Virus record (IMG/VR): IMGVR_UViG_2872688378_000003
DNA from: a virus
Lineage: Duplodnaviria > Heunggongvirae > Uroviricota > Caudoviricetes
Length of the DNA: 44,897 bases
Direction: 5' to 3' (one strand)
Shown here: one piece after another, positions 1 through 44,897 of the stretch
Position numbering within the stretch: the stretch's first letter is position 1
How the letters are laid out: each line of letters begins with the position of its first letter
Notes under the pieces: model-generated
Databases searched by the model: none
The model's input: only the letters and a program-made list of their open reading frames with translations
Told to the model about the DNA's origin: nothing
Program-made: the position numbers and the translations under genes

Positions 1-378
1 ATGGACGAACAGTGGGGCTATGTCGGTGCTAAATCGCGCCAGCGCTGGCTGTTTTACGCGTATGACAGGCTCCGGAAGACGGTTGTTGCGCACGTATTCG
101 GTGAACGCACTATGGCGACGCTGGGGCGTCTTATGAGCCTGCTGTCACCCTTTGACGTGGTGATATGGATGACGGATGGCTGGCCGCTGTATGAATCCCG
201 CCTGAAGGGAAAGCTGCACGTAATCAGCAAGCGATATACGCAGCGAATTGAGCGGCATAACCTGAATCTGAGGCAGCACCTGGCACGGCTGGGACGGAAG
301 TCGCTGTCGTTCTCAAAATCGGTGGAGCTGCATGACAAAGTCATCGGGCATTATCTGAACATAAAACACTATCAATAA
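1..378 (+). CDS. insB: IS1 transposase InsB, C-terminal part (5' end outside window)
   Basis: ORF translation ...[31 protein letters not shown] matches the IS1 InsB C-terminus as I recall it. Confidence 0.85.
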
Positions 379-393
379 GTTGGAGTCATTACC
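1..393 (+). mobile_element. IS1 insertion sequence, right-hand portion (window begins inside the element)
   Basis: insB frame runs to stop at 376-378 and is followed by the IS1 terminal inverted repeat ...GTTGGAGTCATTACC ending at 393; recognised from memory of IS1. Confidence 0.85.
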
Positions 394-686
394 ACGAGCT
401 CAACGGGGAAAGACTGAGAGAACCTAACGAAGTTTTTAAACGTTTAGGTCGAGCAATAAGATATAATTTTCAAGTGGACGATGCAAAATTTAGACGCGAT
501 AATGTAAAAGAAATAATTTCTAATTTATTCGCTAACAAAGTTGACGTTGACCATCCTGAAAATAAATACAAAGACTTTAAGGATCTCGAAGATAACGTTG
601 AAAAAAGACTTCAAAATCGCCAGGCGAAATATCAAAATGAAATTAATCAACTATCTGCGCCAGGTGTTAATTTTGATGATATTTAA
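394..686 (+). pseudogene. 3' fragment of a host ORF interrupted by IS1 (possibly yfdF)
   Basis: Frame is open from the IS1 boundary (no stop between 394 and 686), protein-like translation ...ELNGERLREPNEVFKRLGRAIRYNFQVDDAKF...; ORF track start at 474 is a GTG; gene identity inferred only from K-12 gene order (yfdF precedes mlaA). Confidence 0.4.
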
Positions 687-825
687 AATTATTTTTCCAG
701 TTTTTTGATTTTTCAACGCCTGAATATCGGAAATAGTCAGTGACGAACATCAGTATTTTTACATCATTACGTCCGGGTCATTGTCGGTTTATCTCCTTTT
801 ACTTGTGGTAATTGAGGGATAACAA

Positions 826-858
826 CAAAAAAGGTGAGTTTTGCGACTCACCTTTTTT
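826..858. terminator. Bidirectional rho-independent terminator between the truncated ORF and mlaA
   Basis: A-run, stem GGTGAGT / ACTCACC with 6-nt loop, then T-run (aaaaaaaGGTGAGTtttgcgACTCACCtttttt). Confidence 0.7.
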
Positions 859-867
859 ATTTGTTTC

Positions 868-1623
868 TTATTCAGAATCAATATCTTTTAAATCATCCTG
901 AATCGCTTGTGCGTTCGGATTTTCCTGCGGTTTGAGTTCGCCGCCATTAGCGATGAAATCATGACGCTGGAAGTACGCTTCGCGCACCATAATATAAGGA
1001 TCGGACGACTGACGCAGCAGACCATCGGAATCCAACAACTGCGCACGAGTTTCTATCCCTTCAAGCGTCCATTTACCCACAGACATCGGCCAGGTCAGCC
1101 AGGAAAGAACCGGGTAAAGACCATCCGCCATATCACCACCGTCATCACGCAGCGTGAAGCTACCGTAGAACGGTAACTGAACGTAAGGCCCATAACCCAC
1201 GCCATAATGACCAAGCGTACTACCGAAGCGGTGAGGTTCAGTCCGTTGCAGTTTCGGGTTCGCCATCCCTGCAACATCAATAAAACCGCCCATCCCCAAA
1301 ATGGTGTTCAGGAAAAAGCGGGTAAAGTGGACCATCCCCTGATAAGGGTCGCCCTGCAAGAAGTAGTTAACCATCACCGCAGGTTCTTCAAGGTTGCCAG
1401 TAAAGTTGCTCAAACCGTTACGCGCCGGTTGCGGAACATAATCACGCCAGGCGACAGCGACCGGTCGAACAATATACGGGTCTAATACATTGAAGTTGAA
1501 GTTGTACATGGTGCGGTTGAACCCTTCTAACGGGTCAGAACGCCCTTGCTGATCTGTACCGGAACTCGCACACCCCACCAGAAGCGTAGTTCCCAGAGCA
1601 AGCGCCGACAGGCGAAGCTTCAT
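868..1623 (-). CDS. mlaA: Phospholipid-binding outer-membrane lipoprotein MlaA (VacJ)
   Basis: 251-aa ORF with lipoprotein signal (LLVGCAS) and sequence matching MlaA/VacJ from memory; expected neighbour of yfdC-argW. Confidence 0.85.
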   Translation of the reverse strand: MKLRLSALALGTTLLVGCASSGTDQQGRSDPLEGFNRTMYNFNFNVLDPYIVRPVAVAWRDYVPQPARNGLSNFTGNLEEPAVMVNYFLQGDPYQGMVHFTRFFLNTILGMGGFIDVAGMANPKLQRTEPHRFGSTLGHYGVGYGPYVQLPFYGSFTLRDDGGDMADGLYPVLSWLTWPMSVGKWTLEGIETRAQLLDSDGLLRQSSDPYIMVREAYFQRHDFIANGGELKPQENPNAQAIQDDLKDIDSE

Positions 1624-1916
1624 AAATGTCTCCCTGTTTTTTTATGGCTTATGCAGTTTGCCATCCATGACGGAACGATACCGTATCCGCCTGTTTAGGT
1701 GTGGGCGATTGTAACAGCACGTCAACTGATGTCCAGACGCCCTGATTTGCTGATTTGATCATAGCCTGGTAATCGCCGCCCTGTAGGCTACTTGATTCTA
1801 TAGAAACAGAAAAAGGCAAACGCAGCCTTTTCTACATTTTCAGAGTAACTCCCGTCAGTTGCGAGCAAAAAAGCCGCTACGCTTTAGCTATACGTGCTAA
1901 TTCAAGAGAAGAGACC

Positions 1917-2849
1917 ATGGACAACGACAAAATTGATCAACACAGCGACGAAATTGAAGTTGAGAGCGAAGAAAAAGAGCGCGGCAAAAAAATAGAAATA
2001 GATGAAGACCGACTCCCCTCCCGGGCGATGGCAATTCATGAGCATATCCGCCAGGATGGTGAAAAAGAGCTGGAACGCGACGCAGTGGCGCTACTGTGGT
2101 CAGCCATTGCGGCGGGTCTGTCGATGGGCGCTTCGTTACTGGCAAAAGGGATATTTCAAGTCGAACTGGAAGGTGTGCCGGGCAGCTTCTTGCTGGAGAA
2201 TCTCGGTTATACCTTTGGTTTTATTATCGTCATTATGGCCCGCCAGCAATTATTTACCGAAAATACCGTGACTGCGGTACTACCCGTCATGCAAAAACCG
2301 ACAATGAGCAACGTCGGCTTACTTATACGGTTATGGGGCGTCGTGCTGCTGGGTAATATTCTCGGGACAGGTATTGCGGCGTGGGCATTTGAATATATGC
2401 CTATCTTCAATGAAGAAACTCGCGATGCATTTGTCAAAATCGGCATGGATGTGATGAAGAACACCCCCAGCGAGATGTTTGCCAACGCGATCATTTCCGG
2501 CTGGCTGATCGCCACTATGGTTTGGATGTTTCCTGCAGCGGGTGCGGCAAAGATTGTGGTGATTATATTGATGACCTGGCTTATTGCCCTGGGTGACACC
2601 ACCCATATCGTGGTCGGTTCTGTTGAAATCCTCTATCTGGTGTTTAACGGTACGCTGCACTGGAGCGATTTCATCTGGCCCTTCGCACTACCTACTTTAG
2701 CGGGGAACATCTGCGGCGGCACCTTTATCTTCGCGTTAATGAGTCATGCACAGATTCGTAACGACATGAGCAATAAGCGTAAAGCAGAAGCACGCCAAAA
2801 AGCAGAACGTGCGGAAAACATTAAGAAAAATTATAAAAACCCGGCATAA
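1917..2849 (+). CDS. yfdC: Formate/nitrite transporter family inner-membrane protein YfdC
   Basis: 310-aa ORF, hydrophobic multi-pass membrane protein; position immediately upstream of argW as in K-12. Confidence 0.8.
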   Translation: MDNDKIDQHSDEIEVESEEKERGKKIEIDEDRLPSRAMAIHEHIRQDGEKELERDAVALLWSAIAAGLSMGASLLAKGIFQVELEGVPGSFLLENLGYTFGFIIVIMARQQLFTENTVTAVLPVMQKPTMSNVGLLIRLWGVVLLGNILGTGIAAWAFEYMPIFNEETRDAFVKIGMDVMKNTPSEMFANAIISGWLIATMVWMFPAAGAAKIVVIILMTWLIALGDTTHIVVGSVEILYLVFNGTLHWSDFIWPFALPTLAGNICGGTFIFALMSHAQIRNDMSNKRKAEARQKAERAENIKKNYKNPA

Positions 2850-2924
2850 ATGGCGAGGGTTTAAGCAATCGAGCGGCAGCGTACTTACCCCGCACTCCAT
2901 TAGCGGGTATACTCATGCCGCATT

Positions 2925-2999
2925 GTCCTCTTAGTTAAATGGATATAACGAGCCCCTCCTAAGGGCTAATTGCAGGTTCGATTCCTGCAGGGGACACCA
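2925..2999 (+). tRNA. argW: tRNA-Arg (anticodon CCU), argW; prophage integration site (attL side)
   Basis: 75-nt sequence GTCCTCTTAGTTAAATGG...GGTTCGATTCCTGCAGGGGACACCA with T-loop GGTTCGATTCC, CCA end and anticodon loop CTCCTAA. Confidence 0.95.
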
Positions 3000-3124
3000 T
3001 TTATCAGTTCGCTCCCATCCGTACCAGTCCGCAAAATCCCCTGAATATCAAGCCTTCCGTAGATTCACAGTTCGTCATGGTTCGCGTCAGATCGTTGACA
3101 GCCGCACTCCATGACGGGTAAAAA

Positions 3125-4318
3125 GTGGATAAAATAATTTTACCCACCGGATTTTTACCCATGCTCACCGTTAAGCAGATTGAAGCAGCAAAGCCGAAAG
3201 AAAAACCATACCGCCTACTCGATGGTAATGGCCTGTACCTTTATGTCCCTGTGTCAGGGAAAAAGGTATGGCAGCTTCGCTACAAGATTGACGGTAAGGA
3301 GAAAATCCTGACCGTCGGAAAATATCCGCTAATGACTTTGCAGGAGGCAAGAGATAAAGCATGGACCGCGAGGAAAGACATCTCGGTTGGCATCGATCCG
3401 GTAAAAGCGAAAAAGGCTTCGTCTAACAACAATTCCTTTAGTGCCATTTACAAGGAATGGTACGAGCACAAGAAGCAAGTCTGGTCAGTAGGCTATGCAA
3501 CTGAACTTGCCAAAATGTTTGATGACGACATTTTACCCATCATCGGCGGTCTTGAGATTCAGGATATTGAGCCGATGCAACTGCTGGAAGTAATCCGCAG
3601 ATTTGAAGATCGCGGTGCAATGGAGCGAGCCAACAAAGCCCGCAGAAGATGCGGCGAGGTTTTCCGTTACGCTATTGTCACCGGCAGGGCTAAATATAAC
3701 CCGGCACCTGACCTTGCTGACGCCATGAAGGGGTACCGCAAGAAGAACTTCCCGTTTCTTCCTGCAGACCAGATCCCGGCATTCAATAAAGCACTGGCAA
3801 CATTTTCAGGAAGTATCGTATCGCTCATTGCCACCAAGGTTTTACGCTACACTGCCCTAAGAACGAAAGAGCTTCGTTCCATGCTATGGAAGAACGTCGA
3901 TTTTGAAAACAGGATTATCACCATCGACGCCAGTGTGATGAAAGGACGCAAAATTCATGTGGTCCCGATGTCAGACCAGGTGGTTGAACTTCTCACTACG
4001 TTAAGCTCCATCACCAAACCAGTATCAGAGTTTGTTTTTGCCGGGCGCAACGATAAGAAGAAGCCAATCTGCGAGAATGCGGTACTGCTTGTGATCAAAC
4101 AAATCGGCTATGAAGGTCTGGAAAGCGGTCACGGATTCAGGCATGAATTCAGCACGATTATGAACGAGCACGAATGGCCTGCTGACGCTATTGAAGTGCA
4201 ACTGGCACATGCCAACGGCGGATCTGTGCGCGGGATTTACAACCATGCTCAGTATCTCGATAAGCGCAGAGAAATGATGCAATGGTGGGCGGACTGGCTT
4301 GATGAAAAGGTGGAGTGA
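3125..4318 (+). CDS. intS: Tyrosine integrase, P4/IntS family (prophage integrase)
   Basis: Translation contains the characteristic N-terminal MLTVKQIEAAKPKEKPYRLLDGNGLYLYV motif and C-terminal catalytic region (...HGFRHEF...YNHAQYL); likely true start is the ATG at 3161; lies directly after argW. Confidence 0.9.
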   Translation: MDKIILPTGFLPMLTVKQIEAAKPKEKPYRLLDGNGLYLYVPVSGKKVWQLRYKIDGKEKILTVGKYPLMTLQEARDKAWTARKDISVGIDPVKAKKASSNNNSFSAIYKEWYEHKKQVWSVGYATELAKMFDDDILPIIGGLEIQDIEPMQLLEVIRRFEDRGAMERANKARRRCGEVFRYAIVTGRAKYNPAPDLADAMKGYRKKNFPFLPADQIPAFNKALATFSGSIVSLIATKVLRYTALRTKELRSMLWKNVDFENRIITIDASVMKGRKIHVVPMSDQVVELLTTLSSITKPVSEFVFAGRNDKKKPICENAVLLVIKQIGYEGLESGHGFRHEFSTIMNEHEWPADAIEVQLAHANGGSVRGIYNHAQYLDKRREMMQWWADWLDEKVE

Positions 4319-4405
4319 TCCGCCTTAACCACTATCGAAGTGCACAAAGCCTTGCAATCCAGTGCAAAGCTTTGTGTGTATCAGTTTTGTCCTGTGCGCC
4401 GGATA

Positions 4406-4852
4406 TCAATTGGCCTGCTCCCCCGGAGGCGTAGGCCAGACGGGATTTGATGTATCAACGCGCATCAGCAAGACCCGGTATTTTTTCCATTCAGATAACG
4501 CGGCGGTTTCTTCTACCGTCGCGATTTCCGCATCAAAAGCATCCTGTCTCCAGACTATTTCCTTATCAGCCATAGAACGCAATACCGTTCTTTTCTGTTC
4601 AGCCTGAATAATCTGTTGTTCAGCGGAGAGTGGCGGGATATCAATCCACGCAGGATTACCATTTTTATCAGCCCCCAGCGTTTTGCCTTCTGGCGCTACG
4701 CCTGTGTAAATTGCCATTGTTTCATCATCAACATCAGCGCCATTTTCAGGCCATGAACCGGCGCTGATATATACATCTTTTAGTGCTTCCGGATAGAAAG
4801 AGCCTTTATAAAATTTATTCATTCTTAATACCCCAACGCGATAAAACAACAA
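4406..4852 (-). CDS. Tail fibre assembly protein (Tfa)
   Basis: C-terminal ...SEWKKYRVLLMRVDTSNPVWPTPP resembles the conserved Tfa C-domain; likely start is the internal ATG at 4822 just after the tail fibre stop. Confidence 0.75.
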   Translation of the reverse strand: MLFYRVGVLRMNKFYKGSFYPEALKDVYISAGSWPENGADVDDETMAIYTGVAPEGKTLGADKNGNPAWIDIPPLSAEQQIIQAEQKRTVLRSMADKEIVWRQDAFDAEIATVEETAALSEWKKYRVLLMRVDTSNPVWPTPPGEQAN

Positions 4853-5742
4853 TCTTCGGTGCCCTCTCCGGATGGCGACCAGTTCTGAATACTGATATGC
4901 GTTCTGCTGGCAATACGCACATTCATCGCGGCATTGTAGCCAGATGTTCCACGGTTTCCGGTCGCAAATAAGCCTGCATAGGGAAAAGCAAATGGTAAGG
5001 CATATCCAGTATCAGCTCCCTTTTGTGTTGCCACCGTTCCCCACTGCAACATAAGTTTCACCGGGTTTCCTGTCGTCGCAATGCATGGAATGTAGATGTA
5101 ACCATTACCTGACATCATTGACCTGAAGCTGTCTAAATCCAGTAACTTCGAGGGATTATCTGCTCCAACATCTCGTGTTGCAGCGGTCCCTAACTGGAGC
5201 GCATTTCGGAAGGCTGATACATCAGAAATATCAGATCCATTAGCCGATTTCTGCATAGCTCCGGAGGCTTTATTTATCGTTTCTCCCAAACCAAGGTATG
5301 TGAGAATGTCTGCAATAGTATTTTTCCCGATAATGTCACGGCCTACAGAAGTTAAATCAGTCTGCGCTGCTGTATCATTTCCAGTGAAATACGGGAGTTT
5401 ATTTGCACCGGTTTCGAGCCCAGCCAATGCCGTCAGCGTGGCATCAAGGGCCTGGAAATCCTTCCCAAAAGCGGTTCCCATTTTGGAGATAAACCCGTTC
5501 AGGTCACCATCATCAAGCACGTCCAGCCCACTTTTGTTGGCTGTGTACTGCGCAAGCGCTGCCGCAATAAAGCTGGCCTGTCGAATAACCTTATTGACTT
5601 GCGCACTGGATGCTTTCCCTGCTGTAAATCCGGATAAAAGCGCAGGCAACGCTTCCCATTCCTCCTGCGACATAACATTGGCATTTCGATCCGTTGCAAA
5701 CGCTTTAAAGTCATTTTTCGCCATCAGAGTAATACTCCCCAT
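4825..5742 (-). CDS. Tail fibre protein
   Basis: Precedes tfa; N-terminal region MSQEEWEALP... typical of Mu/P2-type fibre N-termini; likely start at 5724 (ATGA overlap with upstream gene). Confidence 0.7.
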   Translation of the reverse strand: MGSITLMAKNDFKAFATDRNANVMSQEEWEALPALLSGFTAGKASSAQVNKVIRQASFIAAALAQYTANKSGLDVLDDGDLNGFISKMGTAFGKDFQALDATLTALAGLETGANKLPYFTGNDTAAQTDLTSVGRDIIGKNTIADILTYLGLGETINKASGAMQKSANGSDISDVSAFRNALQLGTAATRDVGADNPSKLLDLDSFRSMMSGNGYIYIPCIATTGNPVKLMLQWGTVATQKGADTGYALPFAFPYAGLFATGNRGTSGYNAAMNVRIASRTHISIQNWSPSGEGTEDCCFIALGY

Positions 5743-6404
5743 GCTCCTACATCAAAACCACTGATGAATTCGTTATCCATATCAAAACCAAAAAATTTTG
5801 AGCCTTCCGATGGGGTTTCCACCGAAGGTGTTTCAATGCCACCCGCCCACACCCCGGCGGCTTTTACTGTGAGATATCCCTGTTTAATTGCAGCAATTAA
5901 CTCACGCGATACATCTGAAATATCAGTATCAGGAAAGACCCAGACCGATATCGTCATGTCCTGGTTATCGACTATCTGCATTCGCAGCCCGGATCCTGCT
6001 GTTGCCGCGTCAAGAATTGCCGGAAGCGAATCATTCCGTCCGTCCCAGTTATTAATCGCAATCTTCGCTTTAAGAATGACACGATAAGTTTCATCGCTGA
6101 GATACATGTATCCGGAATCAGGATCATATGGCCCCTGCCACACCCCCTGATCATATCCAAGCCCGTCGGTATCCCAGCTGAAATAGACACCTGAGATAGG
6201 CTGGCGGACAACACGGCTACGTCCGATCCACAATCCCAGAATGTCAAGTTGCACACCAACCGCAGAGTCAATATCAAATGCAGTAATCAGCCCTCTGGTG
6301 GCAGCCGCAACATCAATAAGCGGCCGGGTCATCAGATCAACATGCGCAAGAAATTTAGGTTTGGTGGCGTGGTAGTTCGTGATTAGTTCGGTGTATTTGC
6401 TCAT
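5724..6404 (-). CDS. Baseplate/tail protein (Mu gp48-like position)
   Basis: 226-aa ORF in tight overlap chain between J-like gene and tail fibre. Confidence 0.55.
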   Translation of the reverse strand: MSKYTELITNYHATKPKFLAHVDLMTRPLIDVAAATRGLITAFDIDSAVGVQLDILGLWIGRSRVVRQPISGVYFSWDTDGLGYDQGVWQGPYDPDSGYMYLSDETYRVILKAKIAINNWDGRNDSLPAILDAATAGSGLRMQIVDNQDMTISVWVFPDTDISDVSRELIAAIKQGYLTVKAAGVWAGGIETPSVETPSEGSKFFGFDMDNEFISGFDVGAWGVLL

Positions 6405-7600
6405 GACTCCACCGTTATAACGATATTTTCCGGGGTACAGGACGCAGATTCGTTATATCTGATATCAATGTTTGATGACGACAAAGCCCCCGGGGATTTC
6501 CCAATCGTCAGTTCCTGAATATCGTAATAGCGTGCATTCCCGCCACTCACCACGCCAAGATTCGCCGGTGAGTAAATGCGACTTAAAAGGACCGAATCAC
6601 CGATCGTAAGACTATTGATATAGTCGGAAATAGCCTGCTGGATCTGCTGCCCTATCTGTGAGGTATAACCCGTAAAAACTTTTAATTTAATCCGGGCATA
6701 AACAGGCACATCACTGGAACGCGAGAATTTGATTACATAGGGATTGCCGTATTTATCCGGAACCGTAACGGATGTTGTACCGTGAGTGGCTGTACCCTGG
6801 CCTTTATTCCCTCTGATAGCCTGAGCAATATCCGTCACATCACCGCCATCCACAATCACAGCAACAGAGTGTGGCGGTAACCCGTTACCGTCCTCCGAAC
6901 CAGTATCGTTTTCATAGAGTTTGTGGCGGGTTACACCGGTAACATTAGAAACAGCACCATCCAGTGCTTCAAATGGGGTTATTGATGGCAGCGCAACACT
7001 CTGCGACTGGCGGATACGTAACTCCGCGTCAGTTTCTGCCGGAGTGCCCACAGTAGCTGCAGCAGGATTGGTTACCGAAACCCAGCCACGGGTTGGCGTA
7101 TTAATTTCAGTGATAGTTCCAGCCAGCGCCGCCACTGCACCACTGACGGAACATGTTGCGGTCACCATCACTGTACCATCCACGCCGACCACCACTGAAG
7201 CAGGCAAACGCCATATCACATTATTACTGTCTTTCACGCTGCCATTAATGATGGTTGTTCCGGCAGTTCCTGTAAGAAGCAAATCAACCGTAGAGTTCGT
7301 CGCGCCTTTACGTGAAATACCATTTATTTTCACGTTACTGGTCAGTGCAGCCCCATAGCCGGTTGCCGGTGAAAAACAGTTGTAGACAGTTATCGCCATA
7401 TTATTGGCATCATGAATCGCCAGCGCCATCAGAGCCACCATCTGGCCGTCTTTGCTGTCCGGTTCGAGGTAGGCATCACTGCCATAAACCTGCTGAAAAT
7501 AGCTAATCAGGGTGCTGAGTATCGTCTGATAATCAGGCGCACTGATCCCCTCCGCGGTTACCTTTGCAGATAAACCGAGAGAATCAAGGTTCAGAGCCAT
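6401..7600 (-). CDS. Baseplate J-like protein (Mu gp47 / P2 gpJ family)
   Basis: 399-aa ORF, position and size typical of baseplate J; 4-nt overlaps with neighbours. Confidence 0.65.
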   Translation of the reverse strand: MALNLDSLGLSAKVTAEGISAPDYQTILSTLISYFQQVYGSDAYLEPDSKDGQMVALMALAIHDANNMAITVYNCFSPATGYGAALTSNVKINGISRKGATNSTVDLLLTGTAGTTIINGSVKDSNNVIWRLPASVVVGVDGTVMVTATCSVSGAVAALAGTITEINTPTRGWVSVTNPAAATVGTPAETDAELRIRQSQSVALPSITPFEALDGAVSNVTGVTRHKLYENDTGSEDGNGLPPHSVAVIVDGGDVTDIAQAIRGNKGQGTATHGTTSVTVPDKYGNPYVIKFSRSSDVPVYARIKLKVFTGYTSQIGQQIQQAISDYINSLTIGDSVLLSRIYSPANLGVVSGGNARYYDIQELTIGKSPGALSSSNIDIRYNESASCTPENIVITVES

Positions 7601-7953
7601 TACGCCTCCGATGTAACAGTCGTTATTCCATAGAGAGTGTCGATTTCAGCGGAAAACATGACACGTCGGGTCGTGGTATCCACCGTCGTATTGAAAGAGA
7701 GGATTGATTTAACGCCCCGCGTTTCGAGGATGCGCTTACGGATCGCCAGGTTGTAGGTTTCCGGCTTCTGCTTACCGAGTACGGACTGGATCCACGGAGT
7801 CCCTTCGGTGGTATCGAGAAACCATTGCCCATACCACAATTCGAATCGCGTTTTTACCGCCTGCGCCACTGCCTCCGGTGAGTTAATCAGCCAGGTGTCA
7901 TCACCGCTGCCAAAGGTATAATCGCCATCGGCGTCTTCACGTCTGTATCGCAT
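7600..7953 (-). CDS. Baseplate wedge protein (gp25/W-like)
   Basis: 117-aa ORF between spike and J-like genes, overlapping start/stop. Confidence 0.55.
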   Translation of the reverse strand: MRYRREDADGDYTFGSGDDTWLINSPEAVAQAVKTRFELWYGQWFLDTTEGTPWIQSVLGKQKPETYNLAIRKRILETRGVKSILSFNTTVDTTTRRVMFSAEIDTLYGITTVTSEA

Positions 7954-8708
7954 CAGTTAGGCGCTCCTGTGTTACCGCCGCCGGTCTGTACTCCGCCGTG
8001 CGTGTGCGTCATCAGGCTCTTACCACCAGCTTTTACATCGTTAGTCACCGTGACAGGGCCAAGCATCGTCGCGGTGCCGCCGCTTTCGCCCATTCCCTGA
8101 GACAGATTGCCATTAATCGTTACGTTGCCGTTCAGCGTGATAGTCGGGGATGTGATTGTTGTTCCACCTTCAGCCGTAGCCGTGAGCTGGCCCGGTGTTT
8201 GAACGGTGATGTTATGTCCTGCGGCAACCTCTACGAACGCCGCACCATCATCGGTTCGCAGCTGCGCGGCGCTGGTACTGATACCGCTGATTTTCTGTGC
8301 TTGCGACTGCGGGCCAACGATGGCGAACGCATCCGATAAATCATGCATTCTGTCATCAACCGTCTCCTGTATCCCGCCGCTCTGCCACCAGAAATCAATA
8401 CAACGATCGGCAAAAACGACAAGACACTCATCCCCAGCTTTTACCGGAAAAGTCAACGTACAGCCTCCGCCGCGCGGGAATACCACCGGCACATCCACCA
8501 GCAGCGGGTAATTTTTGGTAACGCGATTGCCGTCGTTATCCGTTTCAACGGAACGGATAGCAGGCTGCACAACCGCCGTCACCGCGTCAGGGTCGAATGA
8601 CTGAACGATGCCAGGCAAAGCGACGCGGATCTGGTTCTTTGTGGTTTCCCGTTCAGATTTGAATGTTTCAGCAAGGTCGCCGCTGCGGGTCTGGTCAGAT
8701 ACTGCCAT
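7953..8708 (-). CDS. Baseplate assembly protein V / central spike
   Basis: 251 aa with Gly/Thr-rich C-terminal repeat region (…TAEGGTTITSPTITLNGNVTINGN…) typical of spike proteins; SD GGAG upstream of ATG at 8708. Confidence 0.65.
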   Translation of the reverse strand: MAVSDQTRSGDLAETFKSERETTKNQIRVALPGIVQSFDPDAVTAVVQPAIRSVETDNDGNRVTKNYPLLVDVPVVFPRGGGCTLTFPVKAGDECLVVFADRCIDFWWQSGGIQETVDDRMHDLSDAFAIVGPQSQAQKISGISTSAAQLRTDDGAAFVEVAAGHNITVQTPGQLTATAEGGTTITSPTITLNGNVTINGNLSQGMGESGGTATMLGPVTVTNDVKAGGKSLMTHTHGGVQTGGGNTGAPN

Positions 8709-8721
8709 TTAGTAGGCTCCA

Positions 8722-8750
8722 GAAAGCAAAAAACCCGCCGGGTGGCGGGT
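8722..8750 (-). terminator. Rho-independent terminator closing the inserted two-gene cassette
   Basis: Minus strand reads AACCCGCC-ACCC-GGCGGG followed by TTTTTTGC directly after the TAA stop at 8751-8753. Confidence 0.7.
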
Positions 8751-9167
8751 TTATGAATCGTAGGTTTTCAATTTTTCGAGTTCATCAGGAGGAAGTTCTA
8801 TGAAGGTTTCCTCTGCTAATTTTATCAGCCGGGGAAGCATCGAATCAGCTTGCTGATGAGCGTTTGGGCTGATGATTGCCAATATCTGATAGTGTTCATC
8901 GATATAAAGATGCTGAGCATATACCAAAAAATTATCACATGTCCGTTCACTCAGAGATGCTTCTGTAGGCCAGGGTTTATCGCCAGGTAGCTTTAAGTGA
9001 ATTTTCCTGATGTTGGCAGCCATCGCATCATAGTTACGTTCAAAACCGCCTAACGAACCAAAACACCAGAACTGGGAACCCTTTGAAATATAATCGGCAA
9101 GCATTTGAGCATACTTATGTGCTGCAGCTAAATGACGCAATTCTCCCGTGATACTGACTTTTGCCAT
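8751..9167 (-). CDS. Hypothetical protein, second gene of inserted cassette (138 aa)
   Basis: ORF with ATG 1 nt after stop of upstream gene (TGA C ATG); average GC about 42 percent, below flanking baseplate genes; no family recognised. Confidence 0.6.
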   Translation of the reverse strand: MAKVSITGELRHLAAAHKYAQMLADYISKGSQFWCFGSLGGFERNYDAMAANIRKIHLKLPGDKPWPTEASLSERTCDNFLVYAQHLYIDEHYQILAIISPNAHQQADSMLPRLIKLAEETFIELPPDELEKLKTYDS

Positions 9168-9168
9168 G

Positions 9169-9747
9169 TCACATCCATTTAGGGGCGTTGGCTCCCAGCA
9201 TCTTATGCGATGTTGAGATCAGTTCAATAGCCTCTTCACGGGTAACATTATCTGACAAGAGTTCAGCCTGGAAAGGCTGCGATTGCCTAACTTCAGCGGC
9301 CAACTGAGTTGCAGTGTTCTCGACGGCGGTCAACGCACGAACATATTTGCGTTTTAATGGGCGCAACATTTGCAGATGGCCTTGCCACATAGGGGACCTT
9401 TCCGCTTCAGAGAACATATCCACTAAATGTCCTTTAGCATTTCGGCATGCCTTGGCAAGACCTTCGAGATGGGATAAAAACTCTTCCGGAAGCTCATCAA
9501 CAATGATTCTCCCATTTCTAAAAGCTTCGAGATGAGACATGCCTTCCTTCGCGGTATTTTCGATTTCTTGAGCGCGTGCAGCAATCGCGGTACAACGACG
9601 AAATACCTCTTCAGCATCTAATCGTTGTGGCAGTTCACAAGCATTAGAGATCAGGGGTTTGAAAGCACCGTTAACAGCTTCCTGAACCTGATTCATTTGT
9701 TGTGTAATTGTTGCCAGCGCAAATGCGTAGCTAATCGCCATACCCAA
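9169..9747 (-). CDS. Hypothetical protein, first gene of inserted cassette (about 190 aa)
   Basis: ORF track start is TTG at 9747; ATG at 9741 has SD AGAGGGA about 7 nt upstream; contains a short Rx4H motif (RNAKGH) of uncertain significance; no family recognised. Confidence 0.6.
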   Translation of the reverse strand: MGMAISYAFALATITQQMNQVQEAVNGAFKPLISNACELPQRLDAEEVFRRCTAIAARAQEIENTAKEGMSHLEAFRNGRIIVDELPEEFLSHLEGLAKACRNAKGHLVDMFSEAERSPMWQGHLQMLRPLKRKYVRALTAVENTATQLAAEVRQSQPFQAELLSDNVTREEAIELISTSHKMLGANAPKWM

Positions 9748-9909
9748 TCCCTCTGTCGTTTTAAACGACTATACACCACTTATTCAAAGTTAGCTGAGCG
9801 CTAAAAGTTCGCAAAGTTTAGTGATCATGCAACCACCTAGCAAGCGATAAAAAATCATTATTTAGTGAATGTGAACAAACTCAACACTATGCAGAAATGT
9901 AACTTTTGG
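9748..9909 (-). promoter_or_regulatory. AT-rich untranslated region upstream of the cassette, candidate promoter
   Basis: 162 bp with no ORF, AT-rich, contains sigma70-like hexamers on the minus strand (e.g. TATAGT, TTGAAT); exact -35/-10 pairing not resolvable by eye. Confidence 0.35.
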
Positions 9910-10251
9910 TTAACCATCAACCTTTTTACACGGGAAAGATCCGATAATTTTCGGTGCATCCATGCTGTTCTGCAGCAGTTGGACGTTCAGGAATCGCGTT
10001 TCGGTACCAGGGCGACGAATGTATTCAAAGCCGTAGTTGTTACCGTCTTTGGCAGGCATAATCCCCATGTCTACTTTCAAACCATTGGTACCCAGTTCGG
10101 TGATTTTTTGAGAGGTAACTCTTTCACCGTTAATTGTCGATAACTCGCCCTGGTTTGCAACCATAGTGTAGCCACCGCATTTAACCGTGAAGCCATCCGC
10201 CCACACGCTGCACGCAGAAAAGACAGCTAACAGAAAAATGATACCCCTCAT
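9910..10251 (-). CDS. Small exported protein with N-terminal signal peptide (113 aa)
   Basis: N-terminus MRGIIFLLAVFSACSVWA is a signal peptide (possible SPase I site after VWA, or atypical lipobox FSAC); SD AAGGGGA upstream; start 3 nt after hub stop. Confidence 0.6.
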   Translation of the reverse strand: MRGIIFLLAVFSACSVWADGFTVKCGGYTMVANQGELSTINGERVTSQKITELGTNGLKVDMGIMPAKDGNNYGFEYIRRPGTETRFLNVQLLQNSMDAPKIIGSFPCKKVDG

Positions 10252-10254
10252 TGC

Positions 10255-11316
10255 TCATCCCCTTTGCAAAGCCGATTGCGTATACAGATCCGCCGCGCCA
10301 CGCGCTTCGCACATCATATCCATGTACCACGCCTGGCCCCTTGTATCGCCAGTGTACATAATCCCGCGCACAATATAAACGCCATCCGTTGCGATGCTGG
10401 CAGGTTGTGCTGTGGTGCCGCTGAGCGTGATATTTCCGTCTGTGTTCTGGTCGGTGATCTGCCCACCAGCCATCGCGATATCATTGTTCGACAGCGCAGT
10501 GCGGTACACGGAAGCCTGATCCAGCTGAATAAGCCCGTTAACCCGGATGTTCGGATTAATAAGAGCGCGGACGTTTACGCCGTTACCGATAGTCTGCTGC
10601 GGCATGCCGATAAGCCCGGTGGCGCTGTTGAGCACAATCGCGTCGTGAACATACTCGTTATTCGCCACCATCTGGCGCTGACCGTCCACAAATTGCCATG
10701 TTGCGCCACATTGTCCGGCCACGTTATCCATAAGATGCCGTGTCATGCCGAACAGCACCCGCCCTCGAGGGTATACGGTAGCAGGCATTTCAGGCGTCAG
10801 TCCTTCGGTCGCGCCTTTGGCCTCAAAGTCTTTCATCAGCGCACGGTTCACATCTGCGACTGTGTAACCGGCAGCCAGCGTCTGTGAGGTTATACTGGTG
10901 GCAAATGCCAGATCAGTATCTGCTGCCTGAATCAGGACGTAGGTATCAACCGGACTGTCTTTTCCTGTGACCGAGTAGCGAATTTCTCCGCTGAAAATCA
11001 GCCCGTAGTTGCGGCCATCACTCTGGCCCACGTCCGCCGCGTCAACTTCCCGCACAGTCCCGACGTCGCTTGCCGCCACCTCCGGCGCGATACCGTCGTA
11101 ACCGGCAATCAGCCGCACTTTCGAAAACTCCTGCCCGGTAATTCGGTTCACAGTATCTGCCGAAAGGTTATAAATTTTGATAGTCCCTACCCGGGACGCG
11201 CTGCTGATGTTGAACCAGTCGATCGTAAAGGTGACTTTGAAATCACTTAGCTCAATTCCCTTACCGTTCCCGTCCACAAGCTGCAGCTCGAAATGTCTCA
11301 TCCAGTTCTGTGACAT
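10255..11316 (-). CDS. Baseplate hub protein (Mu gp44 / P-like)
   Basis: 353-aa ORF downstream of tape measure and two small tail genes, order typical of Mu-like baseplate modules. Confidence 0.55.
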   Translation of the reverse strand: MSQNWMRHFELQLVDGNGKGIELSDFKVTFTIDWFNISSASRVGTIKIYNLSADTVNRITGQEFSKVRLIAGYDGIAPEVAASDVGTVREVDAADVGQSDGRNYGLIFSGEIRYSVTGKDSPVDTYVLIQAADTDLAFATSITSQTLAAGYTVADVNRALMKDFEAKGATEGLTPEMPATVYPRGRVLFGMTRHLMDNVAGQCGATWQFVDGQRQMVANNEYVHDAIVLNSATGLIGMPQQTIGNGVNVRALINPNIRVNGLIQLDQASVYRTALSNNDIAMAGGQITDQNTDGNITLSGTTAQPASIATDGVYIVRGIMYTGDTRGQAWYMDMMCEARGAADLYTQSALQRG

Positions 11317-11318
11317 GC

Positions 11319-11621
11319 TTACTCCGTTGATACCAGCAAATGACTGCGCCCGCCCAGGTCAGTTTTCGTGGGATAATCCTGTGTGTTGTCATCGCAGACC
11401 ACCAACAGCTTAAAACCAAGTCCCATACAGGCGTACTGCGCCAGCAGATCAGCGCCAGTGACGAGAGGAATACCGGAGATTACCGGCTCTCCTCTGTCGT
11501 TCTGCAGGTCCATAATCCAGTAAGGATCGCGCCATATGATGCTAATCCGCCAGGTGACACCACCCAGGACGATGCTGAACTGCTGGTTGTCCGCTGTCAG
11601 CGGAATTTCCTGAATTGTCAT
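11319..11621 (-). CDS. Tail/baseplate protein (100 aa)
   Basis: ORF in overlap chain between tape-measure-adjacent gene and hub. Confidence 0.5.
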   Translation of the reverse strand: MTIQEIPLTADNQQFSIVLGGVTWRISIIWRDPYWIMDLQNDRGEPVISGIPLVTGADLLAQYACMGLGFKLLVVCDDNTQDYPTKTDLGGRSHLLVSTE

Positions 11622-12208
11622 TAGCCGCCTCCCAGTAATGACGCCACGTTACCCGTGATGCTTTTCAGCAGTGAAGTATCTGGAGGCTTTGTGGTTTTGT
11701 TACCGCTATTCTGTACCGCCGACGTGCTGGCCCCTTCCTTCATGTTGGTTTTATCCGCGACGGTAATCTGCTGTGTCCGGGAGATAATGACCTCCCTCAG
11801 GGTGAGGACGGCGGACAGGACGTTTTCGGTTGTCTTGTCCGTCGTCACTTCCAGCGCCCGGATCAACATGTTGCTGTACAGCCGTTTACCGGTTACCACA
11901 TCGAAGGGGATACGGCTTTCCTGCAGATCCAGTAGCTCCTGATACGTCTGCTGAGGACTCAGGCCGAGCAGGCTGGTAGCCGTCAGATTACTGGCAAAAT
12001 CCAGCAATGCGCCGCCACCGGCGAAACCAACCTCCATCACCACTTCTGACGGTTTTTTATAGGCATGATCAGCGACAGCGGCCCCGACCTCTACCGGATG
12101 CTCTGTTATTTCAAGCATATCTGTATGCTTCTCTGAAATAACAACACTGGGAACAATCATTCCTATTTTTCTGCTCTGCTGATGAAAAAGTGTAGAGAGA
12201 ATATCCAC
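11621..12208 (-). CDS. Tail protein (DNA circulation-like position, 195 aa)
   Basis: ORF immediately downstream of tape measure with overlapping stop/start. Confidence 0.5.
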   Translation of the reverse strand: MDILSTLFHQQSRKIGMIVPSVVISEKHTDMLEITEHPVEVGAAVADHAYKKPSEVVMEVGFAGGGALLDFASNLTATSLLGLSPQQTYQELLDLQESRIPFDVVTGKRLYSNMLIRALEVTTDKTTENVLSAVLTLREVIISRTQQITVADKTNMKEGASTSAVQNSGNKTTKPPDTSLLKSITGNVASLLGGG

Positions 12209-14217
12209 TAACCCACCCTCACCTGATTACTTCGCATGACCTGAGCATTTGCAGACTGTTGCCGACGTGCAACCTCATTACCGACAGCGTGCGGATCTCC
12301 GCCACCGTAAATGTGGTAAGTATTTTGCTGGTTAACCTCTGTCATTTTGCCACTAATTCCCGCCACGGCAGCCTTATTAATCAGCTCTCGAGAATAGATA
12401 TTTCTTCCATTCTCATGCTGGATAATGCTGCTCATCAATGCTGACATGGTTTGCGGATCGCTCATATTCAGGGCAGCCCGGGGATCCACTCCCAGTCGTT
12501 GCGATACAGCCCTGATATACGCAGTTGTGTTGTTATTATCAGACGCAGGTGCCCAGGTAGAGATAATTTTCTCCACACTGTTTATTCCCCGTCCTGCGTA
12601 CAGCATTAACTGACGAGCAAGAGCCCGTAATCCATCAAAAGCAGTTTCAAATCTGGCAAATCGCCCGCCCGGGCGTTCAAGAGAAGCCCCTGCCTGACCA
12701 GCAAAATTAAGGTTTCCCGGATTGTTATTCCGTTCTCCTCGTTTCGTAGCCTGTGCATATTGTTCCGGCTCATCATCACCAAACCAGCCGCGTACCGTCC
12801 GGCCCACACTGCGGGGATCGAATCCCCAGTGCTCTTTAATCCAGTCGGCAGTACTGTTAGCGCTGTCTGTAACCATCGGCATCGCTGACGGATTTTCGCT
12901 GCCCTGATTAAGTATCTGTTTGCCGATGATGACGGCATCAGCCCAGCGGCCATCTTTGATAGCGTTGAGCAGGTCGGCGATCATGTTCAGCATTTTGCTG
13001 AATTCGCCCATCTGGTCGATGAAGTTGCTGAAATCCCACTTCAGGGACCATGATTTGGGGTCAATATTGAGCAGTTTCGCCAGCGCTTTCGCCAGTTCAT
13101 TAACAGACCCTTTCAGGTCACGAACCATCTTCAGCGCGGCATCGACCTCCGGCTTCCACTTGCCCCAGTCAATCAGGCTGTCGCCGCCTTCCTTCCAGGT
13201 CTGATAGTCCTCCCACAGAAGGGCAATCCCCGCCGCCAGCGCGGTAATGAGGCCAATCGGCGACATCCAGAACGTACTGTTCAGAATGCGCAGCGCAATC
13301 GTCAGCGCGCCAAACAGCGAGATGAGCTCCCGCGTTTGCTTATCCAGCGATTGCCACCAGGTGATAAGGCTGGATGTTCCCTCAATTAGCCTGAAGAACA
13401 GCCGCCCGATGATGTCTCCGATCGCCAGAATGCCTTTTATGGCTTTCGTCAGGGTCTGCTCGATGCGCGGGAAGTTATCGAGGATGTGGCGGCGCAGTGT
13501 GTCCAGCGAACCCGCCAGACCACCAGCAAGATTAGAGCCGATTTTGTCACGGGCCATGCCTGCCATCGCGCCGAACTCGCGCAGGGAGGTCATGAATTTG
13601 TTGGAGCTTCTGGCCGCCTCGTCAGCATTGAAGCCGATAGCTTTCGCCATTGCGCTGTACTGCCCGGAGAAATCACCCACACCCCGGCGCATCGCCATAA
13701 GGGTATTTTCGTCAATGCCTAGCATCTGCGCATACTGGTTAGCCCGGTAATACGGCATGCCGCTGAGCTTCTGGCCTACACCTGTAAAAATAGCGGCCAT
13801 GTCACGCATGTTACCGCTGGCATCCCGTGTCTGTACCCCCAGGCGATTCAGGAATCCTTCCGCGCCGGGATTGTTACGAACAAACCGGGAGAGGCTTTCC
13901 AGAGAGGTTCGCGCCGCGTCCACGCTGCCGCCAACCTGCGAAACCGCATAGCCAATAGACTGAATTCCCTGGACTGTCGCGCCGGTGCGCTGTGACGCCC
14001 GGTAAAGATTATCCAGGCCGGAGGCGATCTTAGCCGTGAAGGCCACCACGGACAGCGCAGCTCCTTCAACGGCCAGTCCCATTTTGATGGCATTTGCAGT
14101 TGTACCGGCGAGGACAGAACCGAACTTTTTCGCTCCTGCATCATCCACACTGAAGCCAAGCGAGACGAGGAAATCTTTAATAGTTTCAGCGTTCATTATC
14201 CTCTCTCCATTTCTCAA
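12208..14217 (-). CDS. Tail tape measure protein
   Basis: Long ORF after tail chaperone; likely true start ATG at 14196 (MNAETIKDFL...) with SD GGAGAGAGG; ORF track start at 14217 is TTG. Confidence 0.8.
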   Translation of the reverse strand: MRNGERIMNAETIKDFLVSLGFSVDDAGAKKFGSVLAGTTANAIKMGLAVEGAALSVVAFTAKIASGLDNLYRASQRTGATVQGIQSIGYAVSQVGGSVDAARTSLESLSRFVRNNPGAEGFLNRLGVQTRDASGNMRDMAAIFTGVGQKLSGMPYYRANQYAQMLGIDENTLMAMRRGVGDFSGQYSAMAKAIGFNADEAARSSNKFMTSLREFGAMAGMARDKIGSNLAGGLAGSLDTLRRHILDNFPRIEQTLTKAIKGILAIGDIIGRLFFRLIEGTSSLITWWQSLDKQTRELISLFGALTIALRILNSTFWMSPIGLITALAAGIALLWEDYQTWKEGGDSLIDWGKWKPEVDAALKMVRDLKGSVNELAKALAKLLNIDPKSWSLKWDFSNFIDQMGEFSKMLNMIADLLNAIKDGRWADAVIIGKQILNQGSENPSAMPMVTDSANSTADWIKEHWGFDPRSVGRTVRGWFGDDEPEQYAQATKRGERNNNPGNLNFAGQAGASLERPGGRFARFETAFDGLRALARQLMLYAGRGINSVEKIISTWAPASDNNNTTAYIRAVSQRLGVDPRAALNMSDPQTMSALMSSIIQHENGRNIYSRELINKAAVAGISGKMTEVNQQNTYHIYGGGDPHAVGNEVARRQQSANAQVMRSNQVRVG

Positions 14218-14826
14218 TGCGCCGCTGGTTATCCGCTTTTACCGCCAGATGGTCATTCAAGAGAGCAATGTCGTACAAATCGACAGAGCCATCTTTAAGT
14301 GCTGTATAAGGAATTAACCCGGCGTCAACCGGATTGAGAAGGTAAGACAGCCCGTCCGGCAGGCTGTTAAACGTCAGCCCTGTTGCAGGCTCTGCGTCGT
14401 GCTGGTAAGGGGTGTAGGCAAAAAATTTCCCAGCGAATCGGCGACCACCCGCGCCACCAGATGCAGCATGACCAGCAAGTCAATATCATCAAACATCAGT
14501 TCGCCCTGGGTAAATACCGGAACCCATCCGTCCATATGACGCCGCGATACCACCGCAAGACAGGGATGAATAATCGCACTGGTGTCATCTTCGGTCAGGG
14601 AAGACAGTTCCTCAGCGATACGCGGGAGCATGGTTTCAAACACCGGTTTTAACTGCTCGAATTTCACGGTGTCGATTTTGCCATCAGCAGGCAAACGGGA
14701 GCGAATGCTCCCGAAATCTGACATCATTCCTGCCAGCACAGGCAGAAGTTTGCGGGTCACTTTCAGCTGATCAAAAACGCTGAGTTTTGCCGCGCGATAT
14801 TTCACGCCTTTGATTTCGAATTCCAT
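14186..14826 (-). CDS. Tail assembly chaperone, predicted -1 frameshift-extended product (GT-like)
   Basis: Minus-strand heptamer T_TTT_TTG (plus coords 14419-14425) near chaperone 3' end; the -1 frame is open from there to TGA at 14186-14188, filling the otherwise ORF-free 14218-14373 gap and overlapping the tape measure start. Confidence 0.5.
14374..14826 (-). CDS. Tail assembly chaperone (G-like)
   Basis: 150-aa ORF between tail tube and tape measure. Confidence 0.65.
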   Translation of the reverse strand: MEFEIKGVKYRAAKLSVFDQLKVTRKLLPVLAGMMSDFGSIRSRLPADGKIDTVKFEQLKPVFETMLPRIAEELSSLTEDDTSAIIHPCLAVVSRRHMDGWVPVFTQGELMFDDIDLLVMLHLVARVVADSLGNFLPTPLTSTTQSLQQG

Positions 14827-14829
14827 GTA

Positions 14830-15270
14830 TTAAAACTCCCCGAGAACCTGGTCAATCTTGCCGCAGTCAAACACCCACGGCATCGTATTACCGGTTTTAG
14901 CGTTGGCATTATCCGGTTGTTTCTGGAACGCAACACTACGTGCCGTGATGATGTCGCCGCTGACCTTGTTTCGGATCACAATAACGTTATTCCCCCATGT
15001 GGCAGAAGACTGGCTCTGTGCGTTATACGCCAGCGACAATTTTTTATTTGTCGGTGATGTCTTCAGAAGGTTAACGGTAATCGTCCCGCTTTTATCTGCA
15101 TGGAGACTGTGCATCACTTCGCCATCAGCACCGATGGTCATGGTGTTTTTAGGGCCGCCCATCGCAACCACAATCCCCTCTTCAGAACTTGCAGAACCGT
15201 ACCCGAGGTCAATCGAACCGGTCGGCCCGGTCAGCGTCGCAGTGACATCCATAAAAGAATAGGTAGACAT
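14830..15270 (-). CDS. Tail tube protein
   Basis: 146-aa ORF directly downstream of sheath gene. Confidence 0.65.
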   Translation of the reverse strand: MSTYSFMDVTATLTGPTGSIDLGYGSASSEEGIVVAMGGPKNTMTIGADGEVMHSLHADKSGTITVNLLKTSPTNKKLSLAYNAQSQSSATWGNNVIVIRNKVSGDIITARSVAFQKQPDNANAKTGNTMPWVFDCGKIDQVLGEF

Positions 15271-15280
15271 TCACTTCCCC

Positions 15281-16426
15281 TTAGCGAACAACGTTAATCT
15301 GTACGTCAGCGTAATGAACCGCGCCTGCAAGTTTTATTGCAGCCTGAATCACCGGAGCCTTACGGGCTTCACGTTCTGATTGTGCCTGTTCATCCAGCGG
15401 CTGGGCGTATACGTAATAACCTTTGGGCAGCGTGTCACCTGATGACAACTGGCCAAGGTCGCCCCCGTTCCATACGCCCGGAGCAATCAGTCCATTCTGA
15501 ACGGCCTGATCCAGTGATTTTTCAACATTTGATAACAGTCGGGTAATACCGGCTTCAGTCTGGGGAACTTTCGTGGAGCTGGTATAAAGCAGGTTATAGA
15601 GGTTGGTCTGCACATAATTCTGTAACCAGTCCAGGCCGTGGCGTTCATCAAAGAAATCGCCGTTAGCCATCACTCCCTGCTGGAGGATAGCTGTATCATT
15701 CTGGTAGTACACGAACACATTGCAGTTTTTTGCATCAAGTGCCGATGCCTGGCTGACTGTCAGTGTTTCATACCCGACACCCGGCTCCTGCTTAAACTTG
15801 AGCGTAATCGCGGTATTACTGCCATTGAAATTAACCGTGAATGCCCGGCCAAATGCAGATAACGCAGCGTATTTATTACCCGATGAATACTGAATAAAAC
15901 TGCGTGAATATCCGGCGGTTTTCAGTTTTGATGCCAAATCATCGCTGGATGCAGTCTGCAGGCATTTCTCATCGCTTGTCGTAATCGCCAGAATACGGCT
16001 TACAGAAGAGGATTCGATCGCCGCAGCCACTTTCAGCCAGTCTGCATCCGGAATATCTTCATCGTCTGCAATCCCCAGCCCATACCATGAAGTATAATCG
16101 AGCATGGCATTCACAGCCTGCTCCAGCGTCTCAGTCGTGGCCTGTTCGCTGTCTCCCTTCGTTTTCACCCAACGACCAACAAAAACCTCCTGAGGTTTCG
16201 GTGATTGTGAGAAAAACACCTGCGCAGCCTTATATTCTGGTGATTCCACGCCAAAATCTTTTCCAATATCTTCCGCGGCAGAATAACGACGAATGCGCTC
16301 ACTTACCGGAATGATTGTGGACGGGCCGAGAATGAGTAATGCACCAAAATTTCGCCCTGATGCTGCACGCGGCGACATGATCACATCAACATTAACAACG
16401 TTTGATACAGGCAAGCCCTGTGCCAT
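15281..16426 (-). CDS. Tail sheath protein
   Basis: 381-aa ORF preceding tube gene; contractile-tail gene order. Confidence 0.7.
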
Positions 16427-16429
16427 AGC

Positions 16430-16996
16430 TTAATCTCCGAAAAAGATGACTGGTGCTTCCACCAGCGATTTAATACCGTACTCGCGCACAACCTTCCGGC
16501 GCAGACGCACCGTCATATCGTAGCGGCGGACCCATTGCTGATTAATAAGTTCAGGGAAGGGAGTCAGACCTGTGTAATCGCCAAGAGACAGCCCCAGCGC
16601 ATTCAGTGCTGCATTGTTCTGCGGCACAGATATACCGTCACGAAACCGGGACGCATACACCATCCCCGCCGGTCCATAAAACGAAGCCATACACTCAATC
16701 GTTTCATGCCGCCAGAGCTGAGAGCCATCATCGGTCTGTCTGGTGAATGCCGGACTGTCATCACCTGACCATCCGATAACCCCAAACGCACACCAGTTCG
16801 TTTCAACCGGTAGCAGTGGCGGCTGCTCTTTCTGCCAGCGCGGGCGAACCATCCCGGCAGACAGACCGGAAACGTTACGCATCCACTGGCTTAACAGCCT
16901 GTCGAGCGCTTCGTCATAATCCGGATCGCCACTGGTTGGTATTAACCATCCGCGCTCTGTACTGGTGTTATTGCTCAACCGGAGTTCCCCCATCAA
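16430..16996 (-). CDS. Tail completion / neck protein (188 aa)
   Basis: ORF in head-tail joining block by position. Confidence 0.45.
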   Translation of the reverse strand: MMGELRLSNNTSTERGWLIPTSGDPDYDEALDRLLSQWMRNVSGLSAGMVRPRWQKEQPPLLPVETNWCAFGVIGWSGDDSPAFTRQTDDGSQLWRHETIECMASFYGPAGMVYASRFRDGISVPQNNAALNALGLSLGDYTGLTPFPELINQQWVRRYDMTVRLRRKVVREYGIKSLVEAPVIFFGD

Positions 16997-17357
16997 ACGG
17001 CATCAACTCACAATGCGCCTGAACGAATCCGGCCCCATAAGCTGTATACGGGTCGACGAAGGTCACACGATAATCACGGCCCTGATACGTCACGATATCG
17101 GCATCACGGCCAGTCTGTCCCTGCGTCAGTCGCTCAGTCGTCACAATCAGAATTGCACCACTGATTACCTGCCCTGCCTGCATACGGCGGTTTTCCAGAG
17201 AGCGATCAACAGTTACGACTCCGGCAAACTGCTTTTTAACTTTACTGTCGCTGCCGATCCCGTCCTCATCCACCGTTTGCACTCGGCGTGTTACCCACAA
17301 ATTGAAGTCGCAAAAATCGGGGTCAAAAAGCACGTCTGTTACATCAAGAGTAGGCAT
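16968..17357 (-). CDS. Head-tail joining protein (129 aa)
   Basis: ORF by position. Confidence 0.45.
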   Translation of the reverse strand: MPTLDVTDVLFDPDFCDFNLWVTRRVQTVDEDGIGSDSKVKKQFAGVVTVDRSLENRRMQAGQVISGAILIVTTERLTQGQTGRDADIVTYQGRDYRVTFVDPYTAYGAGFVQAHCELMPFDGGTPVEQ

Positions 17358-17898
17358 CTTTATCCCTCACAACATGGGTAATGGCTCTGCGATATTGCCC
17401 GGTGTCGATTAGCGGTTTCACCAGATCGGTTCCGGGGGACTCGCCAGCAGCGCGTCGGGCAAGCTCCGCTTTCGCCCCTTTACGCCCTCGACGCGCGCGG
17501 GCTTCAACGGTGCTATCAGCAAGCGGTGTAAAGCCGGTAATAGTCATGTAACGCCTGACGCCATTAGCGGCCAGCGTTCCGGCGCGGTTGAGCGCTCTTT
17601 CCGCCCCCGCCGCATTTCCATCAAGCGCAGCCTGCGCCGCTGTTTTGAGCTGCGGCAACGTCTGTTCCTCTACCGATTTAACGCCGGGGATCAGGTGTGG
17701 GCGTGGGGGGATGTTTTGCGCTGGCGAACCGTATTCGTTGAGGTAACCGATCCCGGCATTACCAAACGGAACATCCTCACGCTCGCTGTCTGCTTCCGGG
17801 ATACCCACCAGCACTTCTTTTTTACTGATGGATTTGAGCGCATCCAGAATGGCCTGAGCGTTATCCACCCTCGTTGTTACACCGCTTTTGAAGCTCAT
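17344..17898 (-). CDS. Head-tail connector/adaptor protein (184 aa)
   Basis: ORF by position. Confidence 0.45.
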
Positions 17899-18302
17899 AG
17901 CTGGCGACCGCCCGCACCGAACATCGTGATCAGCTGATAAAATTCAGCGCCATATCGGGTGTTATTCCAGAAACCTGCATCAGGATTCAGCGTCGCGCTG
18001 GTGTCATAACTGACGCTTACCTTATCCACGGACTTTGAGGACTGAACACCATTGGTTGAACCGCCCGGCCCGCCAGCCAGCATCGCCCGGCTGTCTGCCG
18101 CCCAGAGCGTCATGTAGTGTGCAACGAACAATCCGGCAAAGTACGGAAACAACTTTTTTCCGGTGACGTTTTCGCTCAGCAGCACATCGGCCAGGTTCAG
18201 ACGAAACTGGATTTGCGCTTCGGGATATTTGGCAGGGTCAGCAAACTGCGGGAAGTCGCGGCGAAAATCACTTACCGCTGGCAGACTTTGATTCTTTGGC
18301 AT
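17895..18302 (-). CDS. Head completion protein (135 aa)
   Basis: ORF by position downstream of capsid gene. Confidence 0.45.
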
Positions 18303-18489
18303 TTTTTACCTCGTTACGCGCGTCTGTGGCTTTGCCAACGGATACTTCCGCGTGCGCACGAGTGAACCAGTGCGTGGCAACGTCTTCCTCCACAGCATGA
18401 CGGCCTTTAACAAACTCGCGCCGTGAACCGTCGGGAAGCGTGAGCACAAACGGGGTATGTACGTGTATTACTGCATTATTTTTTGCCAT
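18268..18489 (-). CDS. Small head-associated hypothetical protein (73 aa)
   Basis: Short ORF between capsid and head completion genes. Confidence 0.35.
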
Positions 18490-18530
18490 CTGGTCATCCT
18501 TAATGGCCCCGCCAGGGGGCCATATGGCTG

Positions 18531-19472
18531 TTAAATGCCATCAACGTACGAAATGGTTTCTTTGTACACTGGCTCGACTGCACCCAGCTTGCCGTAGTAA
18601 GTGACGATCTGATACAGACCGCGATACTGCACCGGCACGCTCTGAAGCGGAACCAGCGGGTAGCGGACGTATTTTTTATCGTTGGTGTACGCAACCATGC
18701 GATCCTTTTTCCCCACACCACGGCCTTTCAGCCATTTAACCGCGCGGATATTCAGCGGAACACCGTTCTGGTGATAGCTGATGGTGTTGGTCTGAAGGTA
18801 CGTCAACAGGGACTGGTTACCCGCAGATGAAACGATGATGCTGGACAACAGAGCAAACTGCTCAGGTGGGATCAGCAAATCACTCGGAACCACAGAGTAA
18901 CCGGAAGCGGCCCACGCATCAGACAGCACCTGGTTAATGCTTGCGCGGATTTCGTCCGGTGTTGAGGTTGCCCACGTTTTGGCAGCGTTGTTGACAGGAA
19001 CACCGTTCAGGGTAACAAGGCCTTTCAGGTTTAATGCTGAATCGCCAACATATACCTGTTCATCGTTATCCATCTGCCATTTCAGTTGCATCCCGTCATA
19101 CTTCTGCGTATCAATCGGGCGTCCGACCTGCTGAGCAGCCTGCAATTCTATGACCGTCCAGCCAAGTTCCATCCCCCACAGGTTCAGCGGGTTACCGGAT
19201 TTGCCGATATCCACGTTCACGCCAGCAATAGCGGTTGAGTCTTTGCCTACCCAGTTTTTGCCATTCGGATTTGCGCCAGTACCCGCAGCGGCGAAGCTGG
19301 TATTCGTCCAGCTGGAAATGTCATCTGCGATGGAGACATCTTCACGCAGTTGGATATCGCGGGTCCAGGTGTACCCCACCAGTGGCAGGTTCAGCGTCTG
19401 GTCTAGTCGTTCCAGCTCCCCGATGAGAAAGGCACCAGAGCTGTCAACGGTTGCCTGATCAAAAGTAATCAT
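18531..19472 (-). CDS. Major capsid protein
   Basis: 313-aa ORF downstream of protease/scaffold and decoration-like gene. Confidence 0.65.
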   Translation of the reverse strand: MITFDQATVDSSGAFLIGELERLDQTLNLPLVGYTWTRDIQLREDVSIADDISSWTNTSFAAAGTGANPNGKNWVGKDSTAIAGVNVDIGKSGNPLNLWGMELGWTVIELQAAQQVGRPIDTQKYDGMQLKWQMDNDEQVYVGDSALNLKGLVTLNGVPVNNAAKTWATSTPDEIRASINQVLSDAWAASGYSVVPSDLLIPPEQFALLSSIIVSSAGNQSLLTYLQTNTISYHQNGVPLNIRAVKWLKGRGVGKKDRMVAYTNDKKYVRYPLVPLQSVPVQYRGLYQIVTYYGKLGAVEPVYKETISYVDGI

Positions 19473-19483
19473 TCGTCTGTTCC

Positions 19484-19987
19484 TTAAATCTTCCAGGAAA
19501 TTTCTGCATTGCCGTTAGCATCACCGGCACCTGTGAATTCAGCGTTGGTCAGCACCACGTTTTTGCCACTGACTGACGTGGCCATGAATCCACCCAGCGG
19601 CACTTTGATGGATGCATCAGTGGAGACGACAACGTATACCGGGTCGCCTTTTTTGATGGTGCTGGCATCAAAATCAGAACCGAGATTAACGGTCACGTAG
19701 CCACGCTTCATTGCGTCGCCCGGGAAGTTCTTGCCACTCCCCACCTGGCGAACCATGTCCGGCTGCGAAGTGGTCGGATAAGGGCGCACATAGATCCCCT
19801 TCACCTTGTCTGCGGTATCACCATCTGCCAGCGGCACGAAAAAACCGTCATCATCGTATTTACCAGCCAGCCCATAGGCAGCGAAGGCGTTATCGGATTT
19901 AAGGACCACCGGTTCGACGGTTAAGTCCTGCGGGCGAGAGATAGCCCCGGCAATGCCAACAGGCATCCGGTACAGATATGCAGTCAT
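19484..19987 (-). CDS. Head decoration/cement-like protein (167 aa)
   Basis: ORF between protease/scaffold and capsid genes. Confidence 0.4.
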   Translation of the reverse strand: MTAYLYRMPVGIAGAISRPQDLTVEPVVLKSDNAFAAYGLAGKYDDDGFFVPLADGDTADKVKGIYVRPYPTTSQPDMVRQVGSGKNFPGDAMKRGYVTVNLGSDFDASTIKKGDPVYVVVSTDASIKVPLGGFMATSVSGKNVVLTNAEFTGAGDANGNAEISWKI

Positions 19988-19991
19988 TGGA

Positions 19992-21212
19992 TTATCCTTT
20001 GCGGTTAGACCAGAATTCGGCGTTTTGTTTGTTCAGGGAAGCGATGCTGGTCATGCCCATGTTTGGGCGCTGTGCATCGCCGGTGGTGGCGCGGGTGTTT
20101 CGCCCTTTGGCAATCTCAGACACGGCATTAAACGCCATGTCGACCGATTGTTTCGGCAATTTGCGGATATCCGCATCACCGACGATCTGGCGAACCAGCG
20201 TTTTATCTGCGGAAGACAGAACCTCGCGTTTGAACGCGGTAGGTTTCATCTTACGGCTCAGATCGATACCCGGGACGATAACTTCGGCACGCCAGGCTGA
20301 GTCACCAGTAATCGTGGTTTCCTCTTCATCGTCCTCGCCGTCACCGGTCGGATTATCGTCAGGCTTATTGTCGTTATCGCCCGTCGCATTTCCTTCCAGC
20401 TTAGCCAGCAGGGCTTTCAGTAATGTTTTGAGGTCATCATCACTGTCGCCGGTTGGACCTCCACCCATCTCTGGTGCTTTGTCCGGTAGTGGTTGCTGCG
20501 GGGACAGGTTGATGTTGAGATTAACGCCCTGCGGCAAATCCCCCTCATCTCCTGTAACCGATGCGGGAGCCGACTCCACCAGTTCGTTCATGGTGTCGGC
20601 ATCTCCTGTCTTGATGGCTGCACGCATGCGGTTCCACCAGTTTTTCTTTTGATTTGCCATTGTGTCTCTGTCTCCAATTGCACAACGATTTCCGGCTCTG
20701 CCTTTGGGGACAAGAGCCACATGGTTTCCGGTAATATCGACCTGCTCGGCTTTACCTGGCTCGGTCTGCTCGTACTCCGCGTCATAGCCGCACGACACTT
20801 CACGCAGGCCATCTTCGATAAGCTGAATGGCGCTTTCGTCTTTGACGATAAGGTCAGCCAGCATCAAATCAGACTGGTCACCAGTCCCGCGCCGCACATT
20901 CTGAAGGTGCCCGACAGCAAGCTCTTTCCAGTTCTCGGGATTTACCAGCCGCACATTCCCGTTTTCATCTTCAGGATGCAGGATCGTGATGCTCATCCCT
21001 TCGAATGAGGCGAGCGTGGCCGGATGGAATACCTGCTCAGGAGAACGCGTTACGACTATCTCACCGAGCTTGTCGGGTTTGAGGTTTGGCAGATCGGCAG
21101 AGCCGTAGAGCTGCTTACCCGTTCGACCTATCGGCACGTCTTTGCACAGCAGCGAGCCGTCAGCCAGCTGATAGCGGGTTTCCCCCAGCCTGGTATTGAA
21201 AAAATATTTCAT
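19992..21212 (-). CDS. Prohead protease / scaffold protein
   Basis: 406-aa ORF with acidic low-complexity stretch (...GDSDDDL...DDNPTGDGEDDEEETT...) typical of scaffold domains. Confidence 0.55.
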   Translation of the reverse strand: MKYFFNTRLGETRYQLADGSLLCKDVPIGRTGKQLYGSADLPNLKPDKLGEIVVTRSPEQVFHPATLASFEGMSITILHPEDENGNVRLVNPENWKELAVGHLQNVRRGTGDQSDLMLADLIVKDESAIQLIEDGLREVSCGYDAEYEQTEPGKAEQVDITGNHVALVPKGRAGNRCAIGDRDTMANQKKNWWNRMRAAIKTGDADTMNELVESAPASVTGDEGDLPQGVNLNINLSPQQPLPDKAPEMGGGPTGDSDDDLKTLLKALLAKLEGNATGDNDNKPDDNPTGDGEDDEEETTITGDSAWRAEVIVPGIDLSRKMKPTAFKREVLSSADKTLVRQIVGDADIRKLPKQSVDMAFNAVSEIAKGRNTRATTGDAQRPNMGMTSIASLNKQNAEFWSNRKG

Positions 21213-21226
21213 GGTTTACCTGCGAT

Positions 21227-22000
21227 TCAGGCGAGATAAGAATGAGGGTTGGGAAAAACGATTTCTTTATAACAGCGACAATTCGGGAGCTCGCCAGCGT
21301 GACCGGTCATGCCATCAAGCGTTGGAGGTTTGCCCCATTCGACAAACTTACCTTCCATCTCCCGATGAGAATGCCGGACGTCGCCATCTTCGGCTGTACG
21401 CCAGATATAACCATTCGAACCGATTGACAGCGCACGCGCCTGATCGAGCGCGCCGGTTGCGCGTCCAAGCTCGGTACGGGCGATAAGGTTCGCTCGTGAG
21501 CGTGACACGTCACCGGACGCAGCTATCTCTTTCGCGAATGGCTCAGCGCGGCCACCAGTCACAACAGCCTCGATGGCTTTGTTCTGAATGTCATATACCC
21601 GATCGGCGGCCTCAAGAGGCAGCGATTTGATGTACTTAATTTGCTCGATCACGATGGATTTCATCACCTGGCCTACCGGGGCGCGGTCGACCATGTTGCG
21701 CAGCTCTGCGCTGATGTTCCTGCTGTGCTGACGCCACTGCTTTTCATTCTGGCGCGCAATGTCGGCGGTAAAGTTCTCAGCAACCTTCGTCGCCCAGGGG
21801 GTGATGATTTCGCTGTAGCGCTCCAGCGCATCCATTATTTCGGTGACACTGTCATTTGAACCATCGTAGCGACCATTTACGATATCCCCGACCGCCCGCG
21901 CTATCTGCCGTAGGCTCGTTCGATATCGGATCTCCGCCTGGCGACTCTGGCGGTTTGTCGCCAAGTTCGCCGATGCCTGGCGGCGCTTCGTCTTCGGCAT
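21227..22000 (-). CDS. Head morphogenesis protein (Mu gpF-like)
   Basis: Follows portal; ORF-track start overlaps portal 3' end by about 150 nt; an internal ATG near 21835 would remove the overlap. Confidence 0.55.
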   Translation of the reverse strand: MPKTKRRQASANLATNRQSRQAEIRYRTSLRQIARAVGDIVNGRYDGSNDSVTEIMDALERYSEIITPWATKVAENFTADIARQNEKQWRQHSRNISAELRNMVDRAPVGQVMKSIVIEQIKYIKSLPLEAADRVYDIQNKAIEAVVTGGRAEPFAKEIAASGDVSRSRANLIARTELGRATGALDQARALSIGSNGYIWRTAEDGDVRHSHREMEGKFVEWGKPPTLDGMTGHAGELPNCRCYKEIVFPNPHSYLA

Positions 22001-23318
22001 TCTCTATGTCCTCGTCGGTAATGGATGCCCCGATGCCGGTTACGTCAGAATTTTCGCGCAAATCGGTCATAGCGGCTTTCAGTGTCATCAGACCATCACC
22101 CAGCGCCGTACTGATTGCGTTGGTAGTGTTTAACGCCACCGTTGAGCGATCGACATCAGACATTTGCCAGAGCGGGTTAAACTCAAACGTGAAATCGTCC
22201 GGCAGCGGCTTACCGAGTTCCGAGCGGTGCATAATGTCCAGTATCCGGCGCATCGGCATCCGTAAGCGGCGCTCCTGCAATGAGCTCACCCGGTCGTAAT
22301 AGTTGGCAAGATCTGCATCACCGGTGGAAAATCCTTTCGGGGACTGTCCGAACAACCGCACCAGTGGAATACCAACAGCGCCACTAATCTGTTCTGCAAA
22401 CTGCGATAGGATGTCATCCAGACCACTGAAGCTGTACTGATGCGTTTCAAACTTATCCCGCGAGTCCATGAGCGTCATGCCTTCATTGCTCTGGAACTGG
22501 CGGATCAGGTCGATGTTCTTCAGCAACGCTTCGAAAGCTGGGCCACCAAGCGCGATAATCTCGCGCAGCTTCTCCACGCTGTAGGTGCGCAGATGCGCTT
22601 TGTAGACCAGCTGAGCCGCGCCGACAGTGGCGCTGTCGAACGCAGTAAGCCGATCCCAGATTCGCTCTACAACCGACATTCCCCATTCGTTTTCGGTCAT
22701 CTTCTGCTGGAATGGCAGCGTCACCCCGTCGAAGCGAATCAGGCGGCTGTGATGGATGCGCCAGGCAGGAATTCCCGTTGCAGTGGTCACCACGTCGTAA
22801 AACTCAGGTTTACCCAGGTCCGGCCCCATCTCTTTAATGCGGCGGGTCAGCACCGGGTTAATCATCCAGCGGTCGAGCGGGAGAATCCCCTTAAACTTGC
22901 CCTTACCGATGGTTTCGGGTCGCAGCGGGGTCATTGGTGCCTGCCCCTCAATCATGATGAAACCCACCGCGCCGCCGTAGAGGCGCGACCATTTCAGCAC
23001 GTCATTCAGCGCATCCCAGATTTGCAACTCATCCAGTTGTGATTCGAGAATGCCACGATCTTTTGCATCAATTTCCGAAGTGATGCGAATGCCTTTGCGG
23101 GTCATATCATCCGGGATAGCATCGACTGCTTCGCCGATGATCCAGGATGAACGATAGGACCATTCCACCAGCATGCGGTTACGACTGGTGAAATTAGCCC
23201 GGTAGGTGGATGCTGAGTGCTGGTTAGGTGTCTGCATCCCTACGCGGGCAATAAAATTCTCATAACCATCAGCTGTGGCCTGCGCAGTTCGCCGCAGGGC
23301 TTGTTTGTTTCGTGCCAT
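21852..23318 (-). CDS. Portal protein
   Basis: 488-aa ORF immediately downstream of terminase large subunit. Confidence 0.75.
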   Translation of the reverse strand: MARNKQALRRTAQATADGYENFIARVGMQTPNQHSASTYRANFTSRNRMLVEWSYRSSWIIGEAVDAIPDDMTRKGIRITSEIDAKDRGILESQLDELQIWDALNDVLKWSRLYGGAVGFIMIEGQAPMTPLRPETIGKGKFKGILPLDRWMINPVLTRRIKEMGPDLGKPEFYDVVTTATGIPAWRIHHSRLIRFDGVTLPFQQKMTENEWGMSVVERIWDRLTAFDSATVGAAQLVYKAHLRTYSVEKLREIIALGGPAFEALLKNIDLIRQFQSNEGMTLMDSRDKFETHQYSFSGLDDILSQFAEQISGAVGIPLVRLFGQSPKGFSTGDADLANYYDRVSSLQERRLRMPMRRILDIMHRSELGKPLPDDFTFEFNPLWQMSDVDRSTVALNTTNAISTALGDGLMTLKAAMTDLRENSDVTGIGASITDEDIENAEDEAPPGIGELGDKPPESPGGDPISNEPTADSAGGRGYRKWSLRWFK

Positions 23319-24940
23319 CAGGCCTGTCTCCCTAGCAGCTCCCAGATGTTCAGGGCTGAATTCATTGGCGCGTAGCTGATCATCACCGAGTCGGCAAGGT
23401 TTGGCGACCGGGTTCCATCAGGCTGTTTATCAATAACGATTTTTCCCACACCATTAATTGAATAGGTCGGCTGCGAAAGCTCGATGATGAGTTTATCTTT
23501 GAGTGCCATGCTACTGCTGATTGATATGATTTCGTCCGGGTTGTAAGCCATACCTTCAACCACGGCGCGCCAGGTATTCTGAAAAAGTTTACGTAACCGC
23601 CACCAGCTCTGGGCTTTGGCGTTAGCGAAGAAGTCCTTGTTCAGACGTGCGGCTTGCCCGTTGTCCCCGCGAACAGCTTCATCATCCGGATCAAATACCG
23701 CGCCACTACCTCGAAACGGTGTGGCGAGTATTGACGGTCGACGCGCAGCGTTACGCAGTTCGTTGATAGCGCGCGCATCGCCGCGAACGCCAGCGCCCAG
23801 CCCGTCCTCGTCAAAGCGAAACTCTTCGAGGTTGTCCTGTTCGCAAAAGCCGAAAACCTTCTCGACGGACTGATAAATGTCGCTGCCCACACCGGACCAT
23901 TCCCGCACGTTCTCCAGGAGGAAGCCGTGACGGGTCGAAAAGGCGTTTTTGTCCCGGCCTTCGTCGGCGACGTCCATCGCGCCCAGTCGCTTGCCTGTTG
24001 GCTGGATGCCCAGCTTGATATGCGCGTCGACAGCAGCCTGTACCCAGTCGGATGGGATCAGGACGCCTTCCGCTGATGCGCTGTAGTTCAGATCAAGTTC
24101 CTGTGCCACCACCACCGGATTATCGATTTTCTCGCATTCCCTGCGATACCACTCTTCATCCTTGCGAGGATCATCCCGCCAGTGGAATGTGAATACCGGT
24201 ATCTTCCCGCCATGACGCTTCTGAGCGAACGGGTTAGCCATGCCGTTAACTGAACTCAGGTCGATACGGCAACGCGTCGTTTGTGACAACGCCGCATCAA
24301 TCAGCAGAGGACGCTGAAGGAATGCAGCCTCATCAACCAGATAAAGCGTGGTACGGTCACCACGACCAATATTATCGCCAGCCTCGCCTTTGATAACGGC
24401 ACCAGTTTCAGGAAACTCAACACGCATATATGGCGCGTGCTTCTTCTCGCTCCACGAACCGCGAAACTCTACAGGCAGTGTTTCCACGAACTTGCGCGCC
24501 TTCCAGAACAATGCTTTCGGGTCACCGGTGCTGTCGACGTATTCCTCTTTACGGGAGCCGAAACCGATAACCATTTCTTTGTTGAAGAGACAAAGCGAGC
24601 AGGCCAGTCCGATCGCGGTCCAACTGAGCCCCATTTCACGGGATTTTTCGGTAATACCATTCTCCCGATTGCCCCAGCGTTCCATAATCCAGTGGATCCA
24701 CTCCTCCTGCTTAGGGAAGAGTAAAAACGGAATGGTCACCGGCAGGCCATAATCAATATTACGCGGGTCCGTTGTCATGCCCCAGTCGATGATGAACTGA
24801 GCCGGATTGGTTCGGTAAAACTGTTTTAGTGCAGGCAATATTTCAGGATTCTGGCGAATGCGCTGTAGGCGTTCCATCCGCCATTCAAAAACCATCTGGT
24901 AATCAGGATGTTTAAAATCGAAGGGAAATGGTAACGGCAT
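23318..24940 (-). CDS. Terminase large subunit
   Basis: 540-aa ORF after small terminase gene; ATPase-like N-terminal half and nuclease-like C-terminal half. Confidence 0.8.
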
Positions 24941-24942
24941 AC

Positions 24943-25494
24943 TTAGCCCATCATTTTTTTATACGCTTCTGCAGCCTGCTCCGGCGTTAAGTTGGTAATT
25001 TCTGTTCTGACTGGTCCTCCGTCAGCACCAGTCACTTCATTTTTGACGTTGTCTTTAAACGCCTGAACAGAAACATGACGCCCAAGCAATTCAAGATTTT
25101 TAACCTTATCAGGCCATTTGATTTTCTTCAGAAGTGCGGCGCTATCTGCAGATACCATCTCCACGACATCCATTCCTGATAGCGTTGTGCGCCATACCTT
25201 AGGCCAGTCTTTGATGGGTTTTAGCTCACCGTTTTGCAGGAGAATGTCAAGCACATCCATCTGGTCGATTTCAATAAGGCGATTAAGTACATATTCTGCA
25301 TTAATACCAACAAGATCATTGCGTTGCGCTTTCAGTTCGGCGATTCTTAACTTGATGTCAGGTTTTGACAGGTTTTCGGATGCGGTACGGTTAGCTGTCT
25401 TTGCGCTGTACCCCGCCCGAATAGCCGCTTGCGTGGCGTTTAAATCGATGAGGTACTCGCGACAGAACATTTCTTGCTTGTCGGTGAGTGCCAT
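24943..25494 (-). CDS. Terminase small subunit
   Basis: 183-aa ORF starting [30 protein letters not shown], the conserved HTH N-terminus of P27-type small terminases. Confidence 0.75.
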
Positions 25495-25516
25495 AAATTA
25501 CCTTTAAGGATTTCAC

Positions 25517-25735
25517 ATGAGTGATGAATACAAACAGAAAATCGGCATTCCAGATGACCATACACTGGAGCTTGTCTCTTCTAACTGGAAAGGAGCTCGA
25601 AAAGGTCAGGATACCGATGAATACCTTTACCGTGAGTTGGACGCTGCGGGAAATGTAGTGGCCACTTATGAAATTAAAGATTCAACTTCTATATATCCAC
25701 CATTCGGAAGATCTATCTCTTATAAGAAGGTCTAA
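25517..25735 (+). CDS. Hypothetical protein, opposite strand to late operon (72 aa)
   Basis: ATG with SD AAGGA 8 nt upstream; divergent from terS with only 22 bp between starts. Confidence 0.4.
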   Translation: MSDEYKQKIGIPDDHTLELVSSNWKGARKGQDTDEYLYRELDAAGNVVATYEIKDSTSIYPPFGRSISYKKV

Positions 25736-26226
25736 GCAACCAACTGACCAGCATGGCATTTCCGATTGAACATTTACACGTCCAGGATAATGCCATGTCT
25801 ATTCCACAGTTCTATCGTCACCTACCGATATTGGCGTGAACTACACGCACTTGACATCAGCAGGAGCGAAGTACGCCCCCTCCCGTCTAGGTCGCCAGCG
25901 GCACAAAGCCATTAACCAGCTCAGGCTGACGTCGTGGCATCTTGCCCGTTTACTCGCCGCCGTCGTTCGTATTCAGTTTGATGATGTAGATGTCGGACAT
26001 TGAGAGCCTCTTTATCCGCTTGTGGGGATATCAGTTAAGTTATCCCGTGTAGGGTATAAGCCATTGTCGAGACCACTCATTGAATGGCCTCTGCAATAAC
26101 CGATGTCTTTCCATCAGTCCGCCACCACAAAGAATCTTTTTTGCCATCAGGCAGGAGGTTCATCTTTCAGTGGCTGCCAGTGTTATTTCCCCACTTACTG
26201 GCTTGGGTTGCTTCGCGGTACTGCCG

Positions 26227-26832
26227 TTAATTAGTGAGCCCGGGGATTACGGTTTGCCCGTGCTGTTCAAGGCGTTCAATTCTCGCCAGTAGCTGAGGCT
26301 TCTTAATTTTTCCCCAGCGATTGAGCAGGCGGCCAGACATACTGGCGACATCCTTCTCTTTCATATACTCCAGCATTATGGCGTTGCGTTCTGCTTCATA
26401 ACTTTCGCTGTACTTACGGAGTTCTGCTGACATCCAGTTAAAGGCATTTATATAGGCCTCTTTAACAGCGTCGGCTTTTGCGCCATTAAATCCCATGACC
26501 AGCATAACGAAGCCACTAAAGTCCATGCGGTAGTAAATCTGTTTCTTGTCGAAAATCCCTAAGTCATTGATTTTTTCGGCAACGCAAAAATGCGCTCTCC
26601 GGAAATCTTCAGAGCAATGACAATTTTTCAGCGCCCTCAATACGTCCGCATGACGCTTACCAAATGCCTTTGCGATCTGGAAGGTGTCAGTTACCGGTTG
26701 ACCTTCTGCTGCGGTAACTAACTGGCGAAAGTCAAAGTCATGATTCACAATTAATTCATTCATGGCGTTACCTGCTACTTCGAAATGAACCTTTGCCGCA
26801 CAGGAAACCAGCCCACCGAGGCTCGCCAGCAC
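26227..26832 (-). CDS. Rha-family phage regulatory protein (antirepressor-like)
   Basis: Sequence MNELIVNHDFDFRQLVTAAEGQPVTDTFQIAKAFGKRHADVLRAL matches the Rha domain N-terminus as recalled; likely true start at 26763. Confidence 0.6.
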   Translation of the reverse strand: MLASLGGLVSCAAKVHFEVAGNAMNELIVNHDFDFRQLVTAAEGQPVTDTFQIAKAFGKRHADVLRALKNCHCSEDFRRAHFCVAEKINDLGIFDKKQIYYRMDFSGFVMLVMGFNGAKADAVKEAYINAFNWMSAELRKYSESYEAERNAIMLEYMKEKDVASMSGRLLNRWGKIKKPQLLARIERLEQHGQTVIPGLTN

Positions 26833-26910
26833 TAACTGGTATCCTCAAAGGCCCATTCCAAAGGGTCAGGTTCGGTGGTTATTGTGCGCTGCGGTGCGCG
26901 GTGAAATACC

Positions 26911-26939
26911 TATACAAAAACGCCCCGCATCTGCGAGGC
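26911..26939 (-). terminator. Putative terminator downstream of the lysis cassette
   Basis: Minus-strand hairpin GCCTCGCAGATGCGGGGCG (one mismatch in stem) followed by TTTTTGTATAG. Confidence 0.45.
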
Positions 26940-26981
26940 ATTTTCCTGAAAGTCACTTGTTAAATTTCAGTGAAATTAAAA

Positions 26982-27419
26982 TTATTTTAAGCACTGCGTC
27001 CTAATGTACTCCTGCAAGTAGTTAACCTGCGCGGTTATCCTGTCGATTCCACTTCGGAGACGGTAATAATTGAGTTCAGCATCTGCTGTAAGTCTTGGGC
27101 TTTCTCCATCGCCCATGCTGCTGGCTCCGGTCGTTGACTTTGCACAGGTGGCGGCGACTTGCAGGCGCTTACGCCCAGCAGAAACATCAGCACGGAGACT
27201 TTCGATAGTCGCGTTAGCATCAGCAAGCTCCTTTGTATATCTGGTGTCGAGTTCTGTTACGTCACGTTGACGCTTTTGCATGTCAGCGATGATGGATGCG
27301 GCCTTATCGCGCTGTTCTTTGTAGGCGATGGCGTTATCACGGTAATGATTAACAGCCCATAACAGGCAGACGATGATGCAGATAACCAGAGCGGAGATAA
27401 TCGCGGTTACTCTGCTCAT
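26982..27419 (-). CDS. Rz: Spanin inner-membrane subunit Rz
   Basis: Translation [19 protein letters not shown]... matches lambda Rz N-terminal TM region; follows R. Confidence 0.85.
27035..27226 (-). CDS. Rz1: Spanin outer-membrane lipoprotein Rz1 (embedded in Rz, +1 frame)
   Basis: Embedded ORF with lipobox LGVSAC and proline-rich segment, as in lambda Rz1. Confidence 0.75.
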
Positions 27420-27892
27420 ACCTCAATCTCTCTGACCGTTCCGCCTGCTTCTTTGAATTTTGCAATCAGGCTGTCAGCCTTATGCTCGAACTGACCATAA
27501 CCAGCCCCCGGAAGTGAAGCCCAGATATTACTGCAACGGTCGATTGCCTGACGGATATCACCGCGATCAATCATCGGCAAAGCGCCACGCTCCTTAATCT
27601 GCTGCAGCGCAACAGCGTCCTGGCTTTTGGGAGAGAAGTCTTTCAGGCCAAGCTGCTTACGATAGGCATCCCACCAACGGGAAAGAAGCTGGTAACGTCC
27701 GGCTGCTGTTGATTTGAGTTTGGGGTTTAGCGTGACAAGTTTGCGAGGGTGATCTGAGTAATCAGTGAATAGCTCTCCGCCAACAATGACGTCATAACCA
27801 TGATTTCTGGTTTTCTGACGTCCGTTATCAGTTCCCTCTGACCACGCCAGCATATCGAGGAACGCCTTACGTTGATTATTGATTTCCACCAT
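27416..27892 (-). CDS. R: Endolysin R (lytic transglycosylase)
   Basis: 158-aa translation [39 protein letters not shown]... essentially identical to lambda R as recalled. Confidence 0.9.
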
Positions 27893-28199
27893 CTTCTACT
27901 CCGGCTTTTTTAGCAGCGAAGCGTTTGATAAGCGAACCAATCGAGTCAGTACCGATGTAGCCGATGAACACGCTCGTTATATAAGCGAGATTGCTACTTA
28001 GTCCGGCGAAGTCGAGAAGGTCACGAATGAACCAGGCGATAATGGCGCACATCGTTGCGTCGATTACTGTTTTTGTAAACGCACCGCCATTATATCTGCC
28101 GCGAAGGTACGCCATTGCAAACGCAAGGATTGCCCCGATGCCTTGTTCCTTTGCCGCGAGAATGGCGGCTAACAGGTCATGTTTTTCTGGCATCTTCAT
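27876..28199 (-). CDS. S: Holin S (S107/S105 dual-start)
   Basis: Translation [20 protein letters not shown]... matches lambda S including the Met-Lys-Met dual start. Confidence 0.9.
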
Positions 28200-28603
28200 G
28201 TCTTACCCCCAATAAGGGGATTTGCTCTATTTAATTAGGAATAAGGTCGATTACTGATAGAACAAATCCAGGCTACTGTGTTTAGTAATCAGATTTGTTC
28301 GTGACCGATATGCACGGGCAAAACGGCAGGAGGTTGTTAGCGCGACCTCCTGCCACCCGCTTTCACGAAGGTCATGTGTAAAAGGCCGCAGCGTAACTAT
28401 TACTAATGAATTCAGGACAGACAGTGGCTACGGCTCAGTTTGGGTTGTGCTGTTGCTGGGCGGCGATGACGCCTGTACGCATTTGGTGATCCGGTTCTGC
28501 TTCCGGTATTCGCTTAATTCAGCACAACGGAAAGAGCACTGGCTAACCAGGCTCGCCGACTCTTCACGATTATCGACTCAATGCTCTTACCTGTTGTGCA
28601 GAT

Positions 28604-28660
28604 ATAAAAAATCCCGAAACCGTTATGCAGGCTCTAACTATTACCTGCGAACTGTTTCGG
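28604..28660 (-). terminator. tR'-like terminator (end of short late leader / 6S RNA)
   Basis: Minus-strand sequence CCCGAAACAGTTCGCAGGTAATAGTTAGAGCCTGCATAACGGTTTCGGGATTTTTT matches lambda tR' as recalled. Confidence 0.7.
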
Positions 28661-28804
28661 GATTGCATTTTGCAGACCTCTCTGCCTGCGATGGTTGGAG
28701 TTCCAGACGATACGTCGAAGTGACCAACTAGGCGGAATCGGTAGTAAGCGCCGCCTCTTTTCATCTCACTACCACAACGAGCGAATTAACCCATCGTTGA
28801 GTCA

Positions 28805-28833
28805 AATTTACCCAATTTTATTCAATAAGTCAA
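28805..28833 (-). promoter_or_regulatory. Late promoter pR' with qut region
   Basis: Minus strand TTGACTTATTGAATAAAATTGGGTAAATTTGACTC matches lambda pR' (-35 TTGACT, -10 TAAATT) as recalled. Confidence 0.75.
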
Positions 28834-28875
28834 TATCATGCCGTTAATATGTTGCCATCCGTGGCAATCATGCTG

Positions 28876-29499
28876 CTAACGTGTGACCGCATTCAAAATG
28901 TTGTCTGCGATTGACTCTTCTTTGTGGCATTGCACCACCAGAGCGTCATACAGCGGCTTAACAGTGCGTGACCAGGTGGGTTGGGTAAGGTTTGGGATTA
29001 GCATCGTCACAGCGCGATATGCTGCGCTTGCTGGCATCCTTGAATAGCCGACGCCTTTGCATCTTCCGCACTCTTTCTCGACAACTCTCCCCCACAGCTC
29101 TGTTTTGGCAATATCAACCGCACGGCCTGTACCATGGCAATCTCTGCATCTTGCCCCCGGCGTCGCGGCACTACGGCAATAATCCGCATAAGCGAATGTT
29201 GCGAGCACTTGCAGTACCTTTGCCTTAGTATTTCCTTCAAGCTTTGCCACACCACGGTATTTCCCCGATACCTTGTGTGCAAATTGCATCAGATAGTTGA
29301 TAGCCTTTTGTTTGTCATTCTGGCTGAGTTCGTGCTTACCACAGAATGCAGCCATTCCGAATCCGGCTTGTGATTGCGCCATCCCCATAGCAGCCATCAC
29401 ATCAGTACCGGAAAGAGAGTCAGAAGCCGTGGCCCGTGGTGAGTCGCTCATCATCGGGCTTTTTGGCGAATGAAATTTAGCCACGCTTTCGAGTCTCAT
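28876..29499 (-). CDS. Q: Late antiterminator Q
   Basis: 207-aa translation matches lambda Q from memory; zinc-binding Cys cluster (CRDCHGTG...CGRCKG). Confidence 0.9.
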
Positions 29500-30161
29500 G
29501 CGCCGTCTCCCTGTACCTGAATCAATGTGAGATTTCCGCAGAACACTGCGCCAGTATCGATATACATCTGGTTGGCAAATTTGAGTGGTTTCACTGCTGG
29601 CGTATGACCAAAGATGAACGTGTCCGCGCCTTTGATTTCTTTCACGATCCCGTCTTGTGAGTTGCTGATTCGTTCGCGGTTCCAGATTACCTGCTGATGA
29701 TCAACTGGCTTTCCAAACTCGTATTCGTCACAAGGATAATCGGCGTGGCAGATGACATATTTTTTATCTTTGCTCACCAGTTCGATGATTAACGGAAGTT
29801 CATCTGCTTTATGGGCAAGAGCTTTAGCCAGAATTTCTTTGTCGTAATCGAGATTAAAGAACCAGCCACCGCCATTAAGCAGCCAGTGATTAACGTTTCC
29901 ACGCTCTGATAAGCCATCAATCATCATTTGCTCATGGTTTCCACGTACAGCTCTGAACCAGGGGAATGTGATTAATTCCTGGCATTCGACGTTCTCTGTA
30001 CCGCGATCGACCAAATCGCCAACCGAGATAAGCAGGTCTTTTTTGGTGTCGAATCCTATCGTCTCCAGTTTTTTCATCAGGTTCGTGTAGCATCCGTGCA
30101 GATCGCCAACTACCCAAATATTTCGGTATTTGCTGCCATCAATTCTTTCGTAGATATTCAT
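29496..30161 (-). CDS. ninI: Ser/Thr protein phosphatase NinI (lambda ORF221)
   Basis: 221 aa with metallophosphatase motifs GDLHG...GDLVDRG...GNHE. Confidence 0.9.
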
Positions 30162-30763
30162 GCAGCCTCACTTCTGCTGTTTCGCAGTTTTTTAAGTTTC
30201 TGTTGATACTCCGCCTTGATGGCCCTGCACTCTTCGACAGTCCAGCGATGGCGGTTATGGTTTGATTCGATTTCGTCTACTGCTTCCTGCCCGATGCGGT
30301 TAATCAGTTCGACGCGATACGGAACGAGATCTCCGCTTTTGTGCTGGTTGCACACCACGCATTGCTTGTGAATATTGCGTTCATCAAATCGGAGTTGAGG
30401 CGCCGCAGCAGTTGTCCGGTAATGCCCGGCATCCCACTGAGCAGACGTGAGCGTTCCGCACGAGATACATGGTAAGTCGCGGTCTCTTTCTCTGATGAAG
30501 GCATTTACGGCTTGTTGGGCTTGTTTAATCCAGTAACTGCGGGGCTTTAAGGCGAGTTTTCGAATCTTCAGTTTATCTTTCTGTTTCTGCTCCTCTCGTC
30601 GTCGTTTCTTCTCTGCTGCTTTTTCCGCTTTTTCGCGTTCTTTACTTCGTCGTTCGAGTGCTAATTGAGTTCCGTGTTCCGGGCAGCACCACCACTGATT
30701 TGAGAATGCCGGGTGAAACCATTCCTTGCATATTTTGCATTTCCTTCGCGCTGGTTTAGCCAT
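30158..30763 (-). CDS. ninG: NinG (Rap) recombination-associated protein
   Basis: 201 aa with Cys-rich N-terminus and basic/acidic repeat region, matches lambda NinG as recalled; no ninH between ninG and ninI. Confidence 0.8.
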
Positions 30764-30941
30764 CGTCTTCTTCCTCGTACATTGAGCTATTCGGATCGCT
30801 CATCAGTTCTGCACAGCAGTGCTCACACACGTGAACTTCCAGCACATGCAGCTTCTGACCGCAGTTAGCGCACGTTAAAGCCCGCTCGACGCTTTCTTTC
30901 TGGTATTGAAGGGATTGGGATGGGCTAAGCATTATTGGCAT
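30756..30941 (-). CDS. ninF: NinF-like small protein
   Basis: 61 aa; C-terminal part ...[38 protein letters not shown] resembles lambda NinF. Confidence 0.7.
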
Positions 30942-31329
30942 CCTGCATCATGAGAAAGACAATCATGGCGGCACGGAGTGGATTGTCATATGCGACACCA
31001 ACATTCGGTCCGGCATCATCAAACAAGTCCCTTGCGTTGTCTGTGGCGCACGGCATTGAGGGATTGTCTAAAATTATGCTGATGTTGTTTTCAGTGATAA
31101 TCGGCCATGCGTCTGCTGGGCTTTTACAGTAATCAACCGTTTTTATTGCATAACCAGTTTCGTCATCCCACTCAACACCAACGATTGATGTTCCCAACTT
31201 TGCGATTTCGCAATCTTCGGGAGCAAATCCACAGCAAATTGCCACTCGCTTGTTAATTTCAAAATCACTTAACTGTGAATAATCCATTGTCATTTCCTCG
31301 CACGATGTCTTAGCCACCGGATATCCCAC
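30925..31329 (-). CDS. Nin-region hypothetical protein (not in lambda)
   Basis: ORF between ninE and ninF; probable start at internal ATG about 31287 ([15 protein letters not shown]...). Confidence 0.55.
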
Positions 31330-31556
31330 AGGTGAGCCGTGTAGTTGAAGGTTTTTACGTCAGATTCTTTTGGGATTGGCTTGCGTTTATTTCTGGAGCG
31401 TTTCGTTGGAAGGTATTTGCAGTTTTCGCAGATGATGTCGGTGATACTTCGTCGCTGTCGTCTCATGCCGCCCTCCTGACGCCCTGCCCGATCGCCATCA
31501 ATGCCGCTTTGGATACGGTAGTAAACATCCGTCGAGGACTGATGAACGGTCGCCAA
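31290..31556 (-). CDS. ninE: NinE
   Basis: C-terminal 58 aa [58 protein letters not shown] matches lambda NinE; true start likely 31466. Confidence 0.8.
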
Positions 31557-32050
31557 ATCAGCAGCATGGAACCTTTGCTGTTTCCCTTCTTCTCCAGCCC
31601 TGTCGATGGTTCGATAAAATTAATCCGTCCATCAGTGATGATGCGAACTTCGTCAATACTCTCCAGAGCCTTGCTGAACCATCCGACTGACATATCCTCT
31701 GGCACAAGCATAACTACCGTCTGTCGCTGTTGTATGCACTGCTCAGCGGCTTTTTCCACCCACGGCCTGATATTGCTGTACGGTGGGTTATTCCAGATTG
31801 CACCGTGGCTTATCCACTCAGAATTTAGCGCGTCGTCGGCCTCAGTTAACCAGTGAGCGCACAGAGCATTTTTGTCGCTCGCTGCCGAATCCAGCCAGAA
31901 TCCAAACTCAATATCCAGTGCATCAAAAAGCCAAAGCGGCGTTTGCCAGCAGTCCTTGTCGTGTGCTGGCGTATTTGATTTGATAGTCATGCAGCCCGAT
32001 CTCCCCATCTCGCTTTCCATTCCAGAGCCAGTCGCGCTTCGTCTGACCAC
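31463..32050 (-). CDS. DNA N6-adenine methyltransferase (phage Dam-like)
   Basis: Contains catalytic motif IV NPPY (…IWNNPPYSN…); likely start at 31990 overlapping the ninB stop (ATGA). Confidence 0.7.
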
Positions 32051-32505
32051 TTAACGCCACGCTCTGTACCGAATGCCTGTATAAGCTCTAATAACTCCGC
32101 AAATTCGCTTACACGCATCCTGCTGGTTGACTGGCCTATTACCACAAAGCCATTCCCGGCAAGGTTAGGAACAACGTCCTGCTGCTTTAATGCTGCGGTA
32201 AACACACACTTCCAGCTTTCTGCATCCAGCCAGCGACCATGCCATTCAACCTGACGAGAGACGTCACCAAGGCAAGCCCAAAGCTTTCGATTCTGGTCTA
32301 AGCTGCGGTTGCGTTCCTGAATGGTTACTACGATTGGTTTGGTTGGGTCTGGAAGAATTTGCTGTACTGCGTGAATAGCGTTTTGCTGATGTGCTGGAGA
32401 TCGAATTTCAAAGGTTAGTTTTTTCATGACTTCCCTCTCCCCCCAAATAAAAAGGCCTGCGATTATCAGCAGGCCTGTTATTAACTCAGTGATGTAGATG
32501 GTCAT
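31987..32505 (-). CDS. ninB: NinB (recombination mediator, lambda ORF146)
   Basis: Translation from [31 protein letters not shown]... matches lambda NinB; real start about 32427, the upstream in-frame stretch spans a terminator hairpin. Confidence 0.85.
32441..32479 (-). terminator. tR2-like rho-independent terminator between replication and nin genes
   Basis: Perfect 8-bp stem AGGCCTGC / GCAGGCCT with 8-nt loop; on minus strand followed by TTTTTATTTGGGG. Confidence 0.7.
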
Positions 32506-33878
32506 ACGTCAGCCCCTTGTGCATATCGTCTGCCACGCGCAGCAGGTGCATTTGATGCTGTGCAAATCTGTCTGGCTTCATCCTGGTCACATGCAACAAA
32601 GTGTCCGTTGCAGAACCGCTGGTAAACCGTACCAAGTGAGCCAAAACGGTTTTTCGTCACGATGATTTCAGCAAATGGCGCGGCGCTACTGTTCTCGTCA
32701 TATACCGCTTCCCGATAGAGCATGATGATTGAGTCTGCGTCCTGCTCAATGCTTCCTGAATCACGCAAATCTGCGTTTGTCGGGCGTTTGTTTGGTCGCT
32801 TCTCAACATCGCGCGAAAGCTGACTCAGGGAGATAACCGGTGTTTTCAGGTCTTTCGCCATCGCCTTCAGGCTTCCGGAGATGTGAGCAATTGCGAGGTC
32901 GTTGCGGTCTGCTTTCGGCTTCTCAATCAGGCCAAGATAATCCGCCATGATGAGTGAGAGGTTTGGATTTTCCTGTTTGTGCCGTTCTGCGATTGAGCGT
33001 ATTTCTTCGACCGATAACCGCGAGGCATCGACTACCCATACATCCAAATCTGCAAGCTGACTCATGCCGTTAGCAACACGCGCCCAGCCTTCGTCATCCA
33101 TCGATGCAGGATTTCGCAGTACGCTAACCGACATCCTCCCGGCGTTGGCAATGCTTCGCTCTGCAATCTGCAATGCGCTCATTTCCATTGAGAAAATCAA
33201 TACTCCGCGCCGAACGTCAGAACCAGGAATAACGCGGCTTGCAACGCCTTCGGCAATCTTCAGCGCCAGCTCGGTTTTACCCATACCAGGACGAGCGGCG
33301 ATTATCACCAGGTCTTCCGCGTTCATCCCTCCGGTGATGGCATCAAGTTCTTCGATTCCGGTCTTCAGGGTATCGGACTCTTCTCCGTTCCTCAGACGCC
33401 TGTCAAGCGTGTCAGTGTAGTCGGTGATGATTTCCCCTAACCGTACAGGTTTAACCTCGTCACGGGGCTTTCTGATGGATGAAAGACGCTTTACAAGTTC
33501 ATCCATCGCCTGACTCGATGCGTCGATGGTTCCGCTCTGAATTGGTTCACGCATTTCATCCATGATTTCCAGCACCAGACGGCGGTGATAGTTATCCGCG
33601 ACCATTCCGGCATATCCCTTCAGGTTTGCGGCACTCGGGCAGTTTTTGCTGGTCATCAGGATTGACGTGAAATGCTCCTCTCCGCACGCCTCGGCAACCA
33701 TCAGCGCGTCGATTAGGTTTCTGTTTCTCGCCTGCTTCCTGATAACCTCGAAGGCTTTCCGGTAGAGCGGAATTGAAAACGCTTCCGGCTCAAGCGTTGC
33801 CAGAACGTCGCTGGCGGTTGGCGTTAATCCACCAATCAGCAGACCGCCGATAACGCTCGCTTCGATATCCTGTCTCAT
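32502..33878 (-). CDS. Replicative DNA helicase (DnaB family)
   Basis: 458 aa with Walker A GMGKT (…[12 protein letters not shown]…) and DnaB-like C-terminal motifs; downstream of O-like gene in place of lambda P. Confidence 0.8.
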
Positions 33879-34696
33879 GCAATCCCCCTGTCTGCAAACT
33901 TCCCTTCACGAACTCCCGTTAACGAATCTTCTCTCAGCAGGTAATCAAAATCGGCCGTCCAGCCCGTGTCGTTGTCTCCGAAGTAAAACGGCTTGGCCTG
34001 ATGCACAAACGCCCTGACATACGCCCTGAAACCGTCCACGTTTGGCGTTTTCAGTTGCGGGATGATTTTCTTCAGGCGGCGTTTGCGTTTCTCGTTGACC
34101 GCAACAGCGTGTGGAAGTCTGTCACCGACTTCGGTGTTGTAGGCGTTCAGGAAGGATTCGTAGTCGATTCGTTCTGCCTTGCGACGTTCAGGTTTAACCT
34201 GCCCATCGCCGCCCCCGTTAGGGGGTAAGGGGGTATTTGTATTTATTGTCTTTTGTATATTGTCTTTTGTGTTTAGCTGACTTGGCTTATACCCATTAGC
34301 CGACTTGGCTAATGTTTTATTAGCTGTTTTGGCTAATGTTAAGCTGTCCTGGCTAATCCACTGCGAAACCACCTTGTTCACTCCGATTTTCACGCCATCA
34401 GCAATGAGGAATTTACGCTCAATAAGCTGGCGCTTGGCAGCGCAAACATGAGTGTGATGAATACCTGTCATGGCTGCTATCTGCGTGTTTGTGAGTCGAT
34501 CCATCGGCTTATTGAATCCATATGTCTTGCGCATGATAGCGAGCATCACCTTCAACTGCCGGACGGTTAAATCAGCCATCAGCAGACTGTCGGTAATCTC
34601 GTTAGCAACGCGCATGAAACCATCTTCGGTGTCTGCCACGCGATGCTCCACGACCTCCAGTTGAGGCCTGTAATCAGCTAACTTAACGACGCCCAT
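33875..34696 (-). CDS. Replication initiator, lambda O-like
   Basis: N-terminal region ...[37 protein letters not shown]... resembles lambda O N-domain; internal iterons encode repeated [15 protein letters not shown] linker. Confidence 0.75.
34230..34358. repeat. Replication origin: four about 19-bp iterons plus adjacent AT-rich region inside the O-like gene
   Basis: Direct repeats TTAGCTGACTTGGCTTATACC / TTAGCCGACTTGGCTAATG / TTAGCTGTTTTGGCTAATG / AAGCTGTCCTGGCTAATCC at 34272-34358, next to AT-rich GTATTTGTATTTATTGTCTTTTGTATATTGTCTTTTGTG. Confidence 0.75.
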
Positions 34697-34889
34697 GTTT
34701 CACTCCTGCTTTGGCTAGTCTGTAAACACCAACAAGGCGCTCTGCGAACGCCCTGTTATTTGCTGCGGCTACCACTAATCCCTCATGTGAATCAGGGTGT
34801 CGAATCTCTTCTTTTTCCTGGTATTTCTTACGACGTTTTGTCATAATTACTCCTGTGGATTGATCCAGTCTTTCTACATCAGGCCTCAA
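34683..34889 (-). CDS. Small hypothetical ORF in the cII-O intergenic region
   Basis: 68-aa ORF (53 aa from internal ATG); basic protein; overlaps O start; may be non-coding. Confidence 0.25.
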   Translation of the reverse strand: MRPDVERLDQSTGVIMTKRRKKYQEKEEIRHPDSHEGLVVAAANNRAFAERLVGVYRLAKAGVKHGRR

Positions 34890-34920
34890 AACTGTTGCAG
34901 CAGTCTTGAGGCTTTTCTTT
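34838..34920 (+). ncRNA. Candidate oop-like antisense RNA (promoter-like hexamers to terminator)
   Basis: Plus-strand hairpin GCCTCAA...TTGAGGC followed by TTTTCTTTT at 34882-34920, overlapping the 3' end of cII on the opposite strand; upstream CATAAT (34842-34847) as possible -10. Confidence 0.35.
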
Positions 34921-35217
34921 TGTCAGCACCATGGCTACTTTCTTTGCCAGCTCTGCTAATTCCTCGTCTTCAACACCCCACTCCAGCACAGCCAGAAGCA
35001 TGGCCATCTTTGGGATAAAGCTGTCTTTCCATCGCGAAATTTGCGATTCATTAATCCCTAATGCATCAGCAACCTTTCGCTGACCACGTACAGCAATTCG
35101 ATTCAGGATGTTGCTTGTAATTGCATTCGCTTTCTTGCGAGTACTTGTAAGTTGCATATGTAAGTATTTCCTTAGATAACAATTGATTGAATGTATGCAA
35201 ATAAATGCATACACCAT
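34879..35217 (-). CDS. cII: CII transcriptional activator (variant allele)
   Basis: Conserved core ...SQISRWK...IPK...MLLAVLEWGV...; likely true start at 35157, where the upstream SD region is lambda-identical (TAAGGAAATACTTACAT ATG). Confidence 0.8.
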   Translation of the reverse strand: MVYAFICIHSINCYLRKYLHMQLTSTRKKANAITSNILNRIAVRGQRKVADALGINESQISRWKDSFIPKMAMLLAVLEWGVEDEELAELAKKVAMVLTKEKPQDCCNSFEA

Positions 35218-35236
35218 AGGTGTGGTTTAATTTGAT

Positions 35237-35268
35237 GCCCTTTTTCAGGGCTGGGATGTGTAAGAGCG
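35237..35268 (-). promoter_or_regulatory. nutR (boxA CGCTCTTA, boxB GCCCTGAAAAAGGGC) with adjacent tR1
   Basis: Reverse complement of 35237-35268 gives boxA and boxB in lambda arrangement between cro and cII. Confidence 0.8.
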
Positions 35269-35275
35269 GGGTTAT

Positions 35276-35485
<210 letters not shown>

Positions 35486-35502
35486 TTAGTACATGCAACC
35501 AT

Positions 35503-35565
35503 TATCACCGCCAGAGGTAAAATAGTCAACACGCACGGTGTTAGATATTTATCCCTTGCGGTGAT
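35503..35565. promoter_or_regulatory. Right operator OR1-OR2-OR3 with divergent promoters pR and pRM
   Basis: 17-bp operators TATCACCGCCAGAGGTA (35503-35519), CAACACGCACGGTGTTA (35527-35543), TATCCCTTGCGGTGATA (35549-35565). Confidence 0.9.
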
Positions 35566-35573
35566 AGATTTAA

Positions 35574-36290
<717 letters not shown>

Positions 36291-36402
36291 TCGGCAAGGT
36301 GTTCTGGTCGGCGCATAGCTGATAACAATTGAGCAAGAATCTTCATCGAATTAGGGGAATTTTCACTCCCCTCAGAACATAACATAGTAAATGGATTGAA
36401 TT

Positions 36403-37242
36403 ATGAAGAATGGTTTTTATGCGACTTACCGCAGCAAAAATAAAGGGAAAGATAAGCGCTCAATAAACCTGTCTGTTTTCCTTAATTCTCTGCTGGCTGA
36501 TAATCATCACCTGCAGGTTGGCTCCAATTATTTGTATATTCATAAAATCGATGGAAAAACTTTTCTCTTTACCAAAACAAATGACAAGAGTCTGGTTCAG
36601 AAGATAAATCGCTCTAAAGCTTCAGTTGAAGATATTAAGAACAGCCTCGCAGATGACGAATCATTGGGATTCCCATCTTTTTTGTTTGTTGAAGGCGACA
36701 CCATTGGTTTTGCCAGAACTGTTTTCGGGCCGACCACATCCGATCTGACAGATTTTTTAATCGGGAAAGGAATGTCATTAAGCAGTGGAGAGCGCGTTCA
36801 GATAGAGCCACTGATGAGGGGAACCACCAAAGACGATGTTATGCATATGCATTTCATCGGCCGAACAACGGTGAAGGTAGAAGCCAAGCTACCTGTATTT
36901 GGCGATATATTAAAGGTCTTAGGGGCAACAGATATTGAAGGGGAGCTTTTTGACTCATTGGATATAGTCATTAAGCCAAAATTTAAAAGGGATATAAAAA
37001 AGGTTGCCAAGGATATTATTTTTAACCCGTCACCTCAATTTTCAGACATTAGCCTGCGGGCAAAAGATGAGGCCGGAGATATTTTAACAGAACATTATCT
37101 ATCAGAAAAAGGCCATCTCTCAGCGCCTCTGAACAAGGTCACCAATGCTGAGATAGCTGAAGAGATGGCATATTGCTACGCAAGAATGAAAAGTGATATA
37201 CTGGAATGTTTTAAAAGGCAGGTGGGCAAAGTTAAGGATTAA
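36403..37242 (+). CDS. rexA: RexA, abortive-infection/exclusion system component
   Basis: 279-aa translation MKNGFYATYRSKNKGKDKRSINLSVFLNSLLADNHHLQ... matches lambda RexA. Confidence 0.9.
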   Translation: MKNGFYATYRSKNKGKDKRSINLSVFLNSLLADNHHLQVGSNYLYIHKIDGKTFLFTKTNDKSLVQKINRSKASVEDIKNSLADDESLGFPSFLFVEGDTIGFARTVFGPTTSDLTDFLIGKGMSLSSGERVQIEPLMRGTTKDDVMHMHFIGRTTVKVEAKLPVFGDILKVLGATDIEGELFDSLDIVIKPKFKRDIKKVAKDIIFNPSPQFSDISLRAKDEAGDILTEHYLSEKGHLSAPLNKVTNAEIAEEMAYCYARMKSDILECFKRQVGKVKD

Positions 37243-37257
37243 TTATCAGGAGTAATT

Positions 37258-37692
37258 ATGCGGAACAGAATCATGCCTGGTGTTTACATAGTAATAATTC
37301 CTTACGTTATCGTAAGCATTTGCTATCTCCTTTTCCGCCACTACATTCCTGGTGTTTCTTTTTCAGCTCATAGAGATGGTCTTGGGGCGACATTGTCATC
37401 ATATGCAGGAACCATGATTGCAATCCTGATTGCTGCCTTGACGTTTCTAATCGGAAGCAGAACGCGCCGACTGGCCAAGATTAGAGAGTATGGGTATATG
37501 ACATCGGTAGTTATTGTCTATGCCCTTAGTTTTGTTGAGCTTGGAGCTTTGTTTTTCTGCGGGTTATTGCTTCTTTCCAGCATAAGCGGCTACATGATAC
37601 CCACTATCGCCATCGGCATTGCCTCTGCATCGTTCATTCATATATGCATCCTTGTTTTCCAACTATATAATTTGACCAGAGAACAAGAATAA
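37258..37692 (+). CDS. rexB: RexB, membrane component of Rex exclusion system
   Basis: 144-aa hydrophobic multi-TM protein matching lambda RexB. Confidence 0.9.
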   Translation: MRNRIMPGVYIVIIPYVIVSICYLLFRHYIPGVSFSAHRDGLGATLSSYAGTMIAILIAALTFLIGSRTRRLAKIREYGYMTSVVIVYALSFVELGALFFCGLLLLSSISGYMIPTIAIGIASASFIHICILVFQLYNLTREQE

Positions 37693-37696
37693 CCCG

Positions 37697-37722
37697 GCCT
37701 CAGCGCCGGGTTTTCTTTGCCT
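37697..37722 (+). terminator. timm-like terminator after the cI-rexA-rexB operon
   Basis: Hairpin CCCGGC-ctcagc-GCCGGG followed by TTTTCTTTG directly after the rexB stop. Confidence 0.7.
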
Positions 37723-37865
37723 CACGATCGCCCCCAAAACACATAACCAATTGTATTTATTGAAAAATAAATAGATACAACTCACTAAACATAGCAATTC
37801 AGATCTCTCACCTACCAAACAATGCCCCCCTGCAAAAAATAAATTCATATAAAAAACATACAGAT

Positions 37866-37928
37866 AACCATCTGCGGTGATAAATTATCTCTGGCGGTGT
37901 TGACATAAATACCACTGGCGGTGATACT
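37866..37928 (+). promoter_or_regulatory. Left operator OL3-OL2-OL1 and promoter pL
   Basis: Operators AACCATCTGCGGTGATA, TATCTCTGGCGGTGTTG, TACCACTGGCGGTGATA; -35 TTGACA 37900-37905, -10 GATACT 37923-37928. Confidence 0.9.
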
Positions 37929-37967
37929 GAGCGCATCAGCAGGACGCACTGACCACCATGAAGGTGA

Positions 37968-37998
37968 CGCTCTTAAAAATTAAGCCCTGAAGAAGGGC
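37968..37998 (+). promoter_or_regulatory. nutL (boxA CGCTCTTA, boxB GCCCTGAAGAAGGGC)
   Basis: Exact boxA at 37968-37975 and boxB hairpin at 37984-37998 in the pL leader. Confidence 0.85.
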
Positions 37999-38078
37999 AG
38001 CATTCAAAGCAGAAGGCTTTGGGGTGTGTGATACGAAACGAAGCATTGGCCGGAAGTGCGATTCCGGATTAGCTGCCA

Positions 38079-38489
38079 ATGTGCCAATCGCGGGGGGTTT
38101 TCGTTCAGGACTACAACTGCCACACACCACCAAAGCTAACTGACAGGAGAATCCAGATGGATGCACAAACACGCCGCCGCGAACGTCGCGCAGAGAAACA
38201 GGCTCAATGGAAAGCAGCAAATCCCCTGTTGGTTGGGGTAAGCGCAAAACCAGTTAACCGCCCTATTCTCTCGCTGAATCGCAAACCGAAATCACGAGTA
38301 GAAAGCGCACTGAATCCGATAGACCTTACGGTGCTGGCTGAATACCACGAACAGATTGAAAGCAACCTGCAACGTATTGAGCGCAAGAATCAGCGCACAT
38401 GGTACAGCAAGCCACGCAGTGAAATGGGTGTGACATGCTCAGGCCGCCAGAAGCAACGCGGAAAATCAATTCCAGCTTATTACGATTGA
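38079..38489 (+). CDS. N: Antiterminator N
   Basis: Translation from ATG at 38157: MDAQTRRRERRAEKQAQWKAANPLLVGVSAKPVNRPILSLNRKPKSRVESALNPIDLTVLAEYH... matches lambda N (C-terminus slightly divergent); ORF-track start 38079 is upstream of the true start. Confidence 0.9.
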   Translation: MCQSRGVFVQDYNCHTPPKLTDRRIQMDAQTRRRERRAEKQAQWKAANPLLVGVSAKPVNRPILSLNRKPKSRVESALNPIDLTVLAEYHEQIESNLQRIERKNQRTWYSKPRSEMGVTCSGRQKQRGKSIPAYYD

Positions 38490-38493
38490 GGTG

Positions 38494-38631
38494 AGCCATG
38501 CTCAAGAAAGTCAAACGCCGACTTTACAAAGAAGGTAGATATTCATGCCAGTTGCCAAAATGCGACACAACAAAATGGAGTGTCGATGATTGGTGTAACT
38601 GGATAGATAGATACGGAACTTGGTGGGATAA
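38494..38631 (+). CDS. Small hypothetical protein (45 aa), below ORF-track cutoff
   Basis: Hand translation MLKKVKRRLYKEGRYSCQLPKCDTTKWSVDDWCNWIDRYGTWWDK; ATG 5 nt after N stop with SD-like GGTGAG. Confidence 0.35.
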
Positions 38632-38689
38632 ATAACAGGTAACTTAAGCGGATTTACTTTCGCAGCAAACCACTTATTTGAGGTGAGAT

Positions 38690-39160
38690 ATGACAAAATC
38701 ATGGAGCGTACCTTTTCCTGAATCAGAAACTGAACATGATGGAATGCCTGTTTTCTGGAGATTCCAGTCGACAGTTGAAGAAGATGGGATAAAAATATTC
38801 GCACTTCAATATATAGCTTTTCATCAGACAGAGCATTATGCATGGTTGGTTCCTGCGCATTGGGTTGTTGATTTTAAACCAGCACCAAATCAGTGGTTAC
38901 AGGAATGGAAACAAAGGAGAAATAGATATGCAATTAAGAAAGTAGCAAAAAATGCAGAAAGATCTTTTGCATTCCCAACGAAGAAACTTGCTATTGAAAG
39001 TTTATTGCGCCGGAAGAAATACCATTTAATGAGAATCAAACAAGATTTGGCTGTTGTATCAACTCTTGTTGATGGGATGAAGAATATTGATACATCAACA
39101 CCAGATATTGAATATAACTTTGGGCACAACCAAGAAACAGAAAATTGGGTATTTTATTAG
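38690..39160 (+). CDS. Hypothetical protein in N-proximal accessory position (156 aa)
   Basis: AT-rich (about 35-38 percent GC) ORF directly downstream of N, hydrophilic, no family recognised. Confidence 0.55.
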   Translation: MTKSWSVPFPESETEHDGMPVFWRFQSTVEEDGIKIFALQYIAFHQTEHYAWLVPAHWVVDFKPAPNQWLQEWKQRRNRYAIKKVAKNAERSFAFPTKKLAIESLLRRKKYHLMRIKQDLAVVSTLVDGMKNIDTSTPDIEYNFGHNQETENWVFY

Positions 39161-39264
39161 TACGAGTAAGCACTGTGTATTCATTCCAACGAGTGAATAC
39201 ACGGAGCAATGTCGCTCGTAACTAAACAGGAGCCGACTTGTTCTGATTATTGGAAATCTTCTTT

Positions 39265-39291
39265 GCCCTCCAATGTGAGGGCGATTTTTTA
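39265..39291 (+). terminator. Rho-independent terminator after the 156-aa gene
   Basis: Stem GCCCTC / GAGGGC with loop CAATGT followed by GATTTTTTAT; preceded by a second hairpin GTGTATTCA...TGAATACAC at 39175-39202. Confidence 0.7.
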
Positions 39292-39310
39292 TCTATGAGG
39301 ATATGAATAG

Positions 39311-39679
39311 ATGTCAAACATCAAAAAATACATCATTGATTACGACTGGAAAGCGTCAATAGAAATTGAAATCGACCATGACGTAATGACAGAGGAAAAA
39401 CTTCACCAGATTAATAATTTCTGGTCAGACTCTGAATACCGACTCAATAAACACGGCGCTGTATTAAATGCTGTATTAATCATGCTGGCGCAACATGCTC
39501 TGCTTATAGCAATTTCGAAAGACTTAAATGCATATGGTGTTGTTTGTGAGTTCGACTGGGATGATGGAAATGGTCAGGAAGGATGGCCTCCAATGGATGG
39601 TAGTGAAGGAATAAGAATTACCGATATCGATACATCAGGAATATTTGATTCAGATGATATGACTATCAAAGCCGCCTGA
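39311..39679 (+). CDS. Hypothetical acidic protein (122 aa)
   Basis: ORF with SD upstream (GAGGATATGAATAGATG); acidic C-terminus; no family confidently recognised. Confidence 0.5.
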   Translation: MSNIKKYIIDYDWKASIEIEIDHDVMTEEKLHQINNFWSDSEYRLNKHGAVLNAVLIMLAQHALLIAISKDLNAYGVVCEFDWDDGNGQEGWPPMDGSEGIRITDIDTSGIFDSDDMTIKAA

Positions 39680-39703
39680 GCGCGGCTTTACCGCATACCA
39701 ATA

Positions 39704-39889
39704 ATGCTTCACCAGAGGCATTTTCGTTATGCAATCAAATATAAGGAGTTACCCATGATGCACTTTCAGCTCGCGGGTAGCGGCGTCATGTCCGCTTTCT
39801 ACCCGCACGAATCTGAATTATCACGCCGAGTTAAACAATTAATCAGAGCAGCAAAGAAACAACTGGAGGCGTTATGCGCAATGAAATAG
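39704..39889 (+). CDS. CIII-like protease-inhibitor protein
   Basis: From internal ATG about 39755: MMHFQLAGSGVMSAFYPHESELSRRVKQLIRAAKKQL resembles the CIII amphipathic core (AIAG...PSESLLxRxTRxLRxGW). Confidence 0.5.
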   Translation: MLHQRHFRYAIKYKELPMMHFQLAGSGVMSAFYPHESELSRRVKQLIRAAKKQLEALCAMK

Positions 39890-40280
39890 CCATCAATCAC
39901 CAGATGCTTCGTGCAGCACAAAACAAAGCAGTAATAGCCCGATTTATTGGTGATTCAAAAATGTGGCTTGAAGCAAATAAAGCGATGAAATCAGCTATCA
40001 ACCTTCCGTGGTATCGCAGGAAATGAGTTTTACAGATAACTGGTCAGACGAAGAATTCATTCGTCAGATGAAAGAATTAATCGATAACGAAGGAGATATT
40101 CATGTCACTTGCAACCACAGTGAAGGAGAGCAAGTTACAGAGGCGCATGTACACGCAGAAAGCTCTCTGGTATCGCCATAATGGTAACCGCGAAGGAATG
40201 CGGGTATGCCTTAATTTGTCCAGAGTCGAAGTATTAAATCAGCGTTATTTCCTTGGGCCGTGTCCATTCTGAGGTGAATT

Positions 40281-40988
40281 ATGGATTTGAATAAATTCGA
40301 TGAGCCATTCAGCCCTGAAGATATCGAATGGCGAATACAGCAAAGCGGTAAAACACGCGATGGCAAAGTGTGGGCTATGGTGCTGGCTTATGTCACGAAC
40401 CGGGCAATCATGAAACGCCTGGACGATGTTTGCGGCAAAGCAGGATGGCGCAATGAATACCGCGATATTCCCAACAACGGCGGAGTTGAATGCGGCATAT
40501 CAATAAAGATTGATTCCGAATGGGTAACCAAATGGGATGCTGCTGAAAACACGCAGGTAGAAGCCGTCAAAGGTGGTCGTTCCGGTGCAATGAAGCGCGC
40601 TGCCGTTCAGTGGGGAATCGGTCGGTATCTGTATAACCTTGAGGAAGGTTTCGCACAAACATCTCTCGATAAAAAGCAGGGATGGCACAGGGCAAAACTC
40701 AAGGATGGAACAGGATTTTACTGGCTCCCTCCATCGCTGCCGGGATGGGCAATACCAGCATCAGATAACAAACCATCACCAGAAAATACCAACCAGAAAT
40801 CTCCATCGGTTGACTGCGAACAAATCCTGAAAGACTTCAGCGATTATGCGTCAACAGAAACTGACAAGAAAAAACTCATCGAGCGTTATCAGCGTGACTG
40901 GCAATTAATGGCTGGAAACGAGGAGGCGCAGGCTAAATGCGTTCAGGTAATGAACATCAGAGTTAACGAGCTAAAACAGGCGGCATAA
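40281..40988 (+). CDS. Rad52/Sak-family single-strand annealing recombinase
   Basis: N-terminal region with ...AMKRAAVQWGIGRYLYNL... signature; sits where lambda has bet. Confidence 0.65.
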   Translation: MDLNKFDEPFSPEDIEWRIQQSGKTRDGKVWAMVLAYVTNRAIMKRLDDVCGKAGWRNEYRDIPNNGGVECGISIKIDSEWVTKWDAAENTQVEAVKGGRSGAMKRAAVQWGIGRYLYNLEEGFAQTSLDKKQGWHRAKLKDGTGFYWLPPSLPGWAIPASDNKPSPENTNQKSPSVDCEQILKDFSDYASTETDKKKLIERYQRDWQLMAGNEEAQAKCVQVMNIRVNELKQAA

Positions 40989-41462
40989 ATGGCAATCAGA
41001 GGCGTAAATAAGGTGATCATTATTGGTCGCCTTGGGCATGATCCAGAAATCAGATATTCACCATCAGGAACGGCATTTGCAAACCTTACAGTTGCTACGT
41101 CAGAACAATGGCGTGATAAGCAAACTGGAGAGCAAAAGGAGCAGACGGAGTGGCACCGTGTGGTAATGAGCGGGAAACTGGCAGAAATTGCCAGCGAATA
41201 TCTGCGAAAAGGCTCTGAGGTTTATCTTGAAGGCAAATTGCGGACAAGAAAATGGCAGGATCAAAGCGGACAGGATCGGTTCACTACCGAAGTCATCGTG
41301 GGCGTTGGTGGAACCATGCAAATGCTTGGTGGCAAGCAAGGAGGAAATGAACAGTCTTCACCTCAGCGAAATGACGGTCAGCAACAAAGACAGCAACCTC
41401 AGCAGCAAGGGAATCACAGCGAACCACCTATGAACTTCGACGATTCGGATATTCCGTTCTAG
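40989..41462 (+). CDS. ssb: Single-stranded DNA-binding protein
   Basis: OB-fold N-terminus ...[19 protein letters not shown]...[50 protein letters not shown]..., Gln/Gly-rich linker and acidic tail DDSDIPF. Confidence 0.9.
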
Positions 41463-41471
41463 GAGCTGAAT

Positions 41472-41951
41472 ATGAAAGTCTGCTCAAGATGCCATCAACA
41501 GAAGGAAGAAAGGGACTTTCAAATCAGAAGAGCATCCAGAGATGGATTAACTGCCGCTTGCCGGGCTTGCCTGGCTGAATACGACAAAGAACGCGCTGGA
41601 TTGCCACATCGAGTATCAGCAAGGAGAGAATATCAATCATCGGAACGCGGAAGAGAACGGTGTAACGCAGCCAAAAAGCGGTTCATTCAGAGCAACCCAT
41701 GGAAAAGAAAAGCCCACATCATTGTGGGTAATTTTTTGCGCGACGGTAAGCTAATCCGACCACCACAATGTGAGTGCTGCGGATCAGAATGTAAACCACA
41801 GGCGCACCACTGCGACTACAGCAAACCAACCGATGTGATGTGGCTCTGCAAGTCATGTCATGTCGAGTGGCACAAACATAACAAACCTATCTACCCAGAC
41901 GAGGAACCAGTAACTCTCCCCTTCCCTCGTCACGCTATTCACGCAATTTAA
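41472..41951 (+). CDS. Cys-rich zinc-binding protein, possible HNH-type nuclease
   Basis: Paired CxxC motifs (CSRC, CRAC, CECCGSEC, CKSCH) and HH...WH arrangement reminiscent of the HNH fold. Confidence 0.45.
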   Translation: MKVCSRCHQQKEERDFQIRRASRDGLTAACRACLAEYDKERAGLPHRVSARREYQSSERGRERCNAAKKRFIQSNPWKRKAHIIVGNFLRDGKLIRPPQCECCGSECKPQAHHCDYSKPTDVMWLCKSCHVEWHKHNKPIYPDEEPVTLPFPRHAIHAI

Positions 41952-41964
41952 TCAGGAGAAAATC

Positions 41965-42258
41965 ATGCCAGCGCCTCTGTATGGTGCGGATGACCCGCGC
42001 CGCTGTTCCGGCAATTCCGTATCGGAGGTGCTGGATAAATTCAGAAAAAACTACGACCTGATAATGTCGCTACCGCAGGAAACGAAAGAGGAAAAGGAAT
42101 TTCGCCATTGTATATGGCTTGCAGAGAAAGAAGAACGCGAGCGAATTTACCAGACATCAATCCGACCATTCCGCAAAGCCACATATACCCACTTCCCTGA
42201 AATTGACCCGCGCCTGCGTAATTACCGCTCACGCTATGGCGCTATCAGTAATGACTGA
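41965..42258 (+). CDS. Hypothetical protein (97 aa)
   Basis: ORF in co-directional pL operon. Confidence 0.45.
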
Positions 42259-42268
42259 GGAATTTACC

Positions 42269-42436
42269 ATGAGAGGACTTGCATACAATCCAGGAATTCT
42301 TCCGGCAGAAATGATTATTCGCCAACGCGTAAAGCCAATGCCATCGAGAGAGGAATTGCTTAAGAGAAAGAGTTTCGGTTCTGTTAATGACAACAAATAT
42401 CTGAATGCGATGTTGCGCAAAGGAGGCAAGCAGTGA
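42269..42436 (+). CDS. Hypothetical small protein (55 aa)
   Basis: Internal ATG of ORF 42119..42436 with SD GAGG upstream; upstream part of that ORF overlaps the preceding gene. Confidence 0.35.
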
Positions 42437-42732
42437 GTGTATGTCTTATTGATAAACGTCGACGTGGGCAACAAATACCATCTGTTGGAATGCCGAATCA
42501 CACATGGTTTTGCGTACTTGATATCGATGGTATGGATGCGTTGGTTGACACTCGTCATTACTGCGATACCGCAACAGCTACTCCTGCAAAAGCAAAGAAA
42601 ATGGCTGCTCTGATAGAAAACTGGACTCCACCTGATGGTTGGTGCAATGGGAATGATCGAGATTGGCACGAAAAAATGAAGGGCTATATCTGCGATTTCT
42701 TACGTAAATGCAACGGCTTCAGGGTGATGTGA
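42433..42732 (+). CDS. Hypothetical protein (99 aa)
   Basis: ORF with 4-nt overlap to upstream gene. Confidence 0.45.
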
Positions 42733-42733
42733 T

Positions 42734-43510
42734 ATGACCAAAATTAACTATCAGGCACTGCGTGAAGCGGCAGAAAAAGCAACGTGTGGTGAGTGGTCGC
42801 TCGAATATGGAGAAAGCCGATTTGATGGTGATGATGCGCTAATTCATCGTGAAGTTGCTGGATATATTCCTATTTGCAGAATTGAAGGAGCGCATCCTGA
42901 AAGCGGTTTCGATGAAGATTTCCAAATGGAACAGCAGGCCAATGCTGAATTCATCGCTGCAGCCAATCCGGCTACCGTGCTGGCACTGCTGGATGAACGG
43001 GAAAGAAACCAGCAATACATCAAACGACGCGACCAGGAGAACGAGGAAATTGCGCTAACGGTAGGGAAGCTGCGTGTTGAGCTGGAAGCCGCAGAGAACA
43101 ACCTTATTGATAGTGAGTGCCATGTTGCTGAACTGGAAGAAGCGTTACGCGATAAGCAGGCGTTACTTGAAGCATCAGAGAAGCGCATAGCAGAACTGGA
43201 AGCCGAACCTGTAAGCCAGGCTTACAAGTTGAACGCGCTGGATGGCAACTCTCCGGTAACTCCGGATGGTTGGGTCATGGTGCCGAAGAGACTAACAGCC
43301 GAGAACGGCGCTAAGGGTGTGCTATCCGGTGAATTTTCAGAAACTACGTTTATAAGCTGCCCGGAATGCTTTGGTGATGATGATTGCGAAACTTGTGACT
43401 GTAGCGGGAGAATCGAAATCAAGGTTCCAGTCAGTTGGACAACTATCAAAACTATTTGGGCTAAAGGGTGTGAGCACTTTTCAATAGTAGCACCGCAGCA
43501 AGATGGGTGA
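42734..43510 (+). CDS. Ead/Ea22-like protein
   Basis: N-terminus MTKINYQALREAAEKATCGEWS typical of the Ea22-like family as recalled; central coiled-coil-like region. Confidence 0.55.
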   Translation: MTKINYQALREAAEKATCGEWSLEYGESRFDGDDALIHREVAGYIPICRIEGAHPESGFDEDFQMEQQANAEFIAAANPATVLALLDERERNQQYIKRRDQENEEIALTVGKLRVELEAAENNLIDSECHVAELEEALRDKQALLEASEKRIAELEAEPVSQAYKLNALDGNSPVTPDGWVMVPKRLTAENGAKGVLSGEFSETTFISCPECFGDDDCETCDCSGRIEIKVPVSWTTIKTIWAKGCEHFSIVAPQQDG

Positions 43511-43594
43511 TGAAAACAAGTATTTATAACTTAAAAGCATTAAAAAATCGCTTATAGATCAAAAGAAATCTACGTCAAATATTACTATATTTCA

Positions 43595-43879
43595 ATGTGT
43601 TATAATTACCCCGTACATAAAATGGGGGGACACAAAATGTTCAAACGCTGCATCACCAAGTGTGGAAGCACACCTGACATCCAAGCTTTTATTAATGAAG
43701 ATGGTAAGCTTGTTGTTGAGAGGAGTGGTCCTTTTATTAGCAAACAACTTATCATTACCTCTCCAGCGGAGATGGCCGGAGAATGGATAGTTTCTGAACC
43801 AGAGGAGTTGCACATCCCGCTTCCTTATGGCCCTCAGGGACTGATTTATAACCGTTATGTTCAGAAGGAGGCGGGTTGA
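43595..43879 (+). CDS. Hypothetical protein with its own promoter (about 80 aa from ATG 43637)
   Basis: Extended -10 TGtTATAAT at 43598-43606 and SD GGGGGGA before ATG at 43637. Confidence 0.45.
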   Translation: MCYNYPVHKMGGHKMFKRCITKCGSTPDIQAFINEDGKLVVERSGPFISKQLIITSPAEMAGEWIVSEPEELHIPLPYGPQGLIYNRYVQKEAG

Positions 43880-44157
43880 CAATGTCAGGCATAACATCGC
43901 CGAGAAATCGAAAGAAAAACAGAACAAGGTAAACGTTGACCTTGCAGCATCAGGCATGGAGTACAGAGAGCGCCTTAACATACCTGTTATCACTGAGCAG
44001 GTATCATGAGAGCAACCTGAGCACTCACGCGAGTATTTCATGGAGCGCATCAGATACTATCGCGAGCAGTCGTTAAACATGCCCAAGGGAAGCAACCCAT
44101 GGTATATCGATATGGATGAACAGAACGCCAAGAAGTAAACGCAATTTGAACGAATGC

Positions 44158-44216
44158 GAACCCGCCGAGTGCGGGTTTTCTTTTATCTGAACTCGCTACG
44201 GCGAGTTTTGTTTTAT
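44158..44216 (+). terminator. Tandem rho-independent terminators
   Basis: AACCCGC-cgagt-GCGGGTT + TTTTCTTTTAT, then AACTCGC-tacg-GCGAGTT + TTTGTTTTAT. Confidence 0.7.
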
Positions 44217-44227
44217 GGAGACAAGAA

Positions 44228-44572
44228 ATGTCAGATTTGGCTATGAAGGTTTTGAAATGGCAATCGACTGGCGATGTCGGCATCAGTAGCGCAACTCTTG
44301 CCTCAATCGCATGTGGACTGAAAAAGAATATCTATGGTCATCACTTCGGCGCTCCACATGATGCAGCCGATTTCCGACGATGCGTTGCGCTTGTCGAGCA
44401 GATTCCAGAAATCAGGGATTCATTCGACAAGGTTGCAAAGCGCGTTCCGGCATTCAAAGGCATCCTCAACGAATGGGATTCTCTCGTTGCTCTGTTGAAG
44501 TCTGAAATGAAGATACACGGAAACAAAGCACCAGAGACTTACAGAAGAATCAGCGAGCTACGCAAGGACTAA
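44228..44572 (+). CDS. Hypothetical protein (114 aa)
   Basis: ORF with SD GGAG 11 nt upstream of ATG, directly after tandem terminators. Confidence 0.5.
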   Translation: MSDLAMKVLKWQSTGDVGISSATLASIACGLKKNIYGHHFGAPHDAADFRRCVALVEQIPEIRDSFDKVAKRVPAFKGILNEWDSLVALLKSEMKIHGNKAPETYRRISELRKD

Positions 44573-44696
44573 CCACAGTCTCACACTCGATGAGGCCTGT
44601 TCATTTCTAAAGATATCCAGACCTACCATTGCTGCATCAATGCGGCTTTTTATTGCCTGATTTGCAGGTTCGATTCCATATTCGGAGATAGCACTC

Positions 44697-44897
44697 ATGC
44701 AACACGAACTACAGCCTGATTCACTGGTTGATTTGAAATTCATCATGGCCGATACTGGCTTCGGTAAAACCTTCATCTATGACCGGATTAAGTCCGGCGA
44801 CCTGCCAAAAGCCAAAGTTATCCACGGGCGAGCAAGATGGTTATATCGTGACCATTGTGAATTCAAAAATAAGCTCTTAAGCCGCGCCAATGGGTAA
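44697..44897 (+). CDS. torI: AlpA-family excisionase / recombination directionality factor (TorI-like)
   Basis: 66-aa translation MQHELQPDSLVDLKFIMADTGFGKTFIYDRIKSGDLPKAKVIHGRARWLYRDHCEFKNKLLSRANG matches TorI as recalled; stop at window end. Confidence 0.65.
   Translation: MQHELQPDSLVDLKFIMADTGFGKTFIYDRIKSGDLPKAKVIHGRARWLYRDHCEFKNKLLSRANG

Follow-up and report, generated by a model that had tools for sequence, protein, structure and literature searches.

The DNA segment lying between the baseplate hub and spike genes of a SEN34-like temperate myovirus prophage of E. coli is probably a mobile toxin-antitoxin moron. The segment was analysed within a 44,897-nucleotide stretch of Caudoviricetes DNA (IMG/VR record IMGVR_UViG_2872688378_000003; hereafter the window), where a unit of ~1.1 kb (about 9850-8731, minus strand) comprises a pair of promoter-like elements, a palindromic leader, two genes, and a terminator. 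The upstream gene, ORF-A (9169-9741, minus strand; 190 aa from its ATG), encodes a putative antitoxin of a new family and the downstream gene, ORF-B (8751-9167, minus strand; 138 aa), a YafO-family toxin predicted to act as an mRNA endonuclease with a RelE/HigB-like fold. A toxin-antitoxin function headed the list of cargo types proposed in a sequence-only reading of the window, and the membership of ORF-B in the YafO family (PF13957) argues for that class.

The two genes are co-directional and separated by a single nucleotide (TGAcATG, within ...ATG TGA C ATG GCA), as had been read previously. The start of ORF-A was placed at a TTG (9747; 192 aa) in the ORF list versus the ATG that gives 190 aa, and a ribosome-binding site read from the sequence (AGAGGGA, 9748-9754, minus strand) sits 6 nt 5' of this ATG and is kept as AGAGGG or AAGGGA in related cassettes. 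The lower GC content that had been described holds for both genes, with 42.0% in ORF-B and 47.1% in ORF-A compared to 56.1% in the spike gene and 55.0% in the hub gene (44.7% for the cassette against 55-56% for its flanks). The spike gene begins at an ATG at position 8708, 3' of the cassette terminator. The cassette does interrupt the hub-to-spike order, as had been proposed, but does not directly adjoin the hub because the two are separated by a third small gene (9910-10251), which encodes a 113-aa protein with a signal peptide.

The distribution of the cassette amongst E. coli genomes is that of an optional insert at a fixed site between conserved genes. The flanking backbone was matched in 258 of 5,426 complete genomes, of which 221 lack the cassette, while the cassette was found in 37 of the 5,426, with both genes intact in every case. 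In 35 of these 37 genomes the cassette is ≥99% identical, while a longer query that included the flanks was only 96-97% identical in several, and otherwise similar E. coli prophages differ precisely over the segment 8752-9907. At least eight other gene sets, none of known function, occupy the hub-spike slot in relatives, and a PADLOC analysis of eight such cargos returned nothing convincing. The self-contained promoter-genes-terminator layout that the sequence-only reading had taken for a moron is borne out by this variable slot, by a terminator and a base composition that set the unit apart from its surroundings, and by the recurrence of the same unit in unrelated contexts, with the promoter of the unit being a candidate.

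Beyond this prophage family, an ORF-A gene precedes a YafO gene, the two being -1 to +2 nt apart, at 20 loci reached by protein relatives or by megablast. A 5' motif (see below) led to 31 viral contigs, of which 28 show this arrangement (the pair is complete in 26), and it holds wherever the retrieved DNA extends far enough. No ORF-A relative examined, down to E ~1e-4, lacks a YafO gene at this distance downstream, and the association is far beyond chance. The pair occurs in at least four different phage tail modules, including siphovirus tail modules and another baseplate module, in a lambdoid nin region, and beside the type I restriction-modification genes hsdR/hsdM in a non-phage chromosomal island, and the 5' region and a similar terminator accompany both genes in unrelated genomic contexts. 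A three-gene system including the 113-aa gene was rejected because all other contexts contain the pair without it.

The assignment of the toxin is based on a match of ORF-B residues 35-120 to Pfam PF13957 (62.8 bits, cut-off 25; E = 3.5e-17; profile positions 12-98 of 101), and a name for the toxin already exists in RefSeq. The score against NCBIfam PRK09885, the equivalog for K-12 YafO, was 29.8 bits versus a cut-off of 153, and identity to K-12 YafO is 24%; judged by these comparisons, ORF-B is a member of a diverged YafO subfamily and not the same protein as K-12 YafO. Four residues (H57, R75, P101, and H104) are invariant across ORF-B, five diverged cassette toxins, and K-12 YafO, from which we infer that H57, R75, and H104 are candidate catalytic His/Arg residues. 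ORF-B belongs to the RelE/HigB-like (BECR) fold, with sequence identity of only 9-13% to the RelE/ParE-type, BECR-fold proteins HigB, YafQ, RelE, and YoeB, a likeness that was missed by Foldseek, in which ORF-B had no match in the PDB. A sequence search of solved structures returned nothing for ORF-B, no structure having been solved for the YafO family, and ORF-B had no match in PADLOC-DB v2.

ORF-A has no family match in Pfam, NCBIfam, or PADLOC, a weak PADLOC-DB v2 match to Cas7_IIId (E = 0.018) being taken as noise, and falls in phrog_35514 (function unknown). The family is small: clustering at 90% identity gave only 34 clusters, and an exhaustive search of 1.84 billion proteins yielded 14 cluster representatives, all unannotated and from the Enterobacterales. 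An AlphaFold2 model (pLDDT 78.7) is all-alpha, with a four-helix bundle that leads through a disordered linker to a C-terminal helix and tail, both conserved (I175, S178, H179, and W189); the two loops with the highest conservation (24-41 and 109-121) are located at the same end of the helical bundle. Foldseek returned no significant PDB match for this model, only generic helical bundles with E > 0.07, and a sequence search of solved structures returned two chance-level matches (best E = 0.059). No HTH, RHH, AbrB, or Phd DNA-binding domain was found by Pfam search, no likeness to known antitoxins was detected, including K-12 YafN, and the protein is larger than typical type II antitoxins. Values of dN/dS were 0.06-0.09 for ORF-A and 0.04-0.09 across both cassette genes. 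Neither the ORF-A family nor the ORF-A/YafO pair is described in any paper found. Based on its invariable partner, ORF-A is most likely the antidote of ORF-B and the representative of a previously unnamed family, and the likely nuclease of the pair is the second protein and not the first.

The 162-bp stretch 5' of the genes (9748-9909) had been described as AT-rich, free of ORFs, and equipped with sigma-70-like hexamers. The first two properties stand, with 36.4% GC and no ORF ≥50 aa on the coding strand (on the plus strand, the overlapping ORFs 9625-9804 and 9865-10143 look spurious), but a simple sigma-70 consensus scan reported only one site there, TTGAGT-16-AATAAT (9884-9857), and the two sites observed in the region do not exceed chance (2.5 ± 1.5 expected). 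Comparison amongst cassettes points to a different element, a candidate sigma-70 promoter (9815-9843, minus strand) composed of a -35 TTGCTA (9843-9838), a 17-nt spacer, and a -10 TAAACT (9820-9815), with a predicted transcription start near 9808 and a leader of ~67 nt. Across the 5' regions of cassettes in different genomic contexts (11 distinct sequences), neither the -35 TTG nor the -10 TAnACT changes, and the spacer varies in sequence while its length is always 17 nt. The pair matches 8 of 12 consensus positions and for this reason was not reported by the consensus scan. Synonymous sites are saturated between these cassettes (pS ~0.8), yet the promoter-like elements and the palindromes described below are kept, and the conserved TTGCTA-17-TAAACT is a better-supported promoter candidate than the site from the scan.

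An invariant block, CTTTGCGAACTTTTAG (9790-9814, minus strand), follows the -10 element and leads into the first of two palindromes. Palindrome 1 (9790-9804, minus strand) consists of TTAGC (9804-9800), five variable bases, and GCTAA (9794-9790); amongst the 11 distinct sequences the arms are kept while the centre varies, and the sole change in an arm, C to T, retains a G-U pair. The pattern CTTTGCNNACTTTTAGN6GCTAA identified 31 viral contigs, and in all 31 an ORF-A start lies ~75 nt downstream. Palindrome 2 (9755-9769, minus strand; GTCGTTT-A-AAACGAC), identified through an inverted-repeat search, is directly 5' of the ribosome-binding site; none of its six pairs is lost in any of the 11 sequences, and the variation seen at three pairs is confined to U-A to U-G changes. 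There were no compensatory double changes in the leader stems among the 11 sequences (stem pairs are kept in 100% of cells, and a shuffle control was uninformative), the whole leader folds no more stably than shuffled sequence (z = 0.02), and the only two Rfam matches are at chance level, with scores that fall far short of the gathering score. The palindromes may represent either operators or leader hairpins. This comparison relied on the closer cassettes and not on the most diverged ones (48-52% and 35% protein identity), the 5' regions of which do not align with the window.

At the other end of the unit, the hairpin and T-run that had been noted ahead of the spike ribosome-binding site were recovered by both a terminator scan and an inverted-repeat search as an intrinsic terminator (8722-8752, minus strand), with the hairpin at 8752-8731 formed by AAACCCGCC-ACCC-GGCGGGTTT followed by TTTGCTTTCT (9-bp stem with 6 G-C pairs, 4-nt loop). 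This hairpin with its T-run overlaps the stop codon of ORF-B and ends ~22 nt 5' of the spike ATG, so that the terminator lies immediately ahead of the spike ribosome-binding site. At three unrelated loci (L021, L022, and L023), the YafO gene is likewise followed by a near-identical hairpin, AACCCGCC...GGCGGGTTTTTT. Phage SEN34 has an identical hairpin with different cargo, and so in this backbone the terminator may belong to the slot and not to the cassette.

The nearest characterized counterpart of the pair is yafN-yafO in the dinB operon of E. coli K-12. In both, the downstream gene belongs to PF13957 and shares the four invariant residues, and the gene order is antitoxin first and toxin second, with a gap of 2 nt in K-12 and 1 nt here. 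The partners are unrelated, however, as YafN is a 97-aa protein of the Phd/YefM type while ORF-A is a 190-aa helical protein without a known domain; further, ORF-B has ~12 additional C-terminal residues that are lacking in K-12 YafO, and the K-12 genes are part of an SOS-regulated operon while the pair here occupies a prophage cargo slot. K-12 YafO inhibits translation through mRNA cleavage (PMC2814082; PMC8546651), and by analogy both activities would be expected of ORF-B. Reports of yafO-like genes in prophage-related elements include the Salmonella prophage mTmII, where such a gene is possible toxin-antitoxin cargo and lysogeny lowers phage sensitivity (PMC9836087), and a Pseudomonas R-tailocin cluster (PMC4684702). 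The mTmII gene is different from ORF-B (435 nt, another sequence, and elsewhere in the prophage), and neither paper describes a partner of the ORF-A type.

As a genomic element, the cassette resembles the morons in the sense of Juhala and Hendrix, being an extra unit with promoter-like elements and a terminator between two late genes, with deviating base composition and patchy presence among close relatives. The slot with its many alternative small cargos also resembles the defence-cargo hotspots reported by Rousset et al. 2022 (PMC9122126), though those are located in P2 or P4 and this one at the hub-spike junction of SEN34-like myovirus prophages.

In a lysogen, the unit would be transcribed from its own promoter up to its own terminator, and ORF-A and ORF-B would be produced through coupled translation. 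ORF-A would bind and neutralise ORF-B, probably via the C-terminal I-x2-S-H-x9-W tail, which would be tethered to the helical bundle by the flexible linker. Should synthesis of the antitoxin stop, or the antitoxin be degraded, free ORF-B would cut mRNA and arrest translation in the manner of K-12 YafO (PMC2814082; PMC8546651). As payoff, the unit would most likely shield the lysogen from other phages in the manner of abortive infection, make the prophage more stable, or do both. The prophage carries a Q antiterminator gene (28876-29499), and during its own lytic growth Q-modified late transcription would continue past the terminator of the cassette and so reach the spike gene.

The payoff could also be confined to addiction, with the pair stabilising the prophage or another mobile element, or to selfish persistence, with no benefit in phage defence. 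This account draws on molecular evidence identical to that for the main reading and is not exclusive of it, and it is in keeping with the occurrence of the unit with mobile elements in every context seen, with the lack of PADLOC matches, and with a chromosomal yafNO without a known defence role (PMC2814082). It is nevertheless considered unlikely as the sole function, though the strongest of the alternatives: post-segregational killing is of little use to a single-copy integrated prophage, and in related phages the slots swap diverse small cargo, once beside type I restriction-modification, a pattern typical of defence cargo.

A more specific version of the defence function, in which ORF-A is a sensor-antitoxin of a new fold family, with its conserved loops at 24-41 and 109-121 detecting a protein of an incoming phage and thereby freeing the YafO nuclease, is more doubtful still. 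The protein sensed would perhaps be a tail component, because the unit often sits in tail modules. If this version were true, the pair would be a new direct-sensing abortive-infection system and the hub-spike slot an undescribed reservoir of such systems.

The location of the cassette within a Q-dependent late operon, where read-through would give late transcription, would allow the genes to serve the lytic cycle of the prophage itself, for example with ORF-B as a late RNase for shut-off of host translation or for lysis timing and ORF-A as its regulator. Such a role is improbable for a cassette that is missing from most close relatives (221 of 258 backbone matches), that has conserved promoter-like elements and a terminator of its own, and that recurs as a pair in an early or nin region and in a non-phage chromosomal island.

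The sequence-only reading had also pointed to a weak Rx4H motif in ORF-A (RNAKGH, R100-x4-H105 in the window copy) as a hint of a HEPN-type RNase, which would make ORF-A the toxin and ORF-B its partner, and the HepT toxin does appear amongst the weak Foldseek matches (6m6u, E = 0.08, TM 0.32/0.44). This hint was rejected because the motif is not conserved in the family: several members have K instead of R100, P0015 has L instead of H105, and the distant members P0072 and P0073, like the Serratia partner, have T...L in place of both residues. Additionally, no HEPN profile was matched in Pfam or PADLOC, the Foldseek matches are generic helical bundles, and the toxin family assignment belongs to ORF-B, leaving the HEPN assignment very remote. 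A role of both proteins as accessory baseplate or tail-assembly components, to which the position of the genes between hub and spike, their co-orientation with the late operon, and the tail modules that house the pair in other phages might point, is equally hard to credit when unrelated genes fill the slot in most relatives with near-identical hub and spike genes, the pair also occurs outside of tail modules and outside of phages, and ORF-B is a YafO/RelE-fold protein.

Prophage late operons are well known to carry toxin-antitoxin morons, and as a mobile toxin-antitoxin unit the cassette is an ordinary type of phage cargo that leaves established concepts unchanged; what is new is the family of the putative antidote. 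If confirmed, ORF-A would provide the small YafO branch of the RelE superfamily with a new antitoxin family that has no detectable relative amongst known antitoxins, and with it a clean case of partner swapping. The compact 1.1-kb unit with its conserved regulatory elements could be cloned for phage-defence tests. Further, the hub-spike junction would represent a cargo hotspot of an E. coli prophage family that is common, occurring in 258 of 5,426 complete genomes, and, as such, a practical place to seek new defence or exclusion genes.

A toxin gene of the YafO family and a gene for its putative antitoxin occupy the slot between two baseplate genes in a ~40-kb temperate prophage, carried within a segment of the E. 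coli chromosome. Based on Pfam, the prophage encodes an integrase, a CI-like repressor (35577–36290), a Q antiterminator (28876–29499), DnaB helicase, NinG, lysis genes, a portal, a capsid protein and a contractile-tail module, with the late genes on the minus strand. At the left boundary (1–4318), a host formate/nitrite transporter-like gene (1917–2849) is followed by the integrase (3125–4318, plus strand). The cassette consists of two minus-strand genes, the putative antitoxin ORF-A (9741–9169, 190 aa) and the toxin ORF-B (9167–8751, 138 aa), flanked on the same strand by the baseplate hub (10255–11316, assigned to the phrog_196 hub family with E = 9e-90) and the spike (7953–8708). Much of the anatomy described in an earlier sequence-only reading was confirmed, including the junction of the co-directional genes (TGAcATG), an AT-rich stretch 5′ of ORF-A (162 bp, 36.4% GC), a lower GC content in the two genes (42–47%) than in the hub and spike (55–56%), and a minus-strand terminator hairpin and T-run before the spike (8752–8731; 9-bp G+C-rich stem), which overlaps the stop codon of ORF-B and leaves ~22 nt before the spike start codon. 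The placement between hub and spike also held, but the cassette does not directly contact the hub, as a 113-aa minus-strand gene overlooked in that reading intervenes (9910–10251; 46.8% GC). This gene, which belongs to phrog_3443 and is labelled by PGAP in one genome as a ‘STY1065/STY2022 family phage-derived protein’, encodes a signal peptide (MRGIIFLLAVFSAC...) with a possible lipobox. It is present in most relatives, missing from one (L058) and represented by a shorter annotated gene in phage SEN34, and is probably a separate accessory gene, with a product that may act in exclusion, as a periplasmic protein or a lipoprotein.

ORF-B matches the Pfam YafO_toxin family at 62.8 bits (threshold, 25) and had already been named a YafO family toxin by PGAP. 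It shares 24% identity with K-12 YafO and falls below the NCBIfam equivalog cut-off for that protein, and by these sequence comparisons is a diverged YafO member. Four residues (H57, R75, P101, and H104) are invariant from ORF-B through K-12 YafO, and the AlphaFold2 model of ORF-B is very confident (pLDDT 94.6). All YafO proteins paired with an ORF-A-type partner carry a C-terminal extension of ~12 residues (ELPPDELEKLKTYDS in ORF-B, residues ~124–138), absent from K-12 YafO. The antitoxin might dock onto this extension.

The pairing of the two genes is obligate. For every ORF-A relative looked up (78%, 66%, 58%, 52%, 48%, and 35% identity, plus two at E ~1e-4), a YafO_toxin gene lies −1 to +2 nt 3′, and dN/dS values of 0.04–0.09, where dS was measurable, show strong purifying selection on both genes. 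ORF-A has no family in Pfam, NCBIfam or PADLOC, its PHROG is annotated as function unknown, and there was no significant match to the PDB by sequence or by fold. The family is tiny, with 34 clusters at 90% identity, all from the Enterobacterales, and 14 representatives in an exhaustive profile search of 1.84 billion proteins. The structural model (pLDDT 78.7) comprises four long helices and, after a disordered linker (157–163), a short helix at the C-terminus. A26, P29, W119, M125, R135, and L137 are invariant throughout the family, its two most distant members included, as are the C-terminal I175, S178, H179, and W189. C35 and C50, which flank the most conserved loop (residues 24–41), are invariant in all members of ≥48% identity and lost in the two most distant. 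The suggestion that an Rx4H motif (R100...H105) marks ORF-A as a HEPN-type RNase was rejected because the motif is not conserved in the family.

The cassette is mobile, occurring in the hub-spike slot of this myovirus prophage, in another baseplate module in Salmonella, in siphovirus tail modules just 5′ of the tape-measure gene (Pantoea, Serratia, and metagenomes), in a lambdoid nin region in Klebsiella, at a chromosomal site adjoining hsdR/hsdM in Serratia quinivorans, and at a site adjoining an HNH gene and a transposase. In the S. quinivorans locus (L023:6247–10573) and a related metagenome contig (L024:5183–9509), the chromosomal cassette is followed by type I restriction-modification genes, with a 1174-aa hsdR-like gene directly 3′ and then, in L024, an hsdM-like gene, the counterpart of which is cut off and unannotated in L023; this neighbourhood is defence-island-like.

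Among 5,426 complete E. coli genomes searched with megablast, the cassette flanks were found in 258 and the 1.1-kb cassette in just 37, where it was always complete. Identity was ≥99% in 35 of the 37, while several of them reached only 96–97% with a longer query that included the flanks. In prophages with different cargo, homology ends at ~8752 and ~9907, almost exactly the limits proposed from sequence, and the cassette is an insertion in the hub-spike slot. Since other prophages hold different genes in the same slot, the hub-spike junction is a cargo hotspot. Across the SEN34-like prophage family, no fewer than eight other gene sets are found in the slot (8752–9907; L002, L003, L015–L018, L056–L059), including a 243+142-aa pair, a 256+131-aa pair (in EPEC E2348/69), a DUF2335 protein (alone or with a 154-aa protein), a DUF4282 protein, a 56+184-aa pair, a single 241-aa protein, a 266-aa gene of phage YP3, and a 138-aa gene of SEN34. 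Of eight alternative cargo proteins, six had no Pfam family and none a convincing PADLOC match. The second genes of two two-gene cargos (L015:1374–1802, 142 aa; L018:1374–1769, 131 aa) have weak PADLOC matches to HEPN_IX (E ~0.009), and the HEPN idea may fit these proteins better than the present cassette.

On the sigma70-like hexamers proposed 5′ of the cassette, a simple consensus scan was uninformative (2 found, 2.5 expected), and its only hit within the intergenic stretch is at a position not conserved in other cassettes, but comparison across cassettes did identify a conserved candidate −35/−10 pair. In 11 distinct 5′ regions from different contexts, the −35 TTG (TTGCTA, 9843–9838) and TAnACT (TAAACT, 9820–9815) are kept, separated by a spacer that varies in sequence and is always 17 nt, and all share an invariant block, CTTTGC..ACTTTTAG. 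Two minus-strand palindromes follow, each with conserved arms around a variable centre, TTAGC-N5-GCTAA (palindrome 1, 9804–9790) and GTCGTT-N3-AACGAC (palindrome 2, 9769–9755), the latter preceding the ribosome-binding site. As synonymous sites among the same cassettes are saturated (pS ~0.8), conservation of these elements reflects selection. A 27-nt block pattern matched 31 viral contigs, with ORF-A ~75 nt 3′ in 31/31. The palindromes may be RNA hairpins or operators; all stem positions are paired in all sequences, every change in the four pairs that vary gives G-U, no compensatory change occurs among the sequences compared, and leader fold stability is not unusual (z = 0.02). In distant cassettes (L004:4940–5000, L007:4940–5000, L009:3370–3421, and L012:3370–3420), a terminator-like hairpin and T-run occur immediately 5′ of the antitoxin ribosome-binding site, the position held in the E. 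coli-type cassette by palindrome 2, without a T-run, and a hairpin at this point seems to be an architectural feature common to the cassettes. In three unrelated contexts (L021, L022, and L023), the YafO gene is followed by a near-identical copy of the terminator hairpin (AACCCGCC..GGCGGGTTTTTT), and this hairpin also closes the slot in SEN34, whose cargo is unrelated; it could be a shared end-point at which cargo is exchanged, or just a terminator sequence that is common.

In its mode of action, the cassette would resemble yafNO and the other type II modules of the RelE superfamily. ORF-A would neutralise ORF-B through direct binding, with its conserved C-terminal tail as the probable contact. 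In the lysogen, the cassette would be driven by its own promoter, with transcription stopping at its own terminator, while Q-modified late transcription would read through. A stop in antitoxin synthesis, or antitoxin degradation, would release ORF-B, which may then cleave mRNA and arrest translation, as reported for K-12 YafO (PMC2814082; PMC8546651). Nevertheless, the cassette is not a member of yafNO, because its toxin is no equivalog of K-12 YafO and its antitoxin belongs to a different, previously unannotated family unrelated to YafN. YafO-like cargo has been noted in the Salmonella prophage mTmII (PMC9836087), where the gene differs from ORF-B, and in a Pseudomonas tailocin cluster (PMC4684702); no paper on ORF-A or the pair was found in the literature. 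Least certain is the payoff, which might be abortive-infection defence or stabilisation of the element, as suggested by genomic context (the cargo hotspots and one restriction-modification neighbour). A toxin-antitoxin moron as such would not surprise a specialist, and the useful leads are the new antitoxin family, the well-defined regulatory region and the cargo hotspot.

Follow-up and report, generated by a model that had tools for sequence, protein, structure and literature searches.

In the 44,897 nucleotides of tailed-phage DNA analysed here (the window), a tail assembly chaperone gene is followed on the minus strand by an apparent gap and then by the tape measure gene, which raises the question of whether this gap is coding and how ribosomes would enter it. 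A first-pass annotation of the window had proposed a probable programmed -1 frameshift, in which a T_TTT_TTG heptamer about 14 codons before the chaperone stop would lead into a -1 frame open for about 80 codons. Comparison with related loci indicates that in this E. coli prophage, a SEN34/Brunovirus-like myovirus, the tail assembly chaperone gene very probably carries a programmed -1 ribosomal frameshift.

The chaperone gene and the open frame beyond its stop

The tail genes around the gap, from sheath to tape measure, are as follows.

15281..16426 (-), tail sheath protein gene (Pfam DUF3383, E 5e-101; “tail sheath” in the annotation of phage SEN34)
14830..15270 (-), tail tube protein gene, directly upstream of the chaperone (Pfam PF11681, KPP10 Orf10 / tube, E 9e-61)
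14374..14826 (-), tail assembly chaperone, short zero-frame product (“G”-like ORF), 150 aa (ORF and translation)
14186..14419 (-), -1 frame extension (“T”-like domain), 77 codons, from GCC 14419..14417 to TGA 14188..14186 (translation)
12208..14196 (-), tape measure protein gene with a C-terminal lytic transglycosylase region (PHROG 2276 “tail length tape measure protein”, E 7e-281; RefSeq start)

The chaperone ORF was checked to run on the minus strand from an ATG at 14826 through 150 codons to a TGA at 14376..14374. Its product matches Phage_TAC_15 (PF21822) over residues 6-138 in Pfam (E 2e-30, 106 bits versus a gathering cut-off of 22) and PHROG 1688 “tail assembly chaperone” (E 2e-64), and RefSeq records of identical E. 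coli prophages use the name “phage tail assembly chaperone”. The gene order of sheath (DUF3383), tube (PF11681), chaperone (TAC; PF21822), extension and tape measure protein (TMP; PHROG 2276) places the locus between the tail tube and tape measure genes, the position expected of the G/GT type.

No stop interrupts the -1 frame from about 14485, and beyond the heptamer the frame continues for 77 sense codons to the TGA at 14188..14186. This agrees with the claim of about 80 codons ending over the tape measure start, as the extension stop overlaps the tape measure ATG at 14196 by 11 nt, and this ATG and its Shine-Dalgarno (SD) sequence (GGAGAGAGGA, 14208..14199) fall within the end of the extension. 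The gap itself had been given as 156 bp, which presumes a tape measure start at TTG 14217 (-); RefSeq and comparative data favour ATG 14196 and a gap of 177 bp. The predicted long product, complement(join(14186..14419,14419..14826)), comprises 213 aa. Its -1 translation matches DUF6889 (PF21829) with an E-value of 9e-20 and 70.6 bits (gathering cut-off 23.9) across the C-terminal 39 aa, residues 173-211 of the fused product, and it also matches PHROG 4364.

A heptamer and an open -1 frame in one sequence are not statistically remarkable, and the case made from them alone is weak. The window contains 22 copies of TTTTTTG, and 31 of its 85 ORFs are followed by a long open -1 frame after the stop, although only 3 of the 85 have an in-phase heptamer within such an overlap. 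In compact phage genomes an open -1 frame is common, since the next gene often sits there. A within-window null for an open -1 frame after a stop was discarded as uninformative for the same reason, neighbouring genes often occupying the frame. The decisive evidence, pointing to a frameshift, is comparative.

Coding signal in related loci

The comparison covered 79 analysable relatives from one-genome-per-species contigs, with TAC identities of 37-85%, and the tests for coding signal (stops, entropy, dN/dS and starts) were conducted on 74 distinct related loci. The -1 frame contained no stop codons in any of the 74, whereas the other frames averaged 4.1 and 5.3. In the extension, entropy at the third codon position was 1.38 compared to 0.73 and 0.59 at the other positions, a ratio of about two, and the median dN/dS was 0.20 at a dS of about 1.5. 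Variability peaks at the wobble position of the -1 frame even within the two-frame overlap, and selection therefore changes frame right after the slip site. Judged from these sequence signals, the -1 extension is real coding sequence under purifying selection; the absence of stops in 74 of 74 relatives, the low dN/dS and the DUF6889 match uphold the first-pass claim that the gap between chaperone and tape measure genes is coding.

The dimensions of the extension are also maintained. Among the 77 relatives with an in-phase T_TTT_TTN heptamer, 75 have an extension of 76-82 codons, which in most of them ends at or a few nucleotides past the TMP start; in most relatives the tape measure ATG lies 8 nt ahead of the extension stop. 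In eight of eight distant phages DUF6889 is again encoded in the -1 frame, with this relationship located at the same chaperone motif, and the arrangement extends to phages of Acinetobacter, Burkholderia, Bordetella, Ralstonia and Providencia. A canonical slippery heptamer sits at the homologous LG(N/P/S)F motif in seven of these eight distant phages, with the heptamers differing from one to another; in the eighth, vB_E192a, no canonical heptamer was found at the homologous site. The locus is a well-sampled case in which the exact heptamer drifts while keeping the same place in the protein.

Some relatives are clearly degraded, with a truncated chaperone (L011), a truncated extension (L035) or a deletion fusing the extension to a baseplate-like ORF (L055), as would be seen if the -1 ORF were a decaying, functionless remnant in a defective prophage. 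However, purifying selection extends over the 74 distinct loci, and the same architecture is found in the plaque-forming or inducible phages SEN34, YP3, Mulock, Magia, vB_EcoM-606R2 and Bordetella IFTN9, making a relic extremely unlikely.

A different explanation is that DUF6889 is an independent small gene, translated with no frameshift, either from a non-canonical start of its own (CTG 14350) or by ribosomes that reinitiate once they have terminated at the chaperone stop. PGAP does predict a separate 54-aa “DUF6889 family protein” CDS, stand-alone DUF6889 families exist in Pfam and PHROG, and the Pfam domain comprises only the last 39-40 residues, wholly downstream of the chaperone stop. Nevertheless, a search of the 74 loci yielded no conserved ATG, GTG or TTG start for the extension and no consistent SD sequence; the first such codon is extension codon 47 in the window and codon 53 of 77 in many loci, and database entries start at three or more different arbitrary positions. 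In addition, the -1 coding signature reaches upstream of both the CTG and the chaperone stop, back to the slip site, and an independent gene would not explain why synonymous choice at the slippery codons, described below, is so strongly constrained. We regard an independent gene as very unlikely.

The probable slip site and its surroundings

The elements at and just upstream of the proposed frameshift site are listed in the order in which a ribosome would meet them.

14445..14450 (-), possible Shine-Dalgarno-like element GGGUGG (codons Arg126 CGG and Val127 GTG), role tentative, proposed from codon constraint
14419..14431 (-), compound slippery sequence G_GGA_AAT_TTT_TTG, 13 nt, within the chaperone ORF, phase verified
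14431..14425 (-), heptamer G_GGA_AAT, in zero-frame phase
14428..14422 (-), heptamer A_AAT_TTT, in zero-frame phase
14425..14419 (-), heptamer T_TTT_TTG, in zero-frame X_XXY_YYZ phase

The TTG of T_TTT_TTG is chaperone codon 136, 14 codons ahead of the stop, just where the first-pass annotation had placed the heptamer; what had been missed are the two further heptamers that overlap it on its 5' side. Of the 79 analysable related loci, 77 carry T_TTT_TTN in phase. Use of synonymous codons at the slip site departs from background use in these loci for GGA (93% versus 9%), AAT (100% versus 37%), TTT (100% versus 53%) and TTG (99% versus 11%), counts that overstate the number of independent events because the related sequences share phylogeny. 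In the test for synonymous constraint, the slip-site codon columns take ranks 1, 2, 4 and 7 among the 67 columns.

T_TTT_TTG is probably not the sole usable heptamer. T_TTT_TTN is destroyed in a Salmonella locus (L021) and absent in Bordetella IFTN9, both of which keep only G_GGA_AAT, while Erwinia and Kalamiella loci lack G_GGA_AAT and A_AAT_TTT. With lineages keeping different heptamers, the one in use is ambiguous. One tentative reading, which we hold to be possible but not the likelier outcome, is that the 13 nt act as a compound signal, G_GGA_AAU_UUU_UUG, in which two or three overlapping heptamers each contribute and the upstream SD-like GGGUGG assists. Such a signal would offer several consecutive chances to slip and yield two long-form isoforms, with GNFF-A and GNFL-A junctions. 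This reading is put forward because synonymous constraint covers GGA and AAT as well as TTT and TTG, and because the subset of heptamers kept at this motif varies from lineage to lineage.

As the shift site contains a homopolymeric run, T6 at this locus and T7 in some relatives, the fusion could also arise through transcriptional slippage, with RNA polymerase adding an extra U in the U6 run so that some mRNAs would encode the fused protein in frame. One assembly with T7 (L173/P0001) carries a one-base insertion that yields exactly this fused protein. Efficient slippage by bacterial RNA polymerase requires about 8-9 or more A or T, against which T6 is short, and no such run exists in the -1 homologues of Bordetella (GGGAAATAC), Burkholderia (CCCTTTTAT) and Salmonella L021 (GGGAAATATTTTG). 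Furthermore, the GGA and AAT codons are also under selection, and these matter for tRNA re-pairing and not for a T-run. Transcriptional slippage is thus highly improbable, and ribosomal slippage on the compound site is retained as the explanation.

A downstream stimulatory RNA structure, raised as a possibility in the first-pass annotation, was ruled out. Single-sequence folds gave minimum free energy z-scores of -0.77 and -0.31, no better than shuffles; RNAalifold on 29 loci returned an empty consensus structure with no covariation; and no Rfam match was found at the site. The first hairpin starts about 21 nt downstream of the slip site, compared to a spacing of 5-9 nt in dnaX.

Upstream, GGGUGG at 14450..14445 lies 13, 16 and 19 nt from the three heptamers and may help the slip; a dnaX-type element would be expected about 10-14 nt 5' of the slip site. 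Arg126 is encoded by CGG in 47 of 64 loci compared to 7% background use, which ranks third of the 67 columns, and Val127 is encoded by GTG in 92% compared to 46% background. Some SD-like motif was found in six of the eight distant phages at varying distance, which is a weak test in GC-rich genomes.

Known systems, predicted products and database entries

The G/GT-type tail chaperone -1 frameshift class of tailed phages is reportedly that of Xu, Hendrix & Duda 2004, and the P2 E/E+E' work is, as cited in PMC3091744, that of Christie et al. 2002 and, again, Xu, Hendrix & Duda 2004. The G/GT arrangement is known already and is ordinary in tailed phages; what is new here is an unannotated instance in this prophage. 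The first-pass assignment to this arrangement is borne out by gene order, a coding -1 frame with no start of its own, codon constraint at the slip site and the same relationship in distant phages. From the sequence we infer a genuine, canonical G/GT-type -1 frameshift, and with it the occurrence of frameshifting, its efficiency, the heptamer used and the functions of the domains.

The closest annotated cases are Klebsiella phage Mulock (CPT_Mulock_014/015) and Burkholderia phage Magia (CPT_Magia_015/016), in which one CDS is annotated as “tape measure chaperone” and a joined CDS as “tape measure chaperone frameshift product”. The Mulock locus is homologous, with the same gene order, an extension 64.5% identical, an identical GGGAAATTTTTTG likewise placed at LGNF, and a product of 205 aa from the same -1 join. 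Magia has the same gene order and an extension 42% identical, with C_CCT_TTT at the same motif. Both joins were annotated by prediction only, and the frameshift is absent from the text of the Mulock genome announcement; the join is unannotated in the RefSeq E. coli prophage record examined, in SEN34 and in YP3.

Among other known systems, P2 is similar to this locus in having a contractile tail, TTTTTTG near the end of the short ORF, a position beside the tape measure gene and no downstream hairpin. PMC3091744 gives P2 E/E+E' as a -1 shift on TTTTTTG without downstream structure. The P2 products are 91 and 142 aa compared to 150 and 213 aa here, where the heptamer sits in a 13-nt triple site. 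No homology to P2 E/E' was detectable, a Pfam scan at E<=0.01 giving only Phage_TAC_15 and DUF6889. In lambda, gpG and gpGT follow the same logic of a short and a long chaperone made from one start by -1 slippage, at a ratio of 30:1, with the shared domain binding the tape measure and the -1 domain binding the tube protein (PMC5009743). G_GGA_AAT here resembles the lambda G_GGA_AAG; however, lambda is a siphovirus whose G and T share no sequence similarity with the proteins at this locus, and the roles suggested below are extrapolated from it.

In Pseudomonas phage Adele (Pakpunavirus/Vandenendeviridae), the -1 frame of TAC-N/TAC-NC is uninterrupted in all alleles and the T-run motif GTTTTT is conserved (PMC12846349), an argument of the kind made here. 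Adele has a related virion module (tube PF11681, KPP10 Orf10) and the same “hypothetical protein” or gap between TAC and TMP, but it belongs to another phage family and uses another slippery motif. E. coli dnaX (gamma/tau) has an upstream SD-like stimulator, to which GGGUGG 13-19 nt 5' of the heptamers is a possible counterpart, but frameshifting in dnaX additionally requires a strong hairpin downstream, a feature neither present at this locus nor conserved among its relatives.

Under the proposed mechanism, the majority of ribosomes would produce the 150-aa chaperone and terminate at 14376..14374, while a minority would slip back one base on the U-rich G_GGA_AAU_UUU_UUG (14431..14419), translate 77 more codons in the -1 frame and end at 14188..14186 with the 213-aa long form. 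The slip would apparently depend on the slippery sequence itself, with no downstream RNA structure. Slippage on U_UUU_UUG would create the junction ...SLGNFL-AYTPYQ..., with predicted junction peptides SLGNFLAYTPYQ and SLGNFLAYTPYQHDAEPATGLTFNSLPDGLSYLLNPVDAGLIPYTALK, whereas slippage on A_AAU_UUU or G_GGA_AAU would create ...SLGNFF-AYTPYQ..., with predicted junction peptide SLGNFFAYTPYQ. The analogy with lambda gpG/gpGT and P2 E/E+E' suggests that the N-terminal domain common to both forms would bind the tape measure protein and that the DUF6889 -1 domain would recruit the tail tube protein. By the same analogy, tail assembly would need a fixed ratio of short to long forms, neither of which would be in the virion. 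The long protein would escape virion proteomics, since chaperones do not form part of the virion.

Sequence searches found no solved-structure relatives for either domain, and an AlphaFold2 model of the P0001 long product built on a 15-sequence alignment was unusable (mean pLDDT 40.7, pTM 0.27). The extension was also considered as an internal duplicate of the middle of the chaperone, which was rejected (BLASTP E 0.15, hhalign probability 0.7%). The duplication idea had arisen from a MAFFT misalignment of a mixed set of chaperones and DUF6889 fragments.

The main value of the locus lies in annotation, and the understanding of phage tail assembly or recoding is unchanged by it. A search for literature on DUF6889 found no papers, and placing it as the -1 “T-like” domain of Phage_TAC_15 chaperones would give the family a function. 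Correcting the annotation would remove spurious small genes and supply the correct 213-aa product for engineering or modelling tails. In RefSeq/PGAP the extension appears in part as the following feature.

14186..14350 (-), stand-alone 54-aa “DUF6889 family protein” with a CTG start (RefSeq locus 3551..3715, equal to window 14350..14186)

Database DUF6889 entries range from 43 to 78 aa with inconsistent starts, M replacing different Leu residues. Other entries for the same fragment are named “NTP pyrophosphohydrolase”, a name that is unsupported; PHROG 4364 is listed as of unknown function. Based on the comparative evidence, we judge the CTG-initiated entries named “DUF6889 family protein” or “NTP pyrophosphohydrolase” to be fragments of the putative frameshift product. 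The SEN34 and YP3 records leave the extension as a gap. A near-identical region is found in 314 of 5,426 complete E. coli genomes, and all 15 of the matches listed carry the DUF6889 CDS name.

The slip site and its extended frame

The window is an E. coli prophage that adjoins tRNA-Arg(CCU) (2925..2999, plus strand) and intS. Its early genes are lambdoid and its contractile tail module is SEN34/Brunovirus-like; within this module the tail assembly chaperone is placed as follows.

Features of the chaperone locus and its tail-gene neighbours, in local gene order
Sheath gene (DUF3383), first in order
Tube gene (PF11681, KPP10 Orf10), after the sheath
14826..14374, minus strand: chaperone ORF of 150 codons, from ATG 14826 to TGA 14376..14374, after the tube (Pfam Phage_TAC_15, E 2e-30; PHROG 1688)
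14450..14445, minus strand: Shine-Dalgarno-like GGGUGG from Arg126 CGG and Val127 GTG (codons from 14451), 13-19 nt 5' of the heptamers
14431..14419, minus strand: slip site, codons 133-136 (GGA AAT TTT TTG) after a G, in zero-frame phase
14425..14419, minus strand: heptamer T_TTT_TTG, in correct X_XXY_YYZ phase
14196, minus strand: tape-measure start ATG, the RefSeq start, used by most relatives
Tape-measure gene (PHROG 2276, E 7e-281), after the chaperone and a gap

The first-pass annotation had placed a T_TTT_TTG about 14 codons ahead of the chaperone stop, followed by some 80 open codons in the -1 frame to a TGA at 14186-14188 that overlaps the tape-measure start, and each element was recovered. 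The heptamer, in correct phase, is the most 3' of three that overlap in phase (G_GGA_AAT, A_AAT_TTT and T_TTT_TTG), and the -1 frame, open from about 14485, continues for 77 sense codons past it to TGA 14188..14186 (minus strand), overlapping the tape-measure gene by 11 nt. The chaperone/tape-measure gap is 177 bp and not the 156 bp given earlier, which presupposes the upstream TTG at 14217. This TTG, from the mechanical ORF list, and ATG 14196 are the two candidate tape-measure starts; the ATG is preceded by a Shine-Dalgarno sequence, GGAGAGAGGA, at 14208..14199, and in most relatives it stands 8 nt ahead of the extension stop. As this Shine-Dalgarno sequence and start both fall within the stretch that encodes KWREDNER, conserved at the C-terminus of the extension, conservation there is partly a nucleotide-level constraint.

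Coding evidence for the -1 frame

The -1 frame is coding, as had been proposed for the gap. The last 39 residues of the 213-aa fused product match Pfam DUF6889 (E 9e-20) and PHROG 4364. Among 80 related loci sampled from one-genome-per-species contigs (chaperone identity 37-85%), 79 were analysable and 77 of these carry an in-phase T_TTT_TTN, in 75 of which the extension spans 76-82 codons, mostly ending at or a few nucleotides beyond the tape-measure start. The extension frame is free of stops in all 74 distinct sequences compared; the other two frames of this region contain means of 4.1 and 5.3 stops. Entropy in the extension is 1.38 at codon position 3 versus 0.73 and 0.59 at positions 1 and 2, and median pairwise dN/dS is 0.20 (dS about 1.5). 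Within the 14 codons read in both frames, the most variable position is the -1 wobble, which is the second position of the zero frame; the frame under selection therefore changes from zero to -1 directly 3' of the slip site, where the C-terminal end of the chaperone itself is the passenger.

RefSeq/PGAP instead lists a 54-aa "DUF6889 family protein" as a gene of its own from CTG 14350 (14186..14350, minus strand; 3551..3715 in the RefSeq E. coli locus). A separate gene was rejected on three grounds. From the upstream -1 stop as far as the conserved domain, the related loci share no conserved ATG, GTG or TTG; many have no canonical start before extension codon 53 of 77, and Shine-Dalgarno-like sequences are sporadic. 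The starts of database members are arbitrary, these being 43-78-aa fragments whose initial M substitutes different leucines (M-TLNSLPDG, M-PDGLSY, M-SYLL). Finally, conservation of the -1 peptide (A-R-T-P-R/Y-Q-R-D...) starts right at the slip site, far 5' of every annotated start. Fragment names are inconsistent, and some read "NTP pyrophosphohydrolase", a name unsupported and with no visible basis. Pfam DUF6889 and PHROG 4364 appear to be sets of frameshift-product fragments; no mention of DUF6889 was found in the literature, and the main use of this finding is to correct the annotation of both families.

Three related loci are degraded. In Izhakiella australiensis (L055) the -1 extension is 256 codons long and enters a baseplate-like ORF, the tape-measure gene apparently having been lost by deletion; in L035 the extension is cut to 37 codons, and in L011 the chaperone is cut to 47.

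Slip-site selection and the mode of shifting

Codon use at the slip site in 73 distinct loci, against the same genes; shared ancestry means that independent events are overstated
Gly133 GGA: 93% at slip site, 9% background
Asn134 AAT: 100% of Asn at slip site, 37% background
Phe135 TTT: 100% at slip site, 53% background
Leu136 TTG: 99% of Leu at slip site, 11% background

These four codons rank 1st, 2nd, 4th and 7th in deviation from background among 67 conserved-residue columns, and the nearby Val128, Ala129, Asp130 and Ser131 vary freely. Because T_TTT_TTG needs neither GGA nor AAT, yet both are constrained, the codon pattern suggests that A_AAT_TTT matters too, and perhaps also G_GGA_AAT. 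The subsets differ by lineage: Erwinia/Kalamiella loci carry T_TTT_TTG only, and a Salmonella enterica s1 locus (L021, CP191473.1) only G_GGA_AAT, as in Bordetella phage IFTN9. A break in the T-run of the Salmonella locus (GGGAAATATTTTG), some 55 nt 5' of the chaperone stop, abolishes both A_AAT_TTT and T_TTT_TTG, yet its -1 extension of 62 codons is preserved; either the site was inactivated recently by mutation, or the locus shows that G_GGA_AAT is enough by itself.

A tblastn search with the extension retrieved 39 phage records, eight of which were examined (Acinetobacter Ab105-1phi; Ralstonia PY059YO380; Burkholderia BgManors32, Magia and vB_E192a; Bordetella IFTN9; Providencia PSTCR3; Klebsiella Mulock). 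All eight encode a DUF6889-like domain in frame -1 relative to the chaperone, and seven have a slippery heptamer at the homologous LG(N/P/S)F motif (A_AAT_TTT, G_GGT_TTT/T_TTT_TTC, C_CCT_TTT, G_GGA_AAT or T_TTT_TTT); vB_E192a has no canonical heptamer at that motif. What stays constant is where in the protein the slip falls; the heptamer itself drifts. Existing records for Mulock, where GGGAAATTTTTTG is identical to that of the window, and for Magia already give homologues of the pair as joined frameshift CDSs, and the same line of comparative reasoning was published in 2025 for a related KPP10-like tail module (PMC12846349). The conserved G/GT-type arrangement named in the first-pass annotation is supported by related loci, distant phages and annotated joins; since the kind is textbook and homologous joins exist, the locus is a real, rightly interpreted further case.

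The best-supported reading of these sequences is programmed -1 ribosomal frameshifting, which would yield a short form of 150 aa and a long form of 213 aa. Production of the long form by transcriptional slippage is unlikely, as T6 is a short run for it and several homologous loci lack any homopolymer at the slip site. A 98%-identical copy (L173, 1896..1909 of a Logan SRR23924998 contig) has T7 in place of T6 (GGGAAATTTTTTTGCC), which puts chaperone and DUF6889 in frame as one 213-aa protein (P0001, 16 member sequences); no short form would be expected from it, and the extra T may be either an error made in sequencing or assembling the homopolymer or a genuine mutation.

If the chaperone works as lambda gpG/gpGT does, both of its forms would bind the tape measure through their common domain and the tube protein would be recruited by the -1 domain, with an essential short/long ratio and neither form in the virion. 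The lambda ratio is about 30:1, and the same source gives P2 an efficiency 2-3-fold higher (PMC5009743). AlphaFold2 modelled the long form too poorly for use (pLDDT 40.7), and sequence searches with either domain found no relatives of solved structure. An apparent resemblance of the extension to the middle of the chaperone was rejected as an alignment artefact.

Possible stimulators, other heptamers and flanks

A downstream stimulatory RNA structure, which the first-pass annotation had suggested looking for, is absent: folds of 96 and 181 nt did not surpass those of shuffled sequence (z -0.77 and -0.31), a 29-locus consensus fold was empty with zero covariation, and the region had no Rfam match. 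P2 E/E+E' is similar, with a reported -1 shift on the same TTTTTTG, likewise without downstream structure (PMC3091744). Upstream, by analogy with dnaX, GGGUGG could be a Shine-Dalgarno stimulator; among the relatives, whose shared ancestry inflates such counts, the rare Arg126 CGG, third among the 67 columns, is used in 73% versus 7% in background, and Val127 GTG in 92% versus 46%. The eight distant phages give a mixed picture for this element, six of them showing some Shine-Dalgarno-like motif at varying distance.

TTTTTTG occurs 22 times on both strands of the window against 13.5 expected, a count reached in 0 of 100 shuffles; terminators rich in T and intergenic regions probably account for the excess. 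Besides the chaperone, just one likely gene-strand ORF of at least 100 aa has an in-phase X_XXY_YYZ in a -1-open overlap: 31463..32050 (minus strand), with GGGAAAC and 57 codons past the stop; its -1 frame is most likely simply the next gene.

tRNA-Arg(CCU) lies beside the prophage integrase gene intS and the host genes yfdC and mlaA; this is the argW attachment site. Positions 1..393 of the window have no match in the best E. coli hits, and positions 1..5000 as a query matched tens of thousands of places, which suggests a multicopy repeat within that stretch, perhaps an insertion sequence.

Follow-up and report, generated by a model that had tools for sequence, protein, structure and literature searches.

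The Portal and MuF Genes

The window (the whole stretch of DNA analysed, 44,897 nucleotides) comes from an E. coli prophage, and the portal/MuF region recurs in 338 of 5,426 complete E. coli genomes, with 100% identity in strains CUVET20-1667 and ETEC4089. Its packaging genes run in the order terminase, portal, MuF, DUF2213 and cement-like protein. The portal gene (21852..23318, minus strand) encodes a 488-residue protein of the Phage_portal_3 / DUF1073 family that matches PF06381 over residues 55–402 (E = 1.5e-106) and phrog_146 over residues 3–488. The Pam3 portal (8hds), which aligns with residues 15–413, is its nearest relative of solved structure among the matches listed, and no PDB match listed there extends beyond portal residue 451, so that none covers the tail that overlaps the next gene.

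The gene directly 3' of the portal gene (21227..22000, minus strand) encodes a MuF, or SPP1-gp7-like, minor head protein of 257 residues when read from an ATG at 22000. This protein matches PF04233 over residues 137–243 (E = 5e-18; 66.3 bits against a cut-off of 29.6), TIGR01641 (44.5 bits against 39.65) and phrog_324 over residues 5–255. The MuF superfamily is defined by a gene context directly after the portal (PMC5576092), and the gene described here resembles those of SPP1 gp7 and Mu gpF both in these two domains and in its place beside the portal gene in the packaging module. No PDB match was found for it by profile or single-sequence search (E up to 10). An AlphaFold2 model of the 257 residues, built from a 23-sequence alignment, has a mean pLDDT of 55.8, with residues 5–113 below 50, a quality too low to place residues 21–55 within the fold.

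The two genes share 149 nucleotides (21852..22000, minus strand), over which the MuF frame is shifted by +1 from that of the portal. This agrees with the first-pass annotation, which had reported an overlap of about 150 nucleotides in another frame. The portal stop codon TGA (21852..21854, minus strand) spans MuF codons N49 and D50 (AAT GAC). By our own arithmetic, the 55 MuF codons that begin at 22000 would stay free of stops by chance with a probability of approximately (61/64)^55, or about 0.07. The overlap in a single sequence is thus within chance, and its significance comes from comparative data. Of 84 related loci, nearly all have the +1 overlap; its median length is 149 nucleotides, and it reaches at least 100 nucleotides in 74 of them. 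These loci share ancestry, and all counts across loci given here and below are uncorrected for the tree.

Initiation of MuF Translation

The MuF start codon (21998..22000, minus strand) is made up of the last two bases of a portal Asn codon (AAT) and the first base of an Ala codon (GCC). A Shine-Dalgarno sequence, GAGGA (22009..22013, minus strand), is located 8 nucleotides 5' of this ATG within the Glu-Asp codons of the portal ITDEDI motif. Only 10.7% of same-strand ATGs reach the strength of its duplex (−5.9 kcal/mol), and the neighboring genes range from −2.4 to −8.8 kcal/mol. Scoring the ribosome-binding site of each candidate start, a check proposed in the first-pass annotation, gives −5.9 kcal/mol for ATG 22000, −2.5 for a TTG at 21964 and +0.1 for an internal ATG at 21835.

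Both start signals are maintained in relatives. A start codon placed 15–24 codons before MuF residue 21 is present in 80 of the 84 loci (ATG, or GTG in Yersinia), and 76 of these 80 have a Shine-Dalgarno duplex of −4.5 kcal/mol or stronger. Since both elements fall within a conserved portal motif, their conservation is partly a by-product, and our argument uses only positions that are synonymous in the portal frame. The portal N/D/H codon that contributes the first two bases of the ATG has T as its third base in 44 of 44 unique sequences, whereas Asp codons at motif positions 3, 5 and 11, taken as controls, have GAC:GAT ratios of 26:28, 13:39 and 13:10. An nAGGA sequence occurs together with ATG or GTG in 45 of 55 unique sequences, and the portal codon at the Glu position that supplies the Shine-Dalgarno sequence is GAG, AAG or CAG wherever the MuF start is present. 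In the Photorhabdus loci the ATG is lost, the Shine-Dalgarno codon is GAA, and an ATG is found four codons upstream, a compensatory relocation. The MuF start and ribosome-binding site are therefore conserved at portal-synonymous sites, as expected of dual-coding DNA. RNA folding gives z-scores of −0.73 around the start (22060–21930) and +0.10 over the conserved core (21960–21820), so structure accounts neither for the conserved nucleotides nor for a hidden ribosome-binding site. MuF residues 1–20 lack MuF-specific codon periodicity, and the exact start consequently rests on the conserved ATG and Shine-Dalgarno sequence rather than on protein conservation.

Within a genuine overlap, initiation could instead occur mainly or additionally at the TTG of MuF codon 13 (21962..21964, minus strand), which would give a 245-residue protein and an overlap of 113 nucleotides. 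This start is implied by many NCBI proteins of 244–245 residues from prophage annotations. Several relatives have an ATG at or beside codon 13 (MTTKS, MSTHQ and similar), Pantoea-like loci have a strong Shine-Dalgarno sequence at the corresponding position (−6.6 to −8.0 kcal/mol), and MuF residues 1–12 show no MuF-specific constraint. However, the Shine-Dalgarno sequence of the TTG in the window is weak, and the codon itself is not conserved: it is CTN in several lineages, and many others have no start codon at or near it, with a codon-13 start being absent in Xenorhabdus, Yersinia, Rahnella/Rouxiella and the Citrobacter/Enterobacter group. By contrast, ATG 22000 and its Shine-Dalgarno sequence are near-universal and fixed at portal-synonymous sites. 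We therefore regard initiation at the TTG as unlikely, and if it does occur, it may be as a minor or alternative start.

Codon Periodicity across the Overlap

Sequence diversity among the loci passes from a portal to a MuF pattern about 60 nucleotides into the overlap. The portal wobble position has a diversity of 0.49–0.65 on the 5' side of 22000, and a weak portal periodicity is still present between 22000 and 21971. All three codon positions are then highly variable between 21970 and 21941 (0.46–0.57). From 21940 on, the MuF wobble position becomes the most variable (0.35–0.42), and the portal wobble position has low diversity (0.11–0.21). Taken in the MuF frame, the segment 21855..21940 has diversities of 0.113, 0.161 and 0.383 at codon positions 1, 2 and 3, which places the portal wobble position among its least variable sites. 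Signs of purifying selection are thus found in both frames, on counts not corrected for the tree.

The two parts of the overlap also differ in the proteins that they encode. The first (21941..21997, minus strand) carries the basic, variable MuF residues 2–20 over the acidic, proline-rich portal segment AEDEAPPGIGELGDKPPESP. The N-terminal extension had been described as basic at the outset, and MuF residues 1–20 (MPKTKRRQASANLATNRQSR) do contain six K/R and no D/E. Over the shared bases, the MuF segment has a mean net charge of +6.6 (range 4–9) and the portal peptide a mean of −4.5. The second part (21855..21940, minus strand) encodes MuF residues 21–49, a conserved block (QAEIRYRTSLRQIARAVGDIVNGRYDGSN) that is overprinted by the last ~29 portal codons. 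This block also persists in orthologs with an earlier portal stop or hardly any overlap.

Selection on the Portal Frame

The portal frame is open to its stop codon in 73 of 73 unique loci. When the MuF codons are resampled synonymously, the median probability that the portal frame stays open is 0.07 over the core and 0.04 over the entire overlap. The equivalent frame is free of stops in 14–17% of equal-length windows elsewhere in the MuF gene, and the third frame of the overlap is open in only 1 of the 73 loci. With MuF open and provided with a start in 80 of 84 loci, both frames are open more often than expected by chance. These three controls replace a test of T avoidance at stop-prone MuF wobble sites (1/451 versus 672/2178), which was dropped for its circularity, the portal stop being by definition the first one encountered.

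Further constraint is visible within the MuF codons themselves. Wobble diversity in the MuF frame is 0.383 inside the overlap versus 0.569 outside, a reduction by one third. A doubly constrained 12-mer, CTACGATGGTTC (21858..21869, minus strand), encodes Y-D-G-S in MuF and L-R-W-F in the portal. Among 72 unique loci, Y45 is TAC in all 72 (62% elsewhere in the gene), D46 is GAT in 69 (53% elsewhere) and G47 is GGT in 69 (32% elsewhere), and this fixed choice of codons preserves the portal R-W-F. The portal accordingly ends in an [L/I/V]RWF motif, and the codons between it and the stop vary (WFK*, WFKR*, WFTGQR*, WFSG*, WF*). Selection on the overlapping tail of the portal had not been foreseen in the first-pass annotation.

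If the MuF start is real and the last ~30 portal residues are a functionless, disordered read-through, then the portal frame would be under no selection of its own. The periodicity between 21940 and 21855 is purely MuF-like, with the first codon position being the portal's most variable, and tail residues such as SAGGRGYRK or SASRGRHSR vary freely. Chitiniphilus, Oxalobacter and Alkanindiges have no portal extension, and the tail is uncovered by PDB matches among those listed. A portal frame that is open in 73 of 73 loci, against 7% by resampling and 14–17% empirically, and a third frame open in 1 of 73 nevertheless argue strongly for selection, as do TAC, GAT and GGT codons that are fixed exactly where R-W-F is encoded and the one-third decrease in MuF wobble diversity. 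These comparisons make a functionless tail improbable.

MuF Orthologs and the Internal ATG

Orthologs with shorter overlaps provide a further view of the MuF N-terminus. The Bosea ortholog (L084) is a 254-residue protein with its Pfam domain at residues 139–245, and it overlaps its portal gene, whose product is only distantly related to the portal of the window, by 4 nucleotides (ATGA). It aligns from its residue 22 to residue 18 of the window MuF, and the two proteins agree in length (257 versus 254 residues) and in the offset of the Pfam domain. In Chitiniphilus the overlap is 92 nucleotides long and the portal stops at MuF residue ~31; the alignment begins at residue 17 of the ortholog, again opposite MuF residue 18. 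Residues 18–55 are 47–51% identical in orthologs whose portal does not cover that stretch, and they are homologous in 80 of 80 genome loci, down to 46% identity. G38, I40, Y45, D46, S48, N49 and I55 are invariant in 23 homologs, and M56 is variable. In being of ortholog length and having a homologous extension, the gene differs from the 5'-extension artefact of Palleja class i, which is overlong and has an extension without homology.

The portal proteins, on the other hand, disagree in length. The tail past the Pfam domain measures 86 residues here versus 58 in Bosea, so the portal is predicted to carry a lineage-specific C-terminal extension of about 28–30 residues. Across relatives, the overlaps form a series of 4, 47, 68, 92 and ~150 nucleotides.

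The first-pass annotation had offered two possibilities, a true start at an internal ATG near 21835 or a genuine overlap. The ATG exists (21833..21835, minus strand); it is MuF codon 56 and begins 17 nucleotides past the portal stop. If MuF starts there, then the 55 codons upstream would be an accidental open frame, for which the chance is about 0.07 as calculated above, and this start has already been adopted in the annotation of RefSeq E. coli genomes and of phages SEN34 and yong1. Yet the ATG has no Shine-Dalgarno sequence, with a score below the median of all same-strand ATGs. Codon 56 is ATG in only 37 of 84 loci (otherwise TCG, ATT, ATC, GCC, CTG, CAG and others), and it is ATT even in the closely related phage vB_EcoM-606R2. 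A start at this position would also drop 35 conserved residues, despite the match of residues 18–55 to orthologs in which the portal does not cover them, and MuF periodicity begins at residue 21 rather than 56. The criterion of ortholog length (PMC2478687) likewise favors 257 residues, given the 254 of Bosea. The internal start is therefore very improbable, and the other possibility, a genuine overlap, is the one that stands. The choice had been considered not obvious from sequence alone, but comparison of relatives settles it in this direction. A role for M56 as a reinitiation site that yields a short isoform after portal termination was also considered and rejected, since the codon is unconserved and has no Shine-Dalgarno sequence.

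A programmed +1 frameshift to a portal-MuF fusion, instead of or besides free MuF, could be proposed from the +1 position of MuF at almost every locus, from the portal-annotated phrog_2662 (717 positions), whose C-terminal end matches MuF residues 26–248 and points to natural fusions, and from the binding of the portal by SPP1 gp7 (PMC5576092, PMC6316719), but it is scarcely credible: the zone from the portal motif to MuF residue 21 is variable at all positions (0.46–0.57) and has indels, and so offers no slippery or hungry-codon site of the prfB or SPP1 gp17.1* type that is conserved in place, lineages vary in the codons just before the portal stop, a conserved ATG and Shine-Dalgarno sequence at synonymous sites would be needless, and the constant frame is inherited and so is not independent evidence.

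A Dual-Coding Overlap of Two Structural Genes

We conclude, with a probability of roughly 0.8, that the portal and MuF genes truly overlap by 149 nucleotides and that the shared bases give two separate proteins. The open portal frame and the fixed MuF-synonymous sites show, at the level of sequence, that both frames are under selection together with the MuF start signals, and by the same comparisons the overlap is old. Ribosomes would initiate MuF independently at ATG 22000 by means of the GAGGA sequence. Both elements are embedded in the conserved portal codons for ...ITDEDIENA..., and MuF would be read from there in the +1 frame. The first ~60 nucleotides encode a conserved acidic, proline-rich segment of the portal and a loosely constrained basic N-terminus of MuF. 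The last ~90 encode the strongly conserved MuF residues 21–49 and, in the portal, a lineage-specific C-terminal extension of ~30 residues. This extension evolves mainly as a passenger of MuF, yet it is kept open and ends in a selected [L/I/V]RWF.

The overlap probably originated by overprinting, in which the portal stop shifted in the 3' direction and the MuF start in the 5' direction, because the Bosea genes overlap only by ATGA and intermediates overlap by 47–92 nucleotides. This graded series shows how such an overlap can grow. The overlap may set the ratio of MuF to portal or couple their translation. More speculatively, the acidic portal tail, the basic MuF segment and the RWF could form a docking interface between the two proteins. 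We consider this doubtful, but if it is true, then binding partners share one piece of DNA and are forced to coevolve. An acidic, proline-rich portal tail and a basic MuF N-terminus are also present in Bosea relatives with the 4-nucleotide overlap, which is compatible with an old interaction on which the overlap was superimposed later. Either product can be abolished by a mutation that is silent for the other, so that the parts played by the MuF N-terminus and by the RWF tail of the portal are open to direct testing.

Comparison with Known Systems

SPP1 gp7 binds the portal and is present in few copies per capsid (PMC5576092, PMC6316719). The title of Stiege et al. 2003, as cited in PMC5576092, and PMC6316719 present it as a DNA-binding protein that is targeted to the procapsid through the portal, and by analogy the basic MuF N-terminus described here would fit such a function. 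The long out-of-frame overlap with the portal is a point of difference, as it is unmentioned for the MuF systems in PMC5576092 and PMC6316719. The protein also carries no toxin extension, and sequence searches detect no solved structure for it. In the literature that we consulted, neither this portal/MuF overlap nor any virion proteomics, N-terminal sequencing or ribosome profiling of these phages is described.

The arrangement is a well-supported new instance, as judged from sequence comparison, of the known class of overprinted overlapping phage genes. As in other viral overprinted genes (PMC8227390, PMC6195259), a single DNA stretch codes for portions of two proteins in two frames, of which one is dominant in selection and the other a constrained passenger, and both products are compositionally biased, MuF being basic and the portal acidic and proline-rich. 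It differs from de novo nested genes in that two old, unrelated structural genes overlap partially at their ends, and from the reviewed overprinted genes in that the dominant frame changes within the overlap.

A genome survey of prokaryotes identified no genuine co-directional overlap longer than 60 bp, with examples of up to 56 bp (PMC2478687). The portal/MuF overlap shares with those its co-directional orientation, its conservation across genera and the conservation of both protein ends. It is about 2.7 times longer at 149 nucleotides, it involves prophage rather than core genes, and selection on one frame is directly evident at positions synonymous in the other. It is thus a rare case of a co-directional overlap of this length with sequence-level selection in both frames and a visible hand-over between them.

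Short ATGA or TGATG overlaps, which are associated with translational coupling, occur in the same gene pair in Bosea relatives (4-nucleotide ATGA), at the terminase-portal junction of the window (1-nucleotide TGATG) and, as AUGA junctions, in SPP1 (PMC6316719). The MuF start of the window is unlike these because it lies 149 nucleotides before the portal stop. Coupling by termination and reinitiation is therefore impossible here, and MuF initiation must use a ribosome-binding site that is traversed by elongating ribosomes.

MuF Products in Public Records

Public records give conflicting lengths of 176, 202, 244/245 and 257 residues for the MuF product, a discrepancy that the first-pass annotation had not anticipated. 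RefSeq WP_062810249.1 and the SEN34 and yong1 records are short of 55 residues at the N-terminus, and 81 are missing from that of 606R2. On the comparisons above, the RefSeq and GenBank records examined that have 176- or 202-residue products start MuF too late and are truncated. A widespread prophage protein is thereby shortened in reference databases, and the part that is missing from the short records includes one of its most conserved stretches.

Gene order and overlap

The minus strand carries every gene of this region. The terminase large subunit gene (24940..23318) is followed by genes for the portal (23318..21852; 488 aa; PF06381, E = 1.5e-106), a MuF/SPP1-gp7-like protein (22000..21227; 257 aa as the longest ORF; PF04233, E = 5e-18; TIGR01641), a DUF2213 protein (21212..19992; PF09979) and a cement/minor-capsid-like protein (19987..19484) that matches the XM1 gp53, E217 gp24 and Pam3 gp6 families. 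Together with the portal's closest solved relative, the Pam3 portal (8hds), these downstream matches place the head module in the Pam3/E217/XM1-like group of myophage heads. The MuF gene is a bona fide member of the MuF/SPP1-gp7 family in its canonical place after the portal gene (PMC5576092).

The terminase stop and portal start share one base (TGATG, 23316-23320), which is the usual coupling arrangement, whereas one gene further on the portal and MuF ORFs have 149 nt in common (21852..22000), with the MuF frame at +1 relative to the portal. Three candidate MuF starts precede the conserved domain in the MuF frame: ATG 22000 (codon 1), TTG 21964 (codon 13) and ATG 21835 (codon 56, 17 nt past the portal stop). 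The first-pass annotation had described this ORF overlap and its internal ATG accurately.

Translation start of MuF

The strongest start signal is predicted for ATG 22000, where GAGGA (22013-22009, spacer 8 nt) gives a Shine-Dalgarno (SD):anti-SD duplex of -5.9 kcal/mol. At neighbouring genes the duplexes lie between -2.4 and -8.8 kcal/mol, and a value of -5.9 or better occurs at only 10.7% of all ATGs on the same strand (median -2.4). Both elements are built from portal codons: the ATG joins the final AT of an Asn codon (AAT) to the initial G of an Ala codon (GCC), and GAGGA comes from the Glu-Asp codons of a conserved ITDEDI motif.

These signals recur among relatives. We compared 80 loci from one-genome-per-species bacterial assemblies, with MuF between 99% and 46% identical to that of the window; most are from Enterobacterales, and a few are alpha- or betaproteobacterial. 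An ATG (GTG in three Yersinia loci) lies 15-24 codons ahead of residue 21 in 80 of 84 loci surveyed, and in 76 of these the SD is -4.5 or stronger. Among 55 unique motif sequences, the N/D/H codon at the start ends in T in 44 of 44; where the motif has Asp at positions 3, 5 and 11, GAC:GAT is 26:28, 13:39 and 13:10. nAGGA and the start codon are present together in 45 of the 55 and both absent in eight. Selection acting at an internal start of translation looks like this, in counts that are uncorrected for phylogeny. In Photorhabdus the usual ATG is gone (AGC or GAA at the codon) and GAA replaces GAG. These loci (L067-L069, L071, L073 and L078) have a new ATG four codons upstream, built from portal codons GAT-GAA (around locus position 2440-2500), with a stronger SD of -9 to -10 kcal/mol, which points to a lineage-specific relocation of the MuF start inside the portal gene.

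TTG 21964 may also contribute as a start, but its SD in the window is weak (-2.5 kcal/mol) and the codon is not conserved. Separately, a Citrobacter/Enterobacter/Trabulsiella group (L045-L055, L059, L072, L076) has a second in-frame ATG (MNLKP...) eight codons past the conserved one, with a very strong SD (-10.2) in several loci. The MuF start may differ in this group; initiation there would leave 125 nt of overlap.

The MuF N-terminus in orthologs

Residues G38, I40, Y45, D46, S48, N49 and I55, all upstream of codon 56, are invariant in a 23-protein alignment in which M56 is not conserved, and phrog_324 covers MuF residues 5-255. Relatives whose portal leaves this stretch uncovered are decisive. 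In the Bosea locus (L084), the portal (PF06381, 876-2441) and MuF (2438-3202) overlap by ATGA only. Its MuF is 254 aa long and has the Pfam domain at 139-245, against 137-243 in the window; its residue 22 aligns to window residue 18, where the alignment starts. The Chitiniphilus (L063) portal stops near MuF residue 31, and here too the alignment begins at window residue 18. Because these residues align in two genera whose portals do not cover the stretch, residues 18-55 are MuF coding sequence independent of any overlap. In orthologs 16-21 residues precede the conserved block, which fits a start at codon 1.

Two loci are irregular. In Apirhabdus apintestini (L016) MuF is split between frames soon after the overlap, and alignment in its best-scoring frame begins no earlier than window residue 68, suggesting a pseudogene or sequencing error. 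A second copy in Pantoea stewartii (L031) keeps MuF from residue 23 and a portal-frame ...RWFK* end with no upstream portal gene, and looks like a prophage remnant with a breakpoint inside the overlap.

Selection on two reading frames

Pairwise diversity by codon position among 33 unique close relatives reveals that dominance passes from the portal frame to the MuF frame some 60 nt after the overlap begins. Upstream of 22000 there is a clear portal-frame pattern (wobble 0.49-0.65), which weakens across 22000-21971. Between 21970 and 21941 no pattern is seen, with indels and values of 0.46-0.57 at all three positions, and from 21940 onward the pattern is that of MuF (0.113/0.161/0.383 at positions 1/2/3, residues 21-49). 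The portal frame stays open beyond this switch to 21852, and MuF wobble diversity is one third lower in the overlap than in the rest of the gene (0.383 vs 0.569).

When synonymous MuF codons were resampled with each gene's own usage and the portal frame was scored to its observed stop, the frame stayed open with a median probability of 0.07 (core) or 0.04 (whole overlap). It is open in all 73 unique loci, and the third frame in one. Elsewhere in MuF, outside the overlap, only 14-17% of equally long windows lack a stop in the portal-equivalent frame. No RNA structure that would account for the conservation was found. Taken with the start-codon data, these comparisons, which count related sequences as independent, show that both frames are under selection and that the internal start and its SD are conserved.

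A +1 frameshift could instead make a portal-MuF fusion. Positions 496-708 of phrog_2662 (annotated portal, 717 positions) match MuF residues 26-248, suggesting that some phages encode the two as one fused polypeptide, but there is no conserved slippery site here and the sole region allowing a productive shift is the most variable one. A start at ATG 21835 is contradicted by its SD duplex (+0.1 kcal/mol), by the poor conservation of M56 in the 23-protein alignment (aligned codon ATG in only 37/84 loci), by the coding of residues 18-55 in orthologs without portal cover, and by the apparently selected ATG 22000 with its SD and the MuF diversity pattern from 21940. The first-pass annotation had posed this start and a genuine overlap as alternatives; SD strength, conservation, ortholog length and codon-position diversity all favour the overlap.

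The portal C-terminal tail

The 12-mer CTACGATGGTTC (21869-21858) encodes MuF Y-D-G-S and portal L-R-W-F together. Y45 is TAC in 72/72 unique loci (62% elsewhere), D46 is GAT in 69/72 (53% elsewhere) and G47 is GGT in 69/72 (32% elsewhere), exactly the choices that yield portal R, W and F. Codon 44 is free to vary at its wobble base, giving portal L, L, I or V, and Enterobacterales portal tails close with [L/I/V]RWF plus 0-11 further residues. The portal tail thus appears not to be just a passenger of MuF. Portals of Chitiniphilus, Oxalobacter, Alkanindiges, Ochrobactrum and Bosea lack the extension, and none of the PDB portal matches listed reaches past residue 451.

In high-GC loci from Chelatococcus (L058) and Cupriavidus/Ralstonia (L060, L061, L074), GFPPGDP replaces the MuF motif YDGSND and the portal ends in ...WLSAWRS.... 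The overlap is 161-167 nt in the latter three and at least 272 nt in L058 from its only candidate starts, TTGs. Long overlaps thus occur outside Enterobacterales as well, there with a different motif at the end of the portal.

Proposed mechanism and origin

We propose that MuF is initiated independently, on a ribosome binding site crossed by portal-translating ribosomes, and that the portal's C-terminal extension, with RWF at its end, is under selection. Overlap lengths form a series from 4 nt (Bosea) through 47 (Alkanindiges), 68 (Oxalobacter) and 92 (Chitiniphilus) to about 150 nt (Enterobacterales), and overprinting probably lengthened what was first a short overlap of the coupling type. 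Mean charge is -4.5 for the acidic portal tail and +6.6 for the basic MuF N-terminus. Acidic GAN codons would become basic/polar ANN codons in the +1 frame, which may explain why the two are superimposable. More speculatively, the arrangement may tune the MuF:portal ratio, or the two overlapping segments may contact each other. SPP1 gp7 binds the portal; its copy number per capsid is one to two according to PMC5576092 and a few according to PMC6316719.

Occurrence and annotation

The window is an E. coli prophage. This stretch is found at 100% identity in five complete E. coli chromosomes, and 338 of 5,426 complete genomes have related copies. Its nearest phage relatives are Citrobacter phage Omnitron (92.8%) and Escherichia phage vB_EcoM-606R2 (91.8%), followed by Salmonella phage SEN34 (Brunovirus; 89%) and Hafnia phage yong1 (84%). 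Overlapping phage genes are of a known kind, and this portal/MuF overlap was not described in the literature searched. Its main practical value is annotation correction and a clean test case for dual-frame selection.

Databases disagree on the MuF start. RefSeq E. coli genomes, SEN34 and yong1 use ATG 21835 (202 aa), vB_EcoM-606R2 uses a GTG at codon 82 (176 aa; its codon 56 is ATT), and metagenome gene calls use ATG 22000 (257 aa). Many NCBI prophage proteins have 244-245 aa; 245 aa implies the TTG at codon 13, and 244 aa an adjoining ATG, as in loci L001, L010 and L011. One 388-aa ENA protein (P0073) from a 2.1-kb contig joins PF09950 (DUF2184) to a MuF domain, with 98% identity over the MuF part; it may reflect prophage rearrangement or a chimeric assembly.

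Follow-up and report, generated by a model that had tools for sequence, protein, structure and literature searches.

A variable accessory slot between the lysis and packaging genes of a lambdoid prophage, probably allelic to the P22 pid locus

Introduction

What lies between the lysis cassette and the terminase genes of a lambdoid late operon, and how could a gene placed there against the direction of late transcription be expressed? The question arises in a 44,897-nt stretch of an E. coli prophage (hereafter the window), in which the minus strand is the strand of the late genes. An initial annotation had proposed an accessory region at this junction, together with an ORF-free stretch of about 490 bp that might hold a packaging site, a small RNA or regulatory elements. 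Phage P22 carries an experimentally studied moron gene, pid, which is transcribed against the late operon (Cenens 2013, PMC3573128; Wolput 2022, PMC8835761), and in related phages the pid site is either empty or filled by another insert (PMC3573128). Our comparison makes it likely that the region in the window is this known variable accessory (moron) slot at the lysis/packaging junction, allelic to the P22 pid locus, with its cargo read from a promoter embedded in terS.

Gene order at the junction

Along the late strand the order is Rz/Rz1, a terminator, rha, a leader of 200 nt, a decayed phrog_6581 gene and terS. Rz (26982-27419, minus strand) and Rz1 (27035-27226, minus strand) are late genes, and they are followed by an intrinsic terminator (about 26916-26945, minus strand) built from an A tract, a GC-rich stem and a U tract. 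Its stem-loop, GCCUCGC-AGAU-GCGGGGC and then GUUUUUGU, sits within a block 96% identical to P22, and the 77-nt stretch that was folded has a dG of -25.9 kcal/mol (z = -4.64), which none of 200 shuffles equalled. With an A tract and a U tract around its stem, the terminator could work both ways; Q-modified (antiterminated) late transcription would be expected to pass through it. The product of rha (26227-26832, minus strand) matches Phage_pRha (PF09669; 4.5e-22, 78.9 bits against a Pfam gathering score of 29.9), C-terminal ORF11CD3 (PF10549; 6.6e-28, 97.1 bits against a cut-off of 25) and phrog_518 (6e-83). This gene is the counterpart of P22 rha (ORF201 in older P22 records), and its true start is probably the ATG at 26763 (178 aa). 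Both the terminator and the Rha-family gene of the initial annotation are thus present, by fold statistics and Pfam matches, at or near where it had placed them. On the far side lies terS (24943-25494, minus strand), a member of the Terminase_2 family (PF03592, 6.8e-40), whose 5′ end forms the conserved border of the slot. Between the two flanks, and oriented against the late genes, a gene for a 72-aa protein (25517-25735, plus strand) takes the position and orientation that pid has in P22; the ATG of this gene and that of terS (at 25494) lie 22 nt apart.

A slot with interchangeable cargo

An alignment with related phages, which the initial annotation had suggested as a check, bears out the accessory nature of the region. 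In P22 and BTP1, sequence matching the window at 96% falls into two pieces, and the replaced middle holds pid on the same strand as the 72-aa gene. We surveyed 78 IMG/VR loci (related phage contigs) with this terS family and counted divergent ORFs of at least 45 aa. In 57 of the 78, a divergent opposite-strand ORF starts 12-31 nt from the terS ATG, and the ORFs of these 57 loci fall into 17 unrelated clusters; empty sites also occur. Homology between loci ends at the terS ATG, and contigs with 96-99% identical terS have entirely different sequence upstream of it. Cargo appears to be exchanged by homologous recombination, with the hairpin-bearing leader as one conserved flank and the 5′ end of terS as the other. 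Synonymous differences in terS are 0.17-0.24 in codons 1-29 and for the most part 0.28-0.53 further along. In an isolated phage whose TerL is 99.4% identical, Rz and terS are 61 bp apart. The identical cassette is present in E. coli lysogens, among them CUVET20-1667, ETEC4089 and DETEC-P80. By its site, which holds pid in P22/BTP1, any of 17 alternative cargo families elsewhere or no insert at all, the locus resembles a moron locus, and its cargo is oriented against the late genes.

The other cargo proteins returned only two weak matches in Pfam, both below cut-off (DUF2441 and CxxCxxCC), and PADLOC defence models matched none of the ten cargo families tested and did not match the 72-aa protein either. 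A slot that takes at least 17 unrelated and almost wholly uncharacterised families of cargo, each starting at a fixed spacing from terS, could be searched for prophage-expressed functions. These findings leave the basic picture of lambdoid genome organisation unchanged.

The ORF-free stretch, the late leader and its hairpins

The stretch 25740-26226 has no ATG-initiated ORF of at least 60 aa, so the initial annotation was right in that respect; about 200 bp of it is nonetheless a decayed gene, and one TTG-initiated ORF of 70 aa (26080-26292, plus strand) extends from the right part of the stretch into rha, antisense to that gene. The TTG ORF is probably spurious. No tRNAs were found in the region. 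A hairpin between the convergent genes, a pseudogene and a 200-nt non-coding leader together make up the stretch. The pseudogene (25799-26000, minus strand) was a small late gene of phrog_6581, 67 aa when intact, and an intact homologue (L005:2463-2666) matches that family at 1.3e-31. Relative to intact homologues, three in-frame stops (TAC>TAA at 25950, GAA>TAG at 25887-25889 and CAG>TAG at 25843) and a 2-bp deletion after 25884 identify the relic as a pseudogene. The same arrangement with an intact phrog_6581 gene is found in another locus (L105). A 55-aa ORF called by PGAP (25836-26003, plus strand) lies antisense to the pseudogene, has no family match and is probably spurious.

The leader (26024-26226, minus strand) is a conserved non-coding part of the late mRNA that recurs, mostly unannotated, in at least 200 phage records. 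The downstream genes differ between phages: the leader precedes the phrog_6581 relic in the window, a gene beginning MAEI in HK022 and L and the pid terminator in P22, and in four loci (L074, L076, L077 and L093) it directly precedes terS. Small ORFs within it (a 35-aa ORF at 26040-26147 on the minus strand, a homologue of P22 orf25 and plus-strand ORFs of 43-70 aa) were rejected: they vary in length and have mostly non-synonymous substitutions, the 35-aa ORF has a stop in P22 and another has ATG>ATA in HK022. On the late strand the leader folds with z = -3.5, as against z = -1.5 on the plus strand.

Two hairpins stand out. Hairpin A (26063-26097, minus strand) has a 4-bp outer stem, a 2x2 internal loop, a 10-bp stem and a variable loop. 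Across the alignment, 96.2% of its cells are paired compared with 88.2% in shuffles, none of 500 shuffles reaches 96.2%, and slid registers give 33-52%. Six pairs are changed on both sides, RNAalifold recovers the same stem, and the pairing is that of the late strand (96.2%, with 29 G-U cells) rather than of the opposite strand (84.2%). Covariation supports hairpin A as a conserved structure of the late-strand RNA. The ORF-free stretch of the initial annotation does hold a structured and conserved RNA element. Hairpin B (26024-26047, minus strand; GGGGATA...TATCCC) is the hairpin pointed out at the outset, and it is real though modest, with a dG of about -10 kcal/mol and z = -1.3 on the plus strand and -3.1 on the late strand. 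The window has one occurrence of the pattern GGATA-N7-12-TATCC, where chance would give 0.10. Its arms are invariant among phages while its loops differ (P22, L005, L079 and L108), it is followed by a third GGATAA and then by the ribosome-binding site (RBS) of the next late gene, and it lies at or near the end of the homology with P22.

The conserved late-leader hairpin is a concrete lead. A competing reading is that the leader and its hairpins lack a function of their own and are shared sequence that persists as a recombination joint between modules. Homology breakpoints at or inside the leader block would suit this explanation, as would insertions of about 400 bp that split the block in three loci (L075, L084 and L096). 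The comparison also has limited power, with most copies of the leader above 90% identity, and this leaves the reading some room. Hairpin A, however, has kept its pairing through the six both-side changes and with strand-specific G-U pairs, which is not expected of neutral linker DNA. We regard a mere joint as less likely than not and would not favor it over a structured leader.

The 72-aa gene and its protein family

The initial annotation had noted an opposite-strand ORF of 72 aa starting 22 bp from the terS start, and it proved to be a real, functional protein gene. Its pN/pS is 0.03-0.12, the length of the family is conserved, and the motif DSTS[IT]YPPFGR is invariant. Searches of Pfam, PHROGs, NCBIfam and PADLOC gave zero matches for the 72-aa protein. 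Membership of the Pid family was considered and ruled out, as the two proteins give no BLASTP alignment at E up to 100 and Pid matches phrog_16546 (1.8e-50), a family that the 72-aa protein does not match.

In 23 gammaproteobacterial species, a half-hsdS, a DUF2188 gene, a 72-aa homologue and hsdM are consecutive in Type I restriction-modification operons, and the DUF2188 neighbor matches the PADLOC candidate PDC-S16. Three clusters of the family are fused to PIN_8 nucleases, with the 72-aa domain at the C-terminus. The 72-aa protein is a small cytoplasmic alpha+beta domain, and its relatives in such operons and on such nucleases make it most likely an accessory factor that binds proteins of a defence or counter-defence system. 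The other cargo families have no PADLOC match, so the case for defence is one of context. The tie of the family to restriction-modification operons and PIN nucleases gives a second concrete lead.

Between the convergent genes lies a further hairpin (25752-25797; CATGGCATT...AATGCCATG), which folds with z = -2.6 on the plus strand and z = -3.9 on the minus strand. Its outer stem is kept in L105, where the inner sequence is different. The hairpin has no U tract and is not called by a terminator scan, so no Rho-independent terminator was found for the 72-aa gene, this being a looser criterion for a moron than the other features. The hairpin is probably the 3′ end or a stabiliser of the 72-aa mRNA.

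A candidate promoter inside terS

How might the 72-aa gene be transcribed? The divergent gap (25495-25516) holds two Shine-Dalgarno sequences back to back, AAGGA for the 72-aa gene and AAAGG for terS, and every cargo type comes with its own gap of 12-31 nt to terS. At 22 nt the gap is too short for a promoter, so the 72-aa gene is most likely read from one embedded in terS, as the initial annotation had supposed. A weak sigma-70 promoter is predicted antisense in terS codons 50-58 (25319-25354, plus strand), with the -35 box TTGCGT at 25319-25324, a 17-nt spacer, the -10 box GATTCT at 25342-25347 and a predicted start near 25354. It is homologous to a mapped promoter, that of pid, which has the -35 box TTGCTT, the -10 box AATCCT and a start at P22 nt 40,880 (L001:845) (PMC8835761). 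P22 retains a decayed 5′ fragment of a Terminase_2 terS (L001:712-984), homologous to positions 25239-25494 of the window with 94% identity over the first 82 nt and 62-68%, with indels, beyond. Both the -10 box and the transcription start published for pid lie within this relic.

From the candidate promoter, the 72-aa mRNA would begin with a 5′UTR of about 160 nt (163 nt predicted) that is complementary to terS from its ribosome-binding site through codon 47, and it would stop at the hairpin between the convergent genes. Such a unit would be independent of Q antitermination and expressed in the lysogen or carrier state, and during lytic growth head-on late transcription would oppose it.

The idea of a promoter embedded in terS is supported by homology to the mapped -10 box and start of P22/BTP1, but the candidate is weak: it matches 6 of 12 consensus positions, and a consensus scan, which gave no plus-strand promoter near terS or the 72-aa ORF, does not report it. 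Nearly all terS alleles with cargo keep [GA]AT[TC]CT, which corresponds to an AGR Arg codon, and nine of ten cargo-less alleles do not, a correlation confounded by kinship in that the cargo-less alleles belong to few clades. Pantoea, with cargo and GATGCG, and L058, with GATTCT and no adjacent cargo, are exceptions. AGR codons make up 14% of the Arg codons in these late genes and so are not very rare here. An invariant TTGACA (25365-25370) was also considered as a -35 box and rejected; it has no acceptable -10 box 15-18 nt downstream, the homologous P22 hexamer falls downstream of the mapped start, and a search of the 244 bp directly before pid gave no additional promoter (PMC8835761).

An alternative is that the 72-aa gene is expressed otherwise, from a more distant upstream start (in antisense orientation within terL or farther out) or in dependence on a phage or host activator, or is silent in this prophage. 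The weakness of the candidate and the silence of the scan would allow this. In P22, a 232-bp fragment that retained the -35 and -10 boxes lost activity (PMC8835761), which suggests that upstream sequence may be required. Nu1-type phages carry the same gene about 300 bp from Rz, behind another plus-strand ORF, a placement that implies a different promoter for it there. Against these points stand the homology of the -35 box, spacer, -10 box and start region to the mapped P22/BTP1 promoter, the high transcription of pid in BTP1 lysogens (PMC7067206) and the 17 cargo families at a fixed spacing of 12-31 nt to the terS ATG, which suggests a common upstream signal. On balance we think one of these other routes rather unlikely, and the candidate terS-embedded promoter is the best-supported route to expression of the 72-aa gene. 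If it is active, it would be a simple case of an antisense promoter constraining coding sequence.

A broader version of this proposal can be put forward only tentatively, and we would sooner expect it to need revision than to hold as a whole. The terS 5′ region would be a conserved expression platform, in which an AGR arginine codon keeps an antisense promoter in place, and this promoter, with a leader antisense to the terS start, drives any promoterless cargo that is recombined 12-31 nt from the terS ATG. Such a platform would be akin to an integron that lacks the integrase. The pid promoter of P22 and its unusually long 5′UTR would be the fossil of this platform after terminase replacement, and the cargo in the window would belong to a new family of conflict-system proteins tied to Type I restriction-modification systems and PIN_8 nucleases.

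Small RNA and packaging readings

The ORF-free stretch had also been considered as a home for a small RNA. An independent regulatory RNA would account for the late-strand fold that beats shuffles (z = -3.5), for the covariation in hairpin A and for a weak terminator-like site at 26137-26158 on the plus strand. A scan of 24500-28000 with the covariance models of Rfam 15 returned nothing at E up to 1, however, and the stretch has neither a promoter-terminator pair nor a promoter-like site in or beside it on either strand. The structured elements run with the late mRNA, and in all phages examined they come directly before the RBS of the following late gene; this orientation and place fit a leader within a polycistronic late transcript. 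A free-standing small RNA gene is therefore improbable, and a leader within the late transcript is preferred.

Weakest of all is the suggestion that 25740-26226 holds pac or cos, to which we give very little credence. In its favor, the stretch occupies the place before terS that cos has in lambda, the terS 5′ end has reduced synonymous divergence, and the Terminase_2-family terS of SPP1 recognises a pac spanning the 5′ end of its own gene. Against it, a packaging site would be conserved with the same recognition subunit, and loci with 96-99% identical terS have wholly different sequence upstream of the terS ATG. The 200-bp leader is shared by phages with unrelated terminases (P22, with its own gene-3 terminase and a dead terS fragment, and HK022, a cos phage) and by phage L, and some 200 bp of the stretch belongs to a gene in decay. 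By these comparisons a packaging site anywhere in the slot stretch appears unlikely, and a pac may lie inside terS itself. Phage vB_EcoM-606R2 was set aside as proof that the stretch is dispensable for packaging; the N-terminal domain of its terS differs (66% identity overall), which makes the argument weak.

Comparison with other systems

Lambda bor, which encodes a lipoprotein, lies on the opposite strand and is expressed from the prophage. Tai defence morons are found mostly upstream of the packaging module of phi80-like phages (PMC11364771). Like the slot, both place an accessory gene between the lysis cassette and the packaging genes, with bor on the opposite strand; unlike it, they have no sequence relationship to the window, and the 72-aa protein is without the signal peptide of a lipoprotein such as Bor. 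Defence hotspots of P2/P4 prophages and satellites (Rousset 2022, PMC9122126) likewise offer a fixed locus between conserved phage genes to many unrelated, mostly uncharacterised genes. They differ from the slot in that its ten tested cargo families and the 72-aa protein have no PADLOC match. In the integron platform, the Pc promoter inside intI drives divergently oriented cassettes. If the terS promoter is active, the slot would be alike in having a promoter in the coding sequence of a conserved gene and interchangeable, promoterless, head-to-head cargo, here 17 families sharing a fixed spacing of 12-31 nt. Unlike an integron, the slot has no evident integrase or attC/attI sites, exchange apparently takes place by homologous recombination at the conserved flanks, only one or two genes are carried, and promoter activity is deduced from homology.

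The closest relative remains pid of P22/BTP1. Both loci lie between the rha-proximal leader and terS 5′ sequence with flanks 94-96% identical, both oppose the late genes, both encode a small ORFan protein, and the promoter/5′UTR regions are homologous and terS-derived. The proteins themselves are unrelated, and pid has a canonical Rho-independent terminator where the window has only a hairpin without a U tract. The terS sequence of P22 is a dead relic whereas that of the window is a working gene, so that the mRNA leader in the window would be antisense to a live gene. The P22 pid promoter lies 174 nt upstream of pid in apparently meaningless sequence; that sequence is the dead 5′ end of terS, and the window shows its living form.

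Organization of the region and its kinship with the P22 pid locus

The late genes of the prophage run on the minus strand as Q (28876-29499), holin (27876-28199), lysozyme (27416-27892), Rz (26982-27419), Rz1 (27035-27226), rha (26227-26832, with Pfam Phage_pRha and ORF11CD3 matches), terS (24943-25494) and terL (23318-24940). Every feature listed between Rz and terS in the initial annotation was found again: a strong terminator after Rz (~26916-26945; dG of -25.9 kcal/mol for the folded stretch, z = -4.6), the Rha-family gene, a stretch (25740-26226) with zero ATG-initiated ORFs of at least 60 aa, a hairpin GGGGATA...TATCCC within it (26024-26047), and a 72-aa ORF on the plus strand (25517-25735) whose ATG lies 22 nt from that of terS. 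Of the 15 E. coli genomes carrying the cassette, one, ETEC1702, has an rha that RefSeq flags as frameshifted (L004:3233-3839). Far from this region, a tRNA-Arg (CCT) gene (2925-2999) adjoins a 397-aa ORF (3125-4318) at one end of a phage-like gene block; these may be the integration site and integrase.

A megablast search against phages places the region in a familiar setting. Many Lederbergvirus records, P22 and BTP1 among them, align with the window at ~96% in two pieces, one being the first ~82 nt of terS and the other running from 26024 through rha and Rz; other sequence takes the place of the ~530 bp in the middle. In P22 and BTP1 this substitute segment carries pid, which has the orientation of the 72-aa ORF, with its Rho-independent terminator behind it. 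A characterized moron, pid is read against the direction of the late operon, and its expression is high both in BTP1 lysogens and in the phage carrier state (PMC3573128; PMC7067206); Cenens et al. described its site in related phages as carrying no insert or another insert (PMC3573128). No similarity between Pid and the 72-aa protein is detectable, and thus the genes share a location, not an ancestry. The 72-aa gene region is a moron in a known accessory slot flanked by lysis and packaging genes.

The slot is also general. Among 80 IMG/VR loci fetched because they encode this terS family, 78 were usable, and in 57 of these an ATG-initiated ORF of 45 aa or more diverges from terS, its start 12-31 nt away from the terS ATG. 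The ORFs form 17 clusters unrelated to one another; the YodC-like cluster is the one with an annotated family name, and 11 of the clusters (the 72-aa family and ten others) gave zero above-threshold matches to Pfam and PADLOC. Homology between loci ends at the terS ATG, the short gap is particular to each cargo gene, and different cargo occurs beside terS of 96-99% identity. Such a fixed-distance slot serving at least 17 gene families seems not to have been described before.

A candidate antisense promoter inside terS

The 22-nt gap contains two back-to-back Shine-Dalgarno sequences and nothing else, and therefore the promoter of the 72-aa gene has to be sought within terS or on its far side, as the initial annotation had proposed. 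P22 offers a guide to its position. By mapping, Wolput et al. placed the transcription start of pid 174 nt upstream of its ATG (P22 nt 40,880); they also found the -10 box AATCCT to be eroded, and raised expression 4- to 6-fold with mutations towards consensus (PMC8835761). In our alignment, the sequence between orf80 and pid (P22 nt 40741-41013; 712-984 of L001, the P22 locus) proves to be the decayed 5′ part of a Terminase_2 terS: identity to the window gene is 94% across the first 82 nt and 62-68% after that, indels are present, and GTG replaces the ATG; part of it is annotated "terminase small subunit" in one P22-like record. The pid start (L001:845), -10 box (833-838) and -35 element TTGCTT (810-815) all fall inside this fragment, so the pid promoter and its unusually long 5′UTR are terS-derived sequence read antisense, an origin that appears to have gone undescribed.

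The homologous position in the intact window terS holds, on the plus strand, a candidate -35 TTGCGT (25319-25324) and, after a 17-nt spacer, a candidate -10 GATTCT (25342-25347), predicting a transcription start near 25354. The 72-aa gene is probably expressed from this candidate promoter, whose agreement with consensus is no better and no worse than that of the pid promoter and which a consensus scan did not call. P22 truncation data hint that upstream sequence plays a part too (PMC8835761). Elsewhere in terS a perfect plus-strand TTGACA (25365-25370) is invariant in most alleles and has no usable -10 box downstream.

Nearly all cargo-bearing terS alleles read [GA]AT[TC]CT at the antisense -10 position (exactly the AATCCT of P22 in two), a reading possible only if terS codon 50 is the arginine codon AGA or AGG. 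In nine of ten cargo-less alleles, codon 50 is CGN or another codon, so that the critical final T is lost. From these alignments a tie between the box and cargo is suggestive only: the cargo-less alleles fall in few clades, Pantoea and locus L058 are two exceptions, and AGR accounts for 14% of the arginine codons of these late genes.

The packaging site and the 5′ end of terS

A packaging site in the ORF-free stretch, another proposal of the initial annotation, fares poorly. A pac or cos site within 25495-26226 is unlikely, judging from the comparison of loci, because the cargo zone differs among phages with the same terS, because the conserved leader is common to phages with unrelated terminases, and because one fifth of the stretch is decaying. 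A site inside terS itself is possible. Synonymous divergence in terS codons 1-29 (25407-25494) and 40-48 (25351-25377) is roughly half the level in most windows further along the gene, which could reflect a pac site there, an antisense leader, frequent recombination at the flank or protein constraint. An isolated phage, Escherichia phage vB_EcoM-606R2 (L127, 24900-28200), has a TerL 99.4% identical to that of the window and an Rz followed after 61 bp by terS, without rha or cargo. Its TerS agrees with that of the window only in the C-terminal ~65 aa (98% identical); a different allele supplies the N-terminal domain, as if the DNA-recognition end had undergone a domain swap.

A gene relic and a conserved late leader

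The ORF-free stretch resolves into four parts. In the gap between the convergent genes (25736-25798) lies a hairpin (25752-25797), and its outer stem is kept in the IMG/VR locus L105. Next comes a late-strand pseudogene (25799-26000) of phrog_6581, a 67-aa late gene with intact copies in E. coli 210205630, Enterobacter phage CobraSix and L105. The window copy carries TAC>TAA at 25950, GAA>TAG at 25887-25889, a 2-bp deletion after 25884 and CAG>TAG at 25843. A 55-aa plus-strand ORF called by PGAP/RefSeq in ETEC1702 (L004:2842-3009) is antisense to this relic and probably spurious. The ribosome-binding site of the relic and the GGGGATA...TATCCC hairpin, with invariant GGATA/TATCC arms and loops that vary between phages, occupy 26001-26047.

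From 26024 to 26226 (26048-26226 being the part beyond that hairpin) extends a ~200-nt block that recurs in no fewer than 200 phage records (HK022, mEp235, Sf101, L, ST104 and Stx phages among them), mostly without annotation. It always precedes the next late gene, whichever that is, and stands directly before terS in "empty" loci. Its small ORFs were rejected as genes, since their coding sequence is not conserved, and on the late strand it folds more stably than shuffles do (z = -3.5; -1.5 on the other strand). Within it, hairpin A (26063-26097, late strand) consists of a 4-bp outer stem, an internal loop, a 10-bp stem and variable loops, with GAYAATGG after it. Over 15 distinct versions, pairing holds in 96.2% of cells, compared with 88.2% in shuffles (0 of 500 reach 96.2%) and 33-52% in slid registers; six pairs show changes on both sides, and pairing drops to 84.2% on the opposite strand owing to 29 G-U pairs. 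Covariation and strand-specific G-U pairs together indicate an RNA structure within the late transcript. Hairpin A matched no Rfam family and no description was found in the literature searched; the conserved leader hairpin seems new, and our guess is that it serves in processing or stabilizing the mRNA between its lysis and head segments. Hairpin A also occurs in L001, L003, L045 (two copies), L053, L056, L075, L081, L083, L092-L094, L100 and L123. In L075, L084 and L096, insertions of ~400 bp split the leader between its proximal part and hairpin A, which indicates a second insertion point within the leader.

The 72-aa protein family

Sequence comparison identifies the 72-aa ORF as a genuine gene. 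Its 26 homologous clusters (58-99% identity; E. coli, Cronobacter, Yersinia) are 72-81 aa long except for two truncated fragments, and pN/pS is 0.03-0.12 at a pS of 0.47-0.93 relative to Cronobacter phage phiES15, a Pantoea prophage and two other loci. The place of the gene in enterobacterial prophages is invariably between lysis genes and terminase, opposite to the late genes.

A full profile search widens the family to 115 clusters at 50% identity. In 23 species, mostly marine gammaproteobacteria, a 76-aa homologue sits within a Type I restriction-modification operon ordered half-hsdS, DUF2188, 76-aa homologue, hsdM, the DUF2188 neighbor matching the PADLOC candidate PDC-S16. In three clusters (P0080, P0121, P0136) the domain is the C-terminal domain of PIN_8 nucleases, and in one (P0100) it is fused to DUF2326. 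Gene context points to a role in a defense or counter-defense system, and the link to restriction-modification operons and PIN nucleases has, it seems, escaped earlier description. The giant proteins P0088 and P0103 give weak repeated matches to the domain, which may stem from a YD-repeat-like beta-hairpin.

The operon module is near-identical in L009, L011-L030, L037 and L038 (around 2070-4950 in these loci) and in L039, across many gammaproteobacterial genera, and near-identity across the 23 species suggests recent horizontal transfer. The L039 module has extra SLATT, SMODS and hsdR genes; in L034 the homologue of the 72-aa protein adjoins an integron-type integrase; and in L038 a serine recombinase adjoins half-hsdS, an arrangement that may reflect phase variation.

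Follow-up and report, generated by a model that had tools for sequence, protein, structure and literature searches.

The rexA and rexB genes in the window (the whole stretch of 44,897 nucleotides analysed here) are, with a probability that we put at roughly 0.93, the rexA and rexB of bacteriophage lambda themselves, on a lambda immunity cassette that passed unaltered, by recombination, into a different temperate phage. The prophage is not lambda; only its immunity cassette is. The genes are textbook lambda rexAB and hold nothing new in themselves, and as far as sequence can tell, every testable feature of lambda RexAB is found in the pair and none is missing. Relative to lambda (J02459/NC_001416, positions 37114–35825), the operon has the same sequence, gene order, spacing, promoters and terminator, and the difference lies only in the genome that hosts it.

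Identity of the rexA–rexB pair

Both genes lie on the plus strand, as does cI, with 112 nt separating cI from rexA and 15 nt separating rexA from rexB in the ORF list. RexA (36403–37242, 279 aa) and RexB (37258–37692, 144 aa) are each identified by the ORF list, Pfam, PADLOC, PHROG and the alignment to J02459. RexA matches PF15969 with E=1e-97 (326.8 bits, cut-off 25) and RexB matches PF15968 with E=8.5e-92 (305.4 bits, cut-off 27); the corresponding PADLOC matches are 9e-110 and 8.6e-61, and the PHROG matches are 6.4e-163 (RexA-like) and 3.6e-78 (RexB-like), whereas NCBIfam contains no model matching either protein. All 279 residues of RexA are the same as those of the crystallised lambda protein (PDB 8TWQ). 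The preliminary description had placed rexA and rexB at 36403–37692, and open reading frames with exactly these ends, belonging to the expected families, bear it out; at the sequence level, neither gene contains a frameshift or a truncation.

Kyte–Doolittle hydropathy of the pair matches the published four-helix inner-membrane topology of lambda RexB and the soluble character of RexA (PMC11077077): RexA has no hydrophobic segment (maximum KD19 of 0.95), and RexB has four, with peaks near residues 12–21, 51–60, 89–113 and 121–130. A GGAG Shine–Dalgarno sequence stands 7 nt upstream of rexB. No solved RexB structure exists, and a PDB sequence search with RexB returns chance-level matches only (E=0.86), which lends no structural support to the putative ‘ion channel’ model of RexB. 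We also followed, and rejected, a lead to a MotA/ExbB-type channel that came from the RefSeq name ‘biopolymer transporter ExbB’ on some RexB variants (H66 and H68; positions 2356–2790 of locus L005). The name appears to be a quirk, because the proteins that bear it are RexB at 99.8–99.9% identity and no family model backs it.

The lambda immunity cassette and its junctions

Base-by-base alignment to J02459, in which the lambda coordinate equals 73517 minus the window coordinate, delimits a shared cassette of 3.26 kb at 35155–38413 (lambda 38362–35104), outside which mismatches are dense. Over the 2.68 kb from 35256 to 37932, which comprise cro, OR/pR/pRM, cI, rexA, rexB, timm, OL and the pL hexamers, there is not a single mismatch. 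The whole block contains six: one at 35255 in the nutR spacer, one at 37933, one at 38053 in the N leader, and three in N, at 38312, 38330 and 38349. The change at 37933 (A to G, two bases ahead of the pL start) is the sole difference from lambda close to OL and pL. When the region is compared with phage records by megablast, lambda ranks first, with 99.8% identity over 3214 bases (query 1–3214). The lambda immunity context proposed in the preliminary description is thus confirmed, as is the order cI–rexA–rexB–timm.

The elements that define lambda immunity (cI, cro, OR1–3, OL1–3, pR, pRM and pL) are all present within the mismatch-free stretch. cI (35577–36290, plus strand) encodes a 237-aa protein with HTH_3 and Peptidase_S24 domains that is identical to that of J02459, and cro (35276–35476, minus strand) encodes 66 aa identical to lambda Cro. 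Operator coordinates, transferred from the J02459 annotation via the exact alignment, are 35503–35519, 35527–35543 and 35550–35566 for OR1, OR2 and OR3, and 37866–37882, 37886–37902 and 37910–37926 (plus strand) for OL3, OL2 and OL1. A promoter scan recovers pR on the minus strand (TTGACT at 35529–35524, GATAAT at 35506–35501) and pL on the plus strand (TTGACA at 37900–37905, GATACT at 37923–37928). The same consensus scan missed pRM, a weak, activator-dependent promoter. From established lambda knowledge, we take pRM to be the plus-strand segment 35542–35577, with a −35 element TAGATA (35542–35547), a −10 element TAGATT (35565–35570) and a leaderless start at the cI ATG (35577); its sequence is identical to that of lambda.

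Two further elements of the operon lie close to rexB. Within the last 70 nt of rexA, the promoter scan finds a sigma-70-like site (37173–37202, plus strand; TTGCTA, an 18-nt spacer and a TG-extended TATACT) that is a candidate for pLIT, a promoter for rexB only that has been described at the rexA 3′ end (bioRxiv 10.1101/2021.04.19.439022). The intrinsic terminator of the pRM, pRE and pLIT transcripts, timm, described in lambda by the same study, occupies 37691–37720 on the plus strand and overlaps the rexB stop codon (37690–37692). Its GC-rich hairpin, AACCCGGC-CTCAGC-GCCGGGTT (37691–37712), begins at that stop codon and is followed by the U-run TTTCTTTG; the RNA folds at −21.2 kcal/mol, with a z of −3.7 against shuffled sequences, all 200 of which fold less well. 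A search of the whole window against Rfam at gathering thresholds finds the argW tRNA alone, with no match in the rex region.

The cassette ends at 35154/35155, at the cII start codon, and at 38413/38414, towards the 3′ end of N. The reading frame is kept across each junction, leaving an intact 92-aa CII of another allele and an intact 111-aa N, which keeps the boxB-binding N terminus of lambda and has an SfI/Sf6-type sequence in its last ~25 residues. The position of the left junction makes pRE (35135–35167, plus strand) a hybrid, with the −10 element of lambda (AAGTAT, 35162–35167) and with CII tetrads, TTGC-N6-TTGT (35135–35148), that lie in the non-lambda cII; lambda has TTGC-N6-TTGC in the same register. 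A second, perfect TTGC-N6-TTGC occurs 24 nt further upstream, at 35111–35124. The hybrid promoter would presumably function with the resident CII allele.

Could the stretch identical to lambda be an artefact of laboratory DNA contamination or chimeric assembly? A 2.68-kb segment that is 100% identical to a laboratory reference sequence invites the question, and lambda DNA often turns up as a contaminant. A probable case is the record of ‘Campylobacter phage CJLB-4’ (MW057783.1), which equals lambda in length and matches its immunity region at 99.8% identity. In the window, by contrast, the junctions are in frame at classical module boundaries and the flanks of the block hold the six differences from lambda. 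Moreover, positions 13000–44897 are identical to the genome of E. coli CUVET20-1667, in which the RefSeq annotation already names the genes ‘protein rexA’ and ‘protein rexB’, and the same 9-kb region is 100% identical in five independent complete E. coli genomes (CUVET20-1667 and four more) that differ in host and country, with dog, pig, human patient and slaughterhouse as sources; two carry an extra IS100. This recurrence of the same 9 kb in further independent genomes rules out contamination or misassembly for practical purposes, and we give an artefact only a vanishingly small chance. In ETEC4089 and ETEC1702, the IS100 insertion lies elsewhere in the 9-kb early region and rexAB is intact.

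The prophage that carries the cassette

Outside the cassette the prophage is not lambda, a restriction of the lambda origin on which the preliminary description was silent. Judged by O, P, ren and siphovirus structural genes, the phage as a whole is not lambda. In tblastn searches, lambda P and Ren have no homologue anywhere in the window (E of 0.7 or higher), and lambda O finds only 42% identity over 134 aa. In place of O and P, the replication module (32502–34696, minus strand) encodes a 273-aa O-like initiator (PF04492) together with a DnaB-like helicase of 458 aa; the CII of the phage is also a different one. Where lambda has ren and Red, the window phage has no ren and carries a Rad52-family recombinase with a P22-like Abc2, as well as an SSB. 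The structural, lysis and terminase genes at 3000–27900 are those of a SEN34-like temperate myovirus, the virion genes being 95.7% identical to those of the E. coli myophages vB_EcoM-611R5/606R2/683R1 and 82.5% identical to those of Salmonella phage SEN34. The lambda immunity cassette is thus housed in a contractile-tailed phage.

Integration also follows a non-lambda route, using an IntS/TorI module at argW. The site is the tRNA-Arg(CCT) gene argW (2925–3000 region), with intS at 3125–4318 and torI at the window end. A 16-bp core, CTGCAGGGGACACCAT, lies at 2985–3000, and the identical RefSeq genome has its second copy ~74 bp after the point where the window stops, which places attR just outside the window. 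This position explains why a repeat search on the two window ends yielded no att repeat.

Several accessory genes accompany these modules. Among the baseplate and tail-fibre genes, the minus-strand segment 8751–9747 contains a gene for a 138-aa toxin of the YafO family (PF13957, E=3.5e-17) adjoined upstream by a 192-aa ORF (phrog_35514); the two could form a toxin–antitoxin moron, and the pair has no PADLOC match. Downstream of N, where lambda has sieB/ral, a 156-aa ORF (38690–39160, plus strand; phrog_1636) lies in a patch of low GC content (0.36–0.38) and matches no Pfam, PADLOC or NCBIfam model; an Ea10-like DUF2528 gene (39311–39679) follows it. PADLOC recognised no further defence genes among ten other accessory ORFs of the prophage.

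Among the closest parallels to the arrangement is Shigella flexneri phage SfI (JX509734), which carries the same lambda cI–rexA–rexB cassette at 99.6% identity, in a match that reaches the query end, and has the same non-lambda C terminus of N. SfI, however, retains lambda-type cII, O, P and ren beside the cassette, whereas the window prophage does not.

The cassette might instead be silent cargo in a defective prophage, with genes that are intact only through recent acquisition and that are not expressed or not useful. Near-zero variation would also be expected from a recent transfer that left selection no time to act, one genome has an IS1 inside rexA, and the identical RefSeq prophage contains pseudogenes elsewhere (ead/Ea22-like, a theta-subunit homologue and a tail-fibre fragment). 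Against this, cI, pRM, pL and each of the six operators are intact and match functional lambda exactly. An intact repressor is also needed to silence what is otherwise a complete lytic gene set, with integrase, TorI, terminase, portal, head, tail, lysis, Q and replication genes, and any transcription of cI from pRM must run on into rexA and rexB as far as timm. We therefore consider silent cargo very improbable. The IS1 in question is an IS1A that interrupts rexA in E. coli strain E06 (NZ_CM143910.1).

Distribution of rexAB and the functions of Rex

Among 5426 complete E. coli genomes, 98 contain rexAB, always at 99% identity or more. A contiguous lambda ren–P–O–cII–cro–cI–rexAB block is present in 70 of the 98, most of them K-12 laboratory lineages, and coverage counts indicate that in the other ~28 the cassette lies outside a contiguous lambda O–P–ren block, as it does here. 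A full-length lambda-type cI is far more widespread, occurring in 617 E. coli genomes, 123 of which have it at 99% identity or more. In wild phages with a lambda-type cI (HK544, HK244, HK542, CL707, mEp332 and ev099), the cI, cro, N and operators are 95.6–98.4% identical to those of the query, but only 51–55% of it is covered, and the rexAB segment between cI and OL is replaced by unrelated hypothetical genes or, in ev099, by a gene for an NYN-domain protein. The presence of other genes behind cI identifies this site as a variable cargo slot, of which the window has the rexAB version. rexAB is thus a minority occupant of the slot and is linked to the lambda-proper cI allele.

This linkage bears on what rexAB is selected for. 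The preliminary description called the pair an established phage-exclusion system. That lambda RexAB excludes rII-deficient T4 stands (PMC11077077; PMC11879866), but the literature is less settled than the phrase implies, as RexA also has a role in the CI/Cro switch and the primary function is debated. One alternative, which we hold to be possible though well short of likely, is that lambda rexAB is selected for phage-internal regulation, with exclusion as a side effect; it is compatible with a defence role, and the two readings part only over the primary activity. After induction, RexA would stabilise the CI/Cro switch in its lytic state; RexB, for its part, would temper RexA and act as an inhibitor of proteolysis by Clp. 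RexA does bind CI as well as DNA, and it biases the CI/Cro switch even without RexB (bioRxiv 10.1101/2021.04.19.439022). In addition, rexAB moves together with cI, cro and the operators as a single unvarying block, which fits a function tied to that particular CI/Cro pair. The same tie is suggested by the uniformity of rexAB across its 98 genomes, set against a cI that reaches 99% identity in only the 123 of 617, although this linkage may instead reflect the recent spread of one haplotype. Other observations speak against this alternative. The wild phages with a lambda-type cI and other genes in the rex slot indicate that the switch works without Rex. Knocking down the divergent rII genes of five diverse phages, T4, MM02, EdH4, SUSP1 and N4, sensitises each of them to lambda RexAB (PMC11879866). 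Mycobacterium, Gordonia and Pseudomonas hosts, moreover, are protected by distant RexAB-like pairs (PMC12894663). These relatives, Sbash gp30/31, CarolAnn gp44/43 and RexABpp of Pseudomonas putida prophage P1, likewise pair a sensor with a membrane effector beside a CI-like repressor, are expressed from the prophage and exclude heterotypic phages (PMC12894663; PMC11077077). They are distant relatives recognised by structure or HHpred, whereas the pair in the window is lambda's own sequence.

We infer expression in the lysogen, exclusion of T4 rII mutants and the underlying mechanism from sequence identity with lambda: rexA and rexB equal the genes tested there, and pRM, OR1–3, OL1–3, the pLIT-like site, timm and a wild-type cI carry no change. 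CI bound at OR1 and OR2 would activate pRM in the lysogen, giving a leaderless transcript that covers cI, rexA and rexB and ends at timm; pLIT inside rexA would add a rexB transcript, and CII-activated pRE would read through cI–rexA–rexB during establishment. In the classical model, RexA, a cytoplasmic dimer that would bind DNA non-specifically, senses a signal from an infecting phage (T4 or others without rII function, or some lambdoid phages), proposed to be a phage protein–DNA complex or a replication intermediate. RexA would then activate RexB, the predicted four-helix inner-membrane protein, whereupon the membrane would depolarise, ATP would fall and the infection would abort, with RIIA and RIIB allowing wild-type T4 to escape. 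In parallel, RexA could bind CI and, after induction, help to keep the switch locked in the lytic state; RexB could inhibit proteolysis of some substrates by ClpXP and ClpAP.

Published work supports several of these steps and qualifies others. RexAB excludes T4 that lacks rII function, as well as other phages in which rII is knocked down, but does not exclude wild-type T4 (PMC11077077; PMC11879866), and the RexA:RexB ratio affects exclusion (PMC12894663); this ratio depends on the arrangement of pLIT and pRM, which is preserved here. DNA binding by RexA does not correlate with exclusion (PMC11077077). RexB protects lambda O, Phd and MazE from Clp-dependent degradation (PMC11077077), and Ren and O are reported interaction partners of Rex, the Rex–Ren contact having been detected by two-hybrid analysis (bioRxiv 10.1101/2021.04.19.439022). 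As lambda O is missing from the window, the O-stabilising role of RexB cannot apply to the resident initiator without new evidence; more generally, any Rex activity that depends on lambda O, P or ren cannot operate here in the lambda manner.

What would an unchanged cI–rexAB block mean for a phage that lacks ren and lambda O/P and replicates with a DnaB-helicase module? Toothman and Herskowitz (1980) reportedly found lambda ren mutants and some replication-region hybrids to be Rex-sensitive. Either Rex activity may do without any of the lambda partners, or the phage may, once induced, be sensitive to its own Rex system and have some other means of coping; we regard this dichotomy as speculative and unlikely to hold.

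There are several implications. First, the classical Rex system of lambda is present, without change, in a wild E. coli prophage, and the value of this observation lies mainly in correct annotation; its mosaic context is mildly instructive, yet it is already present and annotated in public genomes. Second, the ~28 of 98 rexAB genomes without a contiguous O–P–ren block form a ready natural series for the question of which partners Rex needs, and mosaics without ren, O and P offer backgrounds in which exclusion could be separated from the roles of Rex in the CI/Cro switch and in stabilising O. Finally, and more broadly, the lambda immunity cassette emerges as a discrete, invariant 3.3-kb module that moves between unrelated temperate phages.

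Follow-up and report, generated by a model that had tools for sequence, protein, structure and literature searches.

The segment between the antiterminator gene N and the ea10-like gene of a lambda-like E. coli prophage (positions 38490–39291 of a 44,897-nt stretch of phage DNA, hereafter the window) is a variable cargo slot of the lambdoid PL operon, together with the conserved small RNA (sRNA) locus that closes it. In the window, the slot is occupied by two small genes, ORF45 and ORF156. We propose that these are early, PL-driven and host-directed accessory cassettes which, along with the sRNA PreS, make up one package; for this reading as a whole, we estimate a probability of roughly 0.5. 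The anatomy of the locus and the identities of its parts are put forward with high confidence.

The early-left operon is read on the plus strand. The features of the region are as follows:

35577–36290: cI.
36403–37242: rexA.
37258–37692: rexB.
37900–37928, plus strand: PL promoter (TTGACA, 17-nt spacer, GATACT; 10 of 12 consensus matches in the promoter scan).
37984–37998, plus strand: hairpin GCCCTGAAGAAGGGC inside the lambda-homologous stretch, which we take to be the nutL boxB by comparison with the anatomy of lambda.
38157–38489, plus strand: antiterminator gene N, 110 aa (Pfam N36, E 1.6e-26).
38487–38497, plus strand: N/ORF45 junction, with the N stop codon TGA at 38487–38489 and the Shine-Dalgarno sequence GAGGTGAG at 38488–38495.
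38498–38635, plus strand: ORF45, 45 aa, 5.7 kDa, DUF5484 (Pfam E 2.6e-12; phrog_1871, E 1.4e-22).
38668–38689, plus strand: cassette linker AACCACTTATTTGAGGTGAGAT, carrying the Shine-Dalgarno sequence for the cargo gene after ORF45.
38690–39160, plus strand: ORF156, 156 aa, 18.6 kDa, basic (phrog_1636, E 5.4e-111 over residues 1–156).
39175–39202, plus strand: 12-bp hairpin (RNA fold), directly upstream of the expected PreS 5' end.
39203–39291, plus strand: PreS/LPR1 homologue, ~88 nt (ends placed from the 88-nt length).
39263–39284 (stem, 8 pairs) and 39285–39290 (T-run, TTTTTT), plus strand: intrinsic terminator (terminator scan).
39311–39679, plus strand: ea10-like gene, DUF2528 (Pfam E 4e-46; DNA homologous to lambda ea10).
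39874–40026: kil.

The terminator scan also caught the nutL boxB hairpin, as a hairpin on the opposite strand.

The borders of the slot are defined by alignment with lambda DNA. Upstream, the PL region is 95.7% identical to the lambda PL–N DNA (37817–38473); N is of the lambda type with a differing C-terminal end, and the lambda homology ends at 38473, 16 nt short of the stop codon. It resumes at 39170, 10 nt past the ORF156 stop, and runs through ea10, the ea10-like gene being the first gene past the PreS terminator. Block 38474–39169 thereby exactly replaces the lambda genes sieB-orf28-ral, and its GC content of 37.5%, against a window mean of 49.4%, places it within the lowest 1.2% of 696-bp windows. 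The first-pass annotation, which was made from the sequence alone, had described a Cys/Trp-rich ORF of 45 aa right after N, a hydrophilic ORF of 156 aa, markedly AT-rich DNA, and a hairpin followed by a rho-independent terminator, all of which are found at the positions listed above. Its expectation that this position in lambda carries ral, sieB and kil holds for sieB-orf28-ral but not for kil, which in lambda, as here, lies downstream of the slot. Copies identical to the N-adjacent stretch are present in five complete E. coli genomes, e.g., that of strain CUVET20-1667. An antisense 110-aa ORF at 38511–38843, where sieB is situated in lambda, has no family match and spans the mosaic junction; it was treated as spurious.

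The hairpin and terminator belong to an element that has already been described. In lambda, PreS (LPR1) is an Hfq-dependent sRNA encoded between ral and ea10; it is ~88 nt long, is processed to ~68 nt, and ends at the terminator named tL2a (bioRxiv 10.1101/2024.10.31.621285). Lambda produces it during the lytic cycle, and it up-regulates the host gene dnaN (bioRxiv 10.1101/2024.10.31.621285; review PMC12197685). Positions 39167–39290 of the window differ from lambda in a single base, located in the terminator loop, and in a five-way alignment of the window with lambda, 933W, phi458 and Bas106 this stretch is invariant save for terminator-loop bases, the hairpin at 39175–39202 being identical in all five. 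By this sequence identity, the hairpin and terminator are the PreS/LPR1 locus, which agrees with that of lambda in its upstream hairpin, its terminator and its position before ea10. The start of PreS is placed near 39203, right after the hairpin, because an 88-nt RNA would then end in the T-run. The RNA fold of 39161–39295 has a z-score of −4.7, and the GC-rich terminator hairpin with a U-run, as in Hfq-dependent sRNAs, is present in the homologue; Rfam 15 holds no family for the hairpin or terminator, whether searched at the gathering threshold or with E values up to 1. Lying 10 nt past the ORF156 stop, PreS would in effect be the 3'UTR of the ORF156 message, i.e., it forms the 3' end of the predicted ORF156 transcript here, whereas in lambda it forms that of ral.

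ORF45, the first gene of the slot, encodes a small protein with 3 Cys, 5 Trp and a pI of 9.4 (gene GC 39.9%). It scores 46.7 bits against Pfam DUF5484 (PF17583; gathering cut-off 27), with residues 5–42 of 45 covered, and this is its sole match in the family libraries Pfam, NCBIfam and PADLOC. By tblastn, homologues were recovered in 1037 phage records, mostly from T-even phages, where the gene is 55.4 and the identity is ~50%; in a lambdoid Erwinia phage, the gene is situated in the early-left region, and Shigella phage Sf6 has the same 45-aa protein under the name "gene 36 protein". The motif DTTKWSVxDW is kept at ~50% identity in T-even, Klebsiella and Erwinia phages, and residues K6, D23, T24, W27 and V29 are invariant in 14 DUF5484 members of ~43–48 aa from T-even, Erwinia and lambdoid phages. 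T-even gp55.4 and the Sf6 gene 36 product thus share length and core motif with ORF45; the lambdoid branch, however, possesses three Cys and extra Trp residues, all of which are missing in the T-even members, and ORF45 adjoins N, whereas the T-even gene resides in the 55.x cluster. A zinc-ribbon or Cys-knot architecture was considered for ORF45 and rejected, since the T-even members have no Cys at those positions and the cysteines are, hence, not conserved across the family. The AlphaFold2 (AF2) model of ORF45 (pLDDT 75.7) suggests a helix-strand-helix-strand order.

ORF45 starts 8 nt past the N stop codon, and its own Shine-Dalgarno sequence overlaps that stop. Because the N stop codon sits inside this ribosome-binding site, translational coupling of ORF45 to N is likely. 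The Shine-Dalgarno sequence GAGGTGAG is identical for ORF45 (context TTGAGGTGAGCCATG) and ORF156 (context TTGAGGTGAGATATG), with each start two bases downstream, and TGAGGTGAGnnATG occurs only twice in the window, namely before these two genes. Judged by the DUF5484 score above cut-off, the ~50% identical homologues and the Shine-Dalgarno sequence, ORF45 is a real gene and not a chance ORF. Its absence from the ORF track that accompanied the first-pass annotation is due to the length cut-off of that list.

ORF156 encodes a hydrophilic, basic protein (GRAVY −0.60, pI 8.8) that contains no Cys; the GC content of the gene is 36.1%. The protein is 97.4% identical to HK97 gp45 and 98.1% identical to 933W L0079, and the gene is carried by many Stx1- and Stx2-converting phages. 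In HK97 and 933W, it occupies the same position as here, immediately between N and the PreS terminator, and there is no material difference in the protein; the window combines it with lambda immunity (cI, rexAB), a lambda-type N, and ORF45. Homologues covering the full length, with identities down to 54%, are found in Escherichia, Cronobacter, Pectobacterium, Brenneria and Rosenbergiella, and pN/pS against six close relatives is 0.08–0.48, indicating at the sequence level that ORF156 is under purifying selection. With these homologues, these pN/pS values and its Shine-Dalgarno sequence, ORF156 is likewise a real gene, not a chance ORF. When 1.8 billion representative proteins were searched with a profile, 87 relatives emerged, mostly of 130–155 aa, and no Pfam domain was found in 41 remote relatives.

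The sequence and structure searches proposed in the first-pass annotation delivered identities—HK97 gp45/L0079 for ORF156 and DUF5484 for ORF45—but no functional assignment. All sources name members of the ORF156 family "hypothetical" or "prophage protein". ORF156 has no match in Pfam or NCBIfam; against PADLOC-DB 2.0, it gave only a 12-bit chance match to Cas1_II, and ORF45 gave none. Single-sequence and profile searches of the PDB returned chance matches only, no report on function was found in the literature on L0079, DUF5484, phrog_1636 or HK97 gp45, and the peptide strings had no match in the supplements of an accessory-gene screen (PMC12373910). Across libraries, PDB and literature, then, we found no homology, structural match or published experiment giving a function for either gene.

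The AF2 model of ORF156, based on an 80-sequence alignment, has a mean pLDDT of 95.4 and a pTM of 0.82, and it predicts a compact, confidently folded α/β protein. In the model, the antiparallel strands 19–30, 33–46 and 50–55 form an N-terminal three-stranded β-sheet, followed by short helices (56–61, 66–74), a short strand (83–86) and a 33-residue, Lys/Arg-rich helix (98–130); the C-terminal tail is ordered and packs back. Basic residues that are conserved (K84, K87, R91, R107–K110 and R115) map to the hairpin and to the first half of the long helix. A Foldseek search of predicted viral structures returned 12 matches at E ≤ 1e-3 (TM 0.44–0.65), all of them uncharacterised proteins, from phages of Erwinia, Tenacibaculum, Achromobacter, Sinorhizobium, Rhizobium, Delftia and Cellulophaga. 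As these matches are all uncharacterised and come from such diverse phages, the predicted fold is a phage-restricted and widespread one without a solved or annotated relative.

How variable the slot is becomes evident upon comparison of this position across related prophages, as the first-pass annotation had suggested. The order is N-ORF156-PreS in 933W and HK97 and N-ORF45-Ral-PreS in phi458 and a second locus (L017); other relatives have N-ORF45-Nmad5-ORF156, N'-ORF45-Ral-ORF156, N-ORF45-(87-aa protein)-ORF156 or N-ORF45-(83-aa protein), and phage Bas106 has N-ORF45-ORF156 plus two more genes. In a survey of 80 IMG/VR loci with ORF45, 74 had PreS downstream, and in these 74 the ORF45–PreS interval spans 260–1590 nt and holds at least 14 families in ~45 arrangements. 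The most frequent occupants are Ral (28 loci), ORF156 (14), phrog_2471 (11), phrog_33140 (6) and Nmad5 (5); phrog_1273, phrog_2201, phrog_10407, phrog_6949, DUF7446, phrog_37822, phrog_3054 (a two-transmembrane protein), phrog_19863 and phrog_4658 complete the range of families. In 80 loci selected for the presence of ORF156, the gene is nearly always flanked upstream by an N allele, either of the 933W or of the lambda type, and directly downstream by PreS. The two genes are accessory, and the refuting case named in the first-pass annotation, their presence in most relatives, does not apply: among 5426 complete E. coli genomes, 2236 carry PreS DNA (3197 places), 597 carry ORF156 (832 places) and 145 carry ORF45.

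The mode of exchange is indicated by the linker AACCACTTATTTGAGGTGAGAT, which has 30 occurrences in 29 of 56 related loci. The codons that follow it vary (ATGACA, ATGGAA, ATGGAC, ATGGAG, ATGGGA) and open different genes, and the insertions in three loci (L004, L005 and L006) map exactly to the linker at 38668–38689. Since the same linker precedes the starts of different genes, exchange takes place right at the ATG; cassettes, each consisting of little beyond a strong ribosome-binding site and an ORF, are often swapped with start-codon precision downstream of this common ribosome-binding linker. Of the claim that this is a hotspot for defence cargo, the variable cargo slot therefore stands, but for an anti-restriction, exclusion or defence function of the two genes nothing was found in PADLOC, Pfam, NCBIfam, the PDB or the literature.

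Scanning of the plus strand returned PL, a single 9/12 promoter-like match within ORF156 (at 38768), and nothing resembling a terminator ahead of 39263; the region is no richer in promoter-like sites than shuffled sequence. ORF45 and ORF156 lie in the PL direction between nutL/N and the first predicted intrinsic terminator. With no standout promoter and no intrinsic terminator between PL and PreS, we infer that both proteins would be produced only in lytic growth, from PL and along with N. The lysogen would not express them, and they would appear together with N as soon as lytic growth begins. Their targets would be in the host, rather than in phage morphogenesis or lysogeny.

The occupant of the slot with which ORF156 is best compared is the anti-restriction protein Ral, which uses the same position between N (or ORF45) and PreS, with the same predicted transcription. 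The proteins themselves differ: Ral has 66 aa and is Cys-rich, whereas ORF156 has 156 aa, is basic and is devoid of Cys. As the first-pass annotation had judged, neither ORF resembles Ral or SieB; BLASTP of ORF156 and ORF45 against lambda Ral gave nothing better than E 25, a Pfam/NCBIfam Ral match is absent, and the best segment against lambda SieB reaches E 0.2 over 14 residues. Co-occurrence of Ral and ORF156 is seen in 1 of the 74 loci, against 5.3 expected (Fisher one-sided p 0.007, with loci that are related and not independent); this partial mutual exclusivity is, because of that relatedness, suggestive only. A function common to ORF156 and Ral is hypothetical only.

Of the slot families, Ral alone has a function that has been demonstrated, and a role has been described for Nmad5. 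In a study on Dhillonvirus, Nmad5 is described as a DNA modification enzyme of phages, and one mutation in nmad5 is enough to keep the Tmn defence from sensing infection (PMC11846954). Kinship of ORF156 to the Dhillonvirus anti-Tmn protein, which was considered since Nmad5 lies near ORF156-family genes, was discarded, as architecture and lineage differ. The DUF5484 gene, in turn, sits in the T-even 55.x early cluster, i.e., the same cluster that holds the small early proteins 55.1 and 55.2 of T4, which are of a similar size class to ORF45; T4 55.2 inhibits host topoisomerase I (PMC4396842). There is no sequence relationship between 55.1 or 55.2 and ORF45, and the analogy concerns the kind of function only.

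Based on the slot neighbours Ral and Nmad5, the exclusivity of Ral and ORF156, and the T-even 55.x cluster, we favour an early, host-directed role for the two genes, for which we consider the odds slightly better than even. ORF156 would most likely act in early counter-defence or host takeover, binding a host protein or nucleic acid via the surface formed by its basic helix and hairpin, and it would stand in the slot as an alternative to Ral. By analogy with the neighbouring T4 ORFans 55.1 and 55.2, ORF45 would most likely be a small host-protein binder. Counter-defence specifically is a tentative proposal: the slot argument is one of guilt by association, because most cargo families are without an assigned function, and the basic character of ORF156 (known anti-restriction DNA mimics are acidic) counts against it. 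Its most far-reaching form, according to which ORF156 is a phage-restricted fold that inhibits host restriction or defence as an alternative to Ral, and the N–PreS interval, ORF45 included, is an anti-defence island, we regard as rather doubtful.

The position next to N is not a trait of the ORF156 family, since the Pectobacterium homologue adjoins xis-int and not N; this N-distant homologue was counted against the best explanation. It also bears on a phage-internal role, in which ORF156 would be a nucleic-acid-binding regulator or a replication/recombination helper and ORF45 a partner or modulator of N. Such a role would be in keeping with homologues that adjoin xis-int in Pectobacterium and in a further locus (L015), and with a remote Vibrio phage homologue that immediately follows a cro-like HTH gene (Nmad5 is three genes further along); another remote homologue, in a Pantoea phage, is two genes after a cytosine methyltransferase. 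The surroundings of these remote homologues are early regions. ORF45, moreover, travels with the 3' end of N, to which it is probably coupled in translation. We nevertheless deem a phage-internal role unlikely, given that the genes are dispensable, being missing from lambda and from most PreS-bearing prophages, that they are freely combined with N alleles, immunity regions and recombination modules of unrelated kinds, and that T-even phages possess ORF45 homologues. T-even phages are not known to carry N.

A second alternative assigns the genes to defence or superinfection exclusion expressed in the lysogen, in the manner of lambda sieB and rexAB. The same slot holds sieB in lambda, the AT-rich DNA has an imported look, and the slot cargo includes the two-transmembrane phrog_3054, a possible exclusion factor. 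The expression signals argue against it, as the only nearby promoter-like match is the weak 9/12 site inside ORF156, at the level of shuffled sequence overall, and the genes are read in the PL direction, where they would be repressed together with N. Neither protein has a PADLOC match, membrane segments or likeness to SieB, which in lambda is annotated on the opposite strand of the same interval, whereas ORF156 is soluble and hydrophilic. Furthermore, relatives are present in a diverse set of phages as well as in T-even phages, the latter having no lysogens to protect; the same presumably holds for some of the other phages with relatives. Some phages with structural relatives of ORF156 are virulent, which makes a role specific to lysogeny less likely. 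Altogether, lysogen-expressed exclusion is quite improbable. That ORF45 is a decaying remnant, or a spacer giving only RNA context between N and the cargo, is most improbable: the NCBI pipeline annotates it in none of the 40 RefSeq E. coli matches listed (of 145), C-termini are truncated or replaced in several relatives, and close copies differ by too few substitutions to gauge selection, but the Pfam score exceeds the curated cut-off, homologues with ~50% identity keep DTTKWSVxDW in T-even, Klebsiella and Erwinia phages, the GAGGTGAG Shine-Dalgarno sequence is perfect and ideally spaced, and the phage Sf6 record annotates the gene as gene 36.

Returning to early, PL-driven, host-directed cassettes, no new kind of element is involved: PreS is published, ORF45 belongs to a Pfam DUF, and ORF156 has been in the HK97 and 933W sequences since their first genome records. 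New are the exact map of the slot with start-codon-precise exchange behind a common linker, the partial exclusivity of ORF156 and Ral, and the recognition of ORF156 as a confident, phage-only predicted fold without a solved relative. In addition, a conserved "terminator" can now be read as the sRNA PreS, and ORF45 emerges as a gene that is unannotated in every RefSeq match listed. The N–PreS cassette slot is found in ~40% of complete E. coli genomes, and ORF156 is among its commonest occupants, being present in O157:H7 Stx-converting phages and in the model phage HK97. Because ORF156 is common, is confidently folded without a solved relative and tends to exclude Ral, it is a sensible first candidate for a counter-defence screen, for which HK97 offers a ready genetic system. 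In the rather doubtful case that ORF156 does inhibit a host defence as an alternative to Ral, the N–PreS interval of lambdoid phages would be a compact anti-defence island whose dozen or so uncharacterised families of cassettes would each be directed at a host system of its own.

ORF45, the 45-aa DUF5484 gene directly downstream of the antiterminator gene N, belongs to a Pfam family and is annotated in the phages Sf6, SfI and Bas106. Nevertheless, of the 145 complete E. coli genomes that carry it (window 38498-38635), the 40 listed hits (H106-H145) all lack an NCBI-annotated feature over it. The gene is accompanied by the final ~28 codons of N (window 38403-38489; related loci L005, L018 and L019), and this 3' end stays with ORF45 even where the remaining N-like gene is another allele, a 101-aa "hypothetical protein", which places a mosaic joint inside N.

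At the other end of ORF45, the C-terminus is replaced in some relatives (proteins P0036-P0040). The reading frame of one of these, P0038, runs directly into the hairpin region of PreS, the homologue of the lambda sRNA, ending ...SEYTEQCRS; thus, the whole cargo between ORF45 and PreS is deleted there.

Two further reading frames overlap these elements:
window 39209-39298, an ORF of 29 aa contained wholly within PreS and its terminator
window 38511-38843, minus strand, an antisense ORF of 110 aa that overlaps ORF45 and the beginning of ORF156 (the 156-aa HK97 gp45-family gene)

For the former, phage Bas106 has an annotated counterpart (L001 5226-5324), a hypothetical protein of 32 aa; this is probably an sRNA that has been taken for a gene. 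At the position of the antisense ORF, lambda carries sieB on the opposite strand. Since this ORF has no family match and crosses a mosaic junction, it is probably spurious as a gene.

The immunity region is that of lambda, despite a non-lambda recombination module, which comprises Rad52-like, SSB and Abc2-like functions in the window as opposed to Gam-Bet-Exo in lambda. In window 40271-40988, the third plus-strand GAGGTGA precedes the Rad52-family recombinase gene. The left end contains:
window 1917-4318, the left-end features together, including a formate/nitrite-transporter-family gene
window 2925-2999, tRNA-Arg(CCT)
window 3125-4318, tyrosine integrase

The integrase is directly followed by large minus-strand ORFs, presumably structural genes, and therefore does not occupy the far end of the early-left (PL) operon, where it is located in lambda.

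Among the 80 ORF45-carrying loci (L104-L183), three have no ORF of at least 40 aa between ORF45 and PreS. The cargo across the L104-L183 loci includes phrog_3054, a protein of 121-149 aa with two hydrophobic segments, in which a conserved N-terminus and C-terminus flank a variable middle and which may serve as an exclusion factor or a membrane factor. Nmad5 genes repeatedly adjoin or neighbour ORF156-family genes, both in E. coli prophages and in one Vibrio phage, at the following loci:
L004, 2203-2826
L012, 6448-7080
L138, L141, L147 and L164

In a study of Dhillonvirus, nmad5 is described as encoding a DNA modification enzyme, and after a single nmad5 mutation the Tmn defence reportedly no longer senses infection (PMC11846954).

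Follow-up and report, generated by a model that had tools for sequence, protein, structure and literature searches.

Positions 43511–44216 of the 44,897 nt stretch of DNA that we analysed (the window) belong to an E. coli lambda-like (lambdoid) prophage integrated beside dsdC. The plus-strand gene order is N, kil, rad52, ssb, an Ea22-like gene, the orf80/theta unit described here, a gene encoding a 114-aa protein, and torI, the excisionase gene (xis). The initial annotation of this DNA had placed an AT-rich gap behind the Ea22-like gene, and both parts of that description hold. The Ea22-like ORF ends at 43510 and matches PF13935 (E=9.5e-35), a gap of 126 nt separates it from orf80, and GC content is 0.29 over 43475–43624 compared with 0.43–0.55 around it. 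The features of the region are as follows.

43511–43636, plus strand: AT-rich intergenic regulatory region of the orf80 module (GC 0.29), which travels with orf80
43555–43576, plus strand: candidate regulator-binding element, a dyad TAGAT-N8-ATCTA (43555–43572) overlapping AATCTACGTC (43567–43576)
43598–43606, plus strand: extended −10 element TGTTATAAT, without a −35, its functional bases invariant in six diverged orf80-family loci
43637–43879, plus strand: orf80, encoding an 80-aa protein (phrog_9613, WP_000476264.1), a predicted six-stranded small beta-barrel
43857–44138, plus strand: pseudogene of a Hot/HolE-like DNA polymerase III theta subunit (PGAP-annotated extent)
44007–44009, plus strand: in-frame TGA in place of a conserved Arg codon (..AEQVA-R-EQPEH..), CGA in sister alleles
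44158–44188, plus strand: T1 intrinsic terminator, stem 44158–44178 followed by a U-tract
44189–44218, plus strand: T2 intrinsic terminator, stem 44189–44208 followed by a U-tract, directly 5' of the 114-aa gene and torI

The 80-aa ORF was confirmed at 43637–43879. The Shine–Dalgarno sequence that had been described as strong is present (GGGGGGA, 7–8 nt before the ATG), but is of moderate quality. The product, Orf80, gave a full-length match to the phrog_9613 profile (E=2.6e-50, residues 1–80 on profile positions 3–82 of 82), and its homologs are 45–70% identical and share 17 invariant residues. With an omega of about 0.14, orf80 is, judged by its pattern of sequence conservation, a real gene under purifying selection. 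A confident AlphaFold2 model, obtained from only six sequences, predicts that Orf80 is a small beta-barrel, and no recognised DNA-binding fold was seen in this predicted all-beta structure.

The extended −10 element proposed in the initial annotation, TGTTATAAT, was found at exactly 43598–43606, giving a predicted transcription start near 43613. There is no recognisable −35 for TGTTATAAT (AATATT stands at the 17-nt spacing), and a two-hexamer promoter scan did not call a promoter at this position. The window contains one copy of TGNTATAAT where 1.19 are expected, a count that is not significant in itself. We consider it credible that orf80 has its own independent sigma-70 extended −10 promoter because exactly the functional bases are kept across diverged homologous loci. 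When the upstream regions of six orf80-family members from E. coli, Pectobacterium and metagenomes were aligned (alignment A3), T-G-n-T-A-T-n-n-T was invariant and positions −9 and −8 varied, whereas the coding sequences of the same six loci are 45–70% identical at the protein level and saturated at synonymous sites.

The wider gap region shows a similar association with orf80. It is ~77% identical to the region upstream of a 70%-identical orf80 homolog in locus L008, and it accompanies orf80 in 87 E. coli genomes regardless of the annotation of the upstream gene, the shared sequence extending into the 3' end of that gene. Every orf80-family member has an upstream gap, of 170–600 nt, and the module has kept its upstream region in both the nin-type and the xis-int regions of unrelated prophages. 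In one Pectobacterium locus, L048, the nearest upstream genes lie on the opposite strand; no terminator was predicted there between the orf80 homolog and xis-int, so that the same type of promoter would head a unit of its own. The TG of the extended −10 has been lost from one E. coli allele, P276M. Leftward promoter candidates in the gap (minus-strand TTGAAA-17-TAGATT, the only match of the scan, and TTGACG-16-TATAAG) were rejected because their −10 hexamers either do not end in T or have not been kept in the loci of Pectobacterium. A hairpin in the 5' leader did not exceed shuffled sequences in stability (z −0.12).

The gap also contains the conserved element TAGAT-N8-ATCTACGTC, the centre of which lies roughly 40–50 nt upstream of the predicted start, with a CTACGTC core at about −43 to −37. 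CTACGTC.AA is invariant in the six diverged loci and stands at a fixed distance of 23–24 nt from the −10, and in Pectobacterium prophages the element is duplicated, with the copies 21 nt apart. The CTACGTC motif and the dyad are each unique in the window, which argues that the element is not an operator of the general repressors of the prophage. On the same ground, its assignment as a CI/Cro, CII, Xis or Int arm site was rejected. The motif also goes with orf80 beside three excisionase families (TorI-like, Exc and DUF1233), with integrases of two arm-binding types, and within nin regions, all of which speaks against these assignments. From its conservation, we infer that the element is a candidate site for a regulator, in which case the promoter may be silent when that regulator is absent, and hence not constitutive in lysogens.

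The short ORFs of 16–32 aa that follow orf80 had been read as separate small genes, possibly encoding a small regulator or a toxin. Instead, they are wrong-frame or cut-down readings of a single theta pseudogene, the debris of a Hot/HolE-like gene. With Arg in place of the stop, its conceptual translation scored 100.9 bits against PF06440 (cut-off 34.6, E=3.1e-29) and 91.6 against the NCBIfam subfamily NF008207, just below the cut-off of 97. The ancestral theta start is the ATG at 43882–43884, and a 1-nt deletion in codon 3 (ATG TCA GG- CAT AAC in the window, compared with ATG TCA GGT CAT AAC in an intact E. coli prophage allele) turns this start into the 16-aa ORF at 43882–43932; the 32-aa ORF is the theta C-terminus read from an internal Met. 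PHROGs holds the two halves of theta as separate families (phrog_10131 and phrog_29833), and every E. coli copy that we inspected, across different prophage contexts, is annotated by PGAP as a pseudogene with an 'internal stop'.

In no allele is the ancestral start in frame, and no Shine–Dalgarno sequence precedes the alternative ATG at 43857. Four sister alleles (L042–L045, 95–97% identical) have CGA at the position of the TGA; among these, two carry a 2-nt deletion at 43991–43992 and one a 1-nt deletion at 44096. A further allele, DETEC-P61, has an 11-nt deletion that takes out the Shine–Dalgarno sequence and the junction. Such different frameshifts in sister alleles point to decay and not to recoding, and programmed recoding or read-through at the TGA was rejected because the CGA alleles carry other frameshifts and the start is frameshifted in every allele. 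The 'W' at this position in P0010, the single 'full-length' database protein, arose only because genes had been called under a genetic code with TGA as a Trp codon. Derived, non-conservative changes were also seen at conserved theta positions (GVAY to GMEY and EHL to EHS). Given the frameshifted start, the TGA at 44007 and the lack of a Shine–Dalgarno sequence at ATG 43857, there is no intact frame, and by this reading of the alleles the theta sequence is a pseudogene of the PF06440 family and not a member of it.

The two tandem terminators of the initial annotation were recovered as GC-rich hairpins with U-tracts: T1, GAACCCGC-CGAGT-GCGGGTTT followed by TCTTTTATCT (44158–44178), and T2, GAACTCGC-TACG-GCGAGTTT followed by TGTTTTATGG (44189–44208). 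Each has a folding energy of about −12 kcal/mol (z −2.4 and −3.7, respectively). The pair is conserved behind the theta remnant of prophage Gifsy-1, where the T2 stem carries a compensatory T-A to C-G change. T2 is identical in phage mEp234, Stx phages match the same stretch at 97–98%, and HK022 has a different, single terminator in the same place. In some E. coli alleles, position 44203 is mispaired within the T2 stem.

The suggestion that the unit could encode an sRNA was not borne out. A search of the whole window with Rfam 15 at gathering score returned only a tRNA (2925–2996), and the best match over 43400–44300 at E≤1 was rsmX, with 24.2 bits against a gathering score of 56. A 152-aa ORF on the minus strand (43592–44050) was treated as spurious because it has no family match and lies antisense to two conserved coding regions.

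The cassette is present in 90 of the 5426 complete E. coli genomes searched, in copies that are all at least 95% identical, and the theta-remnant allele was found in several prophage contexts. No relative was detected among the GTDB species representatives scanned; orf80 is absent from the INPHARED phage collection, in which the promoter region likewise had no match. In mEp234 and HK022, an ea-region gene is followed by the terminator(s) and then directly by a homolog of the 114-aa gene, without orf80 or theta. A search for an empty site with the same upstream gene found none, and the sole cassette-less locus examined belongs to a different type of prophage.

Comparison of these loci favours the separate, moron-like transcription unit that had been proposed within the distal pL operon, through the conserved −10, the upstream gaps and the conserved terminators. 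Composition does not: the coding GC of orf80 and theta is 0.43–0.49, like that of the neighbouring genes, and the classic compositional hallmark of a moron is absent. A factor-independent terminator directly downstream, another feature of morons, is provided by T1 and T2. The cassette is an accessory, moron-type unit of a fairly ordinary kind, and does not amount to a novel regulator, toxin or sRNA.

The explanation that we favour, and consider probable, is that this DNA forms a mosaic cassette of accessory genes ('moron'-type) in the most distal part of pL, the leftward early operon, that it is made up of two joined modules, and that orf80 is transcribed autonomously. Two originally independent accessory modules would have been joined in the distal part of a pL operon that has torI as its excisionase gene. 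One module would consist of orf80 with its own regulatory region, namely the TGTTATAAT promoter without a −35 and the TAGAT-N8-ATCTACGTC element. The other would be the remains of a phage theta gene, homologous to P1 hot and E. coli holE, that lost its promoter and leader on joining orf80, then its reading frame three codons in, and later acquired the TGA nonsense codon. RNA polymerase starting near 43613 would transcribe orf80 and the dead theta sequence and stop at T1 or T2, yielding an RNA of about 575–605 nt from which only Orf80 would be made in meaningful amounts. T1 and T2 would keep transcription from the orf80 unit, as well as N-unmodified transcription from pL, out of the 114-aa gene and torI, and after induction N-modified polymerase from pL would pass the terminators.

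Several features of the locus fit a plain pL operon, in which no independent unit exists, TGTTATAAT arose by chance in an AT-rich spacer, and the hairpins are ordinary terminators within pL, comparable to lambda tL2/tL3 and passed by N-modified polymerase alone. The number of TGNTATAAT copies equals the chance expectation, TGTTATAAT has no −35 and escapes the two-hexamer scan, mEp234 and HK022 have terminators in the same place in the absence of the cassette, and every gene is co-oriented with pL. We nevertheless consider a plain operon unlikely, given the invariance of TGnTATnnT in six loci that are only 45–70% identical at the protein level, the retention of the upstream region by the orf80 module in nin-type and xis-int regions of unrelated prophages, and the opposite-strand upstream neighbours in L048. 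Even less probable is a theta gene that is still functional, translated from the in-frame ATG at 43857 either with a low level of TGA read-through or as a useful N-terminal fragment of 50 aa, its interrupted form being kept by selection. Such a gene could be argued for from the frame 3' of the TGA, which is open to the normal stop throughout the major clade, from allele L042, in which no stop interrupts the 93 codons that begin at ATG 43857, and from the spread of the allele to 90 genomes and several prophage contexts. With all copies at least 95% identical, however, spread by recent recombination would require no selection. The out-of-frame ancestral start, the poor alternative start, the three different downstream lesions of the sister alleles (TGA, 2-nt deletion, 1-nt deletion), the DETEC-P61 deletion, the substitutions at conserved positions and the recurrence of decay in Gifsy-1 all speak against function. 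That the 16-aa, 32-aa and similar ORFs encode a toxin or regulator peptide, or that a discrete sRNA ends at the terminators, seems to us scarcely credible. Short ORFs and strong 3' hairpins do exist, and Rfam gives a weak rsmX-like match at 44076–44211 (24 bits, E=0.03), but that match is far below the gathering score, each short ORF is a frame-shifted or shortened piece of theta without hydrophobic, toxin-like character, and the 152-aa antisense ORF belongs to no family.

A variant of the mosaic-cassette explanation concerns the promoter itself, which may not be constitutive but controlled through TAGAT-N8-ATCTACGTC, by Orf80 or by a host factor, such that the module may help to time excision or integration. 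We regard this variant as possible, although on the whole unlikely. It is consistent with the invariance, fixed spacing and Pectobacterium duplication of the element, with its uniqueness in the window, and with the position of the orf80 homolog, which in five Pectobacterium or related loci precedes xis-int by two genes. In the Pectobacterium prophages the promoter would head an orf80-158aa-xis-int unit, L048 has no predicted terminator between orf80 and xis-int, and no gene besides orf80 is common to all orf80 loci. Pointing the other way are the predicted all-beta barrel of Orf80, with no recognised DNA-binding fold, the distance of the module from xis and int in L008 and L050, where it lies in nin-type regions, and the two terminators that separate orf80 from torI in E. 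coli. Extending the variant, we speculate, while considering it unlikely, that orf80, TAGAT-N8-ATCTACGTC and the −35-less promoter form a self-contained, regulated small-protein module of Enterobacterales prophages, autoregulated or host-controlled, and located preferentially 5' of excision and integration genes. If so, the module could affect the timing of excision, or could provide a function expressed in the lysogen, such as defence or host manipulation, and the tandem terminators would be what uncouples orf80 from torI in E. coli.

The only live gene of the unit is that for an uncharacterised 80-aa protein, predicted to be a beta-barrel. The orf80 module would combine a compact promoter with a sharply conserved upstream element, and it is found beside the excision genes of several enterobacterial prophages. 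Should the promoter be active in lysogens, the tandem terminators would guard against accidental expression of torI and loss of the prophage. The analysis also serves to clean up a tempting cluster of 'small ORFs', which is an accessory gene already known from phages (theta/Hot), in a copy undergoing decay. Decay of prophage theta genes appears to have happened repeatedly, by an independent frameshift, a nonsense codon and deletions in E. coli and by internal deletion in Gifsy-1, the internally deleted Gifsy-1 remnant marking the recurrence. Such repetition suggests that a second theta is of benefit only under certain conditions or for a short time.

In the comparison of the HK97 and HK022 genomes by Juhala and colleagues from 2000, a moron is reportedly an extra gene with its own promoter and an intrinsic terminator. 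Like lambdoid morons, the cassette contains accessory genes dispensable for the phage cycle, has an AT-rich upstream gap with a predicted sigma-70-type promoter element and intrinsic terminators directly after it, and is patchy, mosaic and embedded in an early operon. Unlike lambdoid morons, its coding GC is not distinct from that of its neighbours, its second terminator, and probably the terminator position too, are part of the phage backbone, as seen in mEp234 and HK022, and it joins two modules, of which one is dead.

The conceptually translated theta shares about 70% identity with P1 Hot and the theta proteins of Klebsiella phages, and 73–79% with intact alleles from enterobacterial prophages. 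Intact theta modules of E. coli prophages have their own TATAAT promoter, in one case after an upstream terminator. Compared with P1 Hot and the intact alleles, the theta sequence described here has a frameshift after codon 3 and a TGA at a conserved Arg, and no longer possesses the promoter and leader that it once had. Its place is the distal region of pL, whereas the intact alleles examined are in nin regions. Expression of P1 hot in lysogens as well as during lytic growth is attributed to Chikova and Schaaper (2007) in a later account (PMC7556043).

Salmonella prophage Gifsy-1 shares the theta 3' end and the T1–T2 pair with the cassette (86% identity over 107 nt, with the compensatory change in T2), and Gifsy-2 has the same 107-nt, 86% match to the theta end and terminators. 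In contrast to the cassette, Gifsy-1 has, within its nin region and without orf80, a theta gene that an internal deletion has destroyed; the remnant and tandem terminators are upstream of a dinI homolog.

Finally, the position of the predicted intrinsic terminators, just 5' of the last pL genes and xis (torI), resembles that of the internal terminators of lambdoid pL operons, and it recalls the control of excisionase (TorI) expression in KplE1-type prophages. Excision of KplE1 is limited by TorI expression, which suffices for it when supplied from a plasmid, and control of excision has been proposed to target the excisionase gene (PMC2951348). Unlike the defective KplE1 of E. coli K-12, the prophage in the window is complete and lambda-like.

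The prophage in the window is complete and lambda-like, with its insertion site beside dsdC, and at least its last 21 kb are 100% identical to prophages in several complete E. coli genomes, e.g. CUVET20-1667 and ETEC4089. The + strand carries cI-rexAB, N, kil, rad52, ssb, an anti-RecBCD gene, DUF7739, the Ea22-like ORF, the region of interest (43511-44216), the 114-aa gene and torI. The small-ORF unit had been placed inside the pL operon near the excisionase gene, and it does lie there, ~5.5 kb into this leftward early operon and two genes before torI.

Genes flanking the region of interest
42734-43510, + strand: Ea22-like ORF
44228-44572, + strand: 114-aa gene (phrog_1229; HK022 gp32, annotated 'N15 early protein homolog')
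44697-44897, + strand: torI, the excisionase gene of KplE1-type prophages

The 114-aa gene had no match in Pfam, NCBIfam or PADLOC; several lambdoid and Stx phages keep it directly 5' of their excisionase gene. The Ea22-like ORF is a chimera: residues 3-156 form an Ead/Ea22 domain, and joined to it at the C-terminal side is a Cys-rich module, CPECFGDDDCETCDC, that forms the end of proteins annotated DUF550, DUF551 or 'DnaJ' in other genomes; the PGAP annotation of the identical CUVET20-1667 sequence calls just 42734-43207, as a partial pseudogene. The sole Rfam match at gathering score in the window is a tRNA gene (2925-2996), presumably at the attachment site at the other prophage end.

The 80-aa ORF (orf80, 43637-43879) matches phrog_9613 end to end (E=2.6e-50), with no match in Pfam, NCBIfam or PADLOC. 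Exhaustive searches found few relatives. Apart from near-identical copies in E. coli, they are a single protein at 70% identity and four at about 45-52%, one of which is from Pectobacterium carotovorum; 17 residues are invariant across the set. Against the 70% homolog, non-synonymous divergence is 0.24 and synonymous divergence 0.70 (near saturation), giving an omega of ~0.14. An AlphaFold2 model built from six aligned sequences is a confident six-stranded small beta-barrel (pLDDT 84, pTM 0.75). Judged from its sequence, orf80 is a real gene. A 152-aa ORF on the - strand (43592-44050), antisense to orf80 and theta and with no family match, is probably spurious.

The initial annotation placed several very short ORFs behind orf80, in a unit that could encode a small regulator, a toxin or an sRNA. 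These short ORFs are all pieces of one dead gene, a Hot/HolE-like DNA polymerase III theta gene, and are thus debris of a known family. At the DNA level, 43893-44138 shares 71-78% identity with Klebsiella phage genes that carry the annotation 'DNA polymerase III theta subunit', and 72% with P1 hot. Translated in one frame with the internal stop taken as Arg, 43857-44138 matches Pfam PF06440 (E=3.1e-29) and is about 70% identical to P1 Hot. The NCBI pipeline annotates it as a theta pseudogene with an 'internal stop' in every E. coli copy opened, also where a truncated rad52 is fused to it, IS100 truncates it or an IS3-family element divides it. This stop is TGA 44007-44009, at the conserved Arg of ..AEQVA-R-EQPEH... 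A second lesion, masked by that annotation, lies at the gene start, where the window reads ATG TCA GG- CAT AAC ATC and an intact E. coli prophage allele ATG TCA GGT CAT AAC ATC; intact close relatives start with MSGHNIAEKSKE. Owing to this frameshift, the ancestral start (ATG 43882, behind AAGGAGG) now opens just a 16-aa ORF. The 32-aa ORF (44040-44138) is the theta C-terminus from an internal Met, and PHROGs holds separate families for the two halves (phrog_10131 and phrog_29833).

An in-frame ATG at 43857, inside orf80 and without a Shine-Dalgarno (SD) sequence, 'rescues' the theta frame on paper, but we give very little credence to a functional theta made by read-through of the TGA. Among 36 full-length copies from E. 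coli genomes and IMG/VR (22 distinct sequences), the start frameshift is common to all. The major clade carries the TGA at 44007, and four alleles of 95-97% identity have CGA instead: two have a 2-nt deletion (43991-43992), one has a 1-nt deletion at 44096, and the last one, L042, has an open theta frame from ATG 43857, with a stop in orf80 instead. In DETEC-P61 the theta SD is lost through an 11-nt deletion, which also joins orf80 to the 16-aa frame, and the window's clade shows non-conservative changes at conserved positions (GVAY to GMEY, EHL to EHS). Because independent lesions follow a shared first hit, we read theta in the window as a pseudogene produced by decay, not recoding. The database protein P0010, apparently a full-length theta, has W at the stop only because its gene was called with a code in which TGA = Trp.

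In Gifsy-1 of Salmonella, the same two terminators stand behind a theta remnant with an internal deletion. This theta/hot remnant is unannotated (L011 1937-2110; FNIAAKSQEDRDKV ... YMEMSEQNTKK*) and lies just 5' of a dinI homolog; Gifsy-2 has an equal 107-nt match (10891-10997 in NC_010393.1; 86% at the DNA level). Insertion sequences have hit the small orf80-theta region repeatedly.

Insertions in the orf80-theta region
L007 (strain NT1N25), 1805-3033: IS3-family element between orf80 and theta
L018 (IMG/VR contig), between positions 3537 and 4759: ~1.2 kb insert at the T1/T2 terminator joint
L006 (strain HE302), 392-1414: IS100 truncating theta

The AT-rich gap described behind the Ea22-like gene is present (126 nt behind its stop; GC 0.29 vs 0.43-0.55 around it), as is the extended -10 TGTTATAAT at exactly 43598-43606. 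The 80-aa ORF likewise stands, but its SD, GGGGGGA, is moderate and not strong. No -35 hexamer was found at the extended -10, where a two-hexamer promoter scan made no call. TGNTATAAT occurs once in the 45-kb window vs 1.19 expected by chance, so by itself the motif is no proof of a promoter.

A long non-coding gap (169-595 nt) lies ahead of each orf80-family gene, in prophage operons whose genes are otherwise closely packed. The module lies in nin-type regions in two loci (L008 and L050) and two genes 5' of xis-int in five Pectobacterium-type loci. In one of these, L048 of Pectobacterium, the four nearest genes 5' of the orf80 homolog are on the opposite strand, so this L048 unit must have its own promoter. 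Across six distinct aligned upstream regions, the columns T-G-n-T-A-T-n-n-T, the very bases on which an extended -10 depends, are invariant, and the -9 and -8 positions vary (AA, GC, GA, AT). CTACGTC.AA is also invariant, at a fixed 23-24 nt 5' of the -10; the leader from the -10 to the start codon spans only 27-41 nt and lacks conservation. Chance or hitch-hiking is an unlikely source of these columns, and their persistence where the proteins are only about 50% identical raises our confidence that a functional sigma-70 promoter precedes orf80, which we regard as reasonably probable.

In the Pectobacterium-type prophages (L048 4001-6204; L047, L049, L053, L054), a 158-aa gene, which had no family match, always comes next after the orf80 homolog, and then xis of the Exc or DUF1233 type, with int behind it where present (L048, L049, L053). 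No terminator was predicted between the orf80 homolog and xis-int in L048, and an orf80-type promoter may drive xis-int in these prophages.

The window has a perfect dyad, TAGATCAAAAGAAATCTA, at 43555-43572, overlapping AATCTACGTC. The element TAGAT-N8-ATCTACGTC occurs once only in the window and stands ahead of every orf80-family gene at the same fixed spacing from the -10.

Positions of TAGAT-N8-ATCTACGTC
Window, 43555-43576
L047-L049, 3899-3941
L053, 2855-2897
L054, 767-788

Besides the dyad, the Pectobacterium loci have a repeat of ATCTACGTC placed 21 nt downstream. Relative to the predicted transcription start, the CTACGTC core spans about -43 to -37, where activator or operator sites are typically found. 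As orf80 alone is common to all orf80 loci, autoregulation or a host factor are the candidates, and we infer that the element may be a regulator binding site.

Intact prophage theta genes are located in nin regions, and the alleles read (E. coli L057 2440-2500 and L055 2460-2500; Klebsiella phage KO-TP1, L002 2440-2490) each carry a consensus TATAAT of their own, ~35 nt ahead of the ATG. L057 also has an intrinsic terminator immediately upstream, which together with the promoter marks theta itself as a classic moron. The P1 hot gene is reported to be expressed in lysogeny and lytic growth (as summarised in PMC7556043). The two E. coli loci have the leader CCnTCTCAAAGCATnGAGGGGG in common, and its ends can pair over the SD; the KO-TP1 leader is comparable (CCCCT...AGGGG). 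In the window, the theta promoter and leader are replaced by the orf80 3' end. No orf80-theta linkage was found outside this E. coli allele family in the loci examined, which makes the unit a fusion of two accessory modules.

Of 5426 complete E. coli genomes, 90 carry the cassette at 95% identity or more; the INPHARED collection of sequenced phages lacks it. In the E. coli genomes it sits behind genes annotated as different families, which share their last 3' stretch with the window's Ea22-like ORF. Conservation favours a separate, moron-like transcription unit, a reasonable reading of the sequence. The proposed regulator, toxin or sRNA content does not hold, the short ORFs being theta debris. 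As the comparisons present it, the unit is an accessory cassette that combines a Hot/HolE pseudogene with a small-protein module, so far uncharacterised, and a promoter element of sharply conserved sequence.

The two tandem terminators are present as terminator-like hairpins with interrupted U-tracts (T1 and T2; stems 44158-44178 and 44189-44208). Their folding energies, about -12 kcal/mol apiece, are clearly below those of shuffled sequences, and the two look like diverged duplicates. The right-hand recombination joint of the cassette is inside T1, at ~44173, and some E. coli alleles have a T2 stem mismatch at 44203. The pair would keep orf80-promoter transcripts, and pL transcripts that are unmodified, from reaching torI. 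For excision of KplE1, expression of TorI is enough on its own, and control of excision has been proposed to act on the excisionase gene (PMC2951348).

Intrinsic terminator(s) precede the 114-aa gene in all three phage/prophage sequences read, and the T2 stretch has 97-98% matches in Stx phages. Gifsy-1 resembles the window in having both T1 and T2 behind the theta remnant, its T2 carrying a compensatory T-A to C-G change. Phage mEp234 shares T2, with a different T1, ahead of its 114-aa gene homolog, whereas HK022 has just one terminator there, and a different one; terminator(s) at this place, ahead of the 114-aa gene and xis, therefore belong to the backbone of these pL operons.
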